Origin: an uncultured Candidatus Saccharibacteria bacterium
GTDB taxonomy: Bacteria > Patescibacteriota > Saccharimonadia > Saccharimonadales > AWTP1-31
Direction: 5' to 3'
DNA length: 64,000 bases
Assembly: GCA_964536985.1 (NCBI GenBank)
Contig: CAZIBG010000004.1
Span: forward strand, 3,595-67,594
Made by a program: the position numbers and the translations under genes. Shown in pieces: positions 1 to 64,000 of this stretch (its first letter is position 1; every line of letters starts with the position of its first letter). The notes under the pieces were generated by a model. That model made no database searches, had not been told where the DNA came from, and was given only the letters and a program-made list of their open reading frames with translations.

Positions 1-2
1 TG

Positions 3-280
3 TCTCAGAATACGTAGAGACCCTCGGTGCAATTGAGGATCAGCCAATAGAAGTAAAAGAAGCATTCCAGGTTGGCAAAGCTGCCAGAATAGAACTGTAC
101 CAAAAGGCGGCACACATGGCAGGCATATCTGATGATGGCGGCTTTAATGACACTTCAGAATCTACTGCTCTAGCATATGCCCCTGATGCACTAACCAGCC
201 CGCTGAGCAGGTTGGTTAGATTTACCTTTGATAGCCTTACTGGTTCACCAAAAGATCTTACAACAATGTCAGGCAACTAA
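3..280 (+). CDS. 3' end of an unidentified protein-coding gene (5'-truncated by the window edge)
   Basis: Frame +3 is open from the window edge to TAA at 278-280 (SEYVETLGAIEDQPIEVKEAFQVGKAARIELYQK...DLTTMSGN*). Its Glu/Lys/Asp/Ala-rich composition resembles the real proteins nearby. The tracked antisense ORF 40..276 starts on TTG and is Ser/Trp/Cys-rich, so it looks like a shadow frame. No family recognised. Confidence 0.4.
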   Translation, partial: SEYVETLGAIEDQPIEVKEAFQVGKAARIELYQKAAHMAGISDDGGFNDTSESTALAYAPDALTSPLSRLVRFTFDSLTGSPKDLTTMSGN

Positions 281-1584
281 ACTGTTCGAGAATCGAGAAC
301 AGTGCTGATAATCCGTTCAGGACTGAGTGTCTGCTCTTGTTCACTGGTTAGATCTTTTAGGTTGTAGCGACCCTCAGTAAGTTCCTCTTCGCCAATAAAA
401 AGTGCATAGCGGATGTTGTTCTTTACGGCATTCTTGATCTTCTTATCTACCTTGCGATCAGACGCATCTACTGCAATGGTCAGTCCTTCTGTCCTCAATG
501 TCGAAAGAAGCTTTTGTGCTTGCGGATATACATCGCCTACCAACACAGCATAAACTTCGGTTTCAGATGACAGTTTAGGTAGTAAATCGTGCGATTCTAG
601 GAAGTTAGCAAACGTCACATCACCAACGCCAAAGCCAATGGTCGGAACCGGATCAACGCCGAATAGGCCTACAAGCCCATTGTAGCGACCTCCACCAGCC
701 ATGGATCGATTGTTTTCCGGATCTGTGTCAGTTACTTCAAAGACTATGCCAGTGTAGTAGTCAAAGCCACGCATGATAGTGATATCGAAAACGGCATTGG
801 TAATGCTGCTATCCTCAAGCAGGTTAAGCAGTGTCACAAGTTGTAGCGCGGGTGCACTGGCCAAGACTTGTTCTGGTAGATCGGACAGTCGCTTAACTTC
901 TAGAACGGCAAATAGTTTTTCACTAGTGCCATCTTCTTTTTGTGATGGCGCCAGCATAGCATCTGCCGAAGAGACAAATTCGGCTCGTGGCATTTTGTGC
1001 ATTCGATCAATGAGCTTAGAGAGTGTGTAGGACTGAACTTCGTTAAGACCAAGGTAGTCGTTCATGATGAAGTTCATTAGTTCACGACTGTTAATGTTGA
1101 TGGTATACATGCTCCGTTTAGCGCCAAATTCCTGGAGAAGTTGGTCGGCAATCAGAATGATTTCGTGTTCTGCTTCGATGCCTTCGACTCCGAACATATC
1201 GACGTTCAGTTGCCAGTGTTCGCGAAGCCGACCACGCTGTGCTCGTTCATAGCGCCATAGATTAGGTATGCTATACCAGCGTGCAGGATAGGCAAGTTCC
1301 TGCCGTCTGCCGGCAATCATACGGCTAACAGTTGGCGTCATCTCTGGACGAATGACTACTTCTCTGCCGCCTCGATCCGTAAAGCTATACGTCTGTTCGC
1401 TGACGATTTCTTCGCCTGACTTAGCTTTGTACAATTCCATGCTTTCCAGCATTGGTGCATCGTATTCTTCGTAACCGAAACGTTCAACGGCTTTGCGCCA
1501 GGTGTTTAGTATGTATTTTTGTAAGCGCTTATCTTCTGGGTAAAAATCTCGAGCGCCTTTGTAGGGTTGTGTTGAAAGTGACAT
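277..1584 (-). CDS. hisS: histidine--tRNA ligase (class II aaRS)
   Basis: 435 aa. The N-terminus YKGARDFYPED...RFGYEEYDAPMLE, then REVVIRPEMTPTVSR, and the C-terminal anticodon-binding region are typical of HisRS. AGGAG lies 4 nt upstream of the ATG. Confidence 0.95.
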   Translation of the reverse strand: MSLSTQPYKGARDFYPEDKRLQKYILNTWRKAVERFGYEEYDAPMLESMELYKAKSGEEIVSEQTYSFTDRGGREVVIRPEMTPTVSRMIAGRRQELAYPARWYSIPNLWRYERAQRGRLREHWQLNVDMFGVEGIEAEHEIILIADQLLQEFGAKRSMYTININSRELMNFIMNDYLGLNEVQSYTLSKLIDRMHKMPRAEFVSSADAMLAPSQKEDGTSEKLFAVLEVKRLSDLPEQVLASAPALQLVTLLNLLEDSSITNAVFDITIMRGFDYYTGIVFEVTDTDPENNRSMAGGGRYNGLVGLFGVDPVPTIGFGVGDVTFANFLESHDLLPKLSSETEVYAVLVGDVYPQAQKLLSTLRTEGLTIAVDASDRKVDKKIKNAVKNNIRYALFIGEEELTEGRYNLKDLTSEQEQTLSPERIISTVLDSRTV

Positions 1585-1614
1585 ATATCTCCTATTATAG
1601 CTTAGTTAGAATAT

Positions 1615-1637
1615 AAAAACGCCGGGTGATCCGGCGT
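1615..1637 (-). terminator. intrinsic terminator-like hairpin 30 nt upstream of the hisS start
   Basis: Minus strand reads ACGCCGG-atcac-CCGGCGT followed by TTTT(AT): a 7-bp GC-rich stem, a 5-nt loop and a U-tract. No minus-strand gene lies upstream for it to terminate, so it sits in the hisS leader. Confidence 0.6.
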
Positions 1638-1665
1638 CTGATTGTTTGTTTAGGACAAAGAGAAA

Positions 1666-1722
1666 CTAACCGATCAACTCCGGCAAAATATGGATATGAT
1701 GGTTAGTATTTTCAAATAACAT
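1666..1722 (-). promoter_or_regulatory. putative hisS leader-peptide ORF (18 codons, His-codon cluster)
   Basis: Minus strand ATG TTA TTT GAA AAT ACT AAC CAT CAT ATC CAT ATT TTG CCG GAG TTG ATC GGT TAG encodes MLFENTNHHIHILPELIG. Three His codons fall in a 4-codon window, and the stop is 28 nt before the terminator hairpin. Confidence 0.45.
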
Positions 1723-1728
1723 AACTAT

Positions 1729-1757
1729 TTTATATCATATCGGATGTTGTCTTACAA
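1729..1757 (-). promoter_or_regulatory. candidate sigma70-type promoter for the hisS leader
   Basis: Minus strand TTGTAA (1757-1752), a 17-nt spacer, then TATAAA (1734-1729). The -10 ends 6 nt before the leader-ORF ATG. Confidence 0.4.
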
Positions 1758-1759
1758 GA

Positions 1760-1788
1760 TTGCATAGCCCTATTGCGGGGTGCATAAT
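1760..1788 (+). promoter_or_regulatory. candidate promoter for the 1818..2498 membrane-protein gene
   Basis: TTGCAT (1760-1765), a 17-nt spacer, then TG-n-CATAAT (1783-1788). It is followed by a roughly 29-nt leader carrying AAAGGAG 8 nt before the ATG. Confidence 0.5.
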
Positions 1789-1817
1789 CAGTAGTAATAA
1801 ATAAAGGAGTCCGAACT

Positions 1818-2498
1818 ATGGCAAAAGATACAACTGGCAAGCCAGTAAGTGCTTTTGATTTGTTTCCACAAAGCGTTAAACTAATTCGCGAGAATATTAA
1901 GTTATTCGCAATTGTTTATAGCGTCCCAATTCTCATGACACTATTACAGCTATTTAATAGTGGCGGTGATACCACGGTAGACACTACTACACTCGGAAAC
2001 GTTAACGCTGCAGCTGTTCTTGGCGTTAGTGCTGGCGTGGCAGCCGTTATTCTAGTTGTCGGCGGCATTCTAGAGGTCATGTCTCTTGGGTTGGAACTAG
2101 CTGTAGTAAAAGGTGTAAAGACAGACCTCGCTAAGCTATGGGAACTAACCAGGAAGTACTTCTTTAGGCTTATTGGCCTCGGGATAGTCGTCGCAGTAGT
2201 TGTGCTTGTAGGCTTCTTGCTGCTTATTGTCCCAGGCTTCTTTATGATCCGTAACTACCTACTCGCTCCATATTTTATGATCGACCAAGATCTGGGCATT
2301 ATGGATTCCATGAAGAAGAGTAAAGAGATGGCTCAGGCTAATTCTGGCGCAATCTGGGGATTGATTGGAGTCACTATCCTAATAGCGGTTGTTCCGAGCT
2401 TCCTTGGCACAATTGGAAGCGTCGCAGCTTCGCTACTTGGAATTGCATATTCTGTAGCACCAGCACTTCGTTATGTCGAGCTGAAAAAACTAGGTTAA
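1818..2498 (+). CDS. polytopic membrane protein, function unknown
   Basis: 226 aa with about 5-6 hydrophobic helices (for example AAVLGVSAGVAAVILVVGGILEV and LIGLGIVVAVVVLVGFLLLIVPGFF). It has a strong SD and is followed by a terminator. No confident family assignment. Confidence 0.7.
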   Translation: MAKDTTGKPVSAFDLFPQSVKLIRENIKLFAIVYSVPILMTLLQLFNSGGDTTVDTTTLGNVNAAAVLGVSAGVAAVILVVGGILEVMSLGLELAVVKGVKTDLAKLWELTRKYFFRLIGLGIVVAVVVLVGFLLLIVPGFFMIRNYLLAPYFMIDQDLGIMDSMKKSKEMAQANSGAIWGLIGVTILIAVVPSFLGTIGSVAASLLGIAYSVAPALRYVELKKLG

Positions 2499-2517
2499 GG
2501 CCTTATGAAATTAAAAG

Positions 2518-2541
2518 AACCGGCTTCTGGCCGGTTTTTTT
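2518..2541. terminator. bidirectional intrinsic terminator between the membrane-protein gene and tRNA-Leu
   Basis: AACCGGC-ttctg-GCCGGTT, flanked by an A-rich run on the left and TTTTTTT on the right. This gives a hairpin plus U-tract on either strand. Confidence 0.65.
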
Positions 2542-2544
2542 AAT

Positions 2545-2629
2545 TGGTGCGGATGAAAGGACTTGAACCTTCACGCCTTGCGGCACTAGCTCCTAAGGCT
2601 AGCGTGTCTACCAATTCCACCACATCCGC
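2545..2629 (-). tRNA. tRNA-Leu (anticodon UAG), CCA encoded
   Basis: Minus strand GCGGATGTGGTGGAATTGGTAGACACGCTAGCCTTAGGAGCTAGTGCCGCAAGGCGTGAAGGTTCAAGTCCTTTCATCCGCACCA. The 7-bp acceptor stem is GCGGATG/CATCCGC. The anticodon stem is CTAGC/GCTAG with loop CTTAGGA. It has the long variable arm of class II tRNAs and a TTCAAGT T-loop. Confidence 0.9.
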
Positions 2630-2654
2630 GTGAGCTTCGGTAACAGATGATATT

Positions 2655-3191
2655 CTATGATATTTTGCGGTAAAAAGCTAGCATAACCTCGCCATATGTT
2701 TTTGTAGTGATGAGTTCGTACATATCCGCCGGCAATCGAATATCGCCATGCGTTGGAAGGGAGTACACCAGCAGGCCACCGACTTTAGCATGTTTAGCCA
2801 TTTTTTCGAGTACTGTTTCTTGTAATTTGTTATAGGGTGGGTCGCAAAATACAATGTCGAAACGTTCGGTGTTATTTCGGTATGACCAGGAACGGGCGTT
2901 TCCATGGAACATGCTAGTTTTATCCTCGAGCTTGAGCTTTTGTATGTTAGCCTCAATGACCTCATATGCATCACGGTCTTGTTCAATGATCATAGCGTGT
3001 GTAGCGCCGCGGCTGAGTGACTCAAATGCTAGTGCTCCACTGCCCGCAAATGCATCCAGAACCGTCAGGCCTGATATGTCTCCGAGTGTGTTGAATAGTG
3101 CCGTTCGGATCCGGTCTCCCATAGGGTGAGTTCTATGACCTTTTGGTGCCTCAAACTGTCTGCCGCCGAGTGATCCAGTTATGATTCTCAT
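2655..3191 (-). CDS. rsmD: 16S rRNA (guanine966-N2)-methyltransferase RsmD
   Basis: MRIITGSLGGRQFEAPKGHRTHPMGDRIRTALFN...LDAFAGSGALAFESLSRGA...FDIVFCDPPY are RsmD hallmarks. I moved the start to the internal ATG at 3191, which forms an ATGA overlap with the upstream gene's stop. The tracked start at 3305 would overlap that gene by 118 nt. Confidence 0.85.
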   Translation of the reverse strand: MRIITGSLGGRQFEAPKGHRTHPMGDRIRTALFNTLGDISGLTVLDAFAGSGALAFESLSRGATHAMIIEQDRDAYEVIEANIQKLKLEDKTSMFHGNARSWSYRNNTERFDIVFCDPPYNKLQETVLEKMAKHAKVGGLLVYSLPTHGDIRLPADMYELITTKTYGEVMLAFYRKIS

Positions 3192-4009
3192 AAGTTTCGG
3201 ATAACCTTTGCTTCTACCATGGCTCCATACCAAGCCAGTGTCACGTGTTTGATAATTTCGGGAACTAACTTGTTCCGTACTTGGATCGACAGCTTTGTAG
3301 TCCAACCTTTTTGGTAATAGCGAGTGTACATGTCTAATGAGGCGATCTCACGGCTGGTTCGCTTGAACCATTCTTCGATTCCCAGCTCTAAGAATGAATC
3401 AACTTCTGCTGGTTCGGGAAGACTATCTGAAAAAGTTAAGGGCGCCATAATGGCTGCAACACCAAACTCGAACATCCCATGTGTGCTGATTAAGCCCTTA
3501 GGGCCATACATCTTCCAGTTGTTCTTCACCTGCTCTCGTCGCGTCTTGCCTGGTAGTAAGACTTTATTCTTGATACTACTCCGTGTTTCGTTGCCTTCTC
3601 CTCCTCGAAGTTCACTGAGCTTTTCTTCATAGGGATAGTGGTGTGCAGGAGTTAAGCCATCAACAATGGCATGTGAAAGCCAGGCTGCTTCGAAAGCTAC
3701 CTTTTCCATGTTCTGCGCTTTAAGTTCTTTGACCAGATATTCGTAATGACGCATGATCTGATCAATGACGACCCTATCGTTGTCGTCAAAAGGGTTAAAG
3801 AAGTGCCACGGTTCATTAACTGATGGGCTTTTCTTTTTGATTCCATCAGGACCATTAACTCCTTCGAAGTGAAGAATCTTTCCCGATTTTGGAAAGAGAG
3901 TGTCGTCTACTATGAGGCTCGATAAGTTGTTGCGAGCGACACGGTCGATTTTTTGATGCGCGCCAGTAATACGCCCCGAAGTCTTATTAAGGGTAGTTCC
4001 GGCCCACAT
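3188..4009 (-). CDS. zinc-dependent phospholipase C-like / metal-dependent hydrolase family protein (tentative)
   Basis: 273 aa. It has an N-terminal MW...GAHQKI, then WHFFNPFDD and AAWLSHAIVDGLTPAHHY. This resembles the W1/H14, HFYDPD and H-x3-D-x5-H zinc-ligand pattern of bacterial zinc PLC / S1-P1-fold enzymes. The assignment rests on motif recall only. Confidence 0.45.
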   Translation of the reverse strand: MWAGTTLNKTSGRITGAHQKIDRVARNNLSSLIVDDTLFPKSGKILHFEGVNGPDGIKKKSPSVNEPWHFFNPFDDNDRVVIDQIMRHYEYLVKELKAQNMEKVAFEAAWLSHAIVDGLTPAHHYPYEEKLSELRGGEGNETRSSIKNKVLLPGKTRREQVKNNWKMYGPKGLISTHGMFEFGVAAIMAPLTFSDSLPEPAEVDSFLELGIEEWFKRTSREIASLDMYTRYYQKGWTTKLSIQVRNKLVPEIIKHVTLAWYGAMVEAKVIRNL

Positions 4010-4031
4010 TATAGGTAGCTATATATTTTCA

Positions 4032-6071
4032 TTAGTTTAGGCTGGTTACAGCACGAAGCGATTCGACACGACGAGCTAATTCCTTATATTGTAGCAGTTT
4101 TTCATGGGTATCGATGAATTCTTGAGCTCGTTTGCGGGCTGCGGATATTAGTTTTGTATCAGTTAGCTTAGCTACACGAAGATCTAATTGGCCATGTTGG
4201 AGGGTACCATATATGGCGCCTGGCCCTCTTAGTTCTAGATCTAGTTCACTGAGCTTGAAGCCATCATTGGTCTGCTCAAATGCTCTGAGCCGCTTGGTTG
4301 GAGCTTTGGAATTACTTAGTACTGGGTAGCAATATCCTTGGTGCTCGCTTCTGCCGACTCGCCCTCGAAGTTGATGAAGCTGAGCTAGGCCAAAACGATC
4401 TGCGTTTTCGATTATCATGGCGCTTGCATTTGGAACGTCTACGCCAACCTCAATTACAGTTGTGGCAACAAGGATATCGTATTTCTTACGGATAAAGTCC
4501 TGCATAACCTGGGATTTTTCTTCGGCTTTCATTTTGCCATGAAGTAGCCCTACCGAACGGTGTTTAAAGTCAACTTTAGAGAGTGTTTTATAGACCTGCT
4601 CTGCCGACTTAACACCTTCCAGGGCATGCGACTCATTAACTAGTGGGCAAACAACAAAGACTTGCCGACCTAGATCGATTTGCTTATCGATGTCAGCGTA
4701 TAGTGTTTTGCGGGAGTTGGGCGAGATGAGCTTTGTTTTGATGGGGACTCGGTTGCTGGGCTTGGTGGTAATAACTGATATGTCGAGCTCTCCATAAAGC
4801 GTTAGGGCTAGACTACGAGGGATGGGCGTAGCGGTCATTGATAGCACATGAGGCATGTGCCCGGCTTTTATCTGGAGTCGTTTACGTTGCTCCACACCAA
4901 AGCGGTGCTGTTCATCTATAACAACGAGTCCGAGTTTGTGCATGTCTACTGAATCTTGAATAAGTGCGTGGGTGCCGACGATAAATCGTACTTGTCCAGA
5001 TTTGATATGTTCCCTGGCTTGATCTTTTTGGGTCTTCTTCATGCCACCGACTAGTAAGCTCACTTGGTCTTCATATCCAAGAGGTTTAAGTAAGTTGTAA
5101 ATGGTCTCGGCGTGTTGACTGGCCAAGAGTTCGGTAGGTGCCATGAAGGCCACCTGATAGCCCTGCTCCATGGCCATCATTGCCGCCATGCTGGCAACGA
5201 CCGTTTTGCCTGATCCCACGTCGCCCTCGACCAGCCGATTCATAGGGTGTTTGGCCTGCATATCTTGATAAATCTGCCATACTACGCGGCGCTGATCGTC
5301 GGTGAGTGTGAAAGGCAGATGCGAAACAAACTGTTTAGCTAGATCTTTGTTGAAAGGAATGTGTAGCGGCTTGTCTTCAAGTGTTTCGTTCTTGATCATT
5401 AGTGCCGTTAGCGTTAGCCCAAAGACCTCTTCGAACCCCAGCCTTTTTTTGGCTGCGTCTAGAAGTTCAGCACTATCCGGAAAATGCAGCGCTAAAATGG
5501 CGTCACCCCTAGCCATTAACTTTTCTTTACTGATTATCCACGTGGGCAGCGTTTCTGGCAGTTTTCCAATTAGCGGTGCAATCTCATGCACGGCGCGGCG
5601 TATCTGTGCCGACTTAAGCCCCTTAGTCTCCTTATAAACAGGGACAATGCGAGCAGTGCTTACGGGCAATTCATTGGCCTGCTCAGTACCGGGATTCATG
5701 ATTGCCATTTTTTGGTGGCTCAGTTCAAAGTTACCAGAAATAAAGTACTCTTGCCCGCTCTTCATGCTATGAGGGCGGTACGGCTGGTTAAACCATACCA
5801 GGCGGACGCTACTTGTTTTGTCGCTGGCTACGGCCTCGGTAATGTGCATCCCACGCCTAACAAGGCGGCCTGTAACCTGTTTTATGGTAGCCTTGACGGT
5901 CACAGGGCCAGGCTTGATGGCCACAATGTCCTGGATTACTGAATAATCTTCGTATCGACGAGGATAGTGATTTGCTAAATCTCCAACAGTGAAGATTCCA
6001 AGCTGTTCAAAAAGTTTAGCAGCGGCCGGGCCGATACCTTTAACTTCTGTAATTGAACTTTGCAACGTCAT
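4032..6071 (-). CDS. recG: ATP-dependent DNA helicase RecG
   Basis: 679 aa with an N-terminal wedge/OB region, helicase motifs GDVGSGKT and DEQHRFG, and ATPIPRSL. Confidence 0.95.
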   Translation of the reverse strand: MTLQSSITEVKGIGPAAAKLFEQLGIFTVGDLANHYPRRYEDYSVIQDIVAIKPGPVTVKATIKQVTGRLVRRGMHITEAVASDKTSSVRLVWFNQPYRPHSMKSGQEYFISGNFELSHQKMAIMNPGTEQANELPVSTARIVPVYKETKGLKSAQIRRAVHEIAPLIGKLPETLPTWIISKEKLMARGDAILALHFPDSAELLDAAKKRLGFEEVFGLTLTALMIKNETLEDKPLHIPFNKDLAKQFVSHLPFTLTDDQRRVVWQIYQDMQAKHPMNRLVEGDVGSGKTVVASMAAMMAMEQGYQVAFMAPTELLASQHAETIYNLLKPLGYEDQVSLLVGGMKKTQKDQAREHIKSGQVRFIVGTHALIQDSVDMHKLGLVVIDEQHRFGVEQRKRLQIKAGHMPHVLSMTATPIPRSLALTLYGELDISVITTKPSNRVPIKTKLISPNSRKTLYADIDKQIDLGRQVFVVCPLVNESHALEGVKSAEQVYKTLSKVDFKHRSVGLLHGKMKAEEKSQVMQDFIRKKYDILVATTVIEVGVDVPNASAMIIENADRFGLAQLHQLRGRVGRSEHQGYCYPVLSNSKAPTKRLRAFEQTNDGFKLSELDLELRGPGAIYGTLQHGQLDLRVAKLTDTKLISAARKRAQEFIDTHEKLLQYKELARRVESLRAVTSLN

Positions 6072-6135
6072 ACATCAATAGTATCAATACATCATCACTT
6101 AAACTGCTGTGTAAATTACGAAACTGATCGGATGA

Positions 6136-6909
6136 TTAGGATGCCTTGCGGACGAGTAGGAAGGTGCTTGGACCAAAAAACGACTTAGCCAATGGCTTCT
6201 GCATAACTGATTCAAGTTGTAGCATAACGGCCTGAGGAACGATCTTTTTGAGAGCTGGGCTGCGTAAGTTGGATACAGATAAGATCTTCTCGACCTTCAG
6301 CCCGGCATGGGCTAGCTGCTTGATGACCGTTCGTGGGTTGTGGTTTACGAAGGCAATCTCGCTGTCCTTTTTGTTCTGTTCAGAACGAATATCAATCGGC
6401 TCTGTAGGGAGCTTCTTGCCTTTCAGAAGGTATTTAACCCGGTTACGAGCATGAGTGTTATTAGCGATTTCTAGAATTAGATATCCGTCGTCGGTAAGAA
6501 CGCGTTTGAGTTCGGAGAATTCCACTGTTGGATCCGGCAAGTGGTGCATAACGCGGATCATGGTAATGAGATCAAGTGAGTTGTCTTTGAACTTAAGGTC
6601 ATCGGCTTGAGTCAGTTTCATGTCTACCTCTGGATGATCTTTGAGGAAATCCTTACCAATATCAAGCTGTTGTTGGCTCGGCTCGGCAAGAGTGACCTTA
6701 TCGGCATACTGTTCAAGGAAGATACAAAGTCTTCCATAGCCGCCGCCGATATCTGCTGCATGTTTAAAATGCTTTCCTTTGAGTAGCCGGCTGATAGCGA
6801 TGCGCTCAGACTCGTTTTCGTAGTCACGTCCGTCCCAGTACTTTAGATAGTTATGTGACGCGTCATTGTATTGGTCGGCTTTTTTCTTGGCTGTTTTATT
6901 TTGAGGCAT
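6136..6909 (-). CDS. class I SAM-dependent methyltransferase
   Basis: 257 aa. Motif I is ADIGGGYGRL, the post-I acidic residue is in VTLAEPS, and MIRVMHHL follows. The substrate is not inferable. Confidence 0.75.
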   Translation of the reverse strand: MPQNKTAKKKADQYNDASHNYLKYWDGRDYENESERIAISRLLKGKHFKHAADIGGGYGRLCIFLEQYADKVTLAEPSQQQLDIGKDFLKDHPEVDMKLTQADDLKFKDNSLDLITMIRVMHHLPDPTVEFSELKRVLTDDGYLILEIANNTHARNRVKYLLKGKKLPTEPIDIRSEQNKKDSEIAFVNHNPRTVIKQLAHAGLKVEKILSVSNLRSPALKKIVPQAVMLQLESVMQKPLAKSFFGPSTFLLVRKAS

Positions 6910-6964
6910 TATTAATATCCGTTTCCTGAATTATTTTAGATTGATTACTTGATCAAATTATACA

Positions 6965-8215
6965 CTACAGCGTAACGACAATTTGAGCGTTTTTACCGCG
7001 TCGTAGCACTACATTGCCGGCCACCGCATCAGAAGCGGACAATGTGGTTTGATCGGTGACCTGCACGCCATTTATGTAAACAGCTTTGCTCTCGAGGAAC
7101 CTGCGAGCCTCGCCTTTAGATGATGCCAAAGAGCCCTCGACAAGGATATCTACTAACGAATCGCCGTCTTTTGCCTGGATGTTTGCGAGTTCGTTTTTGA
7201 GTGTCTCGAAATCTTCTGAAGTGAGTTTGTCATACGACTCACCACCGAAAAGTACTTTTGTTACTCTTTTAACACTCTCTGCAACTTCCTCTCCGTGGAC
7301 GAATTTTGTTACTTCATAAGCAAGCGTTTTTTGAGCTAATCTTATCGATCGATCTTCGTTAAAACGTCTCATGACGTCTTCGATGAATTCTTCGTCTAGT
7401 TCTGTGTAAATCCTAAGATACTCATCTACACCTTCGTCGTCTAGGTTGAGCCAAAATTGGTACATTTTGTAAGGACTAGTTTGTTTGGGATCAATCCAGA
7501 TGGCCCCATCTTCGGACTTACCGAACTTTACGCCTGTTGACTTGTTAACTACTAGTGGGATTGTCCAGACGTGCGCGGTTTGACCTGTTATACGCCTAAT
7601 CAGATCAACACCGGCAATGGAGTTTCCCCATTGGTCGGCACCGCAGAGCTGTAGGGTTACACCCTTCTCGCGGTTTAAGTGCAAGAAGTCGTAGGCTTGA
7701 ATTAATGAATAGCTAAACTCGGCGTAGCTGATGCCCGAACCTTCTTCGCTGAGACGTGACTGGACGAATTCACGGTTAACCATTTGGCGCATGGGGACAT
7801 GCTTGCCAACAGTGCTGAGGAAATCAATGTAATTGATGTCTTTAAACCAGTCGTGGTTGTCTACTACTTCGAATTCAACATCTCCAAGGAGTGACTTGTA
7901 CTGTGCCACAATTCCGGCCTTATTTTTATCAATTTCTTCTCGTGTTTTGAGATTTCGCTCATCCTTTTTGCCATCAGGGTCACCAATCAGTCCTGTTGCG
8001 CCGCCTACCAGGATTATCGCTTTATGGCCATGCTTAATGAAGGCGCGGACCATCATAATAGAAGCTAGGTTGCCAATTGTCATTGAAGATGCGCTAGGAT
8101 CAACTCCAAAGTAAAACGTTATTGGATCGGAATCTAATTGTGTGATGTCTTTGTAAGTGGTTTGGTTTACGAAACCACGTTTTGTTAGTTCTTGGCTTAA
8201 GGTCATTTTGCTCAT
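6965..8215 (-). CDS. tyrS: tyrosine--tRNA ligase
   Basis: 416 aa. It has the HIGH-region equivalent FYFGVDPSASSMTIGN, the KMSKS-type loop KFGKS, and a C-terminal S4-like domain. TATAAT ends 7 nt before the ATG and there is no SD. Confidence 0.95.
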   Translation of the reverse strand: MSKMTLSQELTKRGFVNQTTYKDITQLDSDPITFYFGVDPSASSMTIGNLASIMMVRAFIKHGHKAIILVGGATGLIGDPDGKKDERNLKTREEIDKNKAGIVAQYKSLLGDVEFEVVDNHDWFKDINYIDFLSTVGKHVPMRQMVNREFVQSRLSEEGSGISYAEFSYSLIQAYDFLHLNREKGVTLQLCGADQWGNSIAGVDLIRRITGQTAHVWTIPLVVNKSTGVKFGKSEDGAIWIDPKQTSPYKMYQFWLNLDDEGVDEYLRIYTELDEEFIEDVMRRFNEDRSIRLAQKTLAYEVTKFVHGEEVAESVKRVTKVLFGGESYDKLTSEDFETLKNELANIQAKDGDSLVDILVEGSLASSKGEARRFLESKAVYINGVQVTDQTTLSASDAVAGNVVLRRGKNAQIVVTL

Positions 8216-8340
8216 CTTACAGATTATAAAGCATATACTCTAAGACTTCTATGGCCGGCAAACTCAGAGGTTATGTTTTTCAGGTTGTTTATCGGAAAAT
8301 TTGGTATACTGATGTAATCAAAGGAGCATCAATATAACCC

Positions 8341-11300
8341 ATGAGCACCTCTAGTAGTTCCGGTCGAAATCGACCATCACGCAGTAGTAAAGTCCATGTC
8401 ACCAAGAGTGGAAAAACCATCAAGCTCAACAGGAGTCTGGGCGACCGCATTGGTGCACAAAAGAATGCCAAGGCTAACCGTAAAGCTCTTCGGCAAGCTG
8501 ACCTCCCCAAAGATAGAATTAGAAGGTTCTTGTACCACTTCCAGCCAAAACGAATGTACAAGTACTGGTTCAGTCGTGATGGTGCTCTTATGGCTCTTAA
8601 ACTTATGGGCGTTGGACTTATTGCTGGCTTCTTGCTACTTGTTGGCCTATTTGCCTATTTTCGTAAAGATTTACCGAACCTCCGTGATGTAAAGGGCAAT
8701 CAATTTGGTGGAAGTGTCCGATACTACGACCGCACAGGTAAAACCCTTCTCTGGGAAGATTATGATGCCATTAAGCGTTTGCCTGTAGAAGACGTCGAAA
8801 TTAGCCAGTATGTTAAAGATGCCACCGTAGCTATTGAAGACAAAGATTTCTTCAAACACGGTGGTTTTGACGTACGAGGTATCTTACGAGCCGGTGTTAG
8901 TAACGTTACTGGCGGTGGAAACACTCAGGGTGGATCAACCATTACCCAGCAGCTGGTTAAGTTAACACAAAACTGGACCCGGGATCGTTCATATAGCCGC
9001 AAGGCCAAAGAATTAATTTTGTCGGTTGAGTTAGAGCGTAACTATTCTAAGCAAGAGATCCTAGCTGGCTACTTAAACACCGCTCCTTATGGAAACGTTC
9101 AGTACGGTGTAGAAGCGGCAACCCGCGATTATTTCCAGAAAGCCGCAAAAGACCTAACGCTCGATGAAGCAGCTTTTTTGGCAGCTATTCCTCAGTCACC
9201 TTCATACTACTCGCCATACGGTGCTTACTATAAGTCCAACATTGAAGAGTCTCGTGGGGCGCTTATTGGACGTCAGCACTATGTACTTACACTAATGGCT
9301 CAACAAGGCATGATCACGGCTAAGCAACGTGATGAAGCCAAGAAGGTTGATACGCTGGCTAAGGTTAAAGAGCCTCAAGCCAAGTATGCCGGTATGAAGG
9401 CTCCATGGTTCGTCTTGGCTGCAAAGAAACAACTCGAAGAGCAGCGTGGCGTTGACTCGGCACAAGTTGGTGGCTGGACCATAACCACTACTCTTGATCT
9501 AGACAAGCAGGCCAGTGCCGAGAAGCAGGTTGCTAAGGGTATCGTTCAGATTCGAAAACAAGGTGGCGATGTAGCGGCTTTTGCAGCCGAAGATGTTAAA
9601 ACGGGGCAAATGGTAGCCCTTGTAGGTGGGGTCGACTTTACAAACAAAGAGTTTGGTCAGTTTAACTACGCTAACCGTCCACTGCCTCCAGGTTCGAGCT
9701 TCAAGCCTTATGACTATGTATCTTTGATCGATAGTAAGCAAAACGTTGGTGCCGGTTCCGTTATCTTTGATAACCAAGGACCAATTAACGGCGGTAATGC
9801 CGGAAGCTATCCATGTACTAACAAAAAACAACCCCGACAAGATCCCGGCGGAAGTGGTTTCTGCTTGTGGGACTATGACTTCTTCTACCCTGGCCCACTA
9901 ACTCTCCGTTATTCTCTTGGTGGATCACGAAACGTTCCAGCTGTTAAAGCGATGCTGATGGCGGGAGTTGATAAGACAATTGACACTGCCGAAAAGCTTG
10001 GCCTCAAGAGTGGATACAAGTGTTACGAGGATGAAGGCTACACAGTCGAGGGGCAGTGCTACTTGTCTGCAGCTATTGGTGATGGCGCATTCTTGCGGCT
10101 AGACGAACATGTCCACGGCTACGGAAGTTTGTCTCGTAATGGTGTTAATATCCCACAGACATATATTCTTAAGATCACTGACTCATCCAACAAAACTCTG
10201 AGCGAATGGAAGCCAACAAAGGGCACTCAAGTAGTCCGTCCCGACTCGGCTTACATAGTTTCTGACATGCTCAGCGACCCGAATGCCAGTTACTTTGCTG
10301 CCGGTCGTAAGCCACACCGATATAAGGGCTGGAAGTTTGCTATGAAGACCGGAACGACCAACGACAACAAAGATGGTTGGATGATGGGCTATTCTCCTCA
10401 GTACTCTGCTGGTGTATGGGTTGGCTATCACACCCGACAAAAAGTTATGAGCGGAACCATGGAAGCTATGACTCAACCAATATGGCAAGGTTGGATGAAC
10501 GAAGCTCATGACAATATCAAGCCATTCGATTGGGAAAAACCAAAGGGTATTCAGACTCTTCCTGCCTATGTCGTTCGCTCTAAGCCGAGTAGCAAGACGG
10601 CTGGTGCAGTAATTCCTAGTGCTGCTACCGACATTTACCCATCATGGTACAAGCCTAACGCTAAGCTCAGCACAACTGATCAGATTATCGATAAGGTATC
10701 TGGTAAGTTAGCTACCGAGTGTACGCCAGAAGCCGCAAAGGAAAAGACCAATGGAGCATCTGCTAATCAGTTCTCGATTGATACCATCATCAGTGGCGGC
10801 AACCCATCCGGTGCTAATGGCGAAGAAGACGATGTTCACAAATGTGACGATGTAAAACCTCAGATATCTTTGAATGTTTCACCGTCAGGCTCTAACTACA
10901 ACTTATCTGTTAATGTTAGCCAAGGAACGCATCCAATTGCTAGTGAAAAGTTCCAAGGAACCGTTAACTACGTTGTAGACGGTCAGATTGTTCAGTCCTT
11001 CCCTATTGGTGGACCTGGCTCTGGTCTTGCAAGCTTTAGCTATACGCCAAACTTCACTGGATCAAAGAACATCTACGCACAAATAATCGATAGCGCCTTG
11101 TACGACGCCGCTAGCTCAGAAAGCTCAATAACAAGTTCAGGAGTATCTTCAGGAACATTTACGGCCAAGGTTACAAGTGCAGGAGGCGGAAACTATAATG
11201 TCAGCTGGACCGGTGGAGTTGGAACTGTAACGATCTATAAATCTAATGGCACAACCGTCATTTGTAGCGCTCTTGCATCAGCAGGTGCTTGCCCTGGTAG

Positions 11301-11379
11301 CTACCTGGCAACAAATTTTGTTGGTGGAGGGGTCGCTAAAGACAGCGACGGCAACACTGTTGGAATATCAGGTCCGTAA
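8341..11379 (+). CDS. class A penicillin-binding protein (glycosyltransferase + transpeptidase) with a C-terminal extension
   Basis: 1012 aa. An N-terminal basic tail is followed by a TM helix. GT51 motifs are EDKDFFKHGGFD and GGSTITQQLVK. Transpeptidase motifs are SSFKP (SxxK) and KTGTTND. The last approximately 173 aa are Ser/Gly/Thr/Asn-rich, beta-strand-like modules. Confidence 0.9.
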   Translation: MSTSSSSGRNRPSRSSKVHVTKSGKTIKLNRSLGDRIGAQKNAKANRKALRQADLPKDRIRRFLYHFQPKRMYKYWFSRDGALMALKLMGVGLIAGFLLLVGLFAYFRKDLPNLRDVKGNQFGGSVRYYDRTGKTLLWEDYDAIKRLPVEDVEISQYVKDATVAIEDKDFFKHGGFDVRGILRAGVSNVTGGGNTQGGSTITQQLVKLTQNWTRDRSYSRKAKELILSVELERNYSKQEILAGYLNTAPYGNVQYGVEAATRDYFQKAAKDLTLDEAAFLAAIPQSPSYYSPYGAYYKSNIEESRGALIGRQHYVLTLMAQQGMITAKQRDEAKKVDTLAKVKEPQAKYAGMKAPWFVLAAKKQLEEQRGVDSAQVGGWTITTTLDLDKQASAEKQVAKGIVQIRKQGGDVAAFAAEDVKTGQMVALVGGVDFTNKEFGQFNYANRPLPPGSSFKPYDYVSLIDSKQNVGAGSVIFDNQGPINGGNAGSYPCTNKKQPRQDPGGSGFCLWDYDFFYPGPLTLRYSLGGSRNVPAVKAMLMAGVDKTIDTAEKLGLKSGYKCYEDEGYTVEGQCYLSAAIGDGAFLRLDEHVHGYGSLSRNGVNIPQTYILKITDSSNKTLSEWKPTKGTQVVRPDSAYIVSDMLSDPNASYFAAGRKPHRYKGWKFAMKTGTTNDNKDGWMMGYSPQYSAGVWVGYHTRQKVMSGTMEAMTQPIWQGWMNEAHDNIKPFDWEKPKGIQTLPAYVVRSKPSSKTAGAVIPSAATDIYPSWYKPNAKLSTTDQIIDKVSGKLATECTPEAAKEKTNGASANQFSIDTIISGGNPSGANGEEDDVHKCDDVKPQISLNVSPSGSNYNLSVNVSQGTHPIASEKFQGTVNYVVDGQIVQSFPIGGPGSGLASFSYTPNFTGSKNIYAQIIDSALYDAASSESSITSSGVSSGTFTAKVTSAGGGNYNVSWTGGVGTVTIYKSNGTTVICSALASAGACPGSYLATNFVGGGVAKDSDGNTVGISGP

Positions 11380-11384
11380 CAGAC

Positions 11385-12737
11385 TCAACTATCTTTTTCG
11401 AGGAATGAATTTAAGGCGGTGCGAACCGTCGATACGGTAAATAGTTCTTTAGGTGCTTTACCGCCACGAACTACTGGCCCGATAGCGCCGTCAAAGCCAA
11501 GCTTTGTAGCTTCAGCGACACGCTTTTCGATAAATGGTACATGGCGTACTTCGCCGCTAAGCCCTAGTTCTCCAAACACGACGGCGTTCTTTTTGAGCTG
11601 TAGTCCCTTGCTTGCACTGGCGATAGCCATAACCACGGCCAGGTCGGCTGCTGGCTCAGATATTTTGATGCCTCCTACAATGTTGATGTATATGTCTTGG
11701 TCGGCTAAATTGAGCTTGGTACGACGTTCAAGCATGGCAACAAGCAAGTTTACGCGGTTGAGGTCAATGCCGCTTGCAGCCCGCTTAGGATAGCCATATG
11801 AGGTCTTATTGACCAAGGCCTGAACTTCTACCAGTAGTGGCCGACTTCCTTCCATGGTGGCTAAAACTACCGAGCCATCACTTACTTGTCGTTCGGCCAA
11901 CAGTGCTGCAGATGGATTGGATACAGGTTGGAGTCCGCTATCGAGCATCTCGAAGATTCCTGCCTCGTTGGTGGAACCGTAACGATTCTTTACCCCTCTT
12001 AGCAACTTAAATCCACCATATCGGTCGCCTTCTAGTTGCAGGACAACGTCTACGACATGCTCTAGTACTTTGGGGCCGGCAATGGAGCCTTCTTTTGTTA
12101 CATGACCAACCAGGACCAGCGCTGTGTTAGTTTGCTTAGCAACAACACTGAGTAAGTGAGTACAGTTGGTTATCTGGCTAACCGTGCCAGGAGCGGAGGC
12201 GATATTACTGGTACTGACCGTCTGGATAGAGTCGACGATAACAAGCTTATAATTACCCTCGGCCATAGTAGCAGCAATGTCGTCTGCGCTATCACTCGAA
12301 ACAAGGTCAAGCTTCCCGCCCTTAACTTTAAGTCTGTCGGCACGGAGTGCAATTTGATGGGCCGACTCCTCTCCGCTGACATAAAGCACGGGATGATCTT
12401 GGCTGATGGCGGCTGCGAGTTGTAAAAGGATGGTACTTTTACCAATACCCGGCTGTCCAGCAATTAGGTTTACACTACCTGATACAAATCCACCGCCTAG
12501 AACAGTGTCTACTTCTGATATGTGGGTAGACAGGCGGGGTTCTCTTTTGGCAGAAGCAACTTTGCTGAGACTGGTGGGAGTAAGATTATGTCCAGCTTTT
12601 GTTGCGGCAGCAATAGTACTGACAAGTAGTTGTTCCTGTAATGTGTTCCATTCGCCACATGACTGGCAACGACCTGTCCAAGTACCCGTTATGGCGCCAC
12701 AATTACTACACTCGTATCTAACACTCTTTTTTGCCAT
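11385..12737 (-). CDS. radA: DNA repair protein RadA/Sms
   Basis: 450 aa with a zinc ribbon (CSNCGAITGTWTGRCQSCGEWNT), Walker A GQPGIGKST, the KNRYG motif and a Lon-like C-terminal domain. Confidence 0.95.
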   Translation of the reverse strand: MAKKSVRYECSNCGAITGTWTGRCQSCGEWNTLQEQLLVSTIAAATKAGHNLTPTSLSKVASAKREPRLSTHISEVDTVLGGGFVSGSVNLIAGQPGIGKSTILLQLAAAISQDHPVLYVSGEESAHQIALRADRLKVKGGKLDLVSSDSADDIAATMAEGNYKLVIVDSIQTVSTSNIASAPGTVSQITNCTHLLSVVAKQTNTALVLVGHVTKEGSIAGPKVLEHVVDVVLQLEGDRYGGFKLLRGVKNRYGSTNEAGIFEMLDSGLQPVSNPSAALLAERQVSDGSVVLATMEGSRPLLVEVQALVNKTSYGYPKRAASGIDLNRVNLLVAMLERRTKLNLADQDIYINIVGGIKISEPAADLAVVMAIASASKGLQLKKNAVVFGELGLSGEVRHVPFIEKRVAEATKLGFDGAIGPVVRGGKAPKELFTVSTVRTALNSFLEKDS

Positions 12738-12772
12738 CTAATCCCCTTAGACTTGTATAGTACACCGAAAAC

Positions 12773-13885
12773 TTAGATGTCTTCAACTGTGGTGCCGATT
12801 CGACTATCGAGTGCTTTGTTTAGCTCTTGAGCTTCGTTGGCTACTTTGTTTCGTTCGGTAAGTATTGATTTGTATTCACTGACTAAGCCTTTGGTCTCTG
12901 CAATCAGGGACCTGAACGGAATCAAACTTTTATTGTAGGTTGCTACGCCAGCATTGTATTCGTCTATCAGGCCTTGGTTTCGCAAGTCATCGAGCCGTTT
13001 GCTCTCGCTGTTGATCGCCGTCTGCTGGGTGTCTAACTGGGCATTGTTGGCGGTAATGCTCTCTTCGATGTTCTTTAGCTGAAGATCTAGTTCGGCGACT
13101 CGGTCCTTACGTTTCTTAAACTCATTTTTGTAGCCAGCAGCATAGGTAACAATGGCAGATCTATTACTGAAATATTTGGTGTAGTACTGTTCTAAATCGG
13201 ATGGCAACGAAGAAACCTCTGTGGCTAGAATAGAGTGTAGTTCGTTAGTGACATCGGCTTTATTGTCTTGGTAGAGTTTAATCTTATCTTTTATGTCTTG
13301 ATCGGTTACTTTGCTGTAAGCAGCGTTAACCATGTCGGTTACGCGTTTCTTTTCCTGAAACCCAAGTCTAGCATATGCTGCGTGGAGCATTTCATGCGCG
13401 GCCGTTACCTCTTCTACGCCCGCCAGACGGGCATCATCTACCTTGAGCAGGAAAATACCCTCTGCCGGCTTAAAGCATCCTAGTACTACTGAAGTCTCTC
13501 CTTCCTCACAGCTTATATAAAATGCCTCTTTGCCCTGAACTTGGGGTTTTTGAAGATAGAAAATTTTTCTGCCAAGGTTAGTCATTGAAGTATTGGTGGC
13601 AAGTTGAGTTGCGGCAACAGTTGGAGTGTAGTTACGTAGCCCCCACCAGTCCATAATATTCTGCTTCTGAATAAAAAGACCTGTTAGGATGGCGATAACA
13701 ATCAAATACGAAAGGTAGCGTTTCCATCGTGATTTTTTATGACGCTGATCTACAGGAGGCTGTTCGGGCATTGTGTCCAAGGGTGCAGATTCGATAGCAC
13801 CAATTGGTGCTACTGTAGTCGCTTTTGGTTGTTCGGTGGGCTTGATTTCGATAGGCTGATATGGCTGCATGAATTCATTATACAT
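12773..13885 (-). CDS. membrane-anchored protein with an HExxH motif and a C-terminal coiled coil, function unknown
   Basis: 370 aa. A Pro-rich N-terminus is followed by a single TM (YLSYLIVIAILTGLFI). The extracytoplasmic part carries TAAHEMLHAAY. The last approximately 120 aa are heptad-like and rich in Glu/Lys/Leu/Asn. Confidence 0.5.
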   Translation of the reverse strand: MYNEFMQPYQPIEIKPTEQPKATTVAPIGAIESAPLDTMPEQPPVDQRHKKSRWKRYLSYLIVIAILTGLFIQKQNIMDWWGLRNYTPTVAATQLATNTSMTNLGRKIFYLQKPQVQGKEAFYISCEEGETSVVLGCFKPAEGIFLLKVDDARLAGVEEVTAAHEMLHAAYARLGFQEKKRVTDMVNAAYSKVTDQDIKDKIKLYQDNKADVTNELHSILATEVSSLPSDLEQYYTKYFSNRSAIVTYAAGYKNEFKKRKDRVAELDLQLKNIEESITANNAQLDTQQTAINSESKRLDDLRNQGLIDEYNAGVATYNKSLIPFRSLIAETKGLVSEYKSILTERNKVANEAQELNKALDSRIGTTVEDI

Positions 13886-13910
13886 GAGCTCTTTGATGAG
13901 TTCTTAGCCT

Positions 13911-16382
13911 CTATTCTGTTGCAGTGCTGTAGGTGAGCTCATCGTCTTTGACGCCGACTTTGACGATGCTGCCCTTGTGATATGTCTCATCCAGAATTCC
14001 TCCGGCGATTACATCTTCGATGGTATCTTGAATCAATCGACGCATTGGCCGAACTCCGTTACTGGCATCGTAGCCTCGTTTGAGTAAGTGTTTTTTGGCG
14101 GCAGCGTTAACGTTTAAGACGATACCATGTTTTACCAAACGCTCACTCAGCTCATCGAGCTGTAAGTCTAGAATGCGCATTACATTGTCTTTGGTTAGGG
14201 CTCGGAAGACGATGACTTTATCAATACGGTTTAGCAGTTCCGGACGCATTAACTTCTTAAGTTCATCGTGGACTTTGTCTTTGTTCCTATTGTGTAGACT
14301 CTCTAGATCTTTCTTGTCTCCGGCGCTAGTGGTTTGGAAGCCAAGTGAGGCTTCTTTCTGTAACTTATCGGCACCAACATTGCTGGTCATGATGACAATA
14401 GTGTTACTGAAGTCGATCTTGCGACCCTTGGCGTCGCTTAATACACCATCTTCTAGTATCTGAAGTAGCACATTAAATACTTCGGGATGAGCCTTCTCTA
14501 TCTCGTCAAACAAAATCAAACTGTATGGCTGACGTCGGATCTTATCGGTTAATTGTCCACCTTCGTCATAACCCACGTAACCAGCAGGCGCTCCCACTAG
14601 ACGTGAGACGTTGTGTCGCTCACTAAATTCACTCATATCTATCTTGATGAGAGCATCTTTGCTTCCAAAATACTGATCAGCTATTACTCTTGCTAGTTCT
14701 GTCTTACCAACACCCGTAGGCCCTAAGAATATAAATGAACCGATCGGTCGTTTGGCATTGCTTATTCCGGATCGACTTCGTCGAATCGCTCGAGATACTG
14801 CTTCTACAGACTCGTCCTGACCGATAATATGTTTGCCAATAGTTTTTTCAAGAGCAAGTAGATACTTTGCCTCGGAACGAATTACGCGCTGCATAGGTAT
14901 ACCTGTCATCTTGGCGACTACATCGGCAACTTGATCACTGGTCATAACGAGCTTTTTAGTGGTTCCACTGGTAGCTTGTAGCTTCTTAAGTTCCTCTTCT
15001 ATTTGGCTGGCGCGCGTTTTGGAGCGTGCTGCTTTTTCGTAATCTTCTGCTTCTACGGCATCTTCTATGCGTGTTTCCACTACCTTAAGCTCTCGTTGTA
15101 AGTTACGAATTTCTGGTGGCGTCTTGCCTTTGCCGACACGTAAATGAGCAGCCGTCTCGTCCATAAGGTCAATCGCCTTGTCTGGCATAAAACGGTCGTT
15201 AATATAACGTTCCGAGAGTGTTACAACATCGCTCAGTACCTCGTCTGAAATTGATACTCCATGGAATTCTTCGTAGTGTTTGCGAAGACCTTTAAGTATA
15301 GATAGTGTCTCGGCAGCGGTGGTTTCCGGTACGGTGATTGGCTGGAATCGTCGTTCAAGCGCGGCATCTTTTTCGATGTGCTTAGTGTACTCAACAGTAG
15401 TCGTGGCACCGATGAGCTGAATCTTACCGCGTGCAAGTGCTGGCTTAAGGATATTTCCTGCGTCGACAGCTCCTTCTGCGGATCCGGCACCTACGATCAA
15501 GTGAAGTTCATCGATAAAGACGATGGTATTTTTGTTCTCTTCCAGTTCGGCCATTACTTTTTTGAGTCGCTCTTCGAACTCACCACGATACTTTGTGCCT
15601 GCAATCATGCCGGCAAGATCAAGCATAACGATTCTTTTGTCTATTAAACTGTCTGGAACATCTTCGGTGACAATGCGCTGGGCAAGTCCTTCTACAATAG
15701 CCGTCTTACCGACACCCGGTTCACCAATCAATACAGGATTGTTCTTTGTTCGGCGATTAAGAATAGTAATAACGCGGGCAATTTGCTTATCACGTCCGAC
15801 AACGGGATCGAGCTTGGAGTTTCGTGCTTCGGCTGTAAGATCAGTTCCAAAAAAGTCCAGAGCGGTCTTACGTTGCTTCTTTCCCCGACGCTTAGAAGTG
15901 CCGCTGACGCCTGCATCATCTTGTTGACGGTTCATGAACTGTTCAAGCTCAGCCGTCAGGCCACCAACATTAATATTCATGTCCTTAAGAAGGATGGTGG
16001 CACGGGCATTCTTTTGTGACAAAATGCTATACAAAATATGCTCAGTACCGCAGTAGTCTTGGGTAAAATCTTGAGCAACATCATAGGCCATTTTAAGAGT
16101 CAGCTTGGCGGTTTCGCTCAACCCCTTGGCACTGGCATTAACGACGATGGTTTTGGGAGTGAGGTTAAGTGCTAAGCGAGCTCGATCAAGTGTAACACCT
16201 GCACCCTCAAGAAGCTTGGCGCCCATGCTATTATCTTGGGCAAGTACGCCAAGTAGAAGATGCTCGGTGCCGATATATGCACTGCCAAAACTACGCGCAA
16301 TAGCATCTGCATGCTTAAGGCTTTGCAGCGCATTGTCTGTTAAGTGGTTTAAGAACTCTTGGAAGTCTGGTGATTCTTGCAT
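13911..16382 (-). CDS. clpC: ATP-dependent Clp protease ATP-binding subunit ClpC (class I AAA+)
   Basis: 823 aa. It has two Clp_N repeats, two AAA+ modules (GEPGVGKTA and GPTGVGKTE) and a short middle domain, which is ClpC-like rather than ClpB length. AAGGAGG lies upstream. Confidence 0.9.
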
Positions 16383-16420
16383 AGCATTCCTCCTTGCGAG
16401 GTATTAAAGTCGCTATAACC

Positions 16421-16449
16421 AGAATATCAAATTGGCACTCAGCGTGCAA
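16421..16449 (-). promoter_or_regulatory. candidate clpC promoter
   Basis: Minus strand TTGCAC (16449-16444), a 17-nt spacer, then TATTCT (16426-16421). The -35 lies inside the CIRCE spacer. Confidence 0.4.
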
Positions 16450-16458
16450 GAGTGCTAG
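16432..16458. promoter_or_regulatory. CIRCE-like inverted repeat (HrcA operator) in the nusA-clpC spacer
   Basis: TTGGCACTC-agcgtgcaa-GAGTGCTAG compared with the consensus TTAGCACTC-N9-GAGTGCTAA. Each arm matches at 8 of 9 positions and the spacing is exactly 9 nt. Confidence 0.7.
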
Positions 16459-16460
16459 TA

Positions 16461-17630
16461 CTAAGCCTCTTTTGAGTCTTCGCCGTGCTCTTCGATGGCA
16501 TCAAGTAGGCTGCTTTCGAGCTGTTCCTTGCGCTTAATTTTCGGTGCAGCTTTAGGCTCGGCGTTTTGCTGTGGTGCTTCTTGAGCTTTTGGTTCTTCAG
16601 GTGTGATATCAATGTCGTAACCGGTAAGTTTGCTTGCTAAGCGTACGTTCTGGCCACCTTTTCCGATAGCAACACTCAGTTGGTCTTCTGGGACGACAAC
16701 AGTTGCCTTCTTTTCTTCTTCACGAAGAGTAACCTTAGTTACCTTCGTTGGGTTTAGGGCATTGGTGATGTACGTGATTGGGTCGGCATCAAAGACGATG
16801 ATGTCGATCTTTTCCTGCTCGCCGATTTCGCTCATGACCGCGTTTACACGGGTACCGTGGCCCCCGACAAAGGTTCCGACTGGGTCTACACCTTGAATGC
16901 TGCTAGAAACAGCGATTTTACTGCGGACGCCTGCCTCGCGGGCAATGTTCTCGATTTTTACTGAACCATTATCCATTTCGGGTACTTCGTTGCGGAAAAG
17001 GTGCTCGACAAATGTAGCATTTCCGCGGCTGACGACAAGTTGAGGTCCACGGAAGCCGCGCTCTACGTCCTTGAGGAAAACTTTGAGGCGTTGGCCTGGG
17101 TAGTAACGCTCACCCTGGATTTGCTCGCTTTTAGGCATAATACCCTGAGCTTTACCTAGATCTATGCGGACAATCATGCCTTCGACACGAGAAACTAAAC
17201 CGTTAATCACAGTTCCGATTTTGTCGTCGTATTCGGCCATAACGATTTCGCGCTCAGCTTCACGAAGTCGCTGCAAGATAACTTGTTTAGCGGTCTGAGC
17301 AGCAACACGTCCAAAGTCCTCAACTTTTTCGTGGATTTCTACCATCTCACCGATAGCTGCATTCTTGCGGATGACTTGCGCTTGTCCCAGTTCGATCTCG
17401 AAGTTTGGATCACCAACACGCTCAACAACTTCTTTGCTGACGTAAGCGTCAACATCACCATTGTTAAGATTCATAGTAACGCGTACTTCTTGTTCGCGAT
17501 CTCCGTAGTCACGGCGATAAGCAGCAGCAAGTGCTTGCTCAACAATCTCTTGGACGGCCTCTTCTGGTAAGTTCTTTTCTTCAGCAATAGTCTTAACTGC
17601 TACAGCCAAACCTTTCATATCTAGTTCCAT
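16461..17630 (-). CDS. nusA: transcription termination/antitermination factor NusA
   Basis: 389 aa with an N-terminal RNAP-binding domain, S1 and two KH domains (GKGGQNVRLASKLTGYDIDI), and an acidic/Lys-rich tail. AAGGAG lies 8 nt upstream. Confidence 0.9.
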   Translation of the reverse strand: MELDMKGLAVAVKTIAEEKNLPEEAVQEIVEQALAAAYRRDYGDREQEVRVTMNLNNGDVDAYVSKEVVERVGDPNFEIELGQAQVIRKNAAIGEMVEIHEKVEDFGRVAAQTAKQVILQRLREAEREIVMAEYDDKIGTVINGLVSRVEGMIVRIDLGKAQGIMPKSEQIQGERYYPGQRLKVFLKDVERGFRGPQLVVSRGNATFVEHLFRNEVPEMDNGSVKIENIAREAGVRSKIAVSSSIQGVDPVGTFVGGHGTRVNAVMSEIGEQEKIDIIVFDADPITYITNALNPTKVTKVTLREEEKKATVVVPEDQLSVAIGKGGQNVRLASKLTGYDIDITPEEPKAQEAPQQNAEPKAAPKIKRKEQLESSLLDAIEEHGEDSKEA

Positions 17631-17655
17631 AATAATTCTCCTTGTCTTTTATACT

Positions 17656-17681
17656 AAAAAATCCGACCTGGAATGGCCGGA
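17656..17681 (-). terminator. intrinsic terminator-like hairpin within the nusA leader
   Basis: Minus strand TCCGGCC-attcca-GGTCGGA followed by TTTTTT: 7 bp including one G-U pair. It lies 25 nt upstream of the nusA ATG and begins about 6-8 nt after the predicted transcription start. Confidence 0.55.
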
Positions 17682-17693
17682 AACGATATTAGT

Positions 17694-17722
17694 ATTATAT
17701 CTCAGTATTCAAGACTTGGCAA
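17694..17722 (-). promoter_or_regulatory. candidate nusA promoter
   Basis: Minus strand TTGCCA (17722-17717), a 17-nt spacer, then TATAAT (17699-17694). Confidence 0.55.
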
Positions 17723-17763
17723 TGACTTACCAGTTCTGTCCGCCAGATGCTACACTTGAATGA

Positions 17764-20343
17764 ATGAAGAATATTATACGTTTATACAGCCTATTCCAAC
17801 CAACACACTACGATCTGGAAATTGTTCCGAACAAAGACACAATGACCTTTTCGGGGACCGTTATCATTACTGGTCAGAAAGTCGGTCGTCCAAGTAAGCG
17901 AATTACCCTCCATCAGAAAGAACTCAAAGTAACATCAGCTAAACTTGAGCACCATTCTAAGCAGGGTGTCCAGGAAATAAGCCTTGATCGCATCAACCTT
18001 CATAACGGGTCAAACGAAGTGCGACTACATAGTGATCAGAATCTTAATGCTGGTAAATACACCATCACCTTATCTTTCACCGGTAAAATTAGCACAAACA
18101 TGCTGGGCATGTATCCGAGCAACTTTGTCCACGACGGCAAAGCGAAACAACTTATTGCCACGCAGTTCGAGAGCCACCATGCCAGGCGGGCTTTTCCTTG
18201 TGTCGATGAGCCAGAAGCAAAGGCCACATTTCAATTAACGCTTACTGTTCCCAAGGGAGAAGTTGCACTTTCCAATACACCTGCAGAAAAAACTTCCAAA
18301 GCTTCCGGTCTCCCCGGCTTCGTTCGCACCACCTTTGAAGTAACACCAAAAATGAGCACCTACTTGTTGGCATTCGTATATGGCGAAATGCATTACTTTG
18401 AAGTCGCTACTAAGAGCGGTATTGCTGTACGGAGCTGGTCAAGTGTTGCTCGTCCTAAGGAGCAGCTAGAATATTCTGCTCGTGAGGGGGCACGGTTGCT
18501 AGACTTTTATGCTGAGTATTACGGTATCCCTTACCCACTAGCAAAACTTGATCAAGTTGCGCTACCTGATTTTGATGCGGGCGCTATGGAAAACTGGGGC
18601 TTAGTGACATACCGAGAGATTGCATTACTGGCCGACCCAACTAATCCTTCCATCTCACAGGAACAATACGTATCAATCGTTGTTGCCCATGAACTGGCGC
18701 ATCAGTGGTTTGGCAACCTGGTTACCATGAAGTGGTGGGATGACCTTTGGTTGAACGAAAGTTTCGCAAGCATTATGGAACACTTAGCACTTGATGCTAT
18801 TCATCCTGACTGGCAGCAATGGGAGATGTATACTGCCACTGACATCCCTAGTACCACCTCAAGAGACATTTACCGTGATATCCAGCCAGTTGGTGTCGAG
18901 ATCAATGACGTGGAGCTGATAGAAACCGCCTTCGACCCAGGAATCGTTTATGCCAAAGGTGGTCGCTTAATCAAGATGCTCCGTGAGTATATTGGAGATA
19001 AAGACTTTTCTGCTGCTCTGAAGGTCTACTTCACAAAACATAGTTACGGAAATACATCTCGCGAGGACTTGTGGAGCGCCATGAGCGAAGTTAGCGGCAA
19101 AGACATACACGCACTCATGACGCCATGGCTCACCAAGCCGGGCCTTCCAGTTGTACTAATCGATCAAGACGGTTCAGAGATACGGTTATCTCAGAAGCGC
19201 TTTGCACTTGACGAGGACAATAGCGAATCTCTCTGGCCGGTTCCACTACTGACCGATACGCCAACTAGCGAAGACATATTAACCACCAGGACGGCTAAGA
19301 TATCTATAAGTGGCAATAAATATGCTCTCTTTAACCAATTCGGTAGCGGTCATTACATTGCACAGTACGCATCACCTAAACATCGTTCTTACATTGCTGA
19401 TCAGATCGAAGCTGGAGAATTACCAGTAGAAGCCAGGATAAACATCCTTAATGATATGTTGCTACTTGCACGTCGGGGGGATAGCCCATTAACTGACGCT
19501 CTTGAACTTGTCGTTCGCATGAAGAAAGAAGATCGCGATAATGTATGGGGTTTAATGGCTCGAGCGCTCGGAAGTGCAGGACAACTTACAGAAGGTGATG
19601 ACTCGACTGATGACGCATTAAAGCAGATTCGACATGACCTAGCGCAAGATATATATGAGTCACTAGGCTGGGATGATGCTGACGGCGATGATATGAATAC
19701 TAAGCAGCTACGACACACTGCCTTGGCCTTTATGGTTGGTAGCGAAGACACAAAAGTGATTGCCGAGGCTAAGAAACGCTACAGCGATGCAAAAGATCTT
19801 AATAGCATCGATGCTGAGATCCGAGGCACTATCTTAGTGGCACATATTCGTCATGGCAGCGAATCAGATGCACTTGAACTGCTAGATCAATACGAAGCTG
19901 CCGCTCCAGACCTGCAGCATGACATTGCTAGCGCACTAGCAAGTACAAGAGATCCAGTATTGGCAAAGAAGATCATGAGTAAAGCATTCGGTCCAAAGGG
20001 TATTGTACGTGACCAAGATGTTATGCGCTGGCTGGTTATCTTCCTCCGCAATCATTATATCCGCGAGACATCTTGGGCTTACTTGGTAGATAACTTTGAG
20101 TGGTTCGATGCTGTTCTGAGTCCAGGTAAACAGTATGATTACCTACCGACGTATTGTGCGAGCATGATTACGACTCTTGAGTGGAAGAAGAAGTACGATA
20201 AATTATTTGAACCACTTAAGTCACGCAAAGAGTTACAGAAGAATATCTTAATTGGTGAATCAGATATTGCGGCGCGTATAGCATGGCGTAATCGTGACGA
20301 AGCAAAGATTAAAAAGTTCCTAACTGACTACACTGCTAAATAG
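17764..20343 (+). CDS. pepN: M1-family aminopeptidase N
   Basis: 859 aa with the GAMENWG exopeptidase motif, the HELAHQWFGNLVTMKWWDDLWLNESFA zinc site (HExxH-x18-E) and an ERAP1-like C-terminal domain. Confidence 0.9.
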   Translation: MKNIIRLYSLFQPTHYDLEIVPNKDTMTFSGTVIITGQKVGRPSKRITLHQKELKVTSAKLEHHSKQGVQEISLDRINLHNGSNEVRLHSDQNLNAGKYTITLSFTGKISTNMLGMYPSNFVHDGKAKQLIATQFESHHARRAFPCVDEPEAKATFQLTLTVPKGEVALSNTPAEKTSKASGLPGFVRTTFEVTPKMSTYLLAFVYGEMHYFEVATKSGIAVRSWSSVARPKEQLEYSAREGARLLDFYAEYYGIPYPLAKLDQVALPDFDAGAMENWGLVTYREIALLADPTNPSISQEQYVSIVVAHELAHQWFGNLVTMKWWDDLWLNESFASIMEHLALDAIHPDWQQWEMYTATDIPSTTSRDIYRDIQPVGVEINDVELIETAFDPGIVYAKGGRLIKMLREYIGDKDFSAALKVYFTKHSYGNTSREDLWSAMSEVSGKDIHALMTPWLTKPGLPVVLIDQDGSEIRLSQKRFALDEDNSESLWPVPLLTDTPTSEDILTTRTAKISISGNKYALFNQFGSGHYIAQYASPKHRSYIADQIEAGELPVEARINILNDMLLLARRGDSPLTDALELVVRMKKEDRDNVWGLMARALGSAGQLTEGDDSTDDALKQIRHDLAQDIYESLGWDDADGDDMNTKQLRHTALAFMVGSEDTKVIAEAKKRYSDAKDLNSIDAEIRGTILVAHIRHGSESDALELLDQYEAAAPDLQHDIASALASTRDPVLAKKIMSKAFGPKGIVRDQDVMRWLVIFLRNHYIRETSWAYLVDNFEWFDAVLSPGKQYDYLPTYCASMITTLEWKKKYDKLFEPLKSRKELQKNILIGESDIAARIAWRNRDEAKIKKFLTDYTAK

Positions 20344-20674
20344 TTACAAGATCAGTAACAGCAAACCCTTTTCCCGAAACTGCAATGGCTGCTAATTCAT
20401 AATCACCTGACCAGGAGTGTCTTTGTACCCAACTTTCGGCTGCACGCGTCATCTGCGAGAGCTTTCGAGCCGTAATATACTCAAGGCCAGAACCGCTAAT
20501 GCTATTGGTGCGGTACTTTACTTCTACAAAATATATAACGTTGCTTCTCTTGGTTACAAGATCAATCTCACACCACTTGGTCCGCCAGTTTTGTTCAATA
20601 ATCCTATATCCTTCGTTCACAAGATAGGTGGCTGCAGCAGCTTCTGCTTGTCGGCCAATAGAAAAGCTTGTCAC
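20336..20674 (-). CDS. YraN-family (UPF0102) endonuclease-like protein
   Basis: 112 aa. GRQAEAAAATYLVNEGYRIIEQNWRTKWCEIDLV...YFVEVKYR is the typical YraN pattern. It overlaps the 3' end of pepN by 8 nt and the rnhB stop by 4 nt. Confidence 0.8.
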   Translation of the reverse strand: MTSFSIGRQAEAAAATYLVNEGYRIIEQNWRTKWCEIDLVTKRSNVIYFVEVKYRTNSISGSGLEYITARKLSQMTRAAESWVQRHSWSGDYELAAIAVSGKGFAVTDLVTI

Positions 20675-21225
20675 AGAAAAGCCTTAATTGGTTTATAACT
20701 CCTGCGGTGAAGTGGCGTTACGCCGAGTTCCGCGAGTGCAAGACTGTGTTGTTTTGTGCCATAGCCAACATGTTTCTCGAATCCAAAGCCTGGATACTTC
20801 TTTGACGCCAGTACCATGTAGTAATCTCGTGCAACTTTTGCAAGGATACTTGCAGCACTGACCGCCGGAATAAGATCGTCGGCCTTAACCAATGTACTGG
20901 CTGAACTATAGTTTGGTAGGAAATCGTAATCTCCATCAATAATTATTGAATCATATGGGACGGTAATCTGTTGGATTGCTCGTCCCATGGCCAGAGCAAC
21001 CGCTGCCGTTAGACCCAGGTTATCTACCTCACTTGGTGTTACCCAGCCCAAACCATACGTGGCTGTCTGTTTTATGACTTCCGCTAGCTCCTGGCGACGT
21101 TTGGCGGAAAGTTTTTTAGAGTCCTTAAGACCGGAGATAGGTTGGTTCAGTAGTACCGCACCGGCAACTAGCGGTCCGGCCCAGCATCCACGTCCCACTT
21201 CGTCAATTCCAACTACTAAATCCAT
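20671..21225 (-). CDS. rnhB: ribonuclease HII
   Basis: MDLVVGIDEVGRGCWAGPLVAGAV is a typical RNase HII N-terminus. I moved the start to the ATG at 21225. The tracked GTG at 21249 lies inside the rplS terminator stem. TATGAT ends 6 nt before this ATG. Confidence 0.9.
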   Translation of the reverse strand: MDLVVGIDEVGRGCWAGPLVAGAVLLNQPISGLKDSKKLSAKRRQELAEVIKQTATYGLGWVTPSEVDNLGLTAAVALAMGRAIQQITVPYDSIIIDGDYDFLPNYSSASTLVKADDLIPAVSAASILAKVARDYYMVLASKKYPGFGFEKHVGYGTKQHSLALAELGVTPLHRRSYKPIKAFL

Positions 21226-21239
21226 AGATTGATCATAAC

Positions 21240-21270
21240 AAAAAATCACCCCTTACGTTTGTAAGAGGTG
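21240..21270 (-). terminator. intrinsic terminator after rplS
   Basis: Minus strand CACCTCTTAC-aaac-GTAAGGGGTG (10 bp with one G-U pair) followed by ATTTTTGTT. Confidence 0.7.
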
Positions 21271-21291
21271 ACTATTTTTGACTTAAAAAGA

Positions 21292-21753
21292 TTATTCGGA
21301 CTTAGCTTCGTCGTCAGTGTTAGCTTCTGCCTGAGCGGCTTTTTCCGCTTCAACAATTGCTGCTGCAACGGCTGGATCTTCAGGTATTTCGTTAACATCC
21401 TTATCGAAAGCAACTGCTGCAAGTCGAGCACGCTTACCTGTTCGGTCTCGCATGTAAGTAAGATAGTTTCGACGAACTTTGCTTCGCTTCATGACTTCTA
21501 CTTTAAGAACAAGTGGTGAGTGCATAAGGTATGTCTTTTCCACGCCAATACCGCTGGCAACACGACGAACGGTGATGCTTGAGGTTAGGCTGTTCTTTTT
21601 GCTGACACGTAATACTAGTCCTTCGAAGATCTGAACACGCTCTTTGGCGCCTTCACGAATCTTCTGATGAACTTTAACGGTGTCTCCAGGACGGACGTCA
21701 ACGACAGCGTGTTTTTTATATCGGGCTTCGATTTGTTTTATAACTGATTCCAT
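21292..21753 (-). CDS. rplS: 50S ribosomal protein L19 with an acidic/Ala-rich C-terminal tail
   Basis: 153 aa. IEARYKKHAVVDVRPGDTVKVHQKIREGAKERVQIFEGLVLRV is canonical L19. About 35 extra C-terminal residues follow. Confidence 0.95.
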   Translation of the reverse strand: MESVIKQIEARYKKHAVVDVRPGDTVKVHQKIREGAKERVQIFEGLVLRVSKKNSLTSSITVRRVASGIGVEKTYLMHSPLVLKVEVMKRSKVRRNYLTYMRDRTGKRARLAAVAFDKDVNEIPEDPAVAAAIVEAEKAAQAEANTDDEAKSE

Positions 21754-21762
21754 ATCTAGACA

Positions 21763-21791
21763 ATTTTACAGTATTTCACCCTTGTGGTCAA
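21763..21791 (-). promoter_or_regulatory. candidate rplS promoter
   Basis: Minus strand TTGACC (21791-21786), a 17-nt spacer, then TG-n-TAAAAT (21768-21763). The -10 ends 9 nt before the ATG and there is no SD. Confidence 0.55.
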
Positions 21792-21817
21792 GCATCTAAA
21801 CACCGTACAATGAGGCT

Positions 21818-22951
21818 ATGGATTATAGCAAAGAAGCATTACGGAAACACAAAGAACTTAAGGGCAAGATTGGCGTTGTCTTAAAGGACCAACTCGATTC
21901 CAAAGACAAGCTCAGCACCTATTACACTCCGGGCGTAGCTGCAGTCAGTAGCTATGTAGCCGAACACCCTGAAGAAGCCCGAGATTACACTTGGCTGAAC
22001 AATAGCGTTGCAGTTATAAGTGATGGCTCAGCAGTGCTTGGCCTAGGCAACATCGGCCCCTATGGCGCCTTACCCGTCATGGAAGGTAAATCGATGCTAT
22101 TCAAGCATTTTGCAGATATCGATGCAGTACCAATTGTCTTGGACGTGCATACAGCTGACGAAATAGTATCTGTCGTAAAAGCGCTGGCTCCGAGTTTTGG
22201 CGGCATTAACCTCGAAGATATTGCCGCACCAATCTGTTTTGAGGTAGAAGACCGCTTAAAGGCAGAACTACACATTCCTGTGTTTCATGATGACCAACAC
22301 GGCACGGCAATTGTTGTGCTTGCTGGACTCATCAACGCTATGAAGGTGACCGGTCGGACCTTGGCTGACTGTCGAATTGTCTGCGTTGGAGCGGGAGCTG
22401 CTGGAACGGCAATCATGAAATTACTTAGTCTTTATGCGCATCCAGAGATACTTGCTGTAGATAGCAAGGGAATTATCTCGGCCACCCGAACCGATTTGAA
22501 TGATGAGAAGAAACAGTTGCTTGAATTTACCAACAAGAACAATGTTTCCGGAGATCTTGCACATGCTCTAACAGGCGCTGACATCTTTATTGGCGTATCA
22601 AAGGGCGGCTTGTTGACAGCAGAAATGATTAAAACTATGGCAAAAGACCCAATTATCTTTGCAATGGCCAACCCAACTCCAGAGGTTATGCCAGACGTTG
22701 CAAAAGAAGCTGGTGTAGCTGTCATGGCAACAGGACGAAGTGACTTTCCTAACCAGGTAAATAATGCCCTAGCCTTTCCTGGGATATTCCGTGGCGCACT
22801 CGATAACCGCGTAACACAAATTTCCGATGATCATAAATTGGCTGTTGCCGAGGTTATCGCCGGACTAGTTGAATCTCCTACTGCAGAGAATATTATCCCG
22901 GGGGTTTTGGACGAACGCCTTGTGCCAGCTATAGCTGCCGTGATTCGCTAG
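21818..22951 (+). CDS. NAD(P)-dependent malic enzyme (short, oxaloacetate-decarboxylating type)
   Basis: 377 aa with LSTYYTPGVAAVS, DGSAVLGLGNIGPYGALPVMEGKSMLFK and GAGAAGTA (the Rossmann motif). Confidence 0.9.
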   Translation: MDYSKEALRKHKELKGKIGVVLKDQLDSKDKLSTYYTPGVAAVSSYVAEHPEEARDYTWLNNSVAVISDGSAVLGLGNIGPYGALPVMEGKSMLFKHFADIDAVPIVLDVHTADEIVSVVKALAPSFGGINLEDIAAPICFEVEDRLKAELHIPVFHDDQHGTAIVVLAGLINAMKVTGRTLADCRIVCVGAGAAGTAIMKLLSLYAHPEILAVDSKGIISATRTDLNDEKKQLLEFTNKNNVSGDLAHALTGADIFIGVSKGGLLTAEMIKTMAKDPIIFAMANPTPEVMPDVAKEAGVAVMATGRSDFPNQVNNALAFPGIFRGALDNRVTQISDDHKLAVAEVIAGLVESPTAENIIPGVLDERLVPAIAAVIR

Positions 22952-22960
22952 AACAGTTTG

Positions 22961-23434
22961 CTAGTTATCGGACATCGACGACTGTAAAGAACCTTGTATG
23001 CTTGACTGATTAGTCTCTTGAGGATTTGGTGCGTCTTCCGGAAATGTGCTGAAACTAATTGCTGCAAGAATTGGAACCAAAATGACTGCTCGAATCCTGA
23101 TGGCATTTTCCCCGACGTGTCGTAAACGAGCTGATGCCAAAGGATCGTTTAGGAGGCCAACGGTCGTTTGGATTTCTTCACTCTTTTTACGCATTCTAAG
23201 CACATTTAGGGCATCAATAGCAAATATTGCCTTGTTGTCATAGTTATCGATTTCAGGCTGTGCATGTAGCTGATCAAGCTGACGCTTAACGCTTCTATGT
23301 TGCCGGTAGATGCGAGGGTCAAAGGCTCCATTGACACGATTCGCAGCTTTAACCTCATCTGTTGTTAATGCTCTTTCCTGTTCTGGCTTAACTGGCGTGA
23401 TTTTATTGGCAATACCTGTAAATAAAGTAATCAT
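22961..23434 (-). CDS. hypothetical protein with one C-proximal hydrophobic helix
   Basis: 157 aa. GGAG lies 5 nt upstream. The hydrophobic segment is AVILVPILAAISFS and the C-terminus is Ser/Gln-rich. No family recognised. Confidence 0.5.
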   Translation of the reverse strand: MITLFTGIANKITPVKPEQERALTTDEVKAANRVNGAFDPRIYRQHRSVKRQLDQLHAQPEIDNYDNKAIFAIDALNVLRMRKKSEEIQTTVGLLNDPLASARLRHVGENAIRIRAVILVPILAAISFSTFPEDAPNPQETNQSSIQGSLQSSMSDN

Positions 23435-23608
23435 GCTTGCTCCGTTTTAGATAGTATCCAGAGCAAAGGTGTGCAATTCTCGGTTTCGCCATTAGCTCTA
23501 CTTAGACAAGGCGACCAAATATAGTCTAAGTTTCAGGGCTGCAATTGCTCTGTTATGAGTATATTAACATAAGTAGATAGAATTGTCAATTATAACTATG
23601 GTTAGGAC

Positions 23609-25213
23609 CTACCCTAAAACACGGAAGACTTCTTCGACAGTTGTTTGACCATCAAGTAACTTAAGAAGTGCATTGTGCAACATGGTGAGCATCCCTCCCT
23701 GAACGGCTGCGTGCTCAAGAAGTTGCGTAGTGATTTGTCCACTCGGTTGAGATAGCAGATTACGTAATGGCTCACTCATGATCATTTGTTCTCGCAAGGC
23801 TATTTGCCCACTAAAACCAAAAGGATTTTCGGCAGAAGTACCTGGCTTATACAGCGTAATTCCCTGAAGATTAGGCTTTTGAACTGTCGGGGGTAGAGTG
23901 TCGACAATTTGCTGTAGTTGCTGGATTGTTTCTGGAGTTGGCTGATAAGCAATCTTTGTCTTGTCGTCCAATCTACGAACCAAACGTTGTGCCATAATCA
24001 TGCGGATAGCTGAGGTGAAGAGCGGGTTTTGGCCAATGATGTCAACCATTCTGGTCAGAGCCGCCGCAGACGAACTTGCGTGAAAGGTCGACAGCACCAA
24101 GTGACCAGTTAGCGAGGCCTGTAATGCGGTCTTTGCGGTATCGTTATCCCTGATCTCTCCGACCATTACTACATCTGGATCGAGACGGAGTACGGCCCTG
24201 AGGTTATTGGCAAAGTGAGATTCCTCGTTAGACTTACTGGTCACAGAAACCTGCGTAATACCTGCGAACTGGTATTCTACGGGGTCTTCGATTGTAATAA
24301 TCTTACGAGTATCACTATTCAGTGTGTTTAAGATGGAATAGAGTGTCGTTGTTTTACCGGATCCTGTGGGTCCCACGGCTAAGACAAGTCCACTGGGCTT
24401 CCGAATAATGTCATCAACGATCTTCCGCTCCGCAGGGTTAAGGCCGAGACGATCTAGGCTATACATATCGGCCTGCATATTGAAAAGACGCATAACGATA
24501 TCCATACCATTTATGGCAGGTACCGTTTCGACACGCAGGTTCATATCGACTGTGGACTCGTCGGCCATCTTAATCTTTTGAGTGATGTGTCCCTGCTGCG
24601 CTTGATCTGCAGAAGTAGAAACGTTAGCTGCACTAGCAATAGCTGCCGTAAGCATTCGGCTTCGTTCGGCACTAATACTGGCTATTGGGTGGAGCACTCC
24701 ATCTATACGGAAACGTATGCGGACGCTCTCTTTTTGATTCTCTACATGGATGTCGGATGCCTGTAGTTTGTGGGCCTGACTAGTGAGGTAGGCCAGCATG
24801 TCATCTGCTTTAACTTGCTCTAGAGTCGCAGAAACGGTTTGAACTAATGTTGAAGAAGACCCTTCGGTTATCTTTATGTCTTGGTAGACAACCTGTTTTG
24901 GTGGGTCGTACAATTTCATGTAATCTTGGTAGCCGGTGTCCGATATCAAACTATAGGTAACTCTTTGGTCGAGGAACCTATTGGTCAGGTTGGTCATGGT
25001 CTGTTGGGACGTGGTGGTAGTAATACCGAATTTGATAGCACCTTTAGATTCAATTAAAGGAATCACGCGCAGTGAGTACAATTCTTCTAGGGGCAACAAC
25101 TCTTTAAAAAGTGGCTTGGGGTCGTTATTGTAGGTATTGGTATAGCTCAGGCCCAGTAGCGTCGCCCGTCTAGCAGTATTTTGTTCTTCCGTTTCTCGGA
25201 TATCTTGAGTCAT
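23609..25213 (-). CDS. pilB: GspE/PilB-family type II/IV secretion (type IV pilus assembly) ATPase
   Basis: 534 aa. It has an N-terminal T2SSE_N-like region, Walker A GPTGSGKTTT, the Asp box IITIEDPVE, Walker B VVMVGEIRD and the His box LTGHLVLSTFH. Confidence 0.85.
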   Translation of the reverse strand: MTQDIRETEEQNTARRATLLGLSYTNTYNNDPKPLFKELLPLEELYSLRVIPLIESKGAIKFGITTTTSQQTMTNLTNRFLDQRVTYSLISDTGYQDYMKLYDPPKQVVYQDIKITEGSSSTLVQTVSATLEQVKADDMLAYLTSQAHKLQASDIHVENQKESVRIRFRIDGVLHPIASISAERSRMLTAAIASAANVSTSADQAQQGHITQKIKMADESTVDMNLRVETVPAINGMDIVMRLFNMQADMYSLDRLGLNPAERKIVDDIIRKPSGLVLAVGPTGSGKTTTLYSILNTLNSDTRKIITIEDPVEYQFAGITQVSVTSKSNEESHFANNLRAVLRLDPDVVMVGEIRDNDTAKTALQASLTGHLVLSTFHASSSAAALTRMVDIIGQNPLFTSAIRMIMAQRLVRRLDDKTKIAYQPTPETIQQLQQIVDTLPPTVQKPNLQGITLYKPGTSAENPFGFSGQIALREQMIMSEPLRNLLSQPSGQITTQLLEHAAVQGGMLTMLHNALLKLLDGQTTVEEVFRVLG

Positions 25214-25252
25214 GACCTTCTATTATATAGGCATAAGAACAATGCCACAAAG

Positions 25253-25280
25253 TTGTAAAGAATGAGCAGGGTTATATAAT
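25253..25280 (+). promoter_or_regulatory. candidate promoter for the SpoU/TrmH-family gene
   Basis: TTGTAA (25253-25258), a 16-nt spacer, then TATAAT (25275-25280). The -10 ends 6 nt before the ATG at 25287. Confidence 0.5.
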
Positions 25281-25286
25281 AGGTCA

Positions 25287-25799
25287 ATGATCAACGACCA
25301 TCGAGAAATTATAGTTGTCGCCCACGATATGCGAAGTATCCATAATGTTGGTTCCCTACTTCGTACCGCTGAGGGTCTAGGTATTACTGAGCTAGTGTTT
25401 AGTGGATATACACCACATCCTGCTTTTGAGGGTGACACCCGACTGCCGCATGTAGCATTGCGTCAGACAAACCAGATTCATAAGACCGCGCTTGGAGCTG
25501 AGTCGATGGTCAAGTGGCGCTATGCCGCTGATATCAAAGCAGTAATTGAGCAGTACAAAGACAATGGCTACGAAGTGATAGCTTTAGAGCAGACTAATGA
25601 TGCCGTTCCGCTGCCCGACTATCATGTACCCGAAAAGCTTGTTATCGTGCTTGGTCGTGAAGTGGAGGGCCTGGAGGACGATATTATTGAGGCATGCTCA
25701 AGTACGGTTGTTATTCCTATGTTTGGCAGCAAAGAGTCGTTCAACGTAGTTGAGGCGGCCACGATGGCCATGTACCATGCTAGATTTTCTTTAAAGTAG
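25287..25799 (+). CDS. SpoU/TrmH-family RNA 2'-O-methyltransferase
   Basis: 170 aa with the SPOUT motifs HNVGSLLRTAEGLGI, VLGREVEGL and ESFNVVEAATMAMY. Confidence 0.8.
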   Translation: MINDHREIIVVAHDMRSIHNVGSLLRTAEGLGITELVFSGYTPHPAFEGDTRLPHVALRQTNQIHKTALGAESMVKWRYAADIKAVIEQYKDNGYEVIALEQTNDAVPLPDYHVPEKLVIVLGREVEGLEDDIIEACSSTVVIPMFGSKESFNVVEAATMAMYHARFSLK

Positions 25800-25801
25800 A
25801 A

Positions 25802-27088
25802 CTAAAGTATCGATCCGACAGTTCTTGTCAGGAAGTATAAGGCTACGATAAGGGCAATAACGAGTAGATCAAGTAGTTTGTGAGTCATGATATATCGTTC
25901 GCCCTTAACGATGAACTTATGGGCTGCAAGGCTGTGCTTAACGAAGACGTACAGGCCTCCGCTGACAGCTGCTATAACAAGAAATGCTAGCACCCATATG
26001 TAATTCCCATTTGTTAGTAGCTGCAGTTTACTGACTTTCTTAGGCTCAGCTACTTCAGGTTTAACGTCGTCATTAGATATCTTATTGCCGACAAGCTCTG
26101 GCTCGAGAATGCTCAGTTTATATTCTTTGGCTGAATTCGTCAGATCAATATCAGAGACTGACTTAGCACCATTAATCTCTAATGTAACGGTGTGCTTACC
26201 AGACGCAACATTACTAAATGTCACCGTCCCTTTATCGTCAGTGTACCCAACTTGAGGATCGGAGTGTAGGGATGCTTTTATCCCCTTGGACGGCTTACCC
26301 GCCGTGTTGGTGACCGTTAATATTACGGTGTGAGAAGTGATCTCGTTAGAGGGGGTTGAGGTTTGGACCGGGGAAACAACTGCAGTTTTCTTTGTGGTGG
26401 TTGTAGTGACGGGTGGTGGTGGAGGCGTAGCGGCCGCTTTAGCTACATAAGGAGTGCCATACATTGCCACTATGATGGTCTGCTGGCTCGCTTCTATATC
26501 ACCACAGTTATATCCATCAGCATTGGCAACGCCAAACCCAACATCTTTGTAATCTGGATGGAGTAAGTTGTCGCGGTGCGTTGGGCTGTTATACCAACCC
26601 GTAATTACCTCGACACTGCGGTTGAATCCACAGGCAAGGTTTTCTCCGGCTTTGGAATAGCTGTACCCTGCGTTCGATATAAAGACCCATGGTGGACTTC
26701 CATCGGGAGTATTGTGGGACCAATAATTACGATTGGCCATGTCGTTAGCTTTTGCTTGTGCTGCGGTAGTGAGTTGTCCGTTTATACTTAAGTTCCCTAC
26801 TCCTGCGGTTGCTCGCCTGCTATTTGACTCGCCAAGTAAATCGGCTGTACTAATGCCTGTAGCATAGGCTAAGACGCTTGGCTCCGACACTGACTGATTT
26901 GTTGAGGCAACAGGACTGGCTCGGTTTATTCGTGGGCCACCTACAACAGATGCCAACATTAAGACTCCAGCCGTGATGATCAGTAAAGGCAAGAACGGCT
27001 TATAGACCTTCATAAAATGATTCGTTCTTTTTTGATGATGTCCGTGGCGTTTGCGATGCGGACTATGAGGAGCTGGACGTTCAGTCAT
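25802..27088 (-). CDS. membrane-anchored CAP/SCP (YkwD-like) domain protein
   Basis: 428 aa. An N-terminal basic/His-rich tail and TM helix are followed by the CAP motifs (ANDMANRNYWSHNTPDG, GENLACGF, GWYNSPTHRDNLL). Next come a Pro/Thr linker (PPPPPVTTTTT), a beta-sandwich-like segment and two C-terminal TM helices. Confidence 0.7.
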   Translation of the reverse strand: MTERPAPHSPHRKRHGHHQKRTNHFMKVYKPFLPLLIITAGVLMLASVVGGPRINRASPVASTNQSVSEPSVLAYATGISTADLLGESNSRRATAGVGNLSINGQLTTAAQAKANDMANRNYWSHNTPDGSPPWVFISNAGYSYSKAGENLACGFNRSVEVITGWYNSPTHRDNLLHPDYKDVGFGVANADGYNCGDIEASQQTIIVAMYGTPYVAKAAATPPPPPVTTTTTKKTAVVSPVQTSTPSNEITSHTVILTVTNTAGKPSKGIKASLHSDPQVGYTDDKGTVTFSNVASGKHTVTLEINGAKSVSDIDLTNSAKEYKLSILEPELVGNKISNDDVKPEVAEPKKVSKLQLLTNGNYIWVLAFLVIAAVSGGLYVFVKHSLAAHKFIVKGERYIMTHKLLDLLVIALIVALYFLTRTVGSIL

Positions 27089-27128
27089 TACGATTTATTG
27101 TATCCCAGTTTATCGTAAAACATAAGTA

Positions 27129-30100
27129 CTATTGCAGCTTTATGTTAGAAGCACCAACGACTTCCGAAAGAGTGGAAACGGTTTGTTCGTTATGTTGAAT
27201 TTTCATAGGTAATTTAATGATCTGTCTATTGCTTTCGTCGCCAAGCACTAAAACTACTTCTGTGGTGCCGCTGTTTTGATCGATAATTGATTTAAGTTGC
27301 ATCAGCATTTGCTGGTTATTGTTATCGGCAAGTTTGATGTACAGGCGTGGATTTACGGTAGCGTCATCGGAAGCGGTTGCCGCGGCCTTTTTATTGGGTA
27401 CTTTAGGTTTACTGATTTTTGGTTTCTTTTGCTTCTTCATGGTCGGTATATAGTTTATCGCTTCGTCGGGTGTGATCTCTCGTGCCGCATCAACCATAAC
27501 TTGTGCAGTTGCACTTGGCTTCCCTTCGCGGTCTTGTCCGGATATTTTCCCAGTTATACTAATAACGCGGTCACGCTGCCATAGTTCGCCACTTTTGGCA
27601 TAAACACCCGGGAATAAGATAAGTTCCATCTCGCCAAACTCATCTGCAATCTTTGCGAATGCCATCTTTTGACCTTTTTTGGTCATGATCTCTCTGGATT
27701 CAACAATAACACCGCCAATTGTTACACTTTTGCCATGAAATTCAGGCAGTACATCCGGAATGGGCACTGTTTGCTCAGCAAGCCATATCTTGTAGTCTTC
27801 GAGAGGGTGAGAAGAAAGGTATAAACCAAGCAACTCACGCTCCCATTGGAGCTGTTCACGTTTTGTGATATTTCCCGCATCGGTATCAAGCTTTAGTTTG
27901 GGCTTCATTTGTTCGTTTATGTCTGCTGTTTCGCCGAACAGGTCGATTTGGCCGCTGGCTTTTTCTTTTTGAATACGGCTGGCATAGGCCAGTAGTACAT
28001 CGAGGTTTTCGAGCAGCATTCCGCGCGTTCCATATCGATCCAACGCGCCTGCCTTAATAAGACTTTCAAGAGTTTTTCGATTTACGATTCTAACATTTAC
28101 TCTTTCAAAAAAGTCTTCAAGGCTACTGAATGGACTCTCTGTTCGTGCTCGAAGGATTTCTTCGACTGCAGCGGTCCCGACGTTTTTGATGGCAGCCATT
28201 CCAAAACGTACTTCATGCTTATCGGGGGTTACCGCAAATTCCACGAAAGACTCGTTAATGTCTGGAGAAAGCACTGTAATTCCCATGTTATTGCACTCCG
28301 AAATCTCAATCGCTAATCGATCGGTGTCGTCGTAGTCGCTGGTCATTAAAGCAGCCATAAAGCTTTCTGGGTAGTGAGCTTTAAGCCAGGCGGTCTGATA
28401 GGCAATGTAGCCATAGCATGCCGAGTGACTCTTGTTAAAACAGTAATCGGCAAATGCTTCAAGTTGTGCCCAGAATTTATCGGCAAAGCTTTTGGGAACC
28501 TTGCTGTTTTCGATCATACCTTCGATAAAAGCCACCTTCATCTTGGCCATGGTTTCGCGCTGTTTCTTTCCAATGGCTTTTCGTAGTGTATCTGCCTGTC
28601 CACCAGTAAATCCGCACATATCCTTACTGATCTGCATAAACTGCTCTTGGTAGACCAAGATTCCATATGTTTCTGACAGCGCTGCCCTTAACCCCTCATG
28701 TTCATAGGTAACTTCTTTAAGACCATGTTTACGAGCGATGAAGTCGTCAATAAATTGCATTGGACCCGGACGGTACAGCGCCACCATGGCGATAATATCA
28801 TCGAACCTAGATGGCTTGAGTTCCCGTAGATAGCGTTTCATTCCGGCAGATTCAAGTTGAAAAACACCGGTAGTGTCACCTCGCTGCAGTAGCTCATAGG
28901 CTTTAATGTCATCAAGCGGGATGGCGGCAATATCTATATCTTTGCCATAAACTTTCTTAATGATACGAAGTGTGTTCTTGATAATTGTTAAGTTAGAAAG
29001 TCCTAGGAAGTCCATCTTAAGCAGTCCTAGCTCTTCTACGGGACCCATGGAATATTGGGTAGAAACTACACCTTTTTGGGCCATTTCGAGCGGCGCATAT
29101 TTAACAATTTCAGCTGGAGCAATAACTACACCAGCGGCATGAATACCATGACTCCTAATTGTGCCTTCCATCTGAACGGCAAGGTCAAAGATTCGTTTAC
29201 TTTGCTCGCTCGACTGATATTCGGCCTTTAGGTCGGGGTCTTTAACCAGAGAAACTTTTAACGGTTGATGGCGACCCATAACTGGTGGCGGAATCATTTT
29301 TGATAGCCTGTCAGCTTCGCTATAAGGAATCTGTAGAACACGAGCCACATCTCTTACGGCGTTACGAGCCGCCATTCGGCCAAAAGTAACAATATTGGCT
29401 ACACGGTCTTTGCCGTATTTTCTGACACAGTACTGGATGACCTCGTCGCGGCGAGTATCTTGGATGTCGATATCCACATCAGGCATGCTGATACGATCAG
29501 GATTCAGAAAACGTTCAAACAGCAGGTCATAGGCCATGGGGTCAAGTTCCGTGATACGCATTGCGTAGGCAATGATAGAGCCAGCTGCAGAGCCACGGCC
29601 TGGACCAAAGACAATTCCTTGGTCTTTACCCCAGTTAATAAAGTCCGACACGATTAAAAAATAACCGTTAAAGCCCATCGATGCTATTACGCCCAGTTCG
29701 TATTCCGCACGTGTAAGGATATTTGCCGGCAGTGTCTTCTTTGCCAAATCAATCGTGAGCTTTGCGGAATCGGTCAAGGAGATATCGCCGTAGCGCCATG
29801 CTAAACCTTGGTATACGAGGGTGTGAAGATATGTTTCCTCTGTTTCACCTTCTGGTACGGGAAACTTTGGTATTAAGATACCGCCAAGTTTTATCTCTAC
29901 ATTACATCGATCGGCTATGTCCCTGGTGTTTGTTATTACTTCCGGATGTTCATCTCCCCACCGTCCAATTATTTCTGCTGGATCGGTAACGTGTAGCTCG
30001 AAGTCTTTTAGGCTCATCCTTTTGGTATCGGTTAGGAAGGATCCAGTTTGCACGCACAGCAGTAGCTCGTGCGCTTCCTGATCTTCATGACGGAGGTAAT

Positions 30101-30764
30101 GGGCATCGCAGGTCAAGACGCACTTAATGTCTAGCTCCTTGGCTAGCTTGAAGGTCTGTTCAGTGACGCCCACCTGTTCCTTCCAAACGCTAGGGTGTTT
30201 GGGGTGTCCGTGATCCTGTATTTCAAGGTAATAGCGGTCACCGAAAACCGATTTATACCACTCGGCTGTTTTTTTGGCTTGTTCATATTGGCCATTACGA
30301 AGTGAATCCCCTACCTCGCCACCAATACAGCCGCTCAGGATGATCAATCCTTCATTATATTTCTTGAGTAAATCATGATCGACTCGAGGCTTATAGTAGA
30401 CGCCATCCAGGTTGGCGATGCTGCTCAGTCTCATTAAGTTCTCATACCCAACATTGTTCATGGCCAGGATAATAAGATGGAATGGAGTCCTGTCTTTTTG
30501 GGGATCACGGTCGTTTATGGTTCGCGGAGCTACATACGTCTCCATGCCAATGATAGGATTTATATCAGCCGCTTTGGCGGATTTGTAAAATTCAATTACA
30601 CCTGACATAGTCCCATGATCAGTAATTGCTACCGATTTCATGCCCTTTTCAGTGACATACTCCATTAGATCGGGTACTTTTGTTAAGCCATCAAGAAGAC
30701 TGTACTGCGTGTGATTATGCAAATGCACATAATCACTTGTAGTAAGTGTTTTTTCGGAAGCCAT
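27129..30764 (-). CDS. dnaE: DNA polymerase III alpha subunit
   Basis: 1211 aa with the PHP domain HLHNHTQYSLLDG, the palm/fingers segment GRGSAAGSIIAY...PDVDIDI, an OB fold and a C-terminal region. Confidence 0.95.
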   Translation of the reverse strand: MASEKTLTTSDYVHLHNHTQYSLLDGLTKVPDLMEYVTEKGMKSVAITDHGTMSGVIEFYKSAKAADINPIIGMETYVAPRTINDRDPQKDRTPFHLIILAMNNVGYENLMRLSSIANLDGVYYKPRVDHDLLKKYNEGLIILSGCIGGEVGDSLRNGQYEQAKKTAEWYKSVFGDRYYLEIQDHGHPKHPSVWKEQVGVTEQTFKLAKELDIKCVLTCDAHYLRHEDQEAHELLLCVQTGSFLTDTKRMSLKDFELHVTDPAEIIGRWGDEHPEVITNTRDIADRCNVEIKLGGILIPKFPVPEGETEETYLHTLVYQGLAWRYGDISLTDSAKLTIDLAKKTLPANILTRAEYELGVIASMGFNGYFLIVSDFINWGKDQGIVFGPGRGSAAGSIIAYAMRITELDPMAYDLLFERFLNPDRISMPDVDIDIQDTRRDEVIQYCVRKYGKDRVANIVTFGRMAARNAVRDVARVLQIPYSEADRLSKMIPPPVMGRHQPLKVSLVKDPDLKAEYQSSEQSKRIFDLAVQMEGTIRSHGIHAAGVVIAPAEIVKYAPLEMAQKGVVSTQYSMGPVEELGLLKMDFLGLSNLTIIKNTLRIIKKVYGKDIDIAAIPLDDIKAYELLQRGDTTGVFQLESAGMKRYLRELKPSRFDDIIAMVALYRPGPMQFIDDFIARKHGLKEVTYEHEGLRAALSETYGILVYQEQFMQISKDMCGFTGGQADTLRKAIGKKQRETMAKMKVAFIEGMIENSKVPKSFADKFWAQLEAFADYCFNKSHSACYGYIAYQTAWLKAHYPESFMAALMTSDYDDTDRLAIEISECNNMGITVLSPDINESFVEFAVTPDKHEVRFGMAAIKNVGTAAVEEILRARTESPFSSLEDFFERVNVRIVNRKTLESLIKAGALDRYGTRGMLLENLDVLLAYASRIQKEKASGQIDLFGETADINEQMKPKLKLDTDAGNITKREQLQWERELLGLYLSSHPLEDYKIWLAEQTVPIPDVLPEFHGKSVTIGGVIVESREIMTKKGQKMAFAKIADEFGEMELILFPGVYAKSGELWQRDRVISITGKISGQDREGKPSATAQVMVDAAREITPDEAINYIPTMKKQKKPKISKPKVPNKKAAATASDDATVNPRLYIKLADNNNQQMLMQLKSIIDQNSGTTEVVLVLGDESNRQIIKLPMKIQHNEQTVSTLSEVVGASNIKLQ

Positions 30765-30805
30765 TAGATACTGTTACCCCATTACTCTTATGTATCTATT
30801 ATAAC

Positions 30806-30835
30806 TAAAAATCCCTGGACTTGTTCGGCCAGGGA
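30806..30835 (-). terminator. intrinsic terminator after the YtxH-domain gene
   Basis: Minus strand TCCCTGG-ccgaacaagt-CCAGGGA followed by TTTTTAG. A TATAAT follows immediately and may serve dnaE. Confidence 0.6.
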
Positions 30836-30864
30836 TATTATTACAACGAATAAACGTTTGAAGT

Positions 30865-31272
30865 TTATGCGGCTTTATCTAAGAAGTTTTTTAGGTGCGC
30901 GACAGCATCTGTAACATCTTTAATAGCAGCTTTTAGGTCCTTATCGTCGGCACCTCCATCATGCAAGGCAGTGAGCATCTGTCGAGCCTTTTCCTTGGCA
31001 TCAACAGCCTTGGCTACAGCCGTATCAAGCTCTGGTTTGTGTTCAGCTTTAAATTTGAGGGCCATCTGTTTAGCTCGTTCGATTTGAGTTGTTACGTCAC
31101 CATGAAGTTTCTTAAGTTCTTTTTCTGCTTCACGCTTTGCTTTAAGTGCTGCATCTCGTACATCGTTTCTTGTTTCTTTGCCACTCTTAGGTGCTGTTAG
31201 GATGCCAGCTAGATAGCCGATACCTGCTGCAATACTGGCTCCAATAGCGAATCGTTTGGTATTCTTTTCCAT
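30865..31272 (-). CDS. YtxH-domain protein
   Basis: 135 aa. An N-terminal hydrophobic helix is followed by APKSGKETRNDVRD, then a long Lys/Ala/Glu-rich helix. Confidence 0.7.
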   Translation of the reverse strand: MEKNTKRFAIGASIAAGIGYLAGILTAPKSGKETRNDVRDAALKAKREAEKELKKLHGDVTTQIERAKQMALKFKAEHKPELDTAVAKAVDAKEKARQMLTALHDGGADDKDLKAAIKDVTDAVAHLKNFLDKAA

Positions 31273-31273
31273 A

Positions 31274-31534
31274 CTATTTCTCCTTCTTTTCTCTTACTGC
31301 GTGGATAACATTTGATACTAATTTGGCAATAGCAGCTGGTCCAGCGGTCTGCTGGAAGAATGTTGTGACTGAATCTGCTTTATCGGCAATTTGCTCAGCC
31401 TTCTCTGTTATACGTTTAATATGCTGCAATACCTTTATGGTATAGGCGGCGATTACGATACTTAGTAATAAAAAGATTGCAAGTAGTGAACTTACGATAA
31501 TAACTAGAACTGATGCACTAGAGTCTATTGTCAT
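31274..31534 (-). CDS. DUF948-like small membrane protein
   Basis: 86 aa. One N-terminal TM helix is followed by an amphipathic helix (LQHIKRITEKAEQIADKADSV). It is adjacent to the YtxH gene, which is a common pairing. Confidence 0.6.
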   Translation of the reverse strand: MTIDSSASVLVIIVSSLLAIFLLLSIVIAAYTIKVLQHIKRITEKAEQIADKADSVTTFFQQTAGPAAIAKLVSNVIHAVREKKEK

Positions 31535-31569
31535 GCCTTAAGTATACACCACAACCCACTCGGCAGAAG

Positions 31570-32427
31570 TTATGCGGCCAGAACCTCCATTCCGACTTTT
31601 ATCTGCTCTACGGATCCGGGAGCTATTTCTGCGTAACCATAGACTCCCATTACCGGCTCGGACTTTCCATCTACCATCTGTTGCATGGCTTTGAATAATT
31701 TCGGTACATCACCGTGATTCCGCCCAGTATACGAGCTGCGTCCGGTGGCTGCGCAGCGTATGGTTGCCCGTGTAATATGAATGGTTGCATTCCCAATTTT
31801 GAGGCTCCTACCAATCCAGGACTGTTCTTCCCCGGGTTCGTAATTGCCGGCAAAGACAAGACTAGGACGGAACCGATTGAAATCATAATCTTCTTCTAAA
31901 TGGCCGACTTCTTGCAGGGCATCTACCGATGCCTGAGTAACAATATGAAGCGGCGCGACAACCCTTTCGGCAGGAGCTGGTCCAACGGCTGCCAAAAGCC
32001 ACCTGTTTGTCTTGACAGCCAACCGGGCACTCCTGACCCCTAGGATAGAAGATATTTGCTCTGCAGCGGTATCACCCGCGTCTCGGACCTCTGGTAACTC
32101 ACCAAACTCGTTAACCAGTTGCTGGACGGGAGCCTCTGGGTTGTAATGCAACTGCACTACCGGTTCGGTGGAGTCTCCTCTATACATTGCTAGTGAATCA
32201 AAACCACCACCAAGCCACAAACCAGACAGTTGACGTCCATATCGTTTGATACTTAACCTGTTTTTAGCCGTGGTTGGATCAATAGAGGAATCATATGCCA
32301 CCCATGTTCTATCGTGCAGTAGACCACCGCCACTGGATAGAAACCCCGAATTAAGTTCGGTTCCTGGTCCGCCACTAAGTGGATAGACTAGAATATTGGA
32401 CAATTGTCCTTCGGTCTCCCTGCTCAT
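31570..32427 (-). CDS. MOSC domain-containing protein
   Basis: 285 aa with a MOSC_N-like ILVYPLSGG, then FRPSLVF and the Cys motif TIRCAATGRSSYTG. Confidence 0.7.
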   Translation of the reverse strand: MSRETEGQLSNILVYPLSGGPGTELNSGFLSSGGGLLHDRTWVAYDSSIDPTTAKNRLSIKRYGRQLSGLWLGGGFDSLAMYRGDSTEPVVQLHYNPEAPVQQLVNEFGELPEVRDAGDTAAEQISSILGVRSARLAVKTNRWLLAAVGPAPAERVVAPLHIVTQASVDALQEVGHLEEDYDFNRFRPSLVFAGNYEPGEEQSWIGRSLKIGNATIHITRATIRCAATGRSSYTGRNHGDVPKLFKAMQQMVDGKSEPVMGVYGYAEIAPGSVEQIKVGMEVLAA

Positions 32428-32436
32428 CTCTGGCTA

Positions 32437-33918
32437 TTATAAACTAAGATGTTTCTTTAGCAATGTTTGGGCAACAGAGGGGTTTGCTTTGCCTTGACTT
32501 AGTTTCATGACTTGACCAACCAAGAAGCCGATGGCTTTCATTTCGCCATTACGGACGTCTTCGGCTGCATCAGGATTAGCTGTAATGACATCAAGAACTA
32601 TTTTCTCGATAGCACCGTCGTCGGATTCTTGAATAAGACCTTTAGACTCGGCGTAATCTTCTATAGAGCCGGTCAGCTTTTTAACCTGCAGAAGATCGGT
32701 AATAACTTGTTTGGCGTTGCTCGAATTAAGTTTACTATCGGCAACGAGCTTAGATAGTTCGGAATACAATGTTCTTCGGTCGTCTTGACTCAATAGGACC
32801 ACATTACCTTCGGCAGCCCGAAATGGAATTTCAGTGTTAACCAACCAGTTAGCAATTTGCTTGGCAGAATCTGCTTTTTCGATAGCAGGCTCAATGATAG
32901 TCCTATAGCTAACTTGTGAATCTGCAACTTCTGCCTCCACCAGTATTTCTGTTTGACTGTGATCGAGTCCGAGTTTATGTAGCTTGTCACGCCACTCAGC
33001 AGGCAGACTAGGCATGCTATTTTTGATATTAGCTATATACTCATCAGACAAGGTGACCGGAGGAATATCCGGTTCTGGCATGTAACGGTAGTCGTGGGCC
33101 TGCTCTTTACCGCGCTGGCTGGCAGTTCTTTGCTTTGCCTCATCCCATCCTCGAGTTTCCTGAACAATGGCCTGCCCTTTTTCTAGCAATTCTATTTGAC
33201 GGCTTATTTCGTATTCAGCTGCTTTTTCAACACTTCTAAAGGAGTTGAGGTTCTTGGTTTCTGTCCTCGTTCCGAGATCATTCGTCTTGCTAACACTGAC
33301 ATTTACGTCAAACCGCATATTTCCATGGAATAGATCGGCGTCGGAAATGTCGGCATACTTCATGAGCAAGAATAGCTCATGGGCGTAGGCTCGAGCTTCT
33401 GCCGGGCTGTTAATCTCTGGTTCCGATACAATCTCGAGTAATGGCGTGCCAGCACGGTTAAGATCTACAAGACTATAGTCGGCATTAGCCGGGTGAGTAC
33501 TCTTGCCGGCATCAGCTTCCAGGTGAGCTCTGGTGATGCCAATGTTCTTCTTAACCCCGTCAACTTCGATTGTAACCGTTCCGCCCAGTACGATCGGATG
33601 GTAGAACTGAGTAATCTGATATCCCATCGGCAAGTCAGGGTAAAAGTAGTGCTTACGATCGAAAGTGCTGAACTTAGATGGTGTCGAACCCAGTGCGAAT
33701 GCAGCTTTAGAACCAAGGTCCACTGCCGCCTGGTTGAGGACGGGCAAGGCACCGGGCATCCCAAGATCGATGTGACTGATGAGTGTATTAGGTTCCGCAC
33801 CTCTGGCGTCGTTATTAACGGCCGAGAAGAGTTTTGTCTTAGTTTTTAGCTGGACGTGACATTCAATACCAATAGTTACTTTGTACTGATCACGAATCTC
33901 TTTTGTTATAACTGCCAT
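32437..33918 (-). CDS. gatB: Asp-tRNA(Asn)/Glu-tRNA(Gln) amidotransferase subunit B
   Basis: 493 aa with IGIECHVQLKTKTKLF, DRKHYFYPDLPMGYQITQ and a C-terminal YqeY-like domain. Confidence 0.95.
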   Translation of the reverse strand: MAVITKEIRDQYKVTIGIECHVQLKTKTKLFSAVNNDARGAEPNTLISHIDLGMPGALPVLNQAAVDLGSKAAFALGSTPSKFSTFDRKHYFYPDLPMGYQITQFYHPIVLGGTVTIEVDGVKKNIGITRAHLEADAGKSTHPANADYSLVDLNRAGTPLLEIVSEPEINSPAEARAYAHELFLLMKYADISDADLFHGNMRFDVNVSVSKTNDLGTRTETKNLNSFRSVEKAAEYEISRQIELLEKGQAIVQETRGWDEAKQRTASQRGKEQAHDYRYMPEPDIPPVTLSDEYIANIKNSMPSLPAEWRDKLHKLGLDHSQTEILVEAEVADSQVSYRTIIEPAIEKADSAKQIANWLVNTEIPFRAAEGNVVLLSQDDRRTLYSELSKLVADSKLNSSNAKQVITDLLQVKKLTGSIEDYAESKGLIQESDDGAIEKIVLDVITANPDAAEDVRNGEMKAIGFLVGQVMKLSQGKANPSVAQTLLKKHLSL

Positions 33919-33926
33919 GTGCCGAC

Positions 33927-34277
33927 CTACTCTAATGCCCCAAGGTCACGAAGTGCTTGTCGAATACCCACCAATGACTTCTTCACGTCAGTTTCTTTTA
34001 GTTTTCCATGTGAATCGTCGAGTAATTTTTTCGCCATATTATGAGCAAACCACACGCCGTCGTTATCACTAAGTAATTTCTGTGCCTCAACCATGCGTTC
34101 GCCCATGCTCTTGCCCTTGAGATGCTTCTTCTTTAGCGCTTCATCAAGCAGTTTATCGGCATTAATAACGGCTAGCGCCCAGGTGTCTTTACTCTTGCAG
34201 AACTTCTGAAGCTCGGTCCATTGATCCTTAAATTTTGCAGGCTTCAATTTTCGTCGTGGAATTAATTTTAGCTTCAT
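33927..34277 (-). CDS. hypothetical helical protein inserted between gatA and gatB
   Basis: 116 aa, Lys/Leu/Asp-rich and predicted all-alpha by eye. Its start overlaps the gatA stop by 4 nt, and its stop is 8 nt before the gatB ATG. Confidence 0.55.
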   Translation of the reverse strand: MKLKLIPRRKLKPAKFKDQWTELQKFCKSKDTWALAVINADKLLDEALKKKHLKGKSMGERMVEAQKLLSDNDGVWFAHNMAKKLLDDSHGKLKETDVKKSLVGIRQALRDLGALE

Positions 34278-35722
34278 TTTGAATGTTCCTTGTTAGTGAG
34301 GTTTTGGATAATCTTTTGAGCGCTGGCGCTTACACTTAGTAACATTCTATCAGCTTTTTGAGGCGCCATCATTTGTAATCCAACTGGAAGACCATTAATC
34401 TTGCCGGCTGGAATAACAATACCGGGTATGCCAACAAGGCTGGCGCCTACCGTCATAGCATCTTCTAAATACATTTTTAGTGGATCGGTTGTAGTCTCGC
34501 CCAACTTATAGGCAGTAGATGGTGCCGTAGGACCGACAAGTATGTCGACGCTTTCAAAAGCCTTGTTGAATTCGTTGATAAGCTTTGTCCGAACTGTCTG
34601 AGCCTTATTGTAGTAAGCATCGTAGTAGCCGCTGCTTAGCACATAAGCCCCAATCATTATGCGTCGCTTGGCCTCTGCACCGAACCCTATAGTTCGACTC
34701 TGCAGGTAGCTATCATCTAACGACTTTGCATCTGGATTGTTGTATCCGAAGCGCTGACCGTCATAACGACTAAGGTTACTGCTGATTTCTGCTGGAACAA
34801 TAATGTAATAGACCGCTAGCGAGAGCGGAAGGCTCGGCAGGCTGACTTCAGAAACCACTGCTCCGGCTTCTTTTAGGGCATCTACAGCAGCTTGAATACT
34901 TCGTCGAACTTCCGGATCAACACCTTCTACCATGTATTCTTTAATAACGCCGATTCTCTTGCCCTTTACATCTTCTGTAAAATCGACATATCCACGAGAA
35001 TCTTTATCTATAGTTGTGCTGTCGAGCTCGTCCTTGCCGGACATAACGTCCATGACTATAGCAACGTCCTCAACAGTCCGTCCGAGAGCACCAATGGTGT
35101 CTGTACTGCTAGCCATGGCTACCACACCTGAGCGCGATACCAATCCATACGTAGGCTTGTAACCAACTGCTCCCGTTAAGTGAGCTGGCATGCGCAATGA
35201 GCCACCAGTGTCCGTTCCGGTTGCAAATGGTGCCATATCGAGCATTACAGCTGCAGCAGAACCACCCGACGAACCACCGGGAACACGAGTTTTATCATGG
35301 GGATTTAGAGTTGCGAAGAAATCACTGTTTTCGGTTGTCGTTCCATGTCCGAACGCATCCATGTTAGCTTTGGCTACACAGATGGCGCCTTCAGCTTCTA
35401 AACGTTCGATTGCAGTGGACTGATATGGTGCGTTAAAACCCTTAAGAATGTTACTGGCGGCTGTCGTATCTGCTCCAAAAACTAGGAAGTTATCTTTAGC
35501 AATAAACGGTACTCCTGCAAGCCTACCAACGTTTGCTCCATCAGCTACAAGCTTATCGATCTCTATTGCTCGGGCTCGGGCTCGATCTTCGATAGTAGCA
35601 ATAATGGCACGATACTCGGACTTATCTTCAATAGCGCTTAATGCCCGTTCTACTAGGCTGACTGCTGTAGTTTTCCCAGACTGAACCTCATCTGCCAATT
35701 GGGTGATTACTGGCCAGCTCAT
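34274..35722 (-). CDS. gatA: Asp-tRNA(Asn)/Glu-tRNA(Gln) amidotransferase subunit A
   Basis: 482 aa with the amidase signature GGSSGGSAAAV and the GTDTGGSLRMPA segment. Confidence 0.95.
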   Translation of the reverse strand: MSWPVITQLADEVQSGKTTAVSLVERALSAIEDKSEYRAIIATIEDRARARAIEIDKLVADGANVGRLAGVPFIAKDNFLVFGADTTAASNILKGFNAPYQSTAIERLEAEGAICVAKANMDAFGHGTTTENSDFFATLNPHDKTRVPGGSSGGSAAAVMLDMAPFATGTDTGGSLRMPAHLTGAVGYKPTYGLVSRSGVVAMASSTDTIGALGRTVEDVAIVMDVMSGKDELDSTTIDKDSRGYVDFTEDVKGKRIGVIKEYMVEGVDPEVRRSIQAAVDALKEAGAVVSEVSLPSLPLSLAVYYIIVPAEISSNLSRYDGQRFGYNNPDAKSLDDSYLQSRTIGFGAEAKRRIMIGAYVLSSGYYDAYYNKAQTVRTKLINEFNKAFESVDILVGPTAPSTAYKLGETTTDPLKMYLEDAMTVGASLVGIPGIVIPAGKINGLPVGLQMMAPQKADRMLLSVSASAQKIIQNLTNKEHSK

Positions 35723-36009
35723 AGTACTCGCCTGACTTTGATGTTATTGCCGGATCTTGTCGGTACGTTACTTAAAAGCTCCGTTGGGCTTGCACCGTAG
35801 TTTTTAACTTCATCAGGTCTAGTGACGTCTGTTAGTCCGGTTACCTGCGTGGTGGGCTCCAGTCCAGTAACATCAACTTCAGATAATTTTTCTACATAAC
35901 CTAAGATATCAGAGAGTTCATGTTGGAACTTTTCGATTTCTTGATCGGTGAGCTTGAGCTTAGCTAAACTAGCCAACTTTAATACATCAGTGCGGGTGAG
36001 GTCTGCCAT
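35719..36009 (-). CDS. gatC: Asp-tRNA(Asn)/Glu-tRNA(Gln) amidotransferase subunit C
   Basis: 96 aa. VLKLASLAKLKLTDQEIEKFQHELSDILGYVEKLSEVDV is typical GatC. It overlaps gatA by 4 nt. Confidence 0.9.
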   Translation of the reverse strand: MADLTRTDVLKLASLAKLKLTDQEIEKFQHELSDILGYVEKLSEVDVTGLEPTTQVTGLTDVTRPDEVKNYGASPTELLSNVPTRSGNNIKVRRVL

Positions 36010-36038
36010 TTGATTAATTCTAACGGATTATGGCCATT

Positions 36039-36737
36039 TTAACCAGTTAAAATCCAGCGGATGACCATGTCTTTGATTCTTTTGTAATCTTCTTCTGAGT
36101 ACTGCATATTGGCAATACAGAACCGTTTGCTGGTCAGATGTGAGCAGAACATGCAGTCTTGCAGGTCTTTGCTATCGTGAATAAAGAATGAGTTAGATAT
36201 CCCCCCTGACCACGAAATAGCAAAGCTATTAGTGGTCTCCTTGCTGTCCTCCACACGAATCGAAAATGTTGAGGATTGAGATCGTTGCCCGGCGATGATA
36301 AATTCGCTACCGTTATGTACGCTGTCACTGAATAGGACATTTTTGCTATGGGTGATGTCTTGTGAATGATAAATGTTTTCTGAAAAATATACATTGTCGG
36401 AATGACTGACATTTATAGAATCTATCTGTTTTTCTGTGGTGGTAAAGTTAACTTGTTTCCAGGCTTCCAAAATATCTTCAATCCGCTCGACTGGTCGAGT
36501 TGGACGATCCCAGAACCCATCGGGCTTACCCCAGACGTTATCAAGGGTCATAAACTTGGCTGGAGTTGTAGATTGAGCCCAGGTAGGCTCATTAGTTTCG
36601 CTGTCGTATACCATTTGCGGCAAACGAACATCGAATGCAAACTTTTGCATAATTTGTTCTAAGGACAATGGATTCTGAAACCCAAATACCTGACCAATGA
36701 TTTTGTCGGCAATTTCTTTTGCCTGTTTTTCATCCAT
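36039..36737 (-). CDS. uncharacterised 232-aa protein, paralog B (hexad-repeat core)
   Basis: It aligns without gaps to the upstream 232-aa ORF, at roughly 55-60% identity by eye. Shared blocks are MDE..AKE..DKI.GQVFGFQNPL.L.Q.MQKFAFD.RLPQ, PTWAQST, the period-6 repeats, LQDCMFCS, IANMQ and RWILTG. Confidence 0.7.
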   Translation of the reverse strand: MDEKQAKEIADKIIGQVFGFQNPLSLEQIMQKFAFDVRLPQMVYDSETNEPTWAQSTTPAKFMTLDNVWGKPDGFWDRPTRPVERIEDILEAWKQVNFTTTEKQIDSINVSHSDNVYFSENIYHSQDITHSKNVLFSDSVHNGSEFIIAGQRSQSSTFSIRVEDSKETTNSFAISWSGGISNSFFIHDSKDLQDCMFCSHLTSKRFCIANMQYSEEDYKRIKDMVIRWILTG

Positions 36738-36748
36738 TAAGCACTAGT

Positions 36749-37447
36749 TTAACCCGTCAGTATCCAGCGGACAACCATTTCTCGGTACTGCATGTATTCT
36801 TCCTTCGTAAACTGCATATTAGCAATCATATACTGTTGACTGTTGATGTTTGAGCAGAACATGCAATCCTGTAGTTTTGTGGCGTTACTAATGAATAAGC
36901 TATTGGAAATTGAGTTACTCCATTGCACATTAAAACTGTTACTACATTTAGAGCTGTCCTCTAGTCTGATACAGAATGTCGAAGCCTGAGCACGCTGACT
37001 TGCAAGAACGTATTCACAGCCGTCCATTACGCCGTCGCTAAAAACGATATTCTTAGAATCGTGGATATCCATGGAGCGGAAAATATTCTCTGAACTATAG
37101 ATGTTATCGGATTGTCCAACATTCAAAGAGTCTAGTTGACGTTCGGTAGCCATTTCGTTGATTTCGCTCCAGGCGGCTAACATGTCTTCTATGCCATTTA
37201 AGGGGCGTTTTGGGCGCAACCAGTTACCGTCCGGTGCATCCAACATGCTTTGGAACGTCATGAACTTAGGTGCGCCAGTCGACTGCGCCCAAGTGGGTTG
37301 GTTTGATACCATATCAAATACCTGCTGTGGTAAGCGAATATCAAAGGCAAACTTTTGCATAACTTGATCTAATGTTAAGGGGTTCTGAAAGCCAAAAACT
37401 TGTCCCATGATCTTATCTACTAGTTCCTTTGCCGCTGCTTCGTCCAT
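36749..37447 (-). CDS. uncharacterised 232-aa protein, paralog A (hexad-repeat core)
   Basis: Its ATG overlaps the ATPase stop (TAATG). The repeat run is SDNIYS/SENIFR/SMDIHD/SKNIVF/SDGVMD...SFNVQW/SNSISN/SLFISN. Confidence 0.7.
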   Translation of the reverse strand: MDEAAAKELVDKIMGQVFGFQNPLTLDQVMQKFAFDIRLPQQVFDMVSNQPTWAQSTGAPKFMTFQSMLDAPDGNWLRPKRPLNGIEDMLAAWSEINEMATERQLDSLNVGQSDNIYSSENIFRSMDIHDSKNIVFSDGVMDGCEYVLASQRAQASTFCIRLEDSSKCSNSFNVQWSNSISNSLFISNATKLQDCMFCSNINSQQYMIANMQFTKEEYMQYREMVVRWILTG

Positions 37448-39822
37448 TATTTACCCTTCTTAAAGCTAAAACGTTTTTTATCGTTCGATGACTGACTTGC
37501 CAAGAGATCCTGAACGTTAATGCCTCGTTGGACGCTGTTTCGCTGCTCACTACTTGTGGCCATAGGTGATGATGGTACTTGGTTAGTCATGACATTTTGC
37601 AGGCTGAAACCAGGTGTTCGTTCGCCAAGATTTGCTTGATTAGGTATCGATTCCTTTTGAACCGTCTGACTTATAACGGCAGCTGCTACTGCTGGGTCTG
37701 GAGCGGCCGTCTGTCCGTTCATATTTTCGGGAGTGTAGTTATTGTCGGCCAAAGGATCAGTCAAGAATTCCGGGGAGCTTCCTGGGAATCCCTCCCCTAC
37801 TGAACCTGATGTAGGTGGTAGACCCATTAAAGCGGCAGTCGTATCATCATACATTTGTTCGCCTATAGACACTTGCTCTGGCTGAGTCATCGGCTGTGCC
37901 AGTGGTTGTGTTGGTTGATCAAGTGTCGGCGGCAAGGAAAGTGTTGGCGGAGCAACCGGACTGGCACCCTCCACGAATTTCTTGGGAAGCTCGGCTGGTT
38001 GATCGTACGTTTTAAGCTCCACCTTAGAATTTTTCTGAATAGGTCCGACGTCCAAGGTCTTGGCTTTAATACATGGCAGTAACTGGCCATCACTACTAAG
38101 GCGTAGGAAGCATTCGCGCACATTAAGTGCAGTGAGCATCTGGACGCGAACATCTGACTGCTTGAGTCCCTTGCTCTTCTCGGCCTCTAGAATCTCTTTA
38201 GGAATTTCAATGGTTAGGTTGCCTTCAAGTGCCCGTGCATCTTCTTCGGAAACACGGAAGACATAGTAGTTGCTTACGTTAGTAAAGATGGCTTCTTGCA
38301 AGGGTTTCTCGATCTGACCAAAGTATTGCTGGGTCAAGAATACAAATAAGTTGTACTTTCTGGCCTCCGCCAAAATGCTGGCAAGTGCCGGGTTCTGTAC
38401 AACTGAGACCTCATCGACAATCAAAATCACTTTTTCATTAAAAGCACGCGCTTGAGCCAATAGGAAGATCTGTTGAATAAGGAGTCCAGCAACAGTTTTA
38501 ACTACTTTTTCGCCCATACTGACCTTATTTAACGAAAAGACTGTCAGGAAGTTGTCGCCGATAAGTTTAGAAAGCGAGGCTCCTTCTGTCCCGGTGCTAG
38601 CCAGTGAAGGCTGCATCTGCATTTCGTCGACAAGCGTAATAATTGGAACTATGGATTCGTTGTAGTACTTGGTGCGCATTTCGTTAAAATCGCCACCGAA
38701 GAAGGAAACGATATTTGGCGGAACATATCCCTCAACATGGGCTAAAAGCTGGTTTCGATACTCAACGTCCGTAACCAGACGTTTGAGGTTATCAAGTGAC
38801 ATTGCCTGTGCGGTCATAAGAACAAACAGACTAAAGCGCAGCATTCTTTCGACTTTAGGGTTGAACTGATCAGCCAGTAGCGACTTGAACAAGGTTCCCG
38901 TTAGCTCCGTGGCAGCAGAAACATCCGTCCCCTCGCCACCAAATAGCTCAGTTGCCTCGTCATCACCCTTAAAGTTGATAACGTGTGAATTAGGAATATC
39001 CACTAAATCATGTTGCAGCGCTGCATGCGGGTCGATAACAACCACGCGATAGTTCTGCTGCATCCCACCTGATTTTGTAAGCCGATCGATAATTAAGGTG
39101 ATAAGTTTTGACTTACCGCTACCGCTGGCACCGATTATGAAGGAGTGTTTCTCGAAATCGTAAGCATTGAGAGGCAGGAAGTAGTTTGTTGGTCGGAACG
39201 GAAAGGTATCAATCTCGAACACCGCATTAACATTCGAACCTTGCATGATGTGTAGCGCTTTCTGGATATCGAGATACTTCGGCTGCTTTTTGCGCATATA
39301 TTTTGTATTGGCCACAAAATCAACTGACAGCAACTGGCTCGGCAGCATGAATATTGTCTTCTTGGCGACGGTGTGCTGATTGGCTTTACTCTTGAAGTAC
39401 ATCCGTAGCTTGACGTGAGCTTTTTCAACATTGATAGTTCTGATAGTAAAGTCGGCAACGTCTAACTCGACGCCACGTTTTACCTGGTACTTCTCTTTAA
39501 CATCGAGTAAGTTGCCGCCCCCAACATACTGCACGAACCTTTCTACGCCAATGGCATCCGGCAACTTAACTGAATCCGATAGCACCGGCCGCAGAACAAC
39601 ACCTTCTAGATTGTTAGACAGCAGACCGATGTCTTTGTTGGCGCCAATATAGTAACGAACAGTGCTTTTATCAATGCTAACAATCAAACGCCATGTCTTA
39701 AGAAGCCCTATGTATTGGGAAACGCCGAGTATGATTGATTTCCAGGCTGCATCGTCAAGTTGATCCTTGAGCAGATACATTTCGAACCAGTGTTCGTAGC
39801 CTAAATGAGGCTGGTTTTGCAT
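37447..39822 (-). CDS. FtsK/HerA/TraD(T4CP)-superfamily P-loop ATPase with a disordered C-terminal tail
   Basis: Motifs are Walker [13 protein letters not shown], then VVVIDPH, Walker [10 protein letters not shown] and [18 protein letters not shown]. There is no N-terminal TM helix. The last approximately 190 aa are Pro/Gln/Ser/Thr-rich. I placed the start at the ATG at 39822 (MQNQPHLG), with TATACT ending 7 nt upstream. The track uses a GTG at 39840. Confidence 0.75.
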
Positions 39823-39925
39823 ATTCTTAAGTATATACACTGGTAGAGATAAACAAAAGCTTTACAACTTATGCTGTCAGGTCTAGTATGACAATAATCC
39901 TTAACGTTCGCTTTAGGAATACAAA

Positions 39926-41053
39926 ATGCCACCGCGATTGCCGGAAACAGATCCAGGAATTTTGGCTAACGAAGTAAAAGAGTTAGCAGTAGATGCTGTG
40001 GCTCGTATTCCAAAAATCGGACATGCCGTCTTTGATGCCCTCCAGCGGCAATTCCATCACGACGATGACATATTAGAGCTGCCTGAGCATGAAACTAATC
40101 TAAGATGCCATGTACTAGAGACCAAATCTACACCGTCTAAGCATGGGGACGAGCTTCGTGAACATCGCTATGTGAGAATGCCAATTGGTCAATCCGAGCA
40201 CTTTGGCTGGTTCACTAAAGCAGTTGAAGGTATGGACACAGGAATTACGGTAATTGTACAGCCAGGACTCGGCGAAAAAATAGATGGCGAGCTTGGCGAA
40301 ATGACACACGAACACCTAGCAGATATGTTGCCAGGGGCTGATATCTTTAGTCATGAATCTTCAGGAATGAGTGATTTTAATGATGACACTTCGTTAAGCA
40401 AGCTTTGGAGTCATGGCATAGATAAGATGACACTTGAGGGAATTGAGCTAATACGACAGTTATGCCCTGGTAGAAAAATATATCTTGTAGGCACTTCCAT
40501 GGGAACCATCGTTAATACCCGACTAATGAACCTCAACACTGAGCTTGGTAAACAAAACCCAGAGGGCAAGCCGCTTGATATTATTGGGGCAGTTCATTAC
40601 GATCCAGCGTTAGTGGATCCGTCTAGAATTCTTGACTTCCTGCGTTTCCCTTCTGAATTAGTGGTTGGCGCTGTCAAAGAGCTACTATTTAAAACCAACC
40701 CCCGCCGTTTAGCTGCTGTTATCGGGACATTGATTCGTTCTCGCCCTAAACCAAAGCATCTAGTACCTATGGCTAGACAGGTTTGGGATATCACGCACGG
40801 CACACCGGAAGAGGATATTATCAACTCTGCAGTTCGCTATAAGATTGACGTTATAGCGGGATCAAAAGGCGTCGTAGAGCAGAATACCATGTGGAAACGA
40901 CTTAGCAAGCTCATACCAAGCCTGGACTACCATGTTGTTGACGACAGGGGTCATGCCATGGCGCTTAATACATTTAAGGCTGCACGAAAGATTTCAAAGG
41001 TTATCATCAAGAACCAAGTACACCCACCGGTCTATTTGCCGGATGCCGCGTAA
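39926..41053 (+). CDS. alpha/beta-fold hydrolase
   Basis: 375 aa with the nucleophile elbow LVGTSMGT (GxSxG) and late DDRGHAM (Asp/His). The substrate is unknown. Confidence 0.6.
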   Translation: MPPRLPETDPGILANEVKELAVDAVARIPKIGHAVFDALQRQFHHDDDILELPEHETNLRCHVLETKSTPSKHGDELREHRYVRMPIGQSEHFGWFTKAVEGMDTGITVIVQPGLGEKIDGELGEMTHEHLADMLPGADIFSHESSGMSDFNDDTSLSKLWSHGIDKMTLEGIELIRQLCPGRKIYLVGTSMGTIVNTRLMNLNTELGKQNPEGKPLDIIGAVHYDPALVDPSRILDFLRFPSELVVGAVKELLFKTNPRRLAAVIGTLIRSRPKPKHLVPMARQVWDITHGTPEEDIINSAVRYKIDVIAGSKGVVEQNTMWKRLSKLIPSLDYHVVDDRGHAMALNTFKAARKISKVIIKNQVHPPVYLPDAA

Positions 41054-41058
41054 TAGAC

Positions 41059-43026
41059 CTAAGACTTTGATTTTATATCATCAATAATGTCGCGCAGTTC
41101 GGCAGCTTTTTCAAACTCTAGGTTGGCTGCAGCTAAGTCCATCTGACCAGATAGATCTTTGATAAGATTAGCGTATTCATCTTTTGGAATCTTCTTAAGG
41201 TTGAGCTTGGCCTTCTTTGCTTCTTCGCCAAGTTCCGGCTGCATACTACCCGAGATAGTTGATGACACACCCATAGGGGTAATTCCATGCTTGGTATTGT
41301 ATTCTTCTTGAATTTTACGACGTCGTGTAGTCTCGTCGATGGTTCTTTGCATGCTGCCGGTAATACGATCGGCATACATTATTACATGGCCATCTTTATG
41401 TCGTGCCGCGCGCCCTACTGTCTGGGTGAGCGCCTGTTGACTACGGAGGAAGCCTTCTTTGTCGGCATCTAGAATAGCCACGAGGCTAACTTCAGGAAGG
41501 TCCAATCCTTCACGAAGTAGGTTGATTCCGATCAGGACATCGTAAACACCAAGACGAAGATCCCGTAGGATATCGGTTCTATCTAGGGTATCAACATCAC
41601 TATGAAGATAAGCTACTTTCATATTAAGGTCTTTTAGATACTCGGTAAGATCCTCACTCATGCGCTTGGTCAAGGTGGTTACCAAAACTCGCTGATGTTT
41701 GGCGACCGTTGTTCTGATTTCGGCAATCAGATCGTCTACCTGGCCTTTAGTGGGTCTTATCTCGATAGGCGGATCAAGTAGTCCTGTTGGTCGGATAACC
41801 TGCTGAGCGGGCTCTGGACTGCGTGTTAGTTCGTATTCAGCTGGTGTTGCGCTGACGTAAACGACTTGGTTTACATGACGTTCAAATTCAGTGAATGTTA
41901 ATGGGCGGTTGTCGAGTGCACTCGGTAAGCGGAATCCATGCTCAACCAGTACTTCTTTTCGGGCACGATCCCCGTTATACATACCTCGAATCTGCGGCAT
42001 GGTCATGTGTGACTCATCCACAAACATCAAAAAATCGTCTGGATAATAATCCAGCAGTGTGGCTGGCTGTTCACCGGGTTCTCGATTGGTTAGGTAGCGG
42101 CTGTAATTCTCGATGCCCTTTACAAAGCCTGTTTCCTCTAGCATCTCGATATCGAAATTAGTTCGTTGCTGAATACGCTGTGCTTCAAGTAGTAGATTGT
42201 TCTTCTTAAAGTATTGTAGGCGATCATCGAGCTCTTGCTTTATAGAGCCGAGAGCAACTTTGAGTTTGTCATGCGGTGTTACATAGTGTGAACTTGGGAA
42301 AATCTTGAGATCTTGTTTATCTTTGATTATCTCTCCAGTCAGCGGGTCAACTTGAGTGATCCGTTCGATATCATCACCAAGGAATTCAATCCGGTAGGCC
42401 ACTTCTTCTCCGGCTGGGAATACATCTACCACATCGCCTCGAACACGGAACGTACCACGATGGAAATCGATGTCGTTACGTTGATACTGAATGTCGGTAA
42501 GTTGTCGCAGTAACTTATCACGCACACGACGTTCGCCGGTCTTAAGTGATACCGCCAAACCATCATAATCTTCAACCGATCCAATGCCATAAATACAGCT
42601 AACGCTGGCCACAATAATGACATCTTTTCGTGACAGTAGTGCATCGGTGGCGGCGTGACGAAGACGATCGATCTCTTCATTGATCTGACTGTCTTTTTCT
42701 ATATAGGTATCGCTTCGCGCAATATAAGCTTCTGGCTGGTAGTAGTCAAAGTAGCTGACGAAGTAATGTACTGCGTTGTTTGGAAAGAAACGACGGAATT
42801 CTTCATAGAGTTGGGCGGCCAAAGTTTTGTTATGGCTTAGGATTAAGGTTGGTCGTTGTTGCTCCTGGATGATATTAGCCATGCTAAAGGTCTTACCCGA
42901 GCCCGTAACTCCCAGCAGGGTCTGCTCTTTGAGCCCCTGGTTTAGGCCATCGTTGAGCTGTTTAATAGCCCCTGGTTGATCACCAGTAGGTTTAAAATTG
43001 CTTGTGAGCTCAAACTTAGACATCAT
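41059..43026 (-). CDS. uvrB: excinuclease ABC subunit B
   Basis: 655 aa with [12 protein letters not shown], the beta-hairpin region and the C-terminal UVR domain ([10 protein letters not shown]). The real start may be the second ATG at 43023, since TATAAT ends 6 nt upstream of it. Confidence 0.95.
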
Positions 43027-43063
43027 TACATTATATGCTAAAGCATATATTTAAGAAATACGC

Positions 43064-43627
43064 TTACTTATAGAGATGGGAATATTTCTTGTGGCGTTTA
43101 TCTAGAAGGGTTATCAACTGCGCTAAGACGTCTTCTGCCGTGTCGCCAAATACAATATCCTCTGCAGACCTACGGCCAGCGGCATGAAGAATATCCATGA
43201 TCTCTGTACTGATACCGCCAGCTCCTTGTATAAATCCAATTGGAGTGTCAGTTTCTAAGGCAATCGTAAATTCATGAAGCGTTCCAATACGGCCGCCGAT
43301 GCTAATAACAGCATCAGATGAGTTAATCAGAAGCACATCACGACCAACATAGTGAAGACCCGAATAAACGATGCTATGGTAGCCCTCTGTCGGAAGCCGG
43401 TATTTCATAACGTGTTCAATCTTACTTGAGGCTGGGCTGATACCAAGACTCATTTGTCCACCAGCATCTTTATATGACTCGGCGGCTAAATTAGGAAGCC
43501 CTACGGTTGCGCCCGTCATAAGCGTGTGCCCGGCCTTTGCTATTGCATGACCAGCTGCTATGGCTAAGATTTTACCTTCCTCCATGCTTTGTCCTTTTGA
43601 AGCAGCCGAGACGCAAATTTGGTACAT
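43064..43627 (-). CDS. TIGR00725-type LOG/DprA-like (SLOG) Rossmann-fold protein
   Basis: 187 aa with ICVSAAS...GHTLMTGATVG and VISIGGRIGTLHEF, which resembles the GGxGTxxE motif of LOG-family enzymes. Its start overlaps the upstream gene's stop. Confidence 0.6.
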   Translation of the reverse strand: MYQICVSAASKGQSMEEGKILAIAAGHAIAKAGHTLMTGATVGLPNLAAESYKDAGGQMSLGISPASSKIEHVMKYRLPTEGYHSIVYSGLHYVGRDVLLINSSDAVISIGGRIGTLHEFTIALETDTPIGFIQGAGGISTEIMDILHAAGRRSAEDIVFGDTAEDVLAQLITLLDKRHKKYSHLYK

Positions 43628-44865
43628 TATAAATCCGCCATATCTGGTGCCATAACTTGCTTGTTTAACTGCTGTAATATTGCTTGTTCAAAACTGTGCT
43701 GCCCGACATAACTAACCATTATCTCGTTCCACAAGCTACGCCTAAAGTGCCCTAGTGAGTGCTGTCCGTACTCCAGGCCATTGCAGTAACTTACTGCATT
43801 ATCCATAAGACTAAGTGGCACAACGGCTTGTGGGTATAGCGCAGCGACAAAATCAAGATCCTCCCAGAATTTAAGTGCTGGTTCAAGCCAATAAATAACT
43901 GATTCCGCTTTACGCCAAAACAGATCGTCAGGCTGGACATGAGGCTCGAATAGTTCAGGGTGTTTAAAGGCATCCTGGCCACCAAAGTGACGCTGCACGA
44001 TTCGCCAATGTATCTTTTGTCCGGCATACTCAGCAATATCTTTAGGATCTAAAAGCAATGTTTTTACTAAGACATCGCTGAAGTCAGGACGGACTTGTTG
44101 CATCTTAAAGAAGGCGCTATACGATCTAATTTCGTTAATATAGTGTAAAACCAGTGGCAAAATAGTAATAACTGCGCCACGCATGTGCCTGAGTGGCAAT
44201 GGAAGAATTACGACAATTCCTAGCTCCTTTAAGTGAGTAAGATTTTGCTTACGGGCGTAAATATATGAGTTTGCTGATTCACCCCAGCGCTCTTTGTCCA
44301 GGACAAGGACCTTCAGATCTCTTGTTTCAAAGTCACTTGGGCGGAGTTTTTTGTAAGACTTTATTAGCCGCTCACCCCAAGCCTTTGATTCTAGGAAGCG
44401 TGTTCCAGCTATAACTTCATCTATATGCTCACGCTTAAGCATTGAGTCGACGGATTTATACCCTAGTTGCTTCATAACTTTTTTAGGAGGAATTGTTTTT
44501 ATAATCCGCTTAGCCACACTATGCTTTAAGGCCCACACCTTCCGGGGTAAAGGAAGAGTGTCAATTGCCTTTTGGATAGCTGTCAGCTGATCATGTAGGG
44601 TATCCGCCGATGTAGTCCCAATTGCCTTGGCCAGATACTCGTCGTGGCGAGCGATTAAACCTTGTAATGCATGATACAGCTCCTTACCAGTTGTGTCGTT
44701 AGGATCTAGGCCTAGTTCATTGATCTTTTGATGAACAGTGCTAACTATTTTTGCAGTTAACGCCACATCCACCGATTCGTGTCCGGTCTCGGATTCTAAC
44801 TGATTGATAGACATCGCGAATAACGGTTCGGTTGCTTGTAGTAATTCTGATAGAACTCTAGACAT
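43627..44865 (-). CDS. hypothetical protein (412 aa)
   Basis: A long ORF, co-directional and tightly packed: 6 nt after the kinase gene and a 1-nt overlap with the SLOG gene. No motif recognised. Confidence 0.6.
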   Translation of the reverse strand: MSRVLSELLQATEPLFAMSINQLESETGHESVDVALTAKIVSTVHQKINELGLDPNDTTGKELYHALQGLIARHDEYLAKAIGTTSADTLHDQLTAIQKAIDTLPLPRKVWALKHSVAKRIIKTIPPKKVMKQLGYKSVDSMLKREHIDEVIAGTRFLESKAWGERLIKSYKKLRPSDFETRDLKVLVLDKERWGESANSYIYARKQNLTHLKELGIVVILPLPLRHMRGAVITILPLVLHYINEIRSYSAFFKMQQVRPDFSDVLVKTLLLDPKDIAEYAGQKIHWRIVQRHFGGQDAFKHPELFEPHVQPDDLFWRKAESVIYWLEPALKFWEDLDFVAALYPQAVVPLSLMDNAVSYCNGLEYGQHSLGHFRRSLWNEIMVSYVGQHSFEQAILQQLNKQVMAPDMADL

Positions 44866-44871
44866 AGTTTG

Positions 44872-45873
44872 TTACTTGAGCGGTTCGGCCTTATACCACT
44901 TTGGTGAATGAAGCAGTAATTTCTGTAGTTGCGTATTTGTCAGAAGACCCTTCTGAGCACCAACATGCTGTACGACACTCATAGAGTTGATTGGGCCCCA
45001 CTGTAGCGCACCTTCTATATCACTACCATGGATTAGTGCTGCGACAAAGGTTGAGGTAAAGGCATCGCCGGCACCGGTTCGTTCGTAGGGAGGAGATGGA
45101 TCGGGGTAGATAGGCATCTTTAATCGTTTGACTCCGTCAGAGGCATAGGCACCATCGGGACCGTCACTAATGACGACGATCCTGGGTCCTAAAGCGTGGA
45201 GCTTGTCGAATAGTTCATGGAGATCTTCATGTTTACCACCCGAAATCTGAACTGCTTCCTCTCTGTTGACGGCAAGTACTTCAGTCCGTTTATACAGATC
45301 TTTTAGTCGCTCTGCTCCCATTTGTATTTGGAATGTGCCTGGCTGAAATGCCAACTTGACACCTTCGTGTCGACCAAGCCAGTCGGAGAGTTCATCATGG
45401 AACTTTTCGGCATTTTTACTTATGGAACTAAAGTAAATCCATTTAGGCATTTCGTCAGGTCGTAGGTGTGGCCAATGGTAGGTATACTCCTCATGTTTAA
45501 TGAGGATTGTCCGTTCCTCCTTATACCACAGGACGTAGTGGTAGTTGCTGATCTTGCCGGGATTGATCTTCATCAGCCGTGTATCGACCTTGTTTTTCTC
45601 GAGGGTCAGAAGCATATCTCTGCCGGCTTGGTCGTTTCCAAGATTGGCATGCAAAGCACTTTTAAGACCGAGCCGAGCAAAGCTAACGCTGGCATTGGCC
45701 GCGTTCCCGACTGCATCAAGAACCTCAACATGATCGAACGGTATTTTTACGCCAAACGGCATGGATAAGATTTTATTACCATCAGCATCCTTGGTAACGG
45801 ACGCTTGATCGTCAATGAGTTTGATAAATGCATCGGTTACAATGTCACCTACTGATAAAACGTCTAAACTCAT
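44872..45873 (-). CDS. PfkB-family carbohydrate/nucleoside kinase
   Basis: 333 aa with the N-terminal VGDIVTDAF and the PfkB signature-2 region RTGAGDAFTSTFVAAL. Confidence 0.8.
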   Translation of the reverse strand: MSLDVLSVGDIVTDAFIKLIDDQASVTKDADGNKILSMPFGVKIPFDHVEVLDAVGNAANASVSFARLGLKSALHANLGNDQAGRDMLLTLEKNKVDTRLMKINPGKISNYHYVLWYKEERTILIKHEEYTYHWPHLRPDEMPKWIYFSSISKNAEKFHDELSDWLGRHEGVKLAFQPGTFQIQMGAERLKDLYKRTEVLAVNREEAVQISGGKHEDLHELFDKLHALGPRIVVISDGPDGAYASDGVKRLKMPIYPDPSPPYERTGAGDAFTSTFVAALIHGSDIEGALQWGPINSMSVVQHVGAQKGLLTNTQLQKLLLHSPKWYKAEPLK

Positions 45874-45936
45874 GCCACCCCTCTTACTACTCTTTATGCT
45901 TACGTTTATTGTATCACTATCAATAACGTCACGGAA

Positions 45937-46851
45937 CTATAATGGCTTTGCTTTTCCGACTGCATTGAACGAGTCGAGCTTGTCTTCCACCACTTCCTGT
46001 ACGGCAGCAATAACTTCGTCCATTAGTTTAATAACAGCAAATTCACTCTTATTCTCTTTCAGTACTCGTTCTAATGTATTTCGATAGGCAATGCGCATAT
46101 CTGAGTTGATATTGATCTTGGTAACACCTATTTTAACAGCGTCTTCGAAGTAATGAAGCGGCGTGCCACTACCACCGTGAAGACTGATATTGCAATCAAT
46201 CGCATCTCGCACTTGTTGAAGTAAGTCTAGATCTAGCCGCTTTGGCACAGGATAAGAACCATGGAGGTTGCCGATTGCAGCTGCAAAAGTGTCTATGCCA
46301 GTGGCTTCGACAAATCGTTTGGCGCCTTCTGGCGTACTGAATGTCTTTTTGATCTCATCATAATCAAACGCTTTGGTAAACTTATTTGATCCTCCACCAA
46401 AATAGTGTGGTTCGCTCTCTACCAAGGCGCCAGTGCGTTTAGCATACTCAACTATTTCTTTGGTTTTCTTGATTATGTCTTCTTCTGACGCATCATGCTC
46501 TTGTTGAGAGATATCGATGTGTATGAACTCGAATCCGGCATCGATACCAGCCTTGGCAGCTTCGACAGTTGGTGAGTGATCGAGGTTGATGTACATCTCC
46601 ACGCCAAACTCAACCTTATAGTTGTCGACCATGTCGCGAACGTTATTTAGTCCAAGCAGCTCCACTTCACCGTGGCTTATTTCGACCAATACGGGTGCCT
46701 GCTTAGCTACTGCAGCCTTAACAACCGCTATGAGTGTTTCCTGGTTATCCAGATTGAACGCCCCCAAAGCATAATGGTTATCGCGTGCTCGCTGTATGGC
46801 CTGTCGGGCTGCAGCACAGTTTCGTTTTGATTGCTCAAGGCTTGGAGGCAT
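45937..46851 (-). CDS. fba: class II fructose-1,6-bisphosphate aldolase
   Basis: 304 aa with GAFNLDN, NLDHS, SLHGGSG and NINSDMR. Confidence 0.9.
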   Translation of the reverse strand: MPPSLEQSKRNCAAARQAIQRARDNHYALGAFNLDNQETLIAVVKAAVAKQAPVLVEISHGEVELLGLNNVRDMVDNYKVEFGVEMYINLDHSPTVEAAKAGIDAGFEFIHIDISQQEHDASEEDIIKKTKEIVEYAKRTGALVESEPHYFGGGSNKFTKAFDYDEIKKTFSTPEGAKRFVEATGIDTFAAAIGNLHGSYPVPKRLDLDLLQQVRDAIDCNISLHGGSGTPLHYFEDAVKIGVTKININSDMRIAYRNTLERVLKENKSEFAVIKLMDEVIAAVQEVVEDKLDSFNAVGKAKPL

Positions 46852-46916
46852 GGCTATTCCTTATTTAGTACTTTTGCTTATGCTTAGAATACCATATAAT
46901 CAAACGTAACATCGGT

Positions 46917-47540
46917 ATGAATGAAAAACAAAACAAGATCACAAACCTGGTTCTCTGGCTTACTCCAACAGGGGTAGAGTTGGCAGTCTATATATTTATA
47001 ACTTTTTTTACAGCCATTCTTTGTAGCCAAGATTTTGTTAACAGTCTCTTTTTTGTATCTGGTGATTTTAACCCTATCCGTTCTGGAATTGGCTCGATTA
47101 ATGGTTTACTCGAAGGAATAGTCGGCGAAAGAGTAGCCGGGTCACTATCACTTGGAATTTTTTGGGGTACTGTTGGACTCGTCGTTAACTTGTTGTGGTG
47201 GCTGGGAGCTAACTTTTCAACAGAATTAAATAATGACTTAGTCTACAGTAAGTATGTTCACCCAAAGGATATAAACCCCCGTTCGCAACTTCGCGACTTT
47301 ATTATTCGAACAGCAATTCGCACAGGTGTAGCAGTGATTGCCATTGTTTATACAAACTTCGTTCTAAGTCAGTGGCTTCCAAGAATCTCTAGTGAGTATG
47401 CGTCGGTATTTGAAGATTGGGACTATACCAGCCGATGGTCAGTACTCATACCAGTCATCTTATCTCAAATATTATTACTACATATCTTTGTAGTTTTAAC
47501 GCGGATTATTCTGCTCCGAAAACAAATATTTAATGACTAA
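46917..47540 (+). CDS. membrane protein, function unknown
   Basis: 207 aa with about 4-5 hydrophobic helices. No family recognised. Confidence 0.55.
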   Translation: MNEKQNKITNLVLWLTPTGVELAVYIFITFFTAILCSQDFVNSLFFVSGDFNPIRSGIGSINGLLEGIVGERVAGSLSLGIFWGTVGLVVNLLWWLGANFSTELNNDLVYSKYVHPKDINPRSQLRDFIIRTAIRTGVAVIAIVYTNFVLSQWLPRISSEYASVFEDWDYTSRWSVLIPVILSQILLLHIFVVLTRIILLRKQIFND

Positions 47541-48521
47541 TTAACTGTCAGCTGTGATTAGGTTGGTTACCTGCAAAACTATATGCTTGGCAGTAAGACC
47601 AAAATGCTCTAAGAGTTCGTCTGGCTGACCTGATTCGCCAAAGCGGTCCTGCATTCCCATCCGCTTCATCTTTGTCGGAAGATGCTCACCGAGTAATTCT
47701 GCAACTGCACCCCCTAGGCCGCCATTGATTTGAGCCTCTTCGATAGTTACAACATGTTTAGTCTTCTTGGCGCTAGCCAAGATTGTGACGCTATCGAGTG
47801 GCTTAATGGTGGGTACATGGACGACTTCTGCGCTGATACCGGACTTGGCAAGTCTTTCGGCGGCAACCATAGCCTGGAAAGTCATAAGCCCGGTCGAGAC
47901 TATCGATACGTCCGTGCCTTCGCGGTATACATACGCTTTGCCAATTTCAAACGGTGTCTTGCTGGTAGTAATGACTGCGGAGGCTTCTCTTGCAAGTCGT
48001 AGATATGCTGGACGCTTATCTTTGGCAAGGGCCAATGTGGCCCGTTCAGCCTCAAGACTGTCGCCTGGCACAATAACTACCATATTTGGAAGTACCCGCA
48101 TCAATGCTATGTCTTCTAGCATTTGGTGGGTTGCACCGTCTGGCCCTACCGAAACGCCTGCATGAGATCCGACAATCTTTACGGGGCGATCGTTCAAGCA
48201 GATGGTAGTGCGAATTTGCTCCCAGTTGCGTCCTGGGCTAAATGCAGCGTAAGAACTTACGAATGGAATTTTTCCCATCGCAGCCAATCCAGAGCCTACG
48301 GTCACCAGGTTTTGTTCGGCAACGCCAATTTCTATAAAACGCTCAGGGAATGCATCTTTAAATAGGCTCATCTGAGTAGAGTCTGTAAGGTCTGCGCATG
48401 CTGCCACCACATTATCGTCTAGTTCTCCGGCGGCTTTCAGGCCACGCCCAAAGCCCTTCCTGATAGGTTCCATTGATATATCTTTAGCTAAAAAATCAGA
48501 TACAAGGTTTAGACTACTCAT
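47541..48521 (-). CDS. transketolase, C-terminal (pyrimidine-binding) subunit
   Basis: MSSLNLVSDFL...RKGFGRGL...FIEIGVAEQNLV...SSYAAF. I moved the start to the ATG at 48521, giving an 8-nt overlap with the N-terminal subunit. The tracked start at 48632 would overlap that gene by 119 nt. Confidence 0.9.
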   Translation of the reverse strand: MSSLNLVSDFLAKDISMEPIRKGFGRGLKAAGELDDNVVAACADLTDSTQMSLFKDAFPERFIEIGVAEQNLVTVGSGLAAMGKIPFVSSYAAFSPGRNWEQIRTTICLNDRPVKIVGSHAGVSVGPDGATHQMLEDIALMRVLPNMVVIVPGDSLEAERATLALAKDKRPAYLRLAREASAVITTSKTPFEIGKAYVYREGTDVSIVSTGLMTFQAMVAAERLAKSGISAEVVHVPTIKPLDSVTILASAKKTKHVVTIEEAQINGGLGGAVAELLGEHLPTKMKRMGMQDRFGESGQPDELLEHFGLTAKHIVLQVTNLITADS

Positions 48522-49368
48522 GTTCACTCCTAATTTTTCCTCGTAATGTTCTGAGTTCATGTAAGGCTTCTTTTGCCTGCTCATGATCGGGTGGTTTGCC
48601 GTGCCAAGTAAAATCATACTCCATGAAATCAACGCCTTTACCAGGTATGGTATGGGCTATAATCATGACCGGTTTTTCGACGACAGCACGAGCCATAGAG
48701 CAAGCATCAATAATTGCTTCTATGTTGTTACCATCAATCTCAATCACATGCCATCCAAATGACTCCCATTTGCCCTTTAAGCTTTCGAGTGGCATGACTG
48801 ATTCGGTAGGGCCGTCAATTTGTATATTATTGCGATCGATTATTCCGATAATATTACTTAGTTTGTATTTGCTGGCTAGCATTGCGGCTTCCCAAATATT
48901 TCCTTCATCCAGCTCCCCATCACCCATGACCACATACACCCATCGGTGATGATCTTGATTCATACGCATCGCCAGTGCAATGCCGGCAGCCTGACTGAGC
49001 CCACATCCAAGTGGTCCGCTGGTAGTTTCCATGCCTGGTAGCTTTAAACGCTCTGGATGACCCTGGAGTCGAGAGCCAAACTTTCGTAAGGTTTGGAGTT
49101 CTGCCCTTTCAAAATATCCAGCGTTGGCCATAGCTGCGTAACGAACAGGTACCGTATGCCCATTGCTAAGGAGTAGAATATCGCGCTCATCCCAATCGGG
49201 GTCCTTAGGGTTATGCTTGAGAATATCAAAGTATAAGGCCGTAAATATATCCGCCAAACCAAGTGGTCCGGCACTATGGCCACTTCCTGCGGCCTCTAGC
49301 ATACGAATAATATCCTCGCGAACTGTCTCTGCTTTTAACTCAAGTTCTTGGAGTGATAATGCCCCCAT
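48514..49368 (-). CDS. transketolase, N-terminal (TPP-binding) subunit
   Basis: 284 aa with SGHSAGPLGLADIFTALYF, LSNGH and GDGELDEGNIWEA. Confidence 0.9.
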   Translation of the reverse strand: MGALSLQELELKAETVREDIIRMLEAAGSGHSAGPLGLADIFTALYFDILKHNPKDPDWDERDILLLSNGHTVPVRYAAMANAGYFERAELQTLRKFGSRLQGHPERLKLPGMETTSGPLGCGLSQAAGIALAMRMNQDHHRWVYVVMGDGELDEGNIWEAAMLASKYKLSNIIGIIDRNNIQIDGPTESVMPLESLKGKWESFGWHVIEIDGNNIEAIIDACSMARAVVEKPVMIIAHTIPGKGVDFMEYDFTWHGKPPDHEQAKEALHELRTLRGKIRSEHE

Positions 49369-50003
49369 TAGAATGCTCCTATTTCTTTTTCTAGTTTAGC
49401 ATAAGCACTTTTTGGATTCTTAGCATTGTGGATGTACCCACCAACATTTAGTACATCAATACCACCTTCAACTAGTTTTGACACATTAGCCAGGTCAATG
49501 CCGCCGTCCCAACCAATCTCAATATCCGGTCGTATTTTACGGATTGCAGTTACTTTAGTAAGTAAGGCCAACCGAGCATGTCCGCCGAAGTGCCCCAGGT
49601 CGCCACTGAAAATCAGTACGTGATCAATGTCTTTTAGCGCTGGCTCAATCTTTTCAACTGGTGTATCTGCTAGCAATGCAACGCCTACCTTTATTCCTTT
49701 TTCTTGAAGGGGTCGAGCGGCGTCATAAAAATTTCCAACGCTTTCGGCATGTAGAATTACTAGGCTTGGCTTGAGACTGACGATTGTATCTAGGAACGGA
49801 AATACCGTTTCATACATCATATGCAGGTCACATTTCACTCCCTCCGGCCACCAAATTTTATCAATATCAATCAATCGGGTTGGAGCAAAAACTCCGTCAG
49901 TGAGGTCTATATGTACACGTTTAGCGAAACCTGACAGACGTTCAAGCTGTTCTCGAAGCTCGTGTGGCTCGTTGGCCATGACCGTTGGACATATAACAGG
50001 CAT
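49368..50003 (-). CDS. rpe: ribulose-phosphate 3-epimerase family protein
   Basis: 211 aa. The metal and catalytic positions are conserved: VHIDLTDGVFAP, CDLHMM, VILHAES and GWDGGI. Its stop overlaps the tkt-N ATG (TAATG). Confidence 0.7.
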   Translation of the reverse strand: MPVICPTVMANEPHELREQLERLSGFAKRVHIDLTDGVFAPTRLIDIDKIWWPEGVKCDLHMMYETVFPFLDTIVSLKPSLVILHAESVGNFYDAARPLQEKGIKVGVALLADTPVEKIEPALKDIDHVLIFSGDLGHFGGHARLALLTKVTAIRKIRPDIEIGWDGGIDLANVSKLVEGGIDVLNVGGYIHNAKNPKSAYAKLEKEIGAF

Positions 50004-50004
50004 A

Positions 50005-50451
50005 CTACGTTAATTGATCCATCTCTTTTATTCGTCGAGTAAACCGAGGAGCGTCGGCAAAGGCTGTATTGAGCCAGGTTTCGACGATTAAGTTAGCTTG
50101 ATCATCGCTAAGGATTTTGGCAGGCAGGCAAAGAACATTGCAGTCATCATCATTACGAGCTGTCCTAACAGACTCAGTATTGTAGCCTAGGCAGGCTCTG
50201 ATACCTTTAAATCTGTTAGCAGCCATCATGATGCCTTGCCCACTGCCGCAGATCAAGATGCCTCGAGCGTCGCCGTCGTCGCTAGATAAAATGTCGTTAG
50301 CAACGGTGGCAGCGAAAACCGGAAAGTCGTCCTGAGGATTTAATTCCTTATTCCCATCGTCATGGACATCATAGCCGGCACTCTTAAGGTACTGCACAAG
50401 TTCATTGCGCAAATAGTATCCATTATGGTCAGCGCCGATATATATGATCAT
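50005..50451 (-). CDS. rpiB: ribose-5-phosphate isomerase B
   Basis: MIIYIGADHNGYYLRNELVQYLK...GILICGSGQGIMMAANR. I moved the start to the ATG at 50451. The tracked start at 50553 would overlap gap by 101 nt. Confidence 0.9.
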   Translation of the reverse strand: MIIYIGADHNGYYLRNELVQYLKSAGYDVHDDGNKELNPQDDFPVFAATVANDILSSDDGDARGILICGSGQGIMMAANRFKGIRACLGYNTESVRTARNDDDCNVLCLPAKILSDDQANLIVETWLNTAFADAPRFTRRIKEMDQLT

Positions 50452-50452
50452 G

Positions 50453-51493
50453 TTAGCTGTGGTGTTCTTTGTGATCGTGCTTTTCGTGCAGAAGTCTTCC
50501 GGTATCCGAAACAACTTCGACCAGACGGTTGCTGTAGCCCCATTCGTTGTCATACCAAGCCACTACCTTGAGCATATTGTCACCAATAACAGCAGTTAGC
50601 TTAAGGTCAACCGTTGCTGAATGACTATTGCCAATGTAGTCGCTACTCACTAGCTCTTCTTCTGTAACTGCTAGGATACCCTGATAAAATGGCTCTTTAG
50701 CTGCTCGCTTGAAGACCTCATTGACTGCCTCAACAGTAACTGGCTTCTTGGTGATAATAACAAAGTCACTTAGTGACACTACCGGTGTAGGTACACGTAC
50801 ACTCATACCACCAAAGATGCCTTCCAGAGCTGGCAATGCTAATGCGGCAGCCTTAGACGCGCCGGTAGTAGTTGGCACAATATTTTCAGCAGCATTGCGA
50901 GCTTCTCTAAGATCCTTAGCTGGAGCATCCTGAAGCTTCTGGCTTGCAGTATAGCTGTGAACGGTTGTCATCATAGCTTTATCAATACCAAAATGGTTTT
51001 CGATAATCGCAGCTACTGGAGTTATACAGTTAGTGGTACATGATGCATTGCTAATGATATCTTCTGCTGTTTCAAGCTTATCTTCGTTTACGCCAAGTAC
51101 GATAGTGGTTGCACCATCACCCTTAGCAGGACCAGAAATAACTACTTTGTGCGCACCTGCGTCGATGTGCCCCTTAGCGAGCGCAGGGTCAACAAAAAAT
51201 CCGGTCGATTCAATAACAACATCAACTTTAAGTTCTTTCCACGGCAATGCACTAGGCTCTTTTTCTGCACAGACCTTAATGTGTTTCTTGTTAACAATGA
51301 TATTGGTGTCATCGAATGTAACGTCGTGCTGATAGGTGCCATAGTTGCTATCGTGCTTCAAAAGATGCGCTAACGTCTTTGTGTCCGTGAGATCATTGAT
51401 TGCAACAATCTCTATATCTGGACGCTCAAACGCTACCTTAAAAGCATTTCGGCCTATACGACCAAAACCATTGATTGCTACTCGTGTCTTCAT
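50453..51493 (-). CDS. gap: type I glyceraldehyde-3-phosphate dehydrogenase
   Basis: 346 aa with INGFGRIGR, the active site ASCTTNC and WYDNEWGYS. Confidence 0.95.
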   Translation of the reverse strand: MKTRVAINGFGRIGRNAFKVAFERPDIEIVAINDLTDTKTLAHLLKHDSNYGTYQHDVTFDDTNIIVNKKHIKVCAEKEPSALPWKELKVDVVIESTGFFVDPALAKGHIDAGAHKVVISGPAKGDGATTIVLGVNEDKLETAEDIISNASCTTNCITPVAAIIENHFGIDKAMMTTVHSYTASQKLQDAPAKDLREARNAAENIVPTTTGASKAAALALPALEGIFGGMSVRVPTPVVSLSDFVIITKKPVTVEAVNEVFKRAAKEPFYQGILAVTEEELVSSDYIGNSHSATVDLKLTAVIGDNMLKVVAWYDNEWGYSNRLVEVVSDTGRLLHEKHDHKEHHS

Positions 51494-51574
51494 AATTGCC
51501 CCCGTTACCCTGATCTCAACTTAGATGTATTTCTATACTTAAAGCATAACCGATATATCTATGTCAGGCAATGC

Positions 51575-52093
51575 TCAGACATCAACTTCTTTGAAGTAAT
51601 AGTCCCATGCAGGATATTCAACCGAGAATATCTTTTCGGGATTATTTACGAATATTTTCTTAAACTCAGATGCATCCATCCATTCCACATCTTGATTCTC
51701 TCCATCCTGAGCACGGGGTTCTCCTGGCTCGACATTACAGCGGAATATCAGACCAATCCATGGTCGCCCATCCTTGAGCTGCTGAGTGCAGCAAAACGGT
51801 CTGAATCCAAAGACGGCATCTGACTGTTGAGGCGAAAATACTTCGGTTTTATCGTCATTAATAATTTGGGATACCGTAAGGCCGGTTTCTTCCATTACTT
51901 CACGATTGAGGGTTTCGTAAATATTCTCGTAAAGTTTGTCCAGGCTACCGGCTGCAAATTCTAATGTACCATTGTAAATTGATTCTGTATTTTTGTGATT
52001 ACGAACTTGAATCAGGAACTGTAACTTACCTTCATGTTGTCTTTCGATTATTGCCGCCGCGAAAGGAATAGCGTATTTTCGGTTATCGTCCAT
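51575..52093 (-). CDS. NUDIX hydrolase
   Basis: 172 aa. The Nudix box is G(x5)E(x7)REVMEETGL (GSLDKLYENIYETLNREVMEETGL). It overlaps the upstream methyltransferase gene by 11 nt. Confidence 0.75.
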   Translation of the reverse strand: MDDNRKYAIPFAAAIIERQHEGKLQFLIQVRNHKNTESIYNGTLEFAAGSLDKLYENIYETLNREVMEETGLTVSQIINDDKTEVFSPQQSDAVFGFRPFCCTQQLKDGRPWIGLIFRCNVEPGEPRAQDGENQDVEWMDASEFKKIFVNNPEKIFSVEYPAWDYYFKEVDV

Positions 52094-52730
52094 GCTTCAT
52101 ACCTATAAACTGTATTAGCCCACTATTACCGATGGCCTCGTCTTTGGCAGTTTTACCGTTGTCATCAAGGATGATAGTATCAAAGCCTTGCATCATATCG
52201 CCGAGCATATCAACTGTAAAATATCGTTTAGTTAAGGTCCCAAAATCGATCAGACCGTCTTCTGCCTTACTCGCATCATATTCGGAATCCGCCTGTGAAT
52301 TCACAAGAACGGCGAGTATGCCGCCAGGCTTTAAAACTCTTTTAATTTCAGATAAAATCGACTCCATCTCTTCGTCATTGAAATAATGTAACACTAGGTG
52401 TGCATATACAGCATTAAATTGCTGATTGACAAATTCAAATGGTTGAGTTACATCTAAGACTTTGAGTTCAAGATCGCCTCCACTGGTGACGTTCTTGTCT
52501 TGGATACTAGCAAAAAACTGATCTTGGGCATCTGTCGCAGTAACATTAAAGCCTTCTCGCGAAAACCATAGCCCATCCTGACCTACGCCCGTACCGAGTT
52601 CAAGTATGTCCCCTCCAGCAGGTACATGACTCGCTGTCATGATTGCAAAAGGGTTGGGCGTACCTGCCCATGGTGTAGCAGAATAGTCTGCAAGCTTCTT
52701 TTGCCAGTGGCTCGCAGGGTAACTGGCCAT
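52083..52730 (-). CDS. class I SAM-dependent methyltransferase
   Basis: 215 aa with motif I ILELGTGVGQDG, followed by GGILAVLV. Confidence 0.75.
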   Translation of the reverse strand: MASYPASHWQKKLADYSATPWAGTPNPFAIMTASHVPAGGDILELGTGVGQDGLWFSREGFNVTATDAQDQFFASIQDKNVTSGGDLELKVLDVTQPFEFVNQQFNAVYAHLVLHYFNDEEMESILSEIKRVLKPGGILAVLVNSQADSEYDASKAEDGLIDFGTLTKRYFTVDMLGDMMQGFDTIILDDNGKTAKDEAIGNSGLIQFIGMKHGR

Positions 52731-52734
52731 TACC

Positions 52735-53376
52735 CTATGCTTCCTCTGTCGGCTGAGGTGATAGTGAGGTCATAATTTTAGGATTTTCCAACCCTAAAGC
52801 ATCTGCTACTGCAATTAGTACAACTTCAACAGATGATGCCATTGCTGGTTCGGCTCCCACCAGACGACGAGCACCGCATGACTGACTTCTAGAATAATCA
52901 TGTCGAACACGCCCCTCGAAGCTGCGTCCGGTCGCCAGATCATAGCTCAGAGAGCTATCGAGCTGATAAGCGCCATGTTCACGGTTAAACTGGGCAATCG
53001 AAACTGTTGTCCGAGGATTATTCTCCGGAACTGGAGCAGCTTCATCAGGTCTGCCAGTAAAGACAGCAGATCTGATATGCTGACCTGTTGGCTGATCTGT
53101 AAAACTATATTCACGAAGATCTAGAACACCGCCGGCATTAAATTGTATACGTACATCTGATCGAAATAACCCTTTTCTATCAACATCTGATCTATCCGTA
53201 GTCGCAAGTCCAAATTTTGTAATGAATTTATTCGATCTTGTCGATGGACGTCGCAGGTGATCAAAGATTGAGGTTCCAAGATCCAGTATTTCTTCTAGTC
53301 TTTGTTGCTTTTGCTCTGGTGTCCAGACTTCTGGAGTTCGCTTTTCGATTACACCGCCACACGCTGGAATAGACAT
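52735..53376 (-). CDS. hypothetical protein (213 aa)
   Basis: I placed the start at the ATG at 53376 (MSIPACGG...), which forms a TAATG overlap with the ppa stop. The tracked start at 53406 would overlap ppa by 31 nt. The protein is Arg/Ser-rich and no family is recognised. Confidence 0.5.
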   Translation of the reverse strand: MSIPACGGVIEKRTPEVWTPEQKQQRLEEILDLGTSIFDHLRRPSTRSNKFITKFGLATTDRSDVDRKGLFRSDVRIQFNAGGVLDLREYSFTDQPTGQHIRSAVFTGRPDEAAPVPENNPRTTVSIAQFNREHGAYQLDSSLSYDLATGRSFEGRVRHDYSRSQSCGARRLVGAEPAMASSVEVVLIAVADALGLENPKIMTSLSPQPTEEA

Positions 53377-53909
53377 TACGCCTCTTTCTCCCACCGTTCT
53401 TGACACTCAACAATAATTGTTTTTGCATCCTCAATATTACCCCAGCCTTGGACATTGGTGGAGCCAGGCTTCTTGAGGTCTTTGTAATGACTAAAGTGGT
53501 GCTCAAGTTGTTTTAGGAGCGCCGGGCTAAGATCATCAAGGCTATTGATTGAATCACCTGTGTGTCGATCATCAGCAGGGACAACCACAACCTTATGGTC
53601 CATTTCGCCGTCATCTTCGAAGTTCAGAATACCAATAATCTTTCCTTGAACCACTACACCGGTTGCAATAGGCTCATTACAAATTATCAAAGCGTCTAGT
53701 TCGTCGCCATCGTCGTCGAGTGACTGAGGGATGAATCCGTAGTTACAAGGCTTAGCAAAAATACCAGGTTCAACACGGTCAAGCTCAAAGATAGCTTTCT
53801 TGCGGTTCCACTCAACTTTTAGCTGGGAACCTGTACCTATTTCGATAACTACATTCACTACGCCGCCAGCAACATCACCAGCATCAAGGATTTTGTTAAA
53901 ATCAGCCAT
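53376..53909 (-). CDS. ppa: inorganic pyrophosphatase (family I)
   Basis: The protein begins MADFNKILDAG. It carries NVVIEIGTGSQLKVEW, YGFIPQSLDDDGDELDALI and DHKVV. I moved the start to 53909, where AAAGGAG lies 5-6 nt upstream. Confidence 0.9.
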   Translation of the reverse strand: MADFNKILDAGDVAGGVVNVVIEIGTGSQLKVEWNRKKAIFELDRVEPGIFAKPCNYGFIPQSLDDDGDELDALIICNEPIATGVVVQGKIIGILNFEDDGEMDHKVVVVPADDRHTGDSINSLDDLSPALLKQLEHHFSHYKDLKKPGSTNVQGWGNIEDAKTIIVECQERWEKEA

Positions 53910-53974
53910 CAATTCTCCTTTATGGTCACTTCCAATCAATAATATATCAGTAATATTGTACACTATTAGTAAGT

Positions 53975-54667
53975 ATGCGTATCATCGGCCATAGAGGAGC
54001 GGCCAGCTTAGCTCCCGAAAATAGTATCCGCAGTATTCAAGCCGCGATTAAGGCGGGTGTTGATGGGATAGAATTTGACGTAAGGCTCAGTAAAGATGGG
54101 AAGCTGTTCTTGTGTCATGATCCAACATTGGAGCGTACGCACGATGTTGACCGTCATATCGCCCATTTAACCGCTAAAGAACTTATGAAAATCAAAGGCC
54201 CAGATGGTGATCATGTTCCTCCTCTAGAAGAAGCATTGAAAGCGGCCGGCAATACACCGCTGTTTATTGAGGCAAAAGCGCGGGGTTGGGCGAAACCCTT
54301 GGCCAATACCCTAGCAAAACATCCAAATAAAAAGCTATTTACCGTTATTGCCTTCAATCATCAAGAATTATTTGAATTCAGTGAATTCTGTCCAGATATT
54401 CCCGTCTACGTTTTAGAGCACCGCAATCCATTTGACGCCATAAATGCTGCTCGCGTGTATGGGTTTGATGGAATTGACGTAAACTACTGGACGATGAACC
54501 CCCTCGCTTACTATCTATGCAAGCGACATAATCTTGGAATAATCGTCTACACCGCCAACATACCGTGGATCGCTCGTCTATTCCAGAAACTTTATCCTCG
54601 AATATCGATAACTACCAATGTGCCCCACAAAATTCGTTCACGTAAGAGTTTAATGGCCAAGCGATGA
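53975..54667 (+). CDS. glycerophosphodiester phosphodiesterase family protein
   Basis: 230 aa. IIGHRGAASLAPENSIRSIQAAIKAGVDGIEFDVRLSKDGKLFLCHD is the canonical GDPD N-terminus. Confidence 0.85.
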   Translation: MRIIGHRGAASLAPENSIRSIQAAIKAGVDGIEFDVRLSKDGKLFLCHDPTLERTHDVDRHIAHLTAKELMKIKGPDGDHVPPLEEALKAAGNTPLFIEAKARGWAKPLANTLAKHPNKKLFTVIAFNHQELFEFSEFCPDIPVYVLEHRNPFDAINAARVYGFDGIDVNYWTMNPLAYYLCKRHNLGIIVYTANIPWIARLFQKLYPRISITTNVPHKIRSRKSLMAKR

Positions 54668-55338
54668 ATGCCACACTTCAATCGGTAGTACGTGAAACAT
54701 CAGACATATCGACATTCATCTTTAAAACCGAACGACCTTTGCGCTATATTGCAGGCCAATTTATAGAACTCACCCTAGTCCATGGTGAGCCTGACGACAG
54801 AGGCACTAAACGATGGTTTACACTCTCTTCTGCGCCAGGACATGAAACGATATCGATAACAACAAAGCTGGCAACAAAACCAAGTACCTTTAAATCCCAT
54901 CTGTGGGAACTTAAGCCTGGAGGTACAGTTGATATCAGTGAACCAATGGGGGATTTTGTTTTACCAAAAGATCCCAGTATACCATTGGTATTTGTGGCAG
55001 GTGGTATTGGCATAACACCTTTCCACTCAATAATTCAGTGGCTGGTAGATACCAACCAATCTCGCACGATTCAGTGCATATATAGTGTTAATGATGAATC
55101 AGAGTTACTATTTGCCGAAACGCTGCAGCGAGCATTTGTTTCTGTAAGTATTCGAATCAGCCAACCCAACCTAACTGCCCATGAAATAGTTACTGTTGTA
55201 AATGGCCTCAAAGAAAAACAACTATATATTTCCGGTCCTGAGCCTATGACTGAATCAATTGTTGAACAATTTAAGCGTCAGGGATACACCCAGGATCAAT
55301 TAATAACTGACTACTTCCCAGGCTACAGTTCTATTTAG
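54664..55338 (+). CDS. FNR-like FAD/NAD(P)-binding oxidoreductase
   Basis: 224 aa with RWFTLSS (RxYS-type FAD motif) and VFVAGGIGITPF (NAD(P) motif). It forms an ATGA overlap with the GDPD gene. Confidence 0.7.
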   Translation: MNATLQSVVRETSDISTFIFKTERPLRYIAGQFIELTLVHGEPDDRGTKRWFTLSSAPGHETISITTKLATKPSTFKSHLWELKPGGTVDISEPMGDFVLPKDPSIPLVFVAGGIGITPFHSIIQWLVDTNQSRTIQCIYSVNDESELLFAETLQRAFVSVSIRISQPNLTAHEIVTVVNGLKEKQLYISGPEPMTESIVEQFKRQGYTQDQLITDYFPGYSSI

Positions 55339-56318
55339 TCTTTTTGCTGTTTGAGATTATCGAGATATTCACGAATCATTAAAGCAGCAGTTGCGCCTTC
55401 GCCAGTTGCACTTGCTATCTGCATAGTGGCACCGCTTCGGACATCGCCAGCAGCGTATACACCTTTGATGGCTGTCTTAAGATGATGGTCGGTCTTAACG
55501 AGGCCAATATCATCAAGCTCAATTTTGCTTCCTTTAAGGAATTCAGTGTTTGGAGACAAGCCTACGAAGATGAAGACGCCATCAGTCTTGAACTCTCGTT
55601 TTTTGCCAGTAGTAGTGTGAGTGCTTATGACATGACTAACCATCTTATCAACTCCAACAATCTCGTCTGTAGTGCTGTTGAGGTGAACCGTTATTTTATC
55701 AGTATGTTTTTTTAGTTCCTTCTGTAGAACTTCACTAGCACGCATGCTATCGCCACGAACAAGTAAGTCAATATGGCTTGCAAATCGAGTCAGGAAGATT
55801 GCTTCTTGTACTGCCGAGTTTCCGCCACCGACGACAACTAGTTTCTTATCACGATAGAAGGCTCCATCGCATGTCGCACAATAATGTACGCCACGGGCAA
55901 AGTACTCTTGCTCGCCAGGTACACCAATCTTCTTATAATCGCTACCTGTGGCAATTAGAATTGACCGCGCCTTAATGTCGCCACTGGTTGTCTTTAAGAG
56001 TTTGTGGTCGCCTTCATCTGTAATTTCCATGACCTCTCCGAGCTCGATAACTGCACCGAATCGTTCCGCTTGGAGTCTGAGGTTATCGGCAAGTTCCAGT
56101 CCGGCTATTCCCTTGGGGAACCCAGGGTAGTTGTCTACCCAGTCAGTTATGGCTGCCAACCCACCAATAACACCCTTTTCGAAAAGTAAGGTAGTGATGT
56201 CTTCACGGGTCGTATAGACTGCCGCGCTGAGTGCTGCCGGTCCGGCACCAATCATTACTACGTCCCATACTTTATGGGCGGTTGCATCTGGCGGAGGAGT
56301 TTGAATTTTGTCGGTCAT
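55335..56318 (-). CDS. trxB: thioredoxin-disulfide reductase
   Basis: 327 aa with GAGPAALSAA, the redox-active CATCDG and GGGNSAVQEA. Confidence 0.95.
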   Translation of the reverse strand: MTDKIQTPPPDATAHKVWDVVMIGAGPAALSAAVYTTREDITTLLFEKGVIGGLAAITDWVDNYPGFPKGIAGLELADNLRLQAERFGAVIELGEVMEITDEGDHKLLKTTSGDIKARSILIATGSDYKKIGVPGEQEYFARGVHYCATCDGAFYRDKKLVVVGGGNSAVQEAIFLTRFASHIDLLVRGDSMRASEVLQKELKKHTDKITVHLNSTTDEIVGVDKMVSHVISTHTTTGKKREFKTDGVFIFVGLSPNTEFLKGSKIELDDIGLVKTDHHLKTAIKGVYAAGDVRSGATMQIASATGEGATAALMIREYLDNLKQQKD

Positions 56319-56566
56319 CAGGAAACTGCCGGTGCTAGTTTGGCAAGGTTATAACCTACTACAACCTCTTTTGAATCGTCATCACGTGTAATAACTGTCA
56401 CAGGGACAGCCAACTGACCGCTGATTTCGAAGGCTTCTTTTTGGCGTTCTGGATGATCGTCAAGATTTACTTCTTGGTAGCTATGGCCTTTGGCCCCAAG
56501 CCACTTCTTAACCATGACGCAGTATGCGCAGGTGTTTGTAGTGAAAATTGTAATGTCTTTAGCCAT
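56318..56566 (-). CDS. glutaredoxin/NrdH-like small redoxin
   Basis: MAKDITIFTTNTCAYCVMVKKWL contains a CxxC motif. I moved the start to 56566, where AAAGGAG lies 6 nt upstream. Its stop overlaps the trxB ATG. Confidence 0.8.
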   Translation of the reverse strand: MAKDITIFTTNTCAYCVMVKKWLGAKGHSYQEVNLDDHPERQKEAFEISGQLAVPVTVITRDDDSKEVVVGYNLAKLAPAVS

Positions 56567-56591
56567 GACGAACTCCTTTATTTTGGTCGTT

Positions 56592-56636
56592 ACTATATTA
56601 TATATAGTGCTAGTGGTTATAGTCAACGCACTATAT
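56592..56636. promoter_or_regulatory. promoter with nested palindromes upstream of the redoxin-trxB operon
   Basis: Minus strand TTGACT (56626-56621), an 18-nt spacer, then TATAAT (56602-56597). A 9-bp inverted repeat, ATATAGTGC (56602-56610) / GCACTATAT (56628-56636), brackets the -35. A 7-3-7 palindrome, ACTATAT-tat-ATATAGT (56592-56608), covers the -10. Confidence 0.45.
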
Positions 56637-56654
56637 GTTGTGTTTTCTAGTTAT

Positions 56655-57203
56655 CTACTCACCAATCTTTACGAGCTCGATATCAAAGACCAGGTCTGCA
56701 TTTGCTGGAATACCAGATCCGCCGGGAGGGTTTGCGCCATAAGCCTGGTCTGCCGGAATCAATAGTCGTCGTTTTCCGCCAACTTTCATTCCAGGAACGC
56801 CATCTGTCCAACCTTTAATAACTTGGTCTAGGCCAAATGGAATCGGGCTACCAGTATCTAGGCTGCTCTGAAAAATGATCCCTGTAGAAGCGACTGCCCC
56901 TGTGTAATGAGCGGTGACTGTGTCGCCAGGCTTTGCTTCATCGCCAGTACCGACTTGAGTGTCGATCTTTTGTAGTGTTGGTATTGATGCTGTCGGTGTG
57001 AATCCTGCTAGTTTAGTGCCTTCCAATTTACCCTCCGTAGTTTCATTAGTTTTAGTTGTATCTTCTGTAACTGATGTTAGCTGTTTATTTCTTCTACTTT
57101 CCTGGTGCGCTTCCCATATGACCATTCCGCTTAGACCGACCGAAGTAGCTAAGAAAATTACTGCTAGAACAATAGCGGCTACCCGCTCCCCAATTTTTGC
57201 CAT
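56655..57203 (-). CDS. membrane-anchored FKBP-type peptidyl-prolyl cis-trans isomerase
   Basis: 182 aa. An N-terminal TM helix is followed by the FKBP core: GDTVTAHYTG...FQSS...PFGLDQVIKGWTDGVPGMKVGGKRRLLIP...LVFDIELV. Confidence 0.85.
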   Translation of the reverse strand: MAKIGERVAAIVLAVIFLATSVGLSGMVIWEAHQESRRNKQLTSVTEDTTKTNETTEGKLEGTKLAGFTPTASIPTLQKIDTQVGTGDEAKPGDTVTAHYTGAVASTGIIFQSSLDTGSPIPFGLDQVIKGWTDGVPGMKVGGKRRLLIPADQAYGANPPGGSGIPANADLVFDIELVKIGE

Positions 57204-57239
57204 GTATATCCTCTGTTTTACTGACTTAGTATAGCAAAA

Positions 57240-57692
57240 TTATTGTATGTCGGAGCTAAATTCTTGTACCTGAGTAGGAAAGCCATCAGCAACACCTTGC
57301 AGTAATCGTTGTTGAATATTCTTAGTCCTAAAAGTTACTTCTGGTAGCTTACTCAGCGGCAACCACATCGGAGTGTACAGGTTGTCGCCACTTTTATTTA
57401 TCTGACGCTCATCAGATTGCTCGTGAAGCATTGGAGTTCCTGATACATAATCGACCAGATAGACGTACTGGTCCCCATATGGTGCTGGCGAGTGCTCGAT
57501 ATATACCAACCGCGGGTTGGCTACATGTACTTTTGTCTCTTCATGGATCTCACGTAGCAATGCTTTTTCCTTTGACTCAAGCATTTCCACATGACCACCA
57601 ATAAGCGTGTAGTATTGTTTTCCGAATTTATCGCGCTTCATGACTAACAAGTTATTCTCTTTGATGATGATGGCGCGTACAGCAGTAAACAT
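57240..57692 (-). CDS. NUDIX hydrolase
   Basis: 150 aa. The Nudix box is GGHVEMLESKEKALLREIHEETKV. Confidence 0.75.
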   Translation of the reverse strand: MFTAVRAIIIKENNLLVMKRDKFGKQYYTLIGGHVEMLESKEKALLREIHEETKVHVANPRLVYIEHSPAPYGDQYVYLVDYVSGTPMLHEQSDERQINKSGDNLYTPMWLPLSKLPEVTFRTKNIQQRLLQGVADGFPTQVQEFSSDIQ

Positions 57693-57698
57693 ATTTTC

Positions 57699-59468
57699 CT
57701 AAGCCGACATATCGTATTCTTTAAGTTTCTTCTTGCTCGATTCGGTATTTCCACCCTGCAACTTAAGTAGTTGAGCATAGATTCCATTGGTTTGGGCCAA
57801 CTTTATAGGGCTACCAATTTCGTCTACTTTACCGCCACGCAAGGTGATGATTTGATCGACATGTTGAATAGTACTGAGTCGGTGGGCAATAATTAGTGTC
57901 GTTCGACCCTTCATAAGTCGTTCGAGTGCTTCCTGCACCATGCCCTCTGACTTACTGTCTAGGCTACTGGTTGCTTCGTCCAAGATAAGAATTGGTGCAT
58001 CTTTAAGCAGAGCTCTTGCTATAGCAATGCGTTGTTTTTGTCCGCCGCTAAGCTTGAGTCCGCGTTCACCAATTTCTGTTTTATAGCCTTTTTCGAACTT
58101 ACTTACAAATTCGTGAGCATTAGCGGCTTTTGCAGCGGCAACGACCTGAGCTTCTGTAGCTTTTGGACGACCATAGGCGATGTTCTCTCGGATTGTCCCA
58201 CTAAATAGTGCTGGATCTTGGAATACCACACCAATCTTATCGCGAAGACTAGCCTGTGTAATGGATTGGATATCTTGGCCATCTATGGAGATACTTCCGG
58301 TCTGCGGCTCGTAGAAACGAAGTAGTAGATTAGTGAGGGTCGTCTTGCCTTCGCCACTTTCTCCGACCAAGGCTACTTTACTATCTGGCTTAACGGTAAA
58401 AGATATCCCCTTTAGTATCTGCTCTTTGTCGTATGCAAAGCTTACATCCTTGAATTCGACCTTACCATCTGCAACCGTGATATCTGGAGCGTTAGTGGTG
58501 TCAGCAATTGCAGGATCTAGACCCATGACCTCGAAGTAATCTTTGCTGTCGGCAACTGCTTTTTGAGTATTATCAACCAGGAAACTAATGGTAAATATTG
58601 GGATACGAATTTGCATGGCATATAGTATCAGGGCCACCGCTTGACCTGGCGTAAGTTGACCGTGAGCTGCTTGAATAAAAATAAACAGATACACGCCCAG
58701 GAAAATTACATTGAGCACCAAGCGACGGACAATGTCATTCTTATGCCAATGCTTTGATTGTGGCACTGTGTAGTCAAGAACGTCAGATGTATTCTTCTGG
58801 AAGAAAGCCACTTCACTGTCTTCTTGAATGAAGCTTTTAACGACCTTAACCTGCCCAATTACCTCCGCAAAACGACCACTAGCAATGTCGGTACTCAGGT
58901 TGATCTTTTTCTGATAATCTTGCCATTTGCCACTAGATTTGATGGTCATTAATATGAATATTGGGTACAACAAGGCTAGTAGAATCGCCACTGGCCAGCT
59001 GTAGTAAGCGATAATTGCTAGTGCTAGAACAGTGCTAAAGATGAACTGTAGGAAGTTGTTGCTCCACATTTGCATAAAGCCGCTGATCTGATAGACGGAG
59101 CGGTTTACTCTTCCGATCAATGTACCGGTAAGTTCGGAATCGAAGTAGCTCTGAGGTAGTTTTAGAAGATGAGCATAGTATCGTTCGCCGAGTATCTTAT
59201 AGAGCTTCTTGCCCATGATGTCGCCGTAATACCCGATGATATTGTTGATAAACGTACTCCCCAGATCGCTGGCAAATATAGCAACTACTACAATCACTAA
59301 GTATCTGACATCGGCAGAAGTACCTTTTCGTATCTCATCAATAGCCCAACCACTAAACAGCGGCTGCAACAAACCTACAGCTGCAACAAGTACCGACATC
59401 AAACTAATCGCTAGATAGTAGTTTTTGAGCTCACGAGTGAATCTAAGAATCCTAAGTATGTGCTTCAT
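57699..59468 (-). CDS. ABC transporter, fused permease/ATP-binding (MsbA/type I exporter-like)
   Basis: 589 aa. Six TM helices are followed by an NBD with GESGEGKTT, LSGGQKQRIAIARA and ILILDEATS. Confidence 0.9.
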   Translation of the reverse strand: MKHILRILRFTRELKNYYLAISLMSVLVAAVGLLQPLFSGWAIDEIRKGTSADVRYLVIVVVAIFASDLGSTFINNIIGYYGDIMGKKLYKILGERYYAHLLKLPQSYFDSELTGTLIGRVNRSVYQISGFMQMWSNNFLQFIFSTVLALAIIAYYSWPVAILLALLYPIFILMTIKSSGKWQDYQKKINLSTDIASGRFAEVIGQVKVVKSFIQEDSEVAFFQKNTSDVLDYTVPQSKHWHKNDIVRRLVLNVIFLGVYLFIFIQAAHGQLTPGQAVALILYAMQIRIPIFTISFLVDNTQKAVADSKDYFEVMGLDPAIADTTNAPDITVADGKVEFKDVSFAYDKEQILKGISFTVKPDSKVALVGESGEGKTTLTNLLLRFYEPQTGSISIDGQDIQSITQASLRDKIGVVFQDPALFSGTIRENIAYGRPKATEAQVVAAAKAANAHEFVSKFEKGYKTEIGERGLKLSGGQKQRIAIARALLKDAPILILDEATSSLDSKSEGMVQEALERLMKGRTTLIIAHRLSTIQHVDQIITLRGGKVDEIGSPIKLAQTNGIYAQLLKLQGGNTESSKKKLKEYDMSA

Positions 59469-59470
59469 CG

Positions 59471-61993
59471 CTATACTCGTTTAGCGCCAAGCTCTGCCTC
59501 TACCAAATCAACAACTTTGCCAACATATGTAGTCACTTCTTCGGTTGTTAGGGTGCGCTGAAGGCTTGTAAGCTGAATTCGGAAAGAGACGTTCTTATGT
59601 TTTGTCTTATCTTTATGATAGATACCCAGTGGAAGCAATTTACTAATGTATCCCGTATCCTTGCCTACTTCTTTTATGCTGTTAAGTATTGAGTTCTGGA
59701 TTGAGCCGTAAGACTGATCTGGAGATACGCTTAATGTTACGTCCTGAGACATCTTAGGATACTTACTAAGCGCCGTGTAGTTGAGCTTAGTGGCAATATC
59801 TAAGAGTGGATCAAGCATGATTTCAAATCCAGCGGAATGGACTGGCAGTTTTAGCTTGCTACGAGTGCTGGGCGTGTATTCGCCGATAACTCCAATGTAA
59901 TTGCCACTTGTTCGATCTGTTACCAAAGCAGAGCGACCAGGATGGAAAGGCTTGGTAATTTCGTAGGTGATGTCGTCAGTTAGCGGCACATAGTCTAGAT
60001 CGAGACCAAGTAGTGAGGATACGTGTTCCAAATACCGTTTCGCTTGATAGTAGGCCGCCCCGGCATTGTTTGCTACATGCTTGTCGTTGGCTGCGTAAAC
60101 CAATGCCAGCATAGAGTTTTCCTGGGGTAGTCCCTCCTCGTTCACGCCCTGAAGCTTCAGGTGAGTTTTGCCGATCTCAAAAATTGCGAAGGAGTCATAG
60201 CCAGCTCGAAGGTTGCCATAGACTTTAGATAGCAAACTAGGGGTTACCGTTAAGCGGTAATACTGCAGTTCCGGACTGAGGGCATTGCTGAGTTTGTATG
60301 CCTCTTTTGTGTTCTGGTTGACGCTATCCAGTAACTTTCCCGAGACAAAGCTGTAAGACAATACTTCGTTTGCCCCTGCCCTCACTAAAGAATTACGGAG
60401 CTTAGTATTCAGCTCCAAGGCCATATTTTTAGTTACGGGAGCAGAGCTTCTTTTTGGTAAAACTACTGGCAACTTATCAAAACCATACAATCGGCCTACT
60501 TCTTCAACAATATCTTCGGGAATTTCTATGTCTGTACGCCAGAACGGCACAGTAATACTTAAGATGTTCTCTTGTATATCAACCACAAATTCTACATTAC
60601 GAAGCAACTGAGCGATTACGAATGGGTCTAGATTTACATCTAGTCGACTGTTAATGAACTCTGTGTTTACGATAACGTTACCGAGTGGATGTAGATCGCC
60701 GGGATCATCAAAGATCTCGCTAGCAATAGTTCCATTAGCGAGGTTAAGAATATGAGACGCAGCATAAGCCAATACTCTGTCGTTCTGCAAGATGCTCTGA
60801 CCCTTTGTGTAACGTGTAGCGGCATCAGTAAATACTCCGTGACGCATGGTTGATCGTCGGATGCTATACATGTCGAACGAGGCGCAGGTTAATACTATTG
60901 AAGTTGTATTGGCATCAATTTCGGTATGTCCACCACCCATGACACCAGCCAAGTCGGCGACTGTAGAATTAGTAGAAAGTACAATATCGCCAGCAGTCAA
61001 AGTTAGTTTCTTACCGCTAAGAACAGTTAGCGCTTCGCCCTCTTTTGCCATGCGTACACCAATACTTGGAGCGCCATCGCTAAACTCAGCAATCTTGCGG
61101 TAATCGAATGCATGCATTGGTTGACCAGTCAGCTGCATCATATAGTTTGTTATGTCTACGACGTTATTTATGGGACGGATTCCGACACGCGTAAGTGCGG
61201 CCTGCATCCAGTAGGGACTTGGTTTGATTGTAATGTTATCGATCGCCACCGCCATAAATCTCTTAGACAGCTCTGGCACAAAGTTAAACACTTCCAGTGG
61301 CAATACATTCTGTGCAGCTGGCAATGAAACGGGCTGTTGGTACCACTCTGGGCTCTCAAATGGTAATCCACTGATTCCGGCCAGTTCCCGGGCTACGCCA
61401 AGAATCCCAAAGCAATCTGGTCGATGAGTGAACATCTTGTTTTCGCAATCAATAACGACGTCCTCTAAACCATACAGCTTAACAAATGGTGTTCCAGGTC
61501 GTGAGAGTTCTTGTCCAACTTCTTGGGCGTCGACAATCAATAGACCGCTGTGGTCTTCGCTAATGCCGAGCTCGCTTGGAGTTCCAAGCATACCAGGGCT
61601 TGGCACCCCTCTAATAGCACGAACTTCTAGAACAAACGGATCCTTAACGAATGTCGAAGGGACAATTGCGCCAGGAGTAATCCAAATCACGGTCAACCCT
61701 GGAGCAACATCTGGAGCGCCACAAACAATTTGGACCAGACCATCAGCATTTCGATCAACATTCTCTACAACGCCACCATCGTCGATCAAGCAAACGTGTA
61801 ATTTATCGGCGTCAGGATGATCGTTGACTTCCACAATTTTGACTACATAAATTCCAGCAAATCGTGGCGTCCAGTCAACCACGTCCTCTACCGCACCAAG
61901 TTGTGCTCCAATTTTTTGCAACATCTGTTCTGTTGGTATGGACAGTAAATCAACATTACTGTATTGATTAGCTATTTGGATGGATACTTTCAT
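59471..61993 (-). CDS. pheT: phenylalanine--tRNA ligase beta subunit
   Basis: 840 aa with the tRNA-binding OB domain, B3/4, B5 and FDX-ACB domains. Its start overlaps the pheS stop. Confidence 0.95.
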   Translation of the reverse strand: MKVSIQIANQYSNVDLLSIPTEQMLQKIGAQLGAVEDVVDWTPRFAGIYVVKIVEVNDHPDADKLHVCLIDDGGVVENVDRNADGLVQIVCGAPDVAPGLTVIWITPGAIVPSTFVKDPFVLEVRAIRGVPSPGMLGTPSELGISEDHSGLLIVDAQEVGQELSRPGTPFVKLYGLEDVVIDCENKMFTHRPDCFGILGVARELAGISGLPFESPEWYQQPVSLPAAQNVLPLEVFNFVPELSKRFMAVAIDNITIKPSPYWMQAALTRVGIRPINNVVDITNYMMQLTGQPMHAFDYRKIAEFSDGAPSIGVRMAKEGEALTVLSGKKLTLTAGDIVLSTNSTVADLAGVMGGGHTEIDANTTSIVLTCASFDMYSIRRSTMRHGVFTDAATRYTKGQSILQNDRVLAYAASHILNLANGTIASEIFDDPGDLHPLGNVIVNTEFINSRLDVNLDPFVIAQLLRNVEFVVDIQENILSITVPFWRTDIEIPEDIVEEVGRLYGFDKLPVVLPKRSSAPVTKNMALELNTKLRNSLVRAGANEVLSYSFVSGKLLDSVNQNTKEAYKLSNALSPELQYYRLTVTPSLLSKVYGNLRAGYDSFAIFEIGKTHLKLQGVNEEGLPQENSMLALVYAANDKHVANNAGAAYYQAKRYLEHVSSLLGLDLDYVPLTDDITYEITKPFHPGRSALVTDRTSGNYIGVIGEYTPSTRSKLKLPVHSAGFEIMLDPLLDIATKLNYTALSKYPKMSQDVTLSVSPDQSYGSIQNSILNSIKEVGKDTGYISKLLPLGIYHKDKTKHKNVSFRIQLTSLQRTLTTEEVTTYVGKVVDLVEAELGAKRV

Positions 61994-63012
61994 TAAAATT
62001 GCCTCAAGAAATCTAATTTACCGGATTCGAAATGTCTGACATCTTCGATTCCATACTTCATCATAATCATACGTTCAACACCAAATCCCCAAGCAAAGCC
62101 GCTGTAGACCTCAGGGTCTATGCCTGCCATCCTAAGTACATTTGGATGAATCATTCCGCATCCACCGAGCTCCAGCCACTTCTGTTCCTCAGAATCGTCT
62201 TTACGCAATATATCAGGGCGCTCTACTGCAAACTCAAAGCTTGGCTCGGTGAATGGAAAGTAAAAAGGTTGAATTTTAGCCTTCAACTCCTGACCAAAGT
62301 ACTCACTCAAAAACGTTTGTAGTGTGGCTATAAGGTTACCAATGGTAATGTCTTTACCTACGTATACTCCTTCGTGCTGATGAAAAGTATGTTCATGGGT
62401 GGCATCGAGATCTTCGTTGCGAAAAACACGATCAGGAACCAGTACGGCAATGGGCTCGCCATTGTCGAGGTTTGACTTATATTTTTGTAATACACGGTTC
62501 TGCATGGTACTAGTGTGCGCAGGCGCGATTAATCCATCGGTTGTCATGAAGGTGTCGTAATCGTCTCTTGCGGGGTGACCTTCCGGGAAATTTAATGCCT
62601 CGAACATGTGATAATCATCGTCAATCAGACGGCTTTGCTCGACTACTAATCCCATGCGGTAGGCAATGTCAGCAATATACTCAAGCTCCGTACTAATTGG
62701 GTGTTTTGACCCAAACTCTGAGGAAAGCAAATCGGGAGTAACCGAATTAACATCCATTGGAGCGGTCACATCTATCGCCGGCAATGCCTCTGCTACATTC
62801 TTTGAATCTTCTACCCAAGAGATTACTTCTGCCTTGAGTGCATTTAGCTCCTTGCCAAAACTAGCCTTTTGCTCATTAGGGATAGTCTTAAGCTCGGCGT
62901 ATAGCGCGCTAAGAGTCTTACTCCGTAAAATAGTGTGCTTATCCTCAAGCTTAGCGAATTCTTTATGTAAATGATCTTTAGCTTTGGCAATAGAAGTACT
63001 AGGGTCTGACAT
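61993..63012 (-). CDS. pheS: phenylalanine--tRNA ligase alpha subunit
   Basis: 339 aa with the class II motifs FRNEDLDATHEHTFHQHEG and GFAWGFGVERM. TGgTATAAT ends 9 nt before the ATG and there is no SD. Confidence 0.95.
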   Translation of the reverse strand: MSDPSTSIAKAKDHLHKEFAKLEDKHTILRSKTLSALYAELKTIPNEQKASFGKELNALKAEVISWVEDSKNVAEALPAIDVTAPMDVNSVTPDLLSSEFGSKHPISTELEYIADIAYRMGLVVEQSRLIDDDYHMFEALNFPEGHPARDDYDTFMTTDGLIAPAHTSTMQNRVLQKYKSNLDNGEPIAVLVPDRVFRNEDLDATHEHTFHQHEGVYVGKDITIGNLIATLQTFLSEYFGQELKAKIQPFYFPFTEPSFEFAVERPDILRKDDSEEQKWLELGGCGMIHPNVLRMAGIDPEVYSGFAWGFGVERMIMMKYGIEDVRHFESGKLDFLRQF

Positions 63013-63204
63013 ATTACTGTAATTATACCAGCCATTTACGGCACGAACGAATAGATTTTAATCTGTTTTTCTGCTATAATGGCGGTTGCCTAATAAGCGT
63101 AGCTGCTGTCGTCCGTACCACGTAACAACGTGCCCATTCGGAATACTGCAATCCCTCTTTTGGCATCAACAACAATCAAAAGCTATTTTTAGCATGGAGA
63201 AATC

Positions 63205-63720
63205 ATGTCTGAAAGACTACACATGCCTGATGCGCTCAGGAATCTTAATATCAATGCCCGTAAACTAGCAGCCGTACCCCTCGCAGCGGTGCTTTCATTA
63301 ACAATGGTGGCTTGCGAGACACCAGAAGCCGGAATGGGTGAATTTACCTGCTACGTGCCAAGTGCAGGCGGCATAAATGGTGACAATAAGGATACAGCGC
63401 TTGGTGACAAACCTCAGCCAGACGTTGACCTAGCCGCAAACCTACGACACTACTATGGCGGTCGCGCAACAGATGATAATCACAATGGGACAATTGATTA
63501 CGAAGAGATCAAGAATGCTGCACGGCGTAACCCGGTAAAAGTGCTTATAGCTGGTGTTGGGATAAGATTCATCAAAGATACTGGGGGTGATTTTAAGAAT
63601 GCCAGGCCCGGTCGGATGGATGTATCAATGGGATCATTGGCCGCCTGTAGAGAGTTCATGAGGGGTGGTCGTAAACGACAATATGCCATATTGCCTGATA
63701 CGCCAGTCGCTACTCCTTAA
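63205..63720 (+). CDS. putative lipoprotein with an EF-hand-type calcium-binding loop
   Basis: 171 aa. The signal peptide ends in the lipobox-like LTMVAC. DDNHNGTIDYEEI satisfies the PROSITE EF-hand pattern position by position. GGAG lies 5 nt upstream. Confidence 0.55.
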   Translation: MSERLHMPDALRNLNINARKLAAVPLAAVLSLTMVACETPEAGMGEFTCYVPSAGGINGDNKDTALGDKPQPDVDLAANLRHYYGGRATDDNHNGTIDYEEIKNAARRNPVKVLIAGVGIRFIKDTGGDFKNARPGRMDVSMGSLAACREFMRGGRKRQYAILPDTPVATP

Positions 63721-63744
63721 GGAATAATCGTATATACTGGATAT

Positions 63745-64000
63745 ATGGCAAACTTTTCTTTCGATATTGTAAGTGATTACGACAAGGCCGAACTTAATAA
63801 CGTTTTTGATCAAACTCAACGCGAGATCACCGCACGCTATGATTTTAAAGGTACATCTGCAGAAGTAGAATGGCTCAATGATGAAAAGTCGGGCTTTAAG
63901 ATCACAGGTGATCATCAATATCAGCTTGATGCTATCGCCGATATTGTTCGCAAGAAGCTAGCAACTCGTAATCAGAGCCAGAAACTTCTTGATACCACCA
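63745..64000 (+). CDS. YajQ-family (UPF0234) nucleotide-binding protein, 3'-truncated by the window edge
   Basis: It is not in the ORF track because no stop falls in the window. ATG at 63745; MANFSFDIVSDYDKAELNNVFDQTQREITARYDFKGTSAEVEW is the typical YajQ N-terminus. TATACT ends 6 nt before the ATG. Confidence 0.85.
   Translation, partial: MANFSFDIVSDYDKAELNNVFDQTQREITARYDFKGTSAEVEWLNDEKSGFKITGDHQYQLDAIADIVRKKLATRNQSQKLLDTT

Follow-up and report, generated by a model that had tools for sequence, protein, structure and literature searches.

A predicted ribosome-mediated, histidine-responsive transcription attenuator preceding hisS in Saccharibacteria

The histidyl-tRNA synthetase gene hisS in the window, the 64,000-nucleotide stretch of Saccharibacteria DNA analysed here, is preceded by a compact leader unit which very probably acts as a ribosome-mediated, histidine-responsive transcription attenuator resembling the hisL leader, since the unit is shared by about 80 relatives. 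Its anatomy recurs from copy to copy, the frame of its small ORF, its last His codon, its promoter spacing and its terminator are conserved, two of its RNA segments (regions 2 and 3) co-vary, and it is found exclusively in association with hisS or his genes. The positions of its parts are collected in Table 1.

Table 1. Features of the hisS leader region in the window.
Feature	Position	Strand	Remarks
-35-like hexamer TTGTAA of P1	1752..1757	-	Read from sequence; separated from the -10 box by 17 nt
-10 box TATAAA of P1	1729..1734	-	Read from sequence; 6 nt (atagtt) upstream of the leader ATG
Leader ORF, 18 codons and TAG, encoding MLFENTNHHIHILPELIG	1666..1722	-	ATG at 1722-1720; read from sequence
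Helix P0, 5' strand (ACUAACC)	1701..1707	-	Pairs with GGUUAGU (1671-1665) in the minimum-free-energy fold
Candidate regulatory His codons: CAT CAT (1701-1696), ATC, CAT (1692-1690)	1690..1701	-	Last one invariant
Region 1 (GCCGG)	1680..1684	-	Able to pair with region 2 or region 4
Region 2 (AGUUGAUCGG) and UUAGU	1665..1679	-	Predicted antiterminator 5' strand; includes the stop codon of the leader ORF and the 3' strand of P0
Intrinsic terminator GACGCCGG-aucac-CCGGCGUU, overlapping UUUUU	1615..1638	-	Left arm and loop, region 3; right arm, region 4
TATAAT, probable P2 -10 box of hisS	1594..1599	-	Downstream of the terminator
Shine-Dalgarno AGGAG of hisS	1589..1593	-	Read from sequence; 4 nt before the ATG
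hisS, histidyl-tRNA synthetase, 435 aa	277..1584	-	Listed ORF; ATG at 1584, 30 nt past the T-run

The first-pass annotation of this DNA had listed TTGTAA and TATAAA ahead of the leader ORF, and a terminator followed by 30 nt with AGGAG and then the hisS ATG; the spacings of 17 and 6 nt, the ORF sequence and the downstream layout were all confirmed base for base. The ORF reads ATG TTA TTT GAA AAT ACT AAC CAT CAT ATC CAT ATT TTG CCG GAG TTG ATC GGT TAG and has His at positions 8, 9 and 11. The hairpin core, ACGCCGG (1637-1631)-atcac-CCGGCGT (1625-1619), lies 28 nt past the ORF, with a T-run ending at 1615. A terminator scan recovered it independently (nine pairs, six of them GC, then TTATATTC), and its folding energy is -13.6 kcal/mol. 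The assertion that no upstream minus-strand gene exists for this terminator to serve also stands: the next feature upstream is a divergent plus-strand ORF at 1818-2498, and the nearest upstream minus-strand gene, a tRNA-Leu at 2629-2545, carries its own terminator at 2536-2518. Identity between the hisS of the window and those of 80 Saccharibacteria genomes ranges from 54% to 82%.

A covariance model was trained on the window element and nine relatives. The window element scores 91.6 bits against it (E ~1e-17), a partly circular score, the window sequence being among those used for training, and 16 loci not used for training score 36-90 bits. At E<1e-4, the element was detected in 26 of the 81 sources searched (the window and the hisS loci of 80 relatives), always on the hisS strand. 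A pattern scan with fixed CATA, GCCGGA, CGGTTAG and CGCCGG revealed 57 further metagenome contigs carrying it. About 80 conserved copies score 36-92 bits; the analyses below use 74 unique copies, or the 26 genome-derived ones. Of the metagenome contigs, 37 extend for ~1.8 kb or more, and every one of these has hisS downstream. The element sits either directly 5' of hisS or 5' of his genes or peptidases followed by hisS; in many relatives the leader is succeeded by hisG, hisE, hisI and hisD, and then by hisS. Products encoded between leader and hisS include HisG, PRA-PH, PRA-CH, histidinol dehydrogenase, GATase and peptidases. By this gene order, the link to histidine is stronger than initially annotated. 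The core is nearly identical in the window and in relative L001 despite unrelated flanks. Within the window, the covariance model gave this one match and no second attenuator of the same type, and the single other 5'-leader terminator, located before nusA, is not accompanied by a codon-biased ORF.

An ATG-initiated ORF occupies the His frame in 72 of the 74 unique copies, as opposed to 1-2/74 for the other frames, and these 72 ORFs typically encode M-x4-6-TNQHHLHILPERxG followed by a stop. The distance from ATG to His is 27, 30, 33 or 42 nt, with length differences in 3-nt steps, and TAG follows 8 codons past the invariant His codon in 67/74 copies. At least two His codons are present in 71 of the 72 leader ORFs (three in 47 copies, two in 18, four in 6). 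The His codons and hairpin singled out in the first-pass annotation are both conserved among relatives, the last His codon in 26/26 genome-derived copies (CAT in 25, CAC in L058) and the hairpin in 74/74 unique copies. This last His codon always stands 5 nt ahead of GCCGG, and the near-identical strain L130 shows a synonymous CAT to CAC change. Some copies deviate: L016 has its ATG out of frame, a start codon is missing from L013, the L052 ORF runs through the hairpin and L054 has a single His codon, while an early stop (CAU AGA UAG CCGG) occurs in L016, L018, L020 and L079, where the CAUA...GCCGG surroundings are still conserved. Translation of the leader ORF is likely, given the ATG frame, the spacing between -10 box and ATG, the 3-nt steps and the synonymous CAT/CAC changes.

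The leader start was taken as the ATG adjoining the -10 box; a first-in-frame-ATG rule chose upstream ATGs in L024, L001 and L026. A -10-like box is located 5-9 nt (mostly 6-8 nt) 5' of the leader ATG in 53/72 unique copies versus 9.9% of all ATGs, with a binomial tail of ~1e-37 computed over copies that are not phylogenetically independent. The His frame holds 39 of the 40 promoter-proximal ATGs, and TTGCAA-type hexamers occur at the same spacing in relatives such as L060 and L050. Because the -10-like box sits 5-9 nt before the ATG, the leader mRNA is predicted to be leaderless and devoid of a Shine-Dalgarno sequence, and the ORF appears to start at a 5'-terminal AUG. The leaderless or near-leaderless translation suggested in the annotation gains support from this spacing.

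The terminator hairpin with its T-run has a mean energy of -15.5 kcal/mol over all unique copies, and its helix co-varies, with 98.3% of cells paired across 75 distinct sequences and both-side changes at 4 pairs. In region 1, GCC is invariant and the final two bases vary in a few copies. Between regions 1 and 2, 90% of cells are paired. Column counting was dropped for the antiterminator and P0 because terminator loops and ACUAACC are out of register between copies, ACUAACC shifting by one codon; alignment-free duplex tests, comparing cognate with non-cognate or shuffled partners, were used instead. Duplexes between region 2 and region 3 averaged -11.3 kcal/mol for cognate and -7.5 kcal/mol for non-cognate pairs among 26 copies, the cognate partner having a median rank of 2.5 of 26, and the repeat with 74 copies gave -10.4 versus -8.0. 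Permutations reaching the observed value numbered 0/20,000 to 0/100,000 (p < 1e-5), p-values that overstate independence because the sequences are phylogenetically related. Examples are CUAAUCGG/CCGAUUAG in L005, GCAAGCCGG/CCGGUUUGC in L029 and AUGAACC/GGUUCAU in L079. The annotation had noted that UGAUCGG could pair with CCGGAUCA, spanning the left arm and loop, and this is exactly the pairing that co-varies. It had also noted that GCCGG is complementary to CCGGC in the terminator arms; region 1 pairs with region 4 in 12/26 naked-RNA folds. Taken as a predicted structure, the antiterminator pairing excludes the terminator and appears to be under selection.

An extra helix, P0 (ACUAACC:GGUUAGU), encloses the His codons. 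Counted by alignment column only 54% of its cells are paired; by duplex energy, a P0-type duplex of -8 kcal/mol or lower is found in 56/74 copies versus 17% of shuffled controls, and L021 carries the compensatory variant UUGGCCG:CGGCCAG. The 156-nt leader of the window folds at -37.7 kcal/mol (z = -4.26), a stability that none of 200 shuffled sequences attained. Region 4 has a pairing partner in 26/26 copies when the RNA is naked. When the RNA is masked through region 1, an assumed ribosome footprint, the left arm pairs with region 2 in 26/26 copies through 4-7 of its 7 innermost nt. Masking by a ribosome at the stop codon, likewise an assumed footprint, blocks region 2 in the long form, and four short-form copies discriminate poorly between ribosome positions. 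For the window, the same in silico masking indicates that region 1 is masked only if the ribosome stalls at the last His codon; stalling at the first leaves a terminator-competent fold. At equilibrium the terminator is favoured in the window (-17.8 vs -9.1 kcal/mol for the antiterminator), and for the full transcript it is favoured in 23/26 copies even with region 1 masked. Read-through must consequently be kinetic. Equilibrium folding was accordingly set aside as support for the antiterminator, which is argued instead from co-variation and from the co-transcriptional intermediate.

We infer a response to tRNA-His charging that would depend on the position of the stalled ribosome and on a kinetic competition between folds. 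P1 would start the transcript at or beside the leader AUG. In the naked RNA, region 2 would be held by P0 and by its pairing with region 1; a ribosome having reached the UAG inside region 2 would cover it. With region 2 thus sequestered, the terminator formed by regions 3 and 4 and the UUUUU tract would end transcription, yielding a transcript of ~108 nt. Should charged tRNA-His become scarce, the ribosome would stall as the invariant last His codon occupied the A site, its footprint extending through GCCGG while region 2 stays free. Region 2 could then capture the emerging left arm and loop, leaving region 4 partnerless, and RNA polymerase would read into hisS.

A second, basal promoter (P2), which the first-pass annotation had not noted, probably also serves hisS. 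All 19 hisS-adjacent copies inspected show a strong -10-like box (TATAAT, TGnTACAAT, TAGAAT or TAAAAT) between the terminator and the hisS ATG, and such a box also precedes hisS where the leader sits further upstream; hisS could hence be transcribed independently of the leader, and the attenuator would add inducible hisS expression above a constitutive P2 level. This box also fits another reading, in which P1, the 18-codon ORF and the terminator constitute an independent small gene making a peptide or a short RNA and hisS is transcribed from P2 only. The well conserved peptide sequence and the terminator being the stable equilibrium fold are likewise in its favour. We nevertheless judge it improbable. 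It leaves unexplained both the constant co-orientation upstream of hisS or his operons (37/37 contigs) with differing upstream neighbours and the fact that the conserved codons are His; the co-variation of region 2 with the terminator loop would be needless for a plain terminator; and the conserved C-terminal part of the peptide maps onto GCCGGAG and CGGUUAG, pairing segments of the RNA. Moreover, where his biosynthesis genes come next, no comparably clear -10 box was noticed after the terminator in an unscored inspection by eye.

A ribosome-free RNA sensor, in which the leader binds uncharged tRNA-His (T-box-like, with a CAU specifier), a protein or histidine and the ORF is incidental, is similarly improbable. 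It could be invoked on the grounds that T-boxes typically regulate hisS in Firmicutes (PMC2965389), and that the CAUA...GCCGG nucleotides outlast an early stop in the four copies named above. However, T-box (RF00230) gave no match in 1500-1900, even at E<=10, nor any in the loci of 35 relatives, in keeping with the first-pass annotation, which had found no T-box sequence at hisS. No more than ~108 nt separate the start from the T-run, a UGGN bulge for the NCCA 3' end was not seen by eye in the window leader, and the four signs of translation listed above point to a translated ORF. His_leader (RF00514) produced no match at E<=10 in 1500-1900 and none in 15 element-carrying loci. More generally, no Rfam family matched the element at its gathering score in the window or at E<=10 in 1500-1900. 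A weak hit to sroD (22.5 bits, where the gathering score is 50) covers only the generic CGCCGG hairpin and was rejected. Finally, AT-rich intergenic DNA commonly contains short ORFs and hairpins, and on the plus strand the palindromic hairpin can itself be read as a weak terminator, so that a chance arrangement or a neighbouring gene's terminator might be envisaged. Conservation in ~80 copies refutes this notion, whose likelihood is negligible: no plus-strand gene ends at the hairpin, the minus-strand tRNA-Leu is served by its own terminator, and the fold is far more stable than its shuffles.

The attenuator reading is best appreciated next to known systems. Like the his operon attenuator (hisL) of Enterobacteria, the Saccharibacteria element has a short His-rich leader ORF and alternative hairpins in which antiterminator and intrinsic terminator overlap, and it precedes hisG, hisD, hisI and hisE in relatives; hisL senses charged tRNA-His through ribosome position, and the same is proposed here. 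Unlike hisL with its seven consecutive His codons, the element has 2-4 interspersed ones (H-H-x-H), is much shorter (~108 nt), is apparently leaderless and lacks a Shine-Dalgarno sequence, and in the window it would control hisS alone. The pheM-pheST system of E. coli is a leader-peptide attenuator of an aminoacyl-tRNA synthetase gene. In that system, as predicted for the element, regulation is homeostatic, since the synthetase produced charges the very tRNA that is sensed, although pheM-pheST uses Phe codons and a Shine-Dalgarno-led ORF in a proteobacterial host and bears no sequence relation.

His attenuators in Firmicutes are described as having three to five consecutive His codons (PMC9413887). 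Another report describes, for the Bacillus cereus group, predicted His leader peptides before hisZ and before a paralogue of hisS, and T-boxes as typical of Firmicutes hisS genes (Naville & Gautheret 2010, PMC2965389). As described there, the Bacillus cereus group leaders likewise combine a His-codon peptide and a terminator before a hisS-family gene, replacing the usual Gram-positive T-box. The Saccharibacteria element, compared with them by description only, belongs to another phylum and targets the sole hisS seen in its loci, not a paralogue. The Firmicutes hisS T-box shares the gene and, under the proposed mechanism, the terminator/antiterminator output and the signal (uncharged tRNA-His), but our element lacks Stem I, a specifier loop and the T-box sequence, and its proposed sensor is the translating ribosome. 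In mycobacteria, leaderless polycysteine short ORFs are Cys-responsive attenuators (bioRxiv 10.1101/834739). There too a regulatory short ORF with codons of the sensed amino acid opens a leaderless mRNA; these ORFs, however, belong to Actinobacteria and respond to Cys instead of His. In the Saccharibacteria element, the intrinsic terminator is canonical and the antiterminator co-varies.

Patescibacteria (CPR), most of them uncultured, are ultrasmall episymbionts, and little is known about how they regulate their genes. No description of attenuation, leader peptides or an amino-acid-sensing cis-regulator in Patescibacteria was found in the literature searched, and Rfam 15 holds no model for the element. 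Ribosome-mediated attenuation being a known mechanism, the element would be a further textbook instance of it, and one that is new for Patescibacteria. There is an even chance, in our estimate, that it forms a lineage-wide, histidine-specific regulon switch of Saccharibacteria, a leaderless attenuator of ~108 nt sensing the cell's own tRNA-His charging. Such a regulon would comprise hisS and, in many species, a partial his pathway along with enzymes cleaving peptides or acyl-amino acids (M15 dipeptidase, S66 LD-carboxypeptidase, AstE/AspA-family deacylase), and would amount to a histidine-scavenging response in an episymbiont dependent on host amino acids. It would further imply tight transcription-translation coupling and initiation at a 5'-terminal AUG in Patescibacteria. 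A conserved His attenuator indicates that these reduced cells monitor tRNA-His charging, that transcription and translation are probably coupled and that regulatory ORFs appear to use leaderless initiation. The candidate histidine-starvation regulon may provide a handle on how they cope with amino-acid dependence on the host, and the covariance model could annotate ~80 or more loci, clearing a 'hypothetical small ORF' from annotations.

On the minus strand of the window, hisS is preceded by a short histidine-codon ORF and an intrinsic terminator, and the sequence description given in the first-pass annotation proved exact, with all coordinates on that strand. The hairpin was picked up independently by a terminator scan, and folding of the 156-nt leader is more stable than that of its shuffles by 4.3 standard deviations. 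As the upstream neighbour is divergent and the nearest upstream minus-strand gene, a tRNA-Leu, has its own terminator, the hairpin serves no upstream gene, as that annotation had also held. The absence of a T-box is borne out by an Rfam search of the leader, which returned no T-box, His_leader or other family even at E<=10. The His leader immediately follows the tRNA-Leu in three relatives' loci (L025, L038 and L058); in the window the plus-strand ORF intervenes.

Features of the histidine leader, hisS and neighbouring genes (P1, leader promoter; P2, putative hisS promoter; regions 1-4, pairing segments of the leader RNA)
Feature	Position	Strand	Remark
-35-like hexamer TTGTAA, P1	1757-1752	-	Read from sequence
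-10 box TATAAA, P1	1734-1729	-	17-nt spacer from TTGTAA
Leader ATG	1722	-	6 nt 3' of TATAAA
Leader ORF, product MLFENTNHHIHILPELIG*	1722-1666	-	19-codon frame, read from sequence
Region 1, GCCGG	1684-1680	-	Always exactly 5 nt past the invariant His codon
Region 2, AGUUGAUCGG	1679-1670	-	Followed by UUAG holding the stop codon
Region 3, GACGCCGG-AUCAC		-	Terminator left arm and loop
Region 4		-	Terminator right arm and U-run
Terminator ACGCCGG-atcac-CCGGCGT, then TTTT	1637-1615	-	28 nt 3' of leader ORF
P2 -10 box TATAAT	1599-1594	-	Window copy
hisS	1584-277	-	435-aa ORF; ATG 30 nt past terminator, AGGAG within the gap
Divergent ORF	1818-2498	+	226 aa, membrane-like; upstream neighbour of leader
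tRNA-Leu	2629-2545	-	Nearest upstream minus-strand gene; own terminator at 2536-2518

The histidine codons are conserved in relatives. An ATG-initiated ORF runs through an invariant His codon in 72/74 unique copies of the element, against only 1 and 2 for the other two frames, and ATGs picked solely by their position 5-9 nt 3' of a good -10 box fall in the His frame in 39 of 40 cases. The ATG-to-His distance is 27, 30, 33 or 42 nt, and the usual leader peptide, of 18 aa, reads M-x4-6-(T/S)-N-Q-H-H-(L/V)-H-I-(L/S)-P-E-x-x-G*. Most copies contain three His codons (47), others two (18) or four (6), with CAT (173) far exceeding CAC (23). In L130, a metagenome contig from a near-identical strain, the first His codon has changed synonymously from CAT to CAC. 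Between this locus (168-276) and the window (1612-1720), where the HisS protein is identical and the flanks nearly so, a tight cluster of substitutions is confined to leader codons 3-6 (FENT to LIVT), and L130 has an extra C within the T-run.

A -10-like hexamer, most commonly TATAAT, lies 5-9 nt (mostly 6-8) 5' of the leader ATG in 53/72 copies, against a share of 9.9% when all ATGs of these loci are counted. Such proximity predicts a transcript start at or beside the AUG; judged from these promoter positions, the leader transcript should be leaderless, which supports the earlier proposal. The box is absent from the three loci where the leader comes right after tRNA-Leu, one of which (L038) has AGGAG instead. 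Decayed or atypical copies include L073:2852-2955, in which GCCGG, CGGTTAG and the terminator are mutated (E 0.71), L016:2861-2961, where the ATG and the His codons are in different frames, L013:1384-1488, without a start codon in the His frame, and L052:2879-2973 and L054:2890-2994, which keep one hairpin.

A search with the hisS protein gave 80 loci (54-82% identity), every one of them in a MAG of Candidatus Saccharibacteria / Saccharimonadales. Ten carry the full two-hairpin layout (CAYCAT..CATAT..GCCGG, then a further GC-rich hairpin with its T-run) immediately 5' of hisS; L052 and L054 are shorter variants in which a lone hairpin comes straight after the His codons. Trained on the window plus nine of the ten full-layout loci, a covariance model detected the element in 26 of 81 sources (the window plus the 80 loci) at E<1e-4, always upstream of hisS and on its strand, and only once in the 64-kb window. 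In 16 loci the element stands 0.6-2.9 kb 5' of hisS. Genes intervening in genome loci encode HisG, PRA-PH (hisE), PRA-CH (hisI) and histidinol dehydrogenase, as well as SLOG, HAD, PfkB, DUF6282 and unknown-family proteins. A further 57 contigs, of soil, rhizosphere, groundwater and sludge origin, came from an exact-pattern metagenome scan, and hisS follows on the same strand in all 37 that reach at least about 1.8 kb downstream. There, hisS either adjoins the leader or stands behind his genes, an M15 dipeptidase, an S66 LD-carboxypeptidase, a GATase, a GNAT protein, or a conserved 220-aa protein without Pfam match paired with an AstE/AspA-family deacylase. Since the 5' neighbours vary (tRNA-Leu, a divergent gene, others) and hisS or his genes are constant, the element travels with histidine-related genes. 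Where relatives have such genes between leader and hisS (L074, L050/L104, L060, L002/L124, L098, L096, L118, L106 and L083/L086/L133), those of the his pathway are fragments only (hisG, hisE, hisI, hisD, a GATase); together with the peptidases, the deacylase and its 220-aa partner, and the SLOG, HAD and GNAT proteins, they may represent a histidine-scavenging regulon. Twenty relatives without the element yielded no T-box in Rfam searches either.

The terminator hairpin, whose conservation had likewise been at issue, is present in 74/74 unique copies (-11 to -26 kcal/mol, mean -15.5), with 98% of cells paired and four pairs changed on both sides. Regions 1 and 2 can form a weak hairpin (90% of cells paired). 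A further helix enclosing the His codons, P0, joins GGUUAGU around the stop codon to ACUAACC just 5' of these codons; its duplex reaches -8 kcal/mol or better in 56/74 copies versus 17% of shuffles, and in L021 it has switched in a fully compensatory manner to UUGGCCG:CGGCCAG. Regions 2 and 3 are complementary, and this complementarity tracks the species-specific loop, of which there are 49 distinct versions. In an alignment-free test, duplexes were computed between every region 2 and the region 3 of the same copy, then the region 3 of each other copy. Cognate duplexes averaged -11.3 versus -7.5 kcal/mol for non-cognate ones in 26 copies (median rank 2.5 of 26) and -10.4 versus -8.0 in 74 copies, and none of 100,000 permutations reached the observed mean. 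The alternative pairing UGAUCGG/CCGGAUCA noticed earlier is this co-varying duplex, a complementarity that a simple terminator does not need.

The trp and his attenuators follow a 1:2 / 2:3 / 3:4 logic, and in folding models the leader fits it. A stall was mimicked by masking the RNA through region 1 (last His codon in the A site, ~10 nt protected downstream) and ending it at the terminator loop; in the MFE fold, 4-7 of the 7 innermost left-arm bases then pair with region 2 in 26/26 genome-derived copies (-9.1 kcal/mol in the window). A ribosome so stalled would thus mask region 1 and let region 2 pair with the terminator left arm, whereas one at UAG would cover region 2, freeing the arm for the terminator. 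In naked full-length RNA of the 26 copies, region 4 is always paired beside the U-run: its partner is region 3 in 14 copies and region 1 in the other 12, where a long 1:4 + 2:3 hairpin forms; termination is consequently the default along either folding path. At equilibrium the terminator wins in 23/26 copies (-17.8 versus -9.1 kcal/mol for the antiterminator in the window), so read-through must depend on kinetics, as it does in the trp leader. When the ribosome is placed at the first His codon instead, region 1 stays unmasked and a terminator-competent fold remains, hence the invariant last His codon seems decisive. In the four short-form copies UAG lies two codons past this codon, and stalled and terminating ribosomes are less clearly told apart.

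These observations support placing the element mechanistically among leader-peptide attenuators, the interpretation originally proposed. An independent small gene transcribed separately from hisS would explain neither the constant linkage and orientation, nor the His codons, nor why regions 2 and 3 co-vary. The coding signals, the small size of the element and the lack of any T-box match all argue against a ribosome-free sensor, whether T-box-like or protein-bound. A chance arrangement is excluded by about 80 conserved copies.

The attenuator reading must accommodate a probable second promoter. In 19/19 hisS-adjacent copies, the stretch from terminator to hisS ATG contains a strong -10-like box, which also occurs 5' of hisS where the leader stands further upstream; it sits 7-30 nt 5' of the ATG and in relatives reads TGnTACAAT, TAGAAT or TAAAAT. 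By-eye inspection revealed no comparably clear box where biosynthetic genes directly follow the terminator. Because hisS is essential, it probably has its own basal promoter, to which the attenuated P1 transcript would add an inducible share. Such a promoter weakens the case for the leader as sole control of hisS, not the case for it as an attenuator. The box is sometimes only 7-9 nt from the ATG (e.g., TAGAATactggaaATG), and from this spacing hisS mRNA may be leaderless or nearly so in this lineage.

By logic, the closest known system is hisL of Enterobacteria; the leader did not match Rfam RF00514. By target, the closest are E. coli pheM-pheST and the His leader peptides predicted 5' of a hisS paralogue and hisZ in the Bacillus cereus group (PMC2965389), taken together with the Firmicutes His attenuators (PMC9413887). 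Unlike classical attenuators, the Saccharibacteria element has a leader ORF predicted to be leaderless, for which mycobacterial regulatory short ORFs offer a precedent (bioRxiv 10.1101/834739), its His codons are spaced by other codons instead of forming one unbroken run, and it precedes hisS alone or hisS with his genes and peptidases. The mechanism is classical, the phylum new: Rfam 15 does not cover the element, and no account of attenuators or leader peptides in Saccharibacteria or CPR turned up in literature searches. Unsurprising in principle, it is a solid regulatory element with broad conservation, from a phylum for which hardly any are known.

Elsewhere in the window, another 5' leader contains a terminator-like hairpin (CCGGCC-attcca-GGTCGG then ATTTTTT, 17663-17680, minus strand), 33 nt 5' of a nusA-like ORF (17630..16461, minus strand), with TATAAT about 14 nt upstream of the hairpin and no codon-biased ORF in the leader; this terminator might serve NusA autoregulation. 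A c-di-GMP-II riboswitch match (23469-23552, minus strand; 55.1 bits, just over the gathering score of 53.5) is located between a GspE/PilB-like ATPase ORF (25213..23609) and a 157-aa ORF (23434..22961), both on the minus strand.
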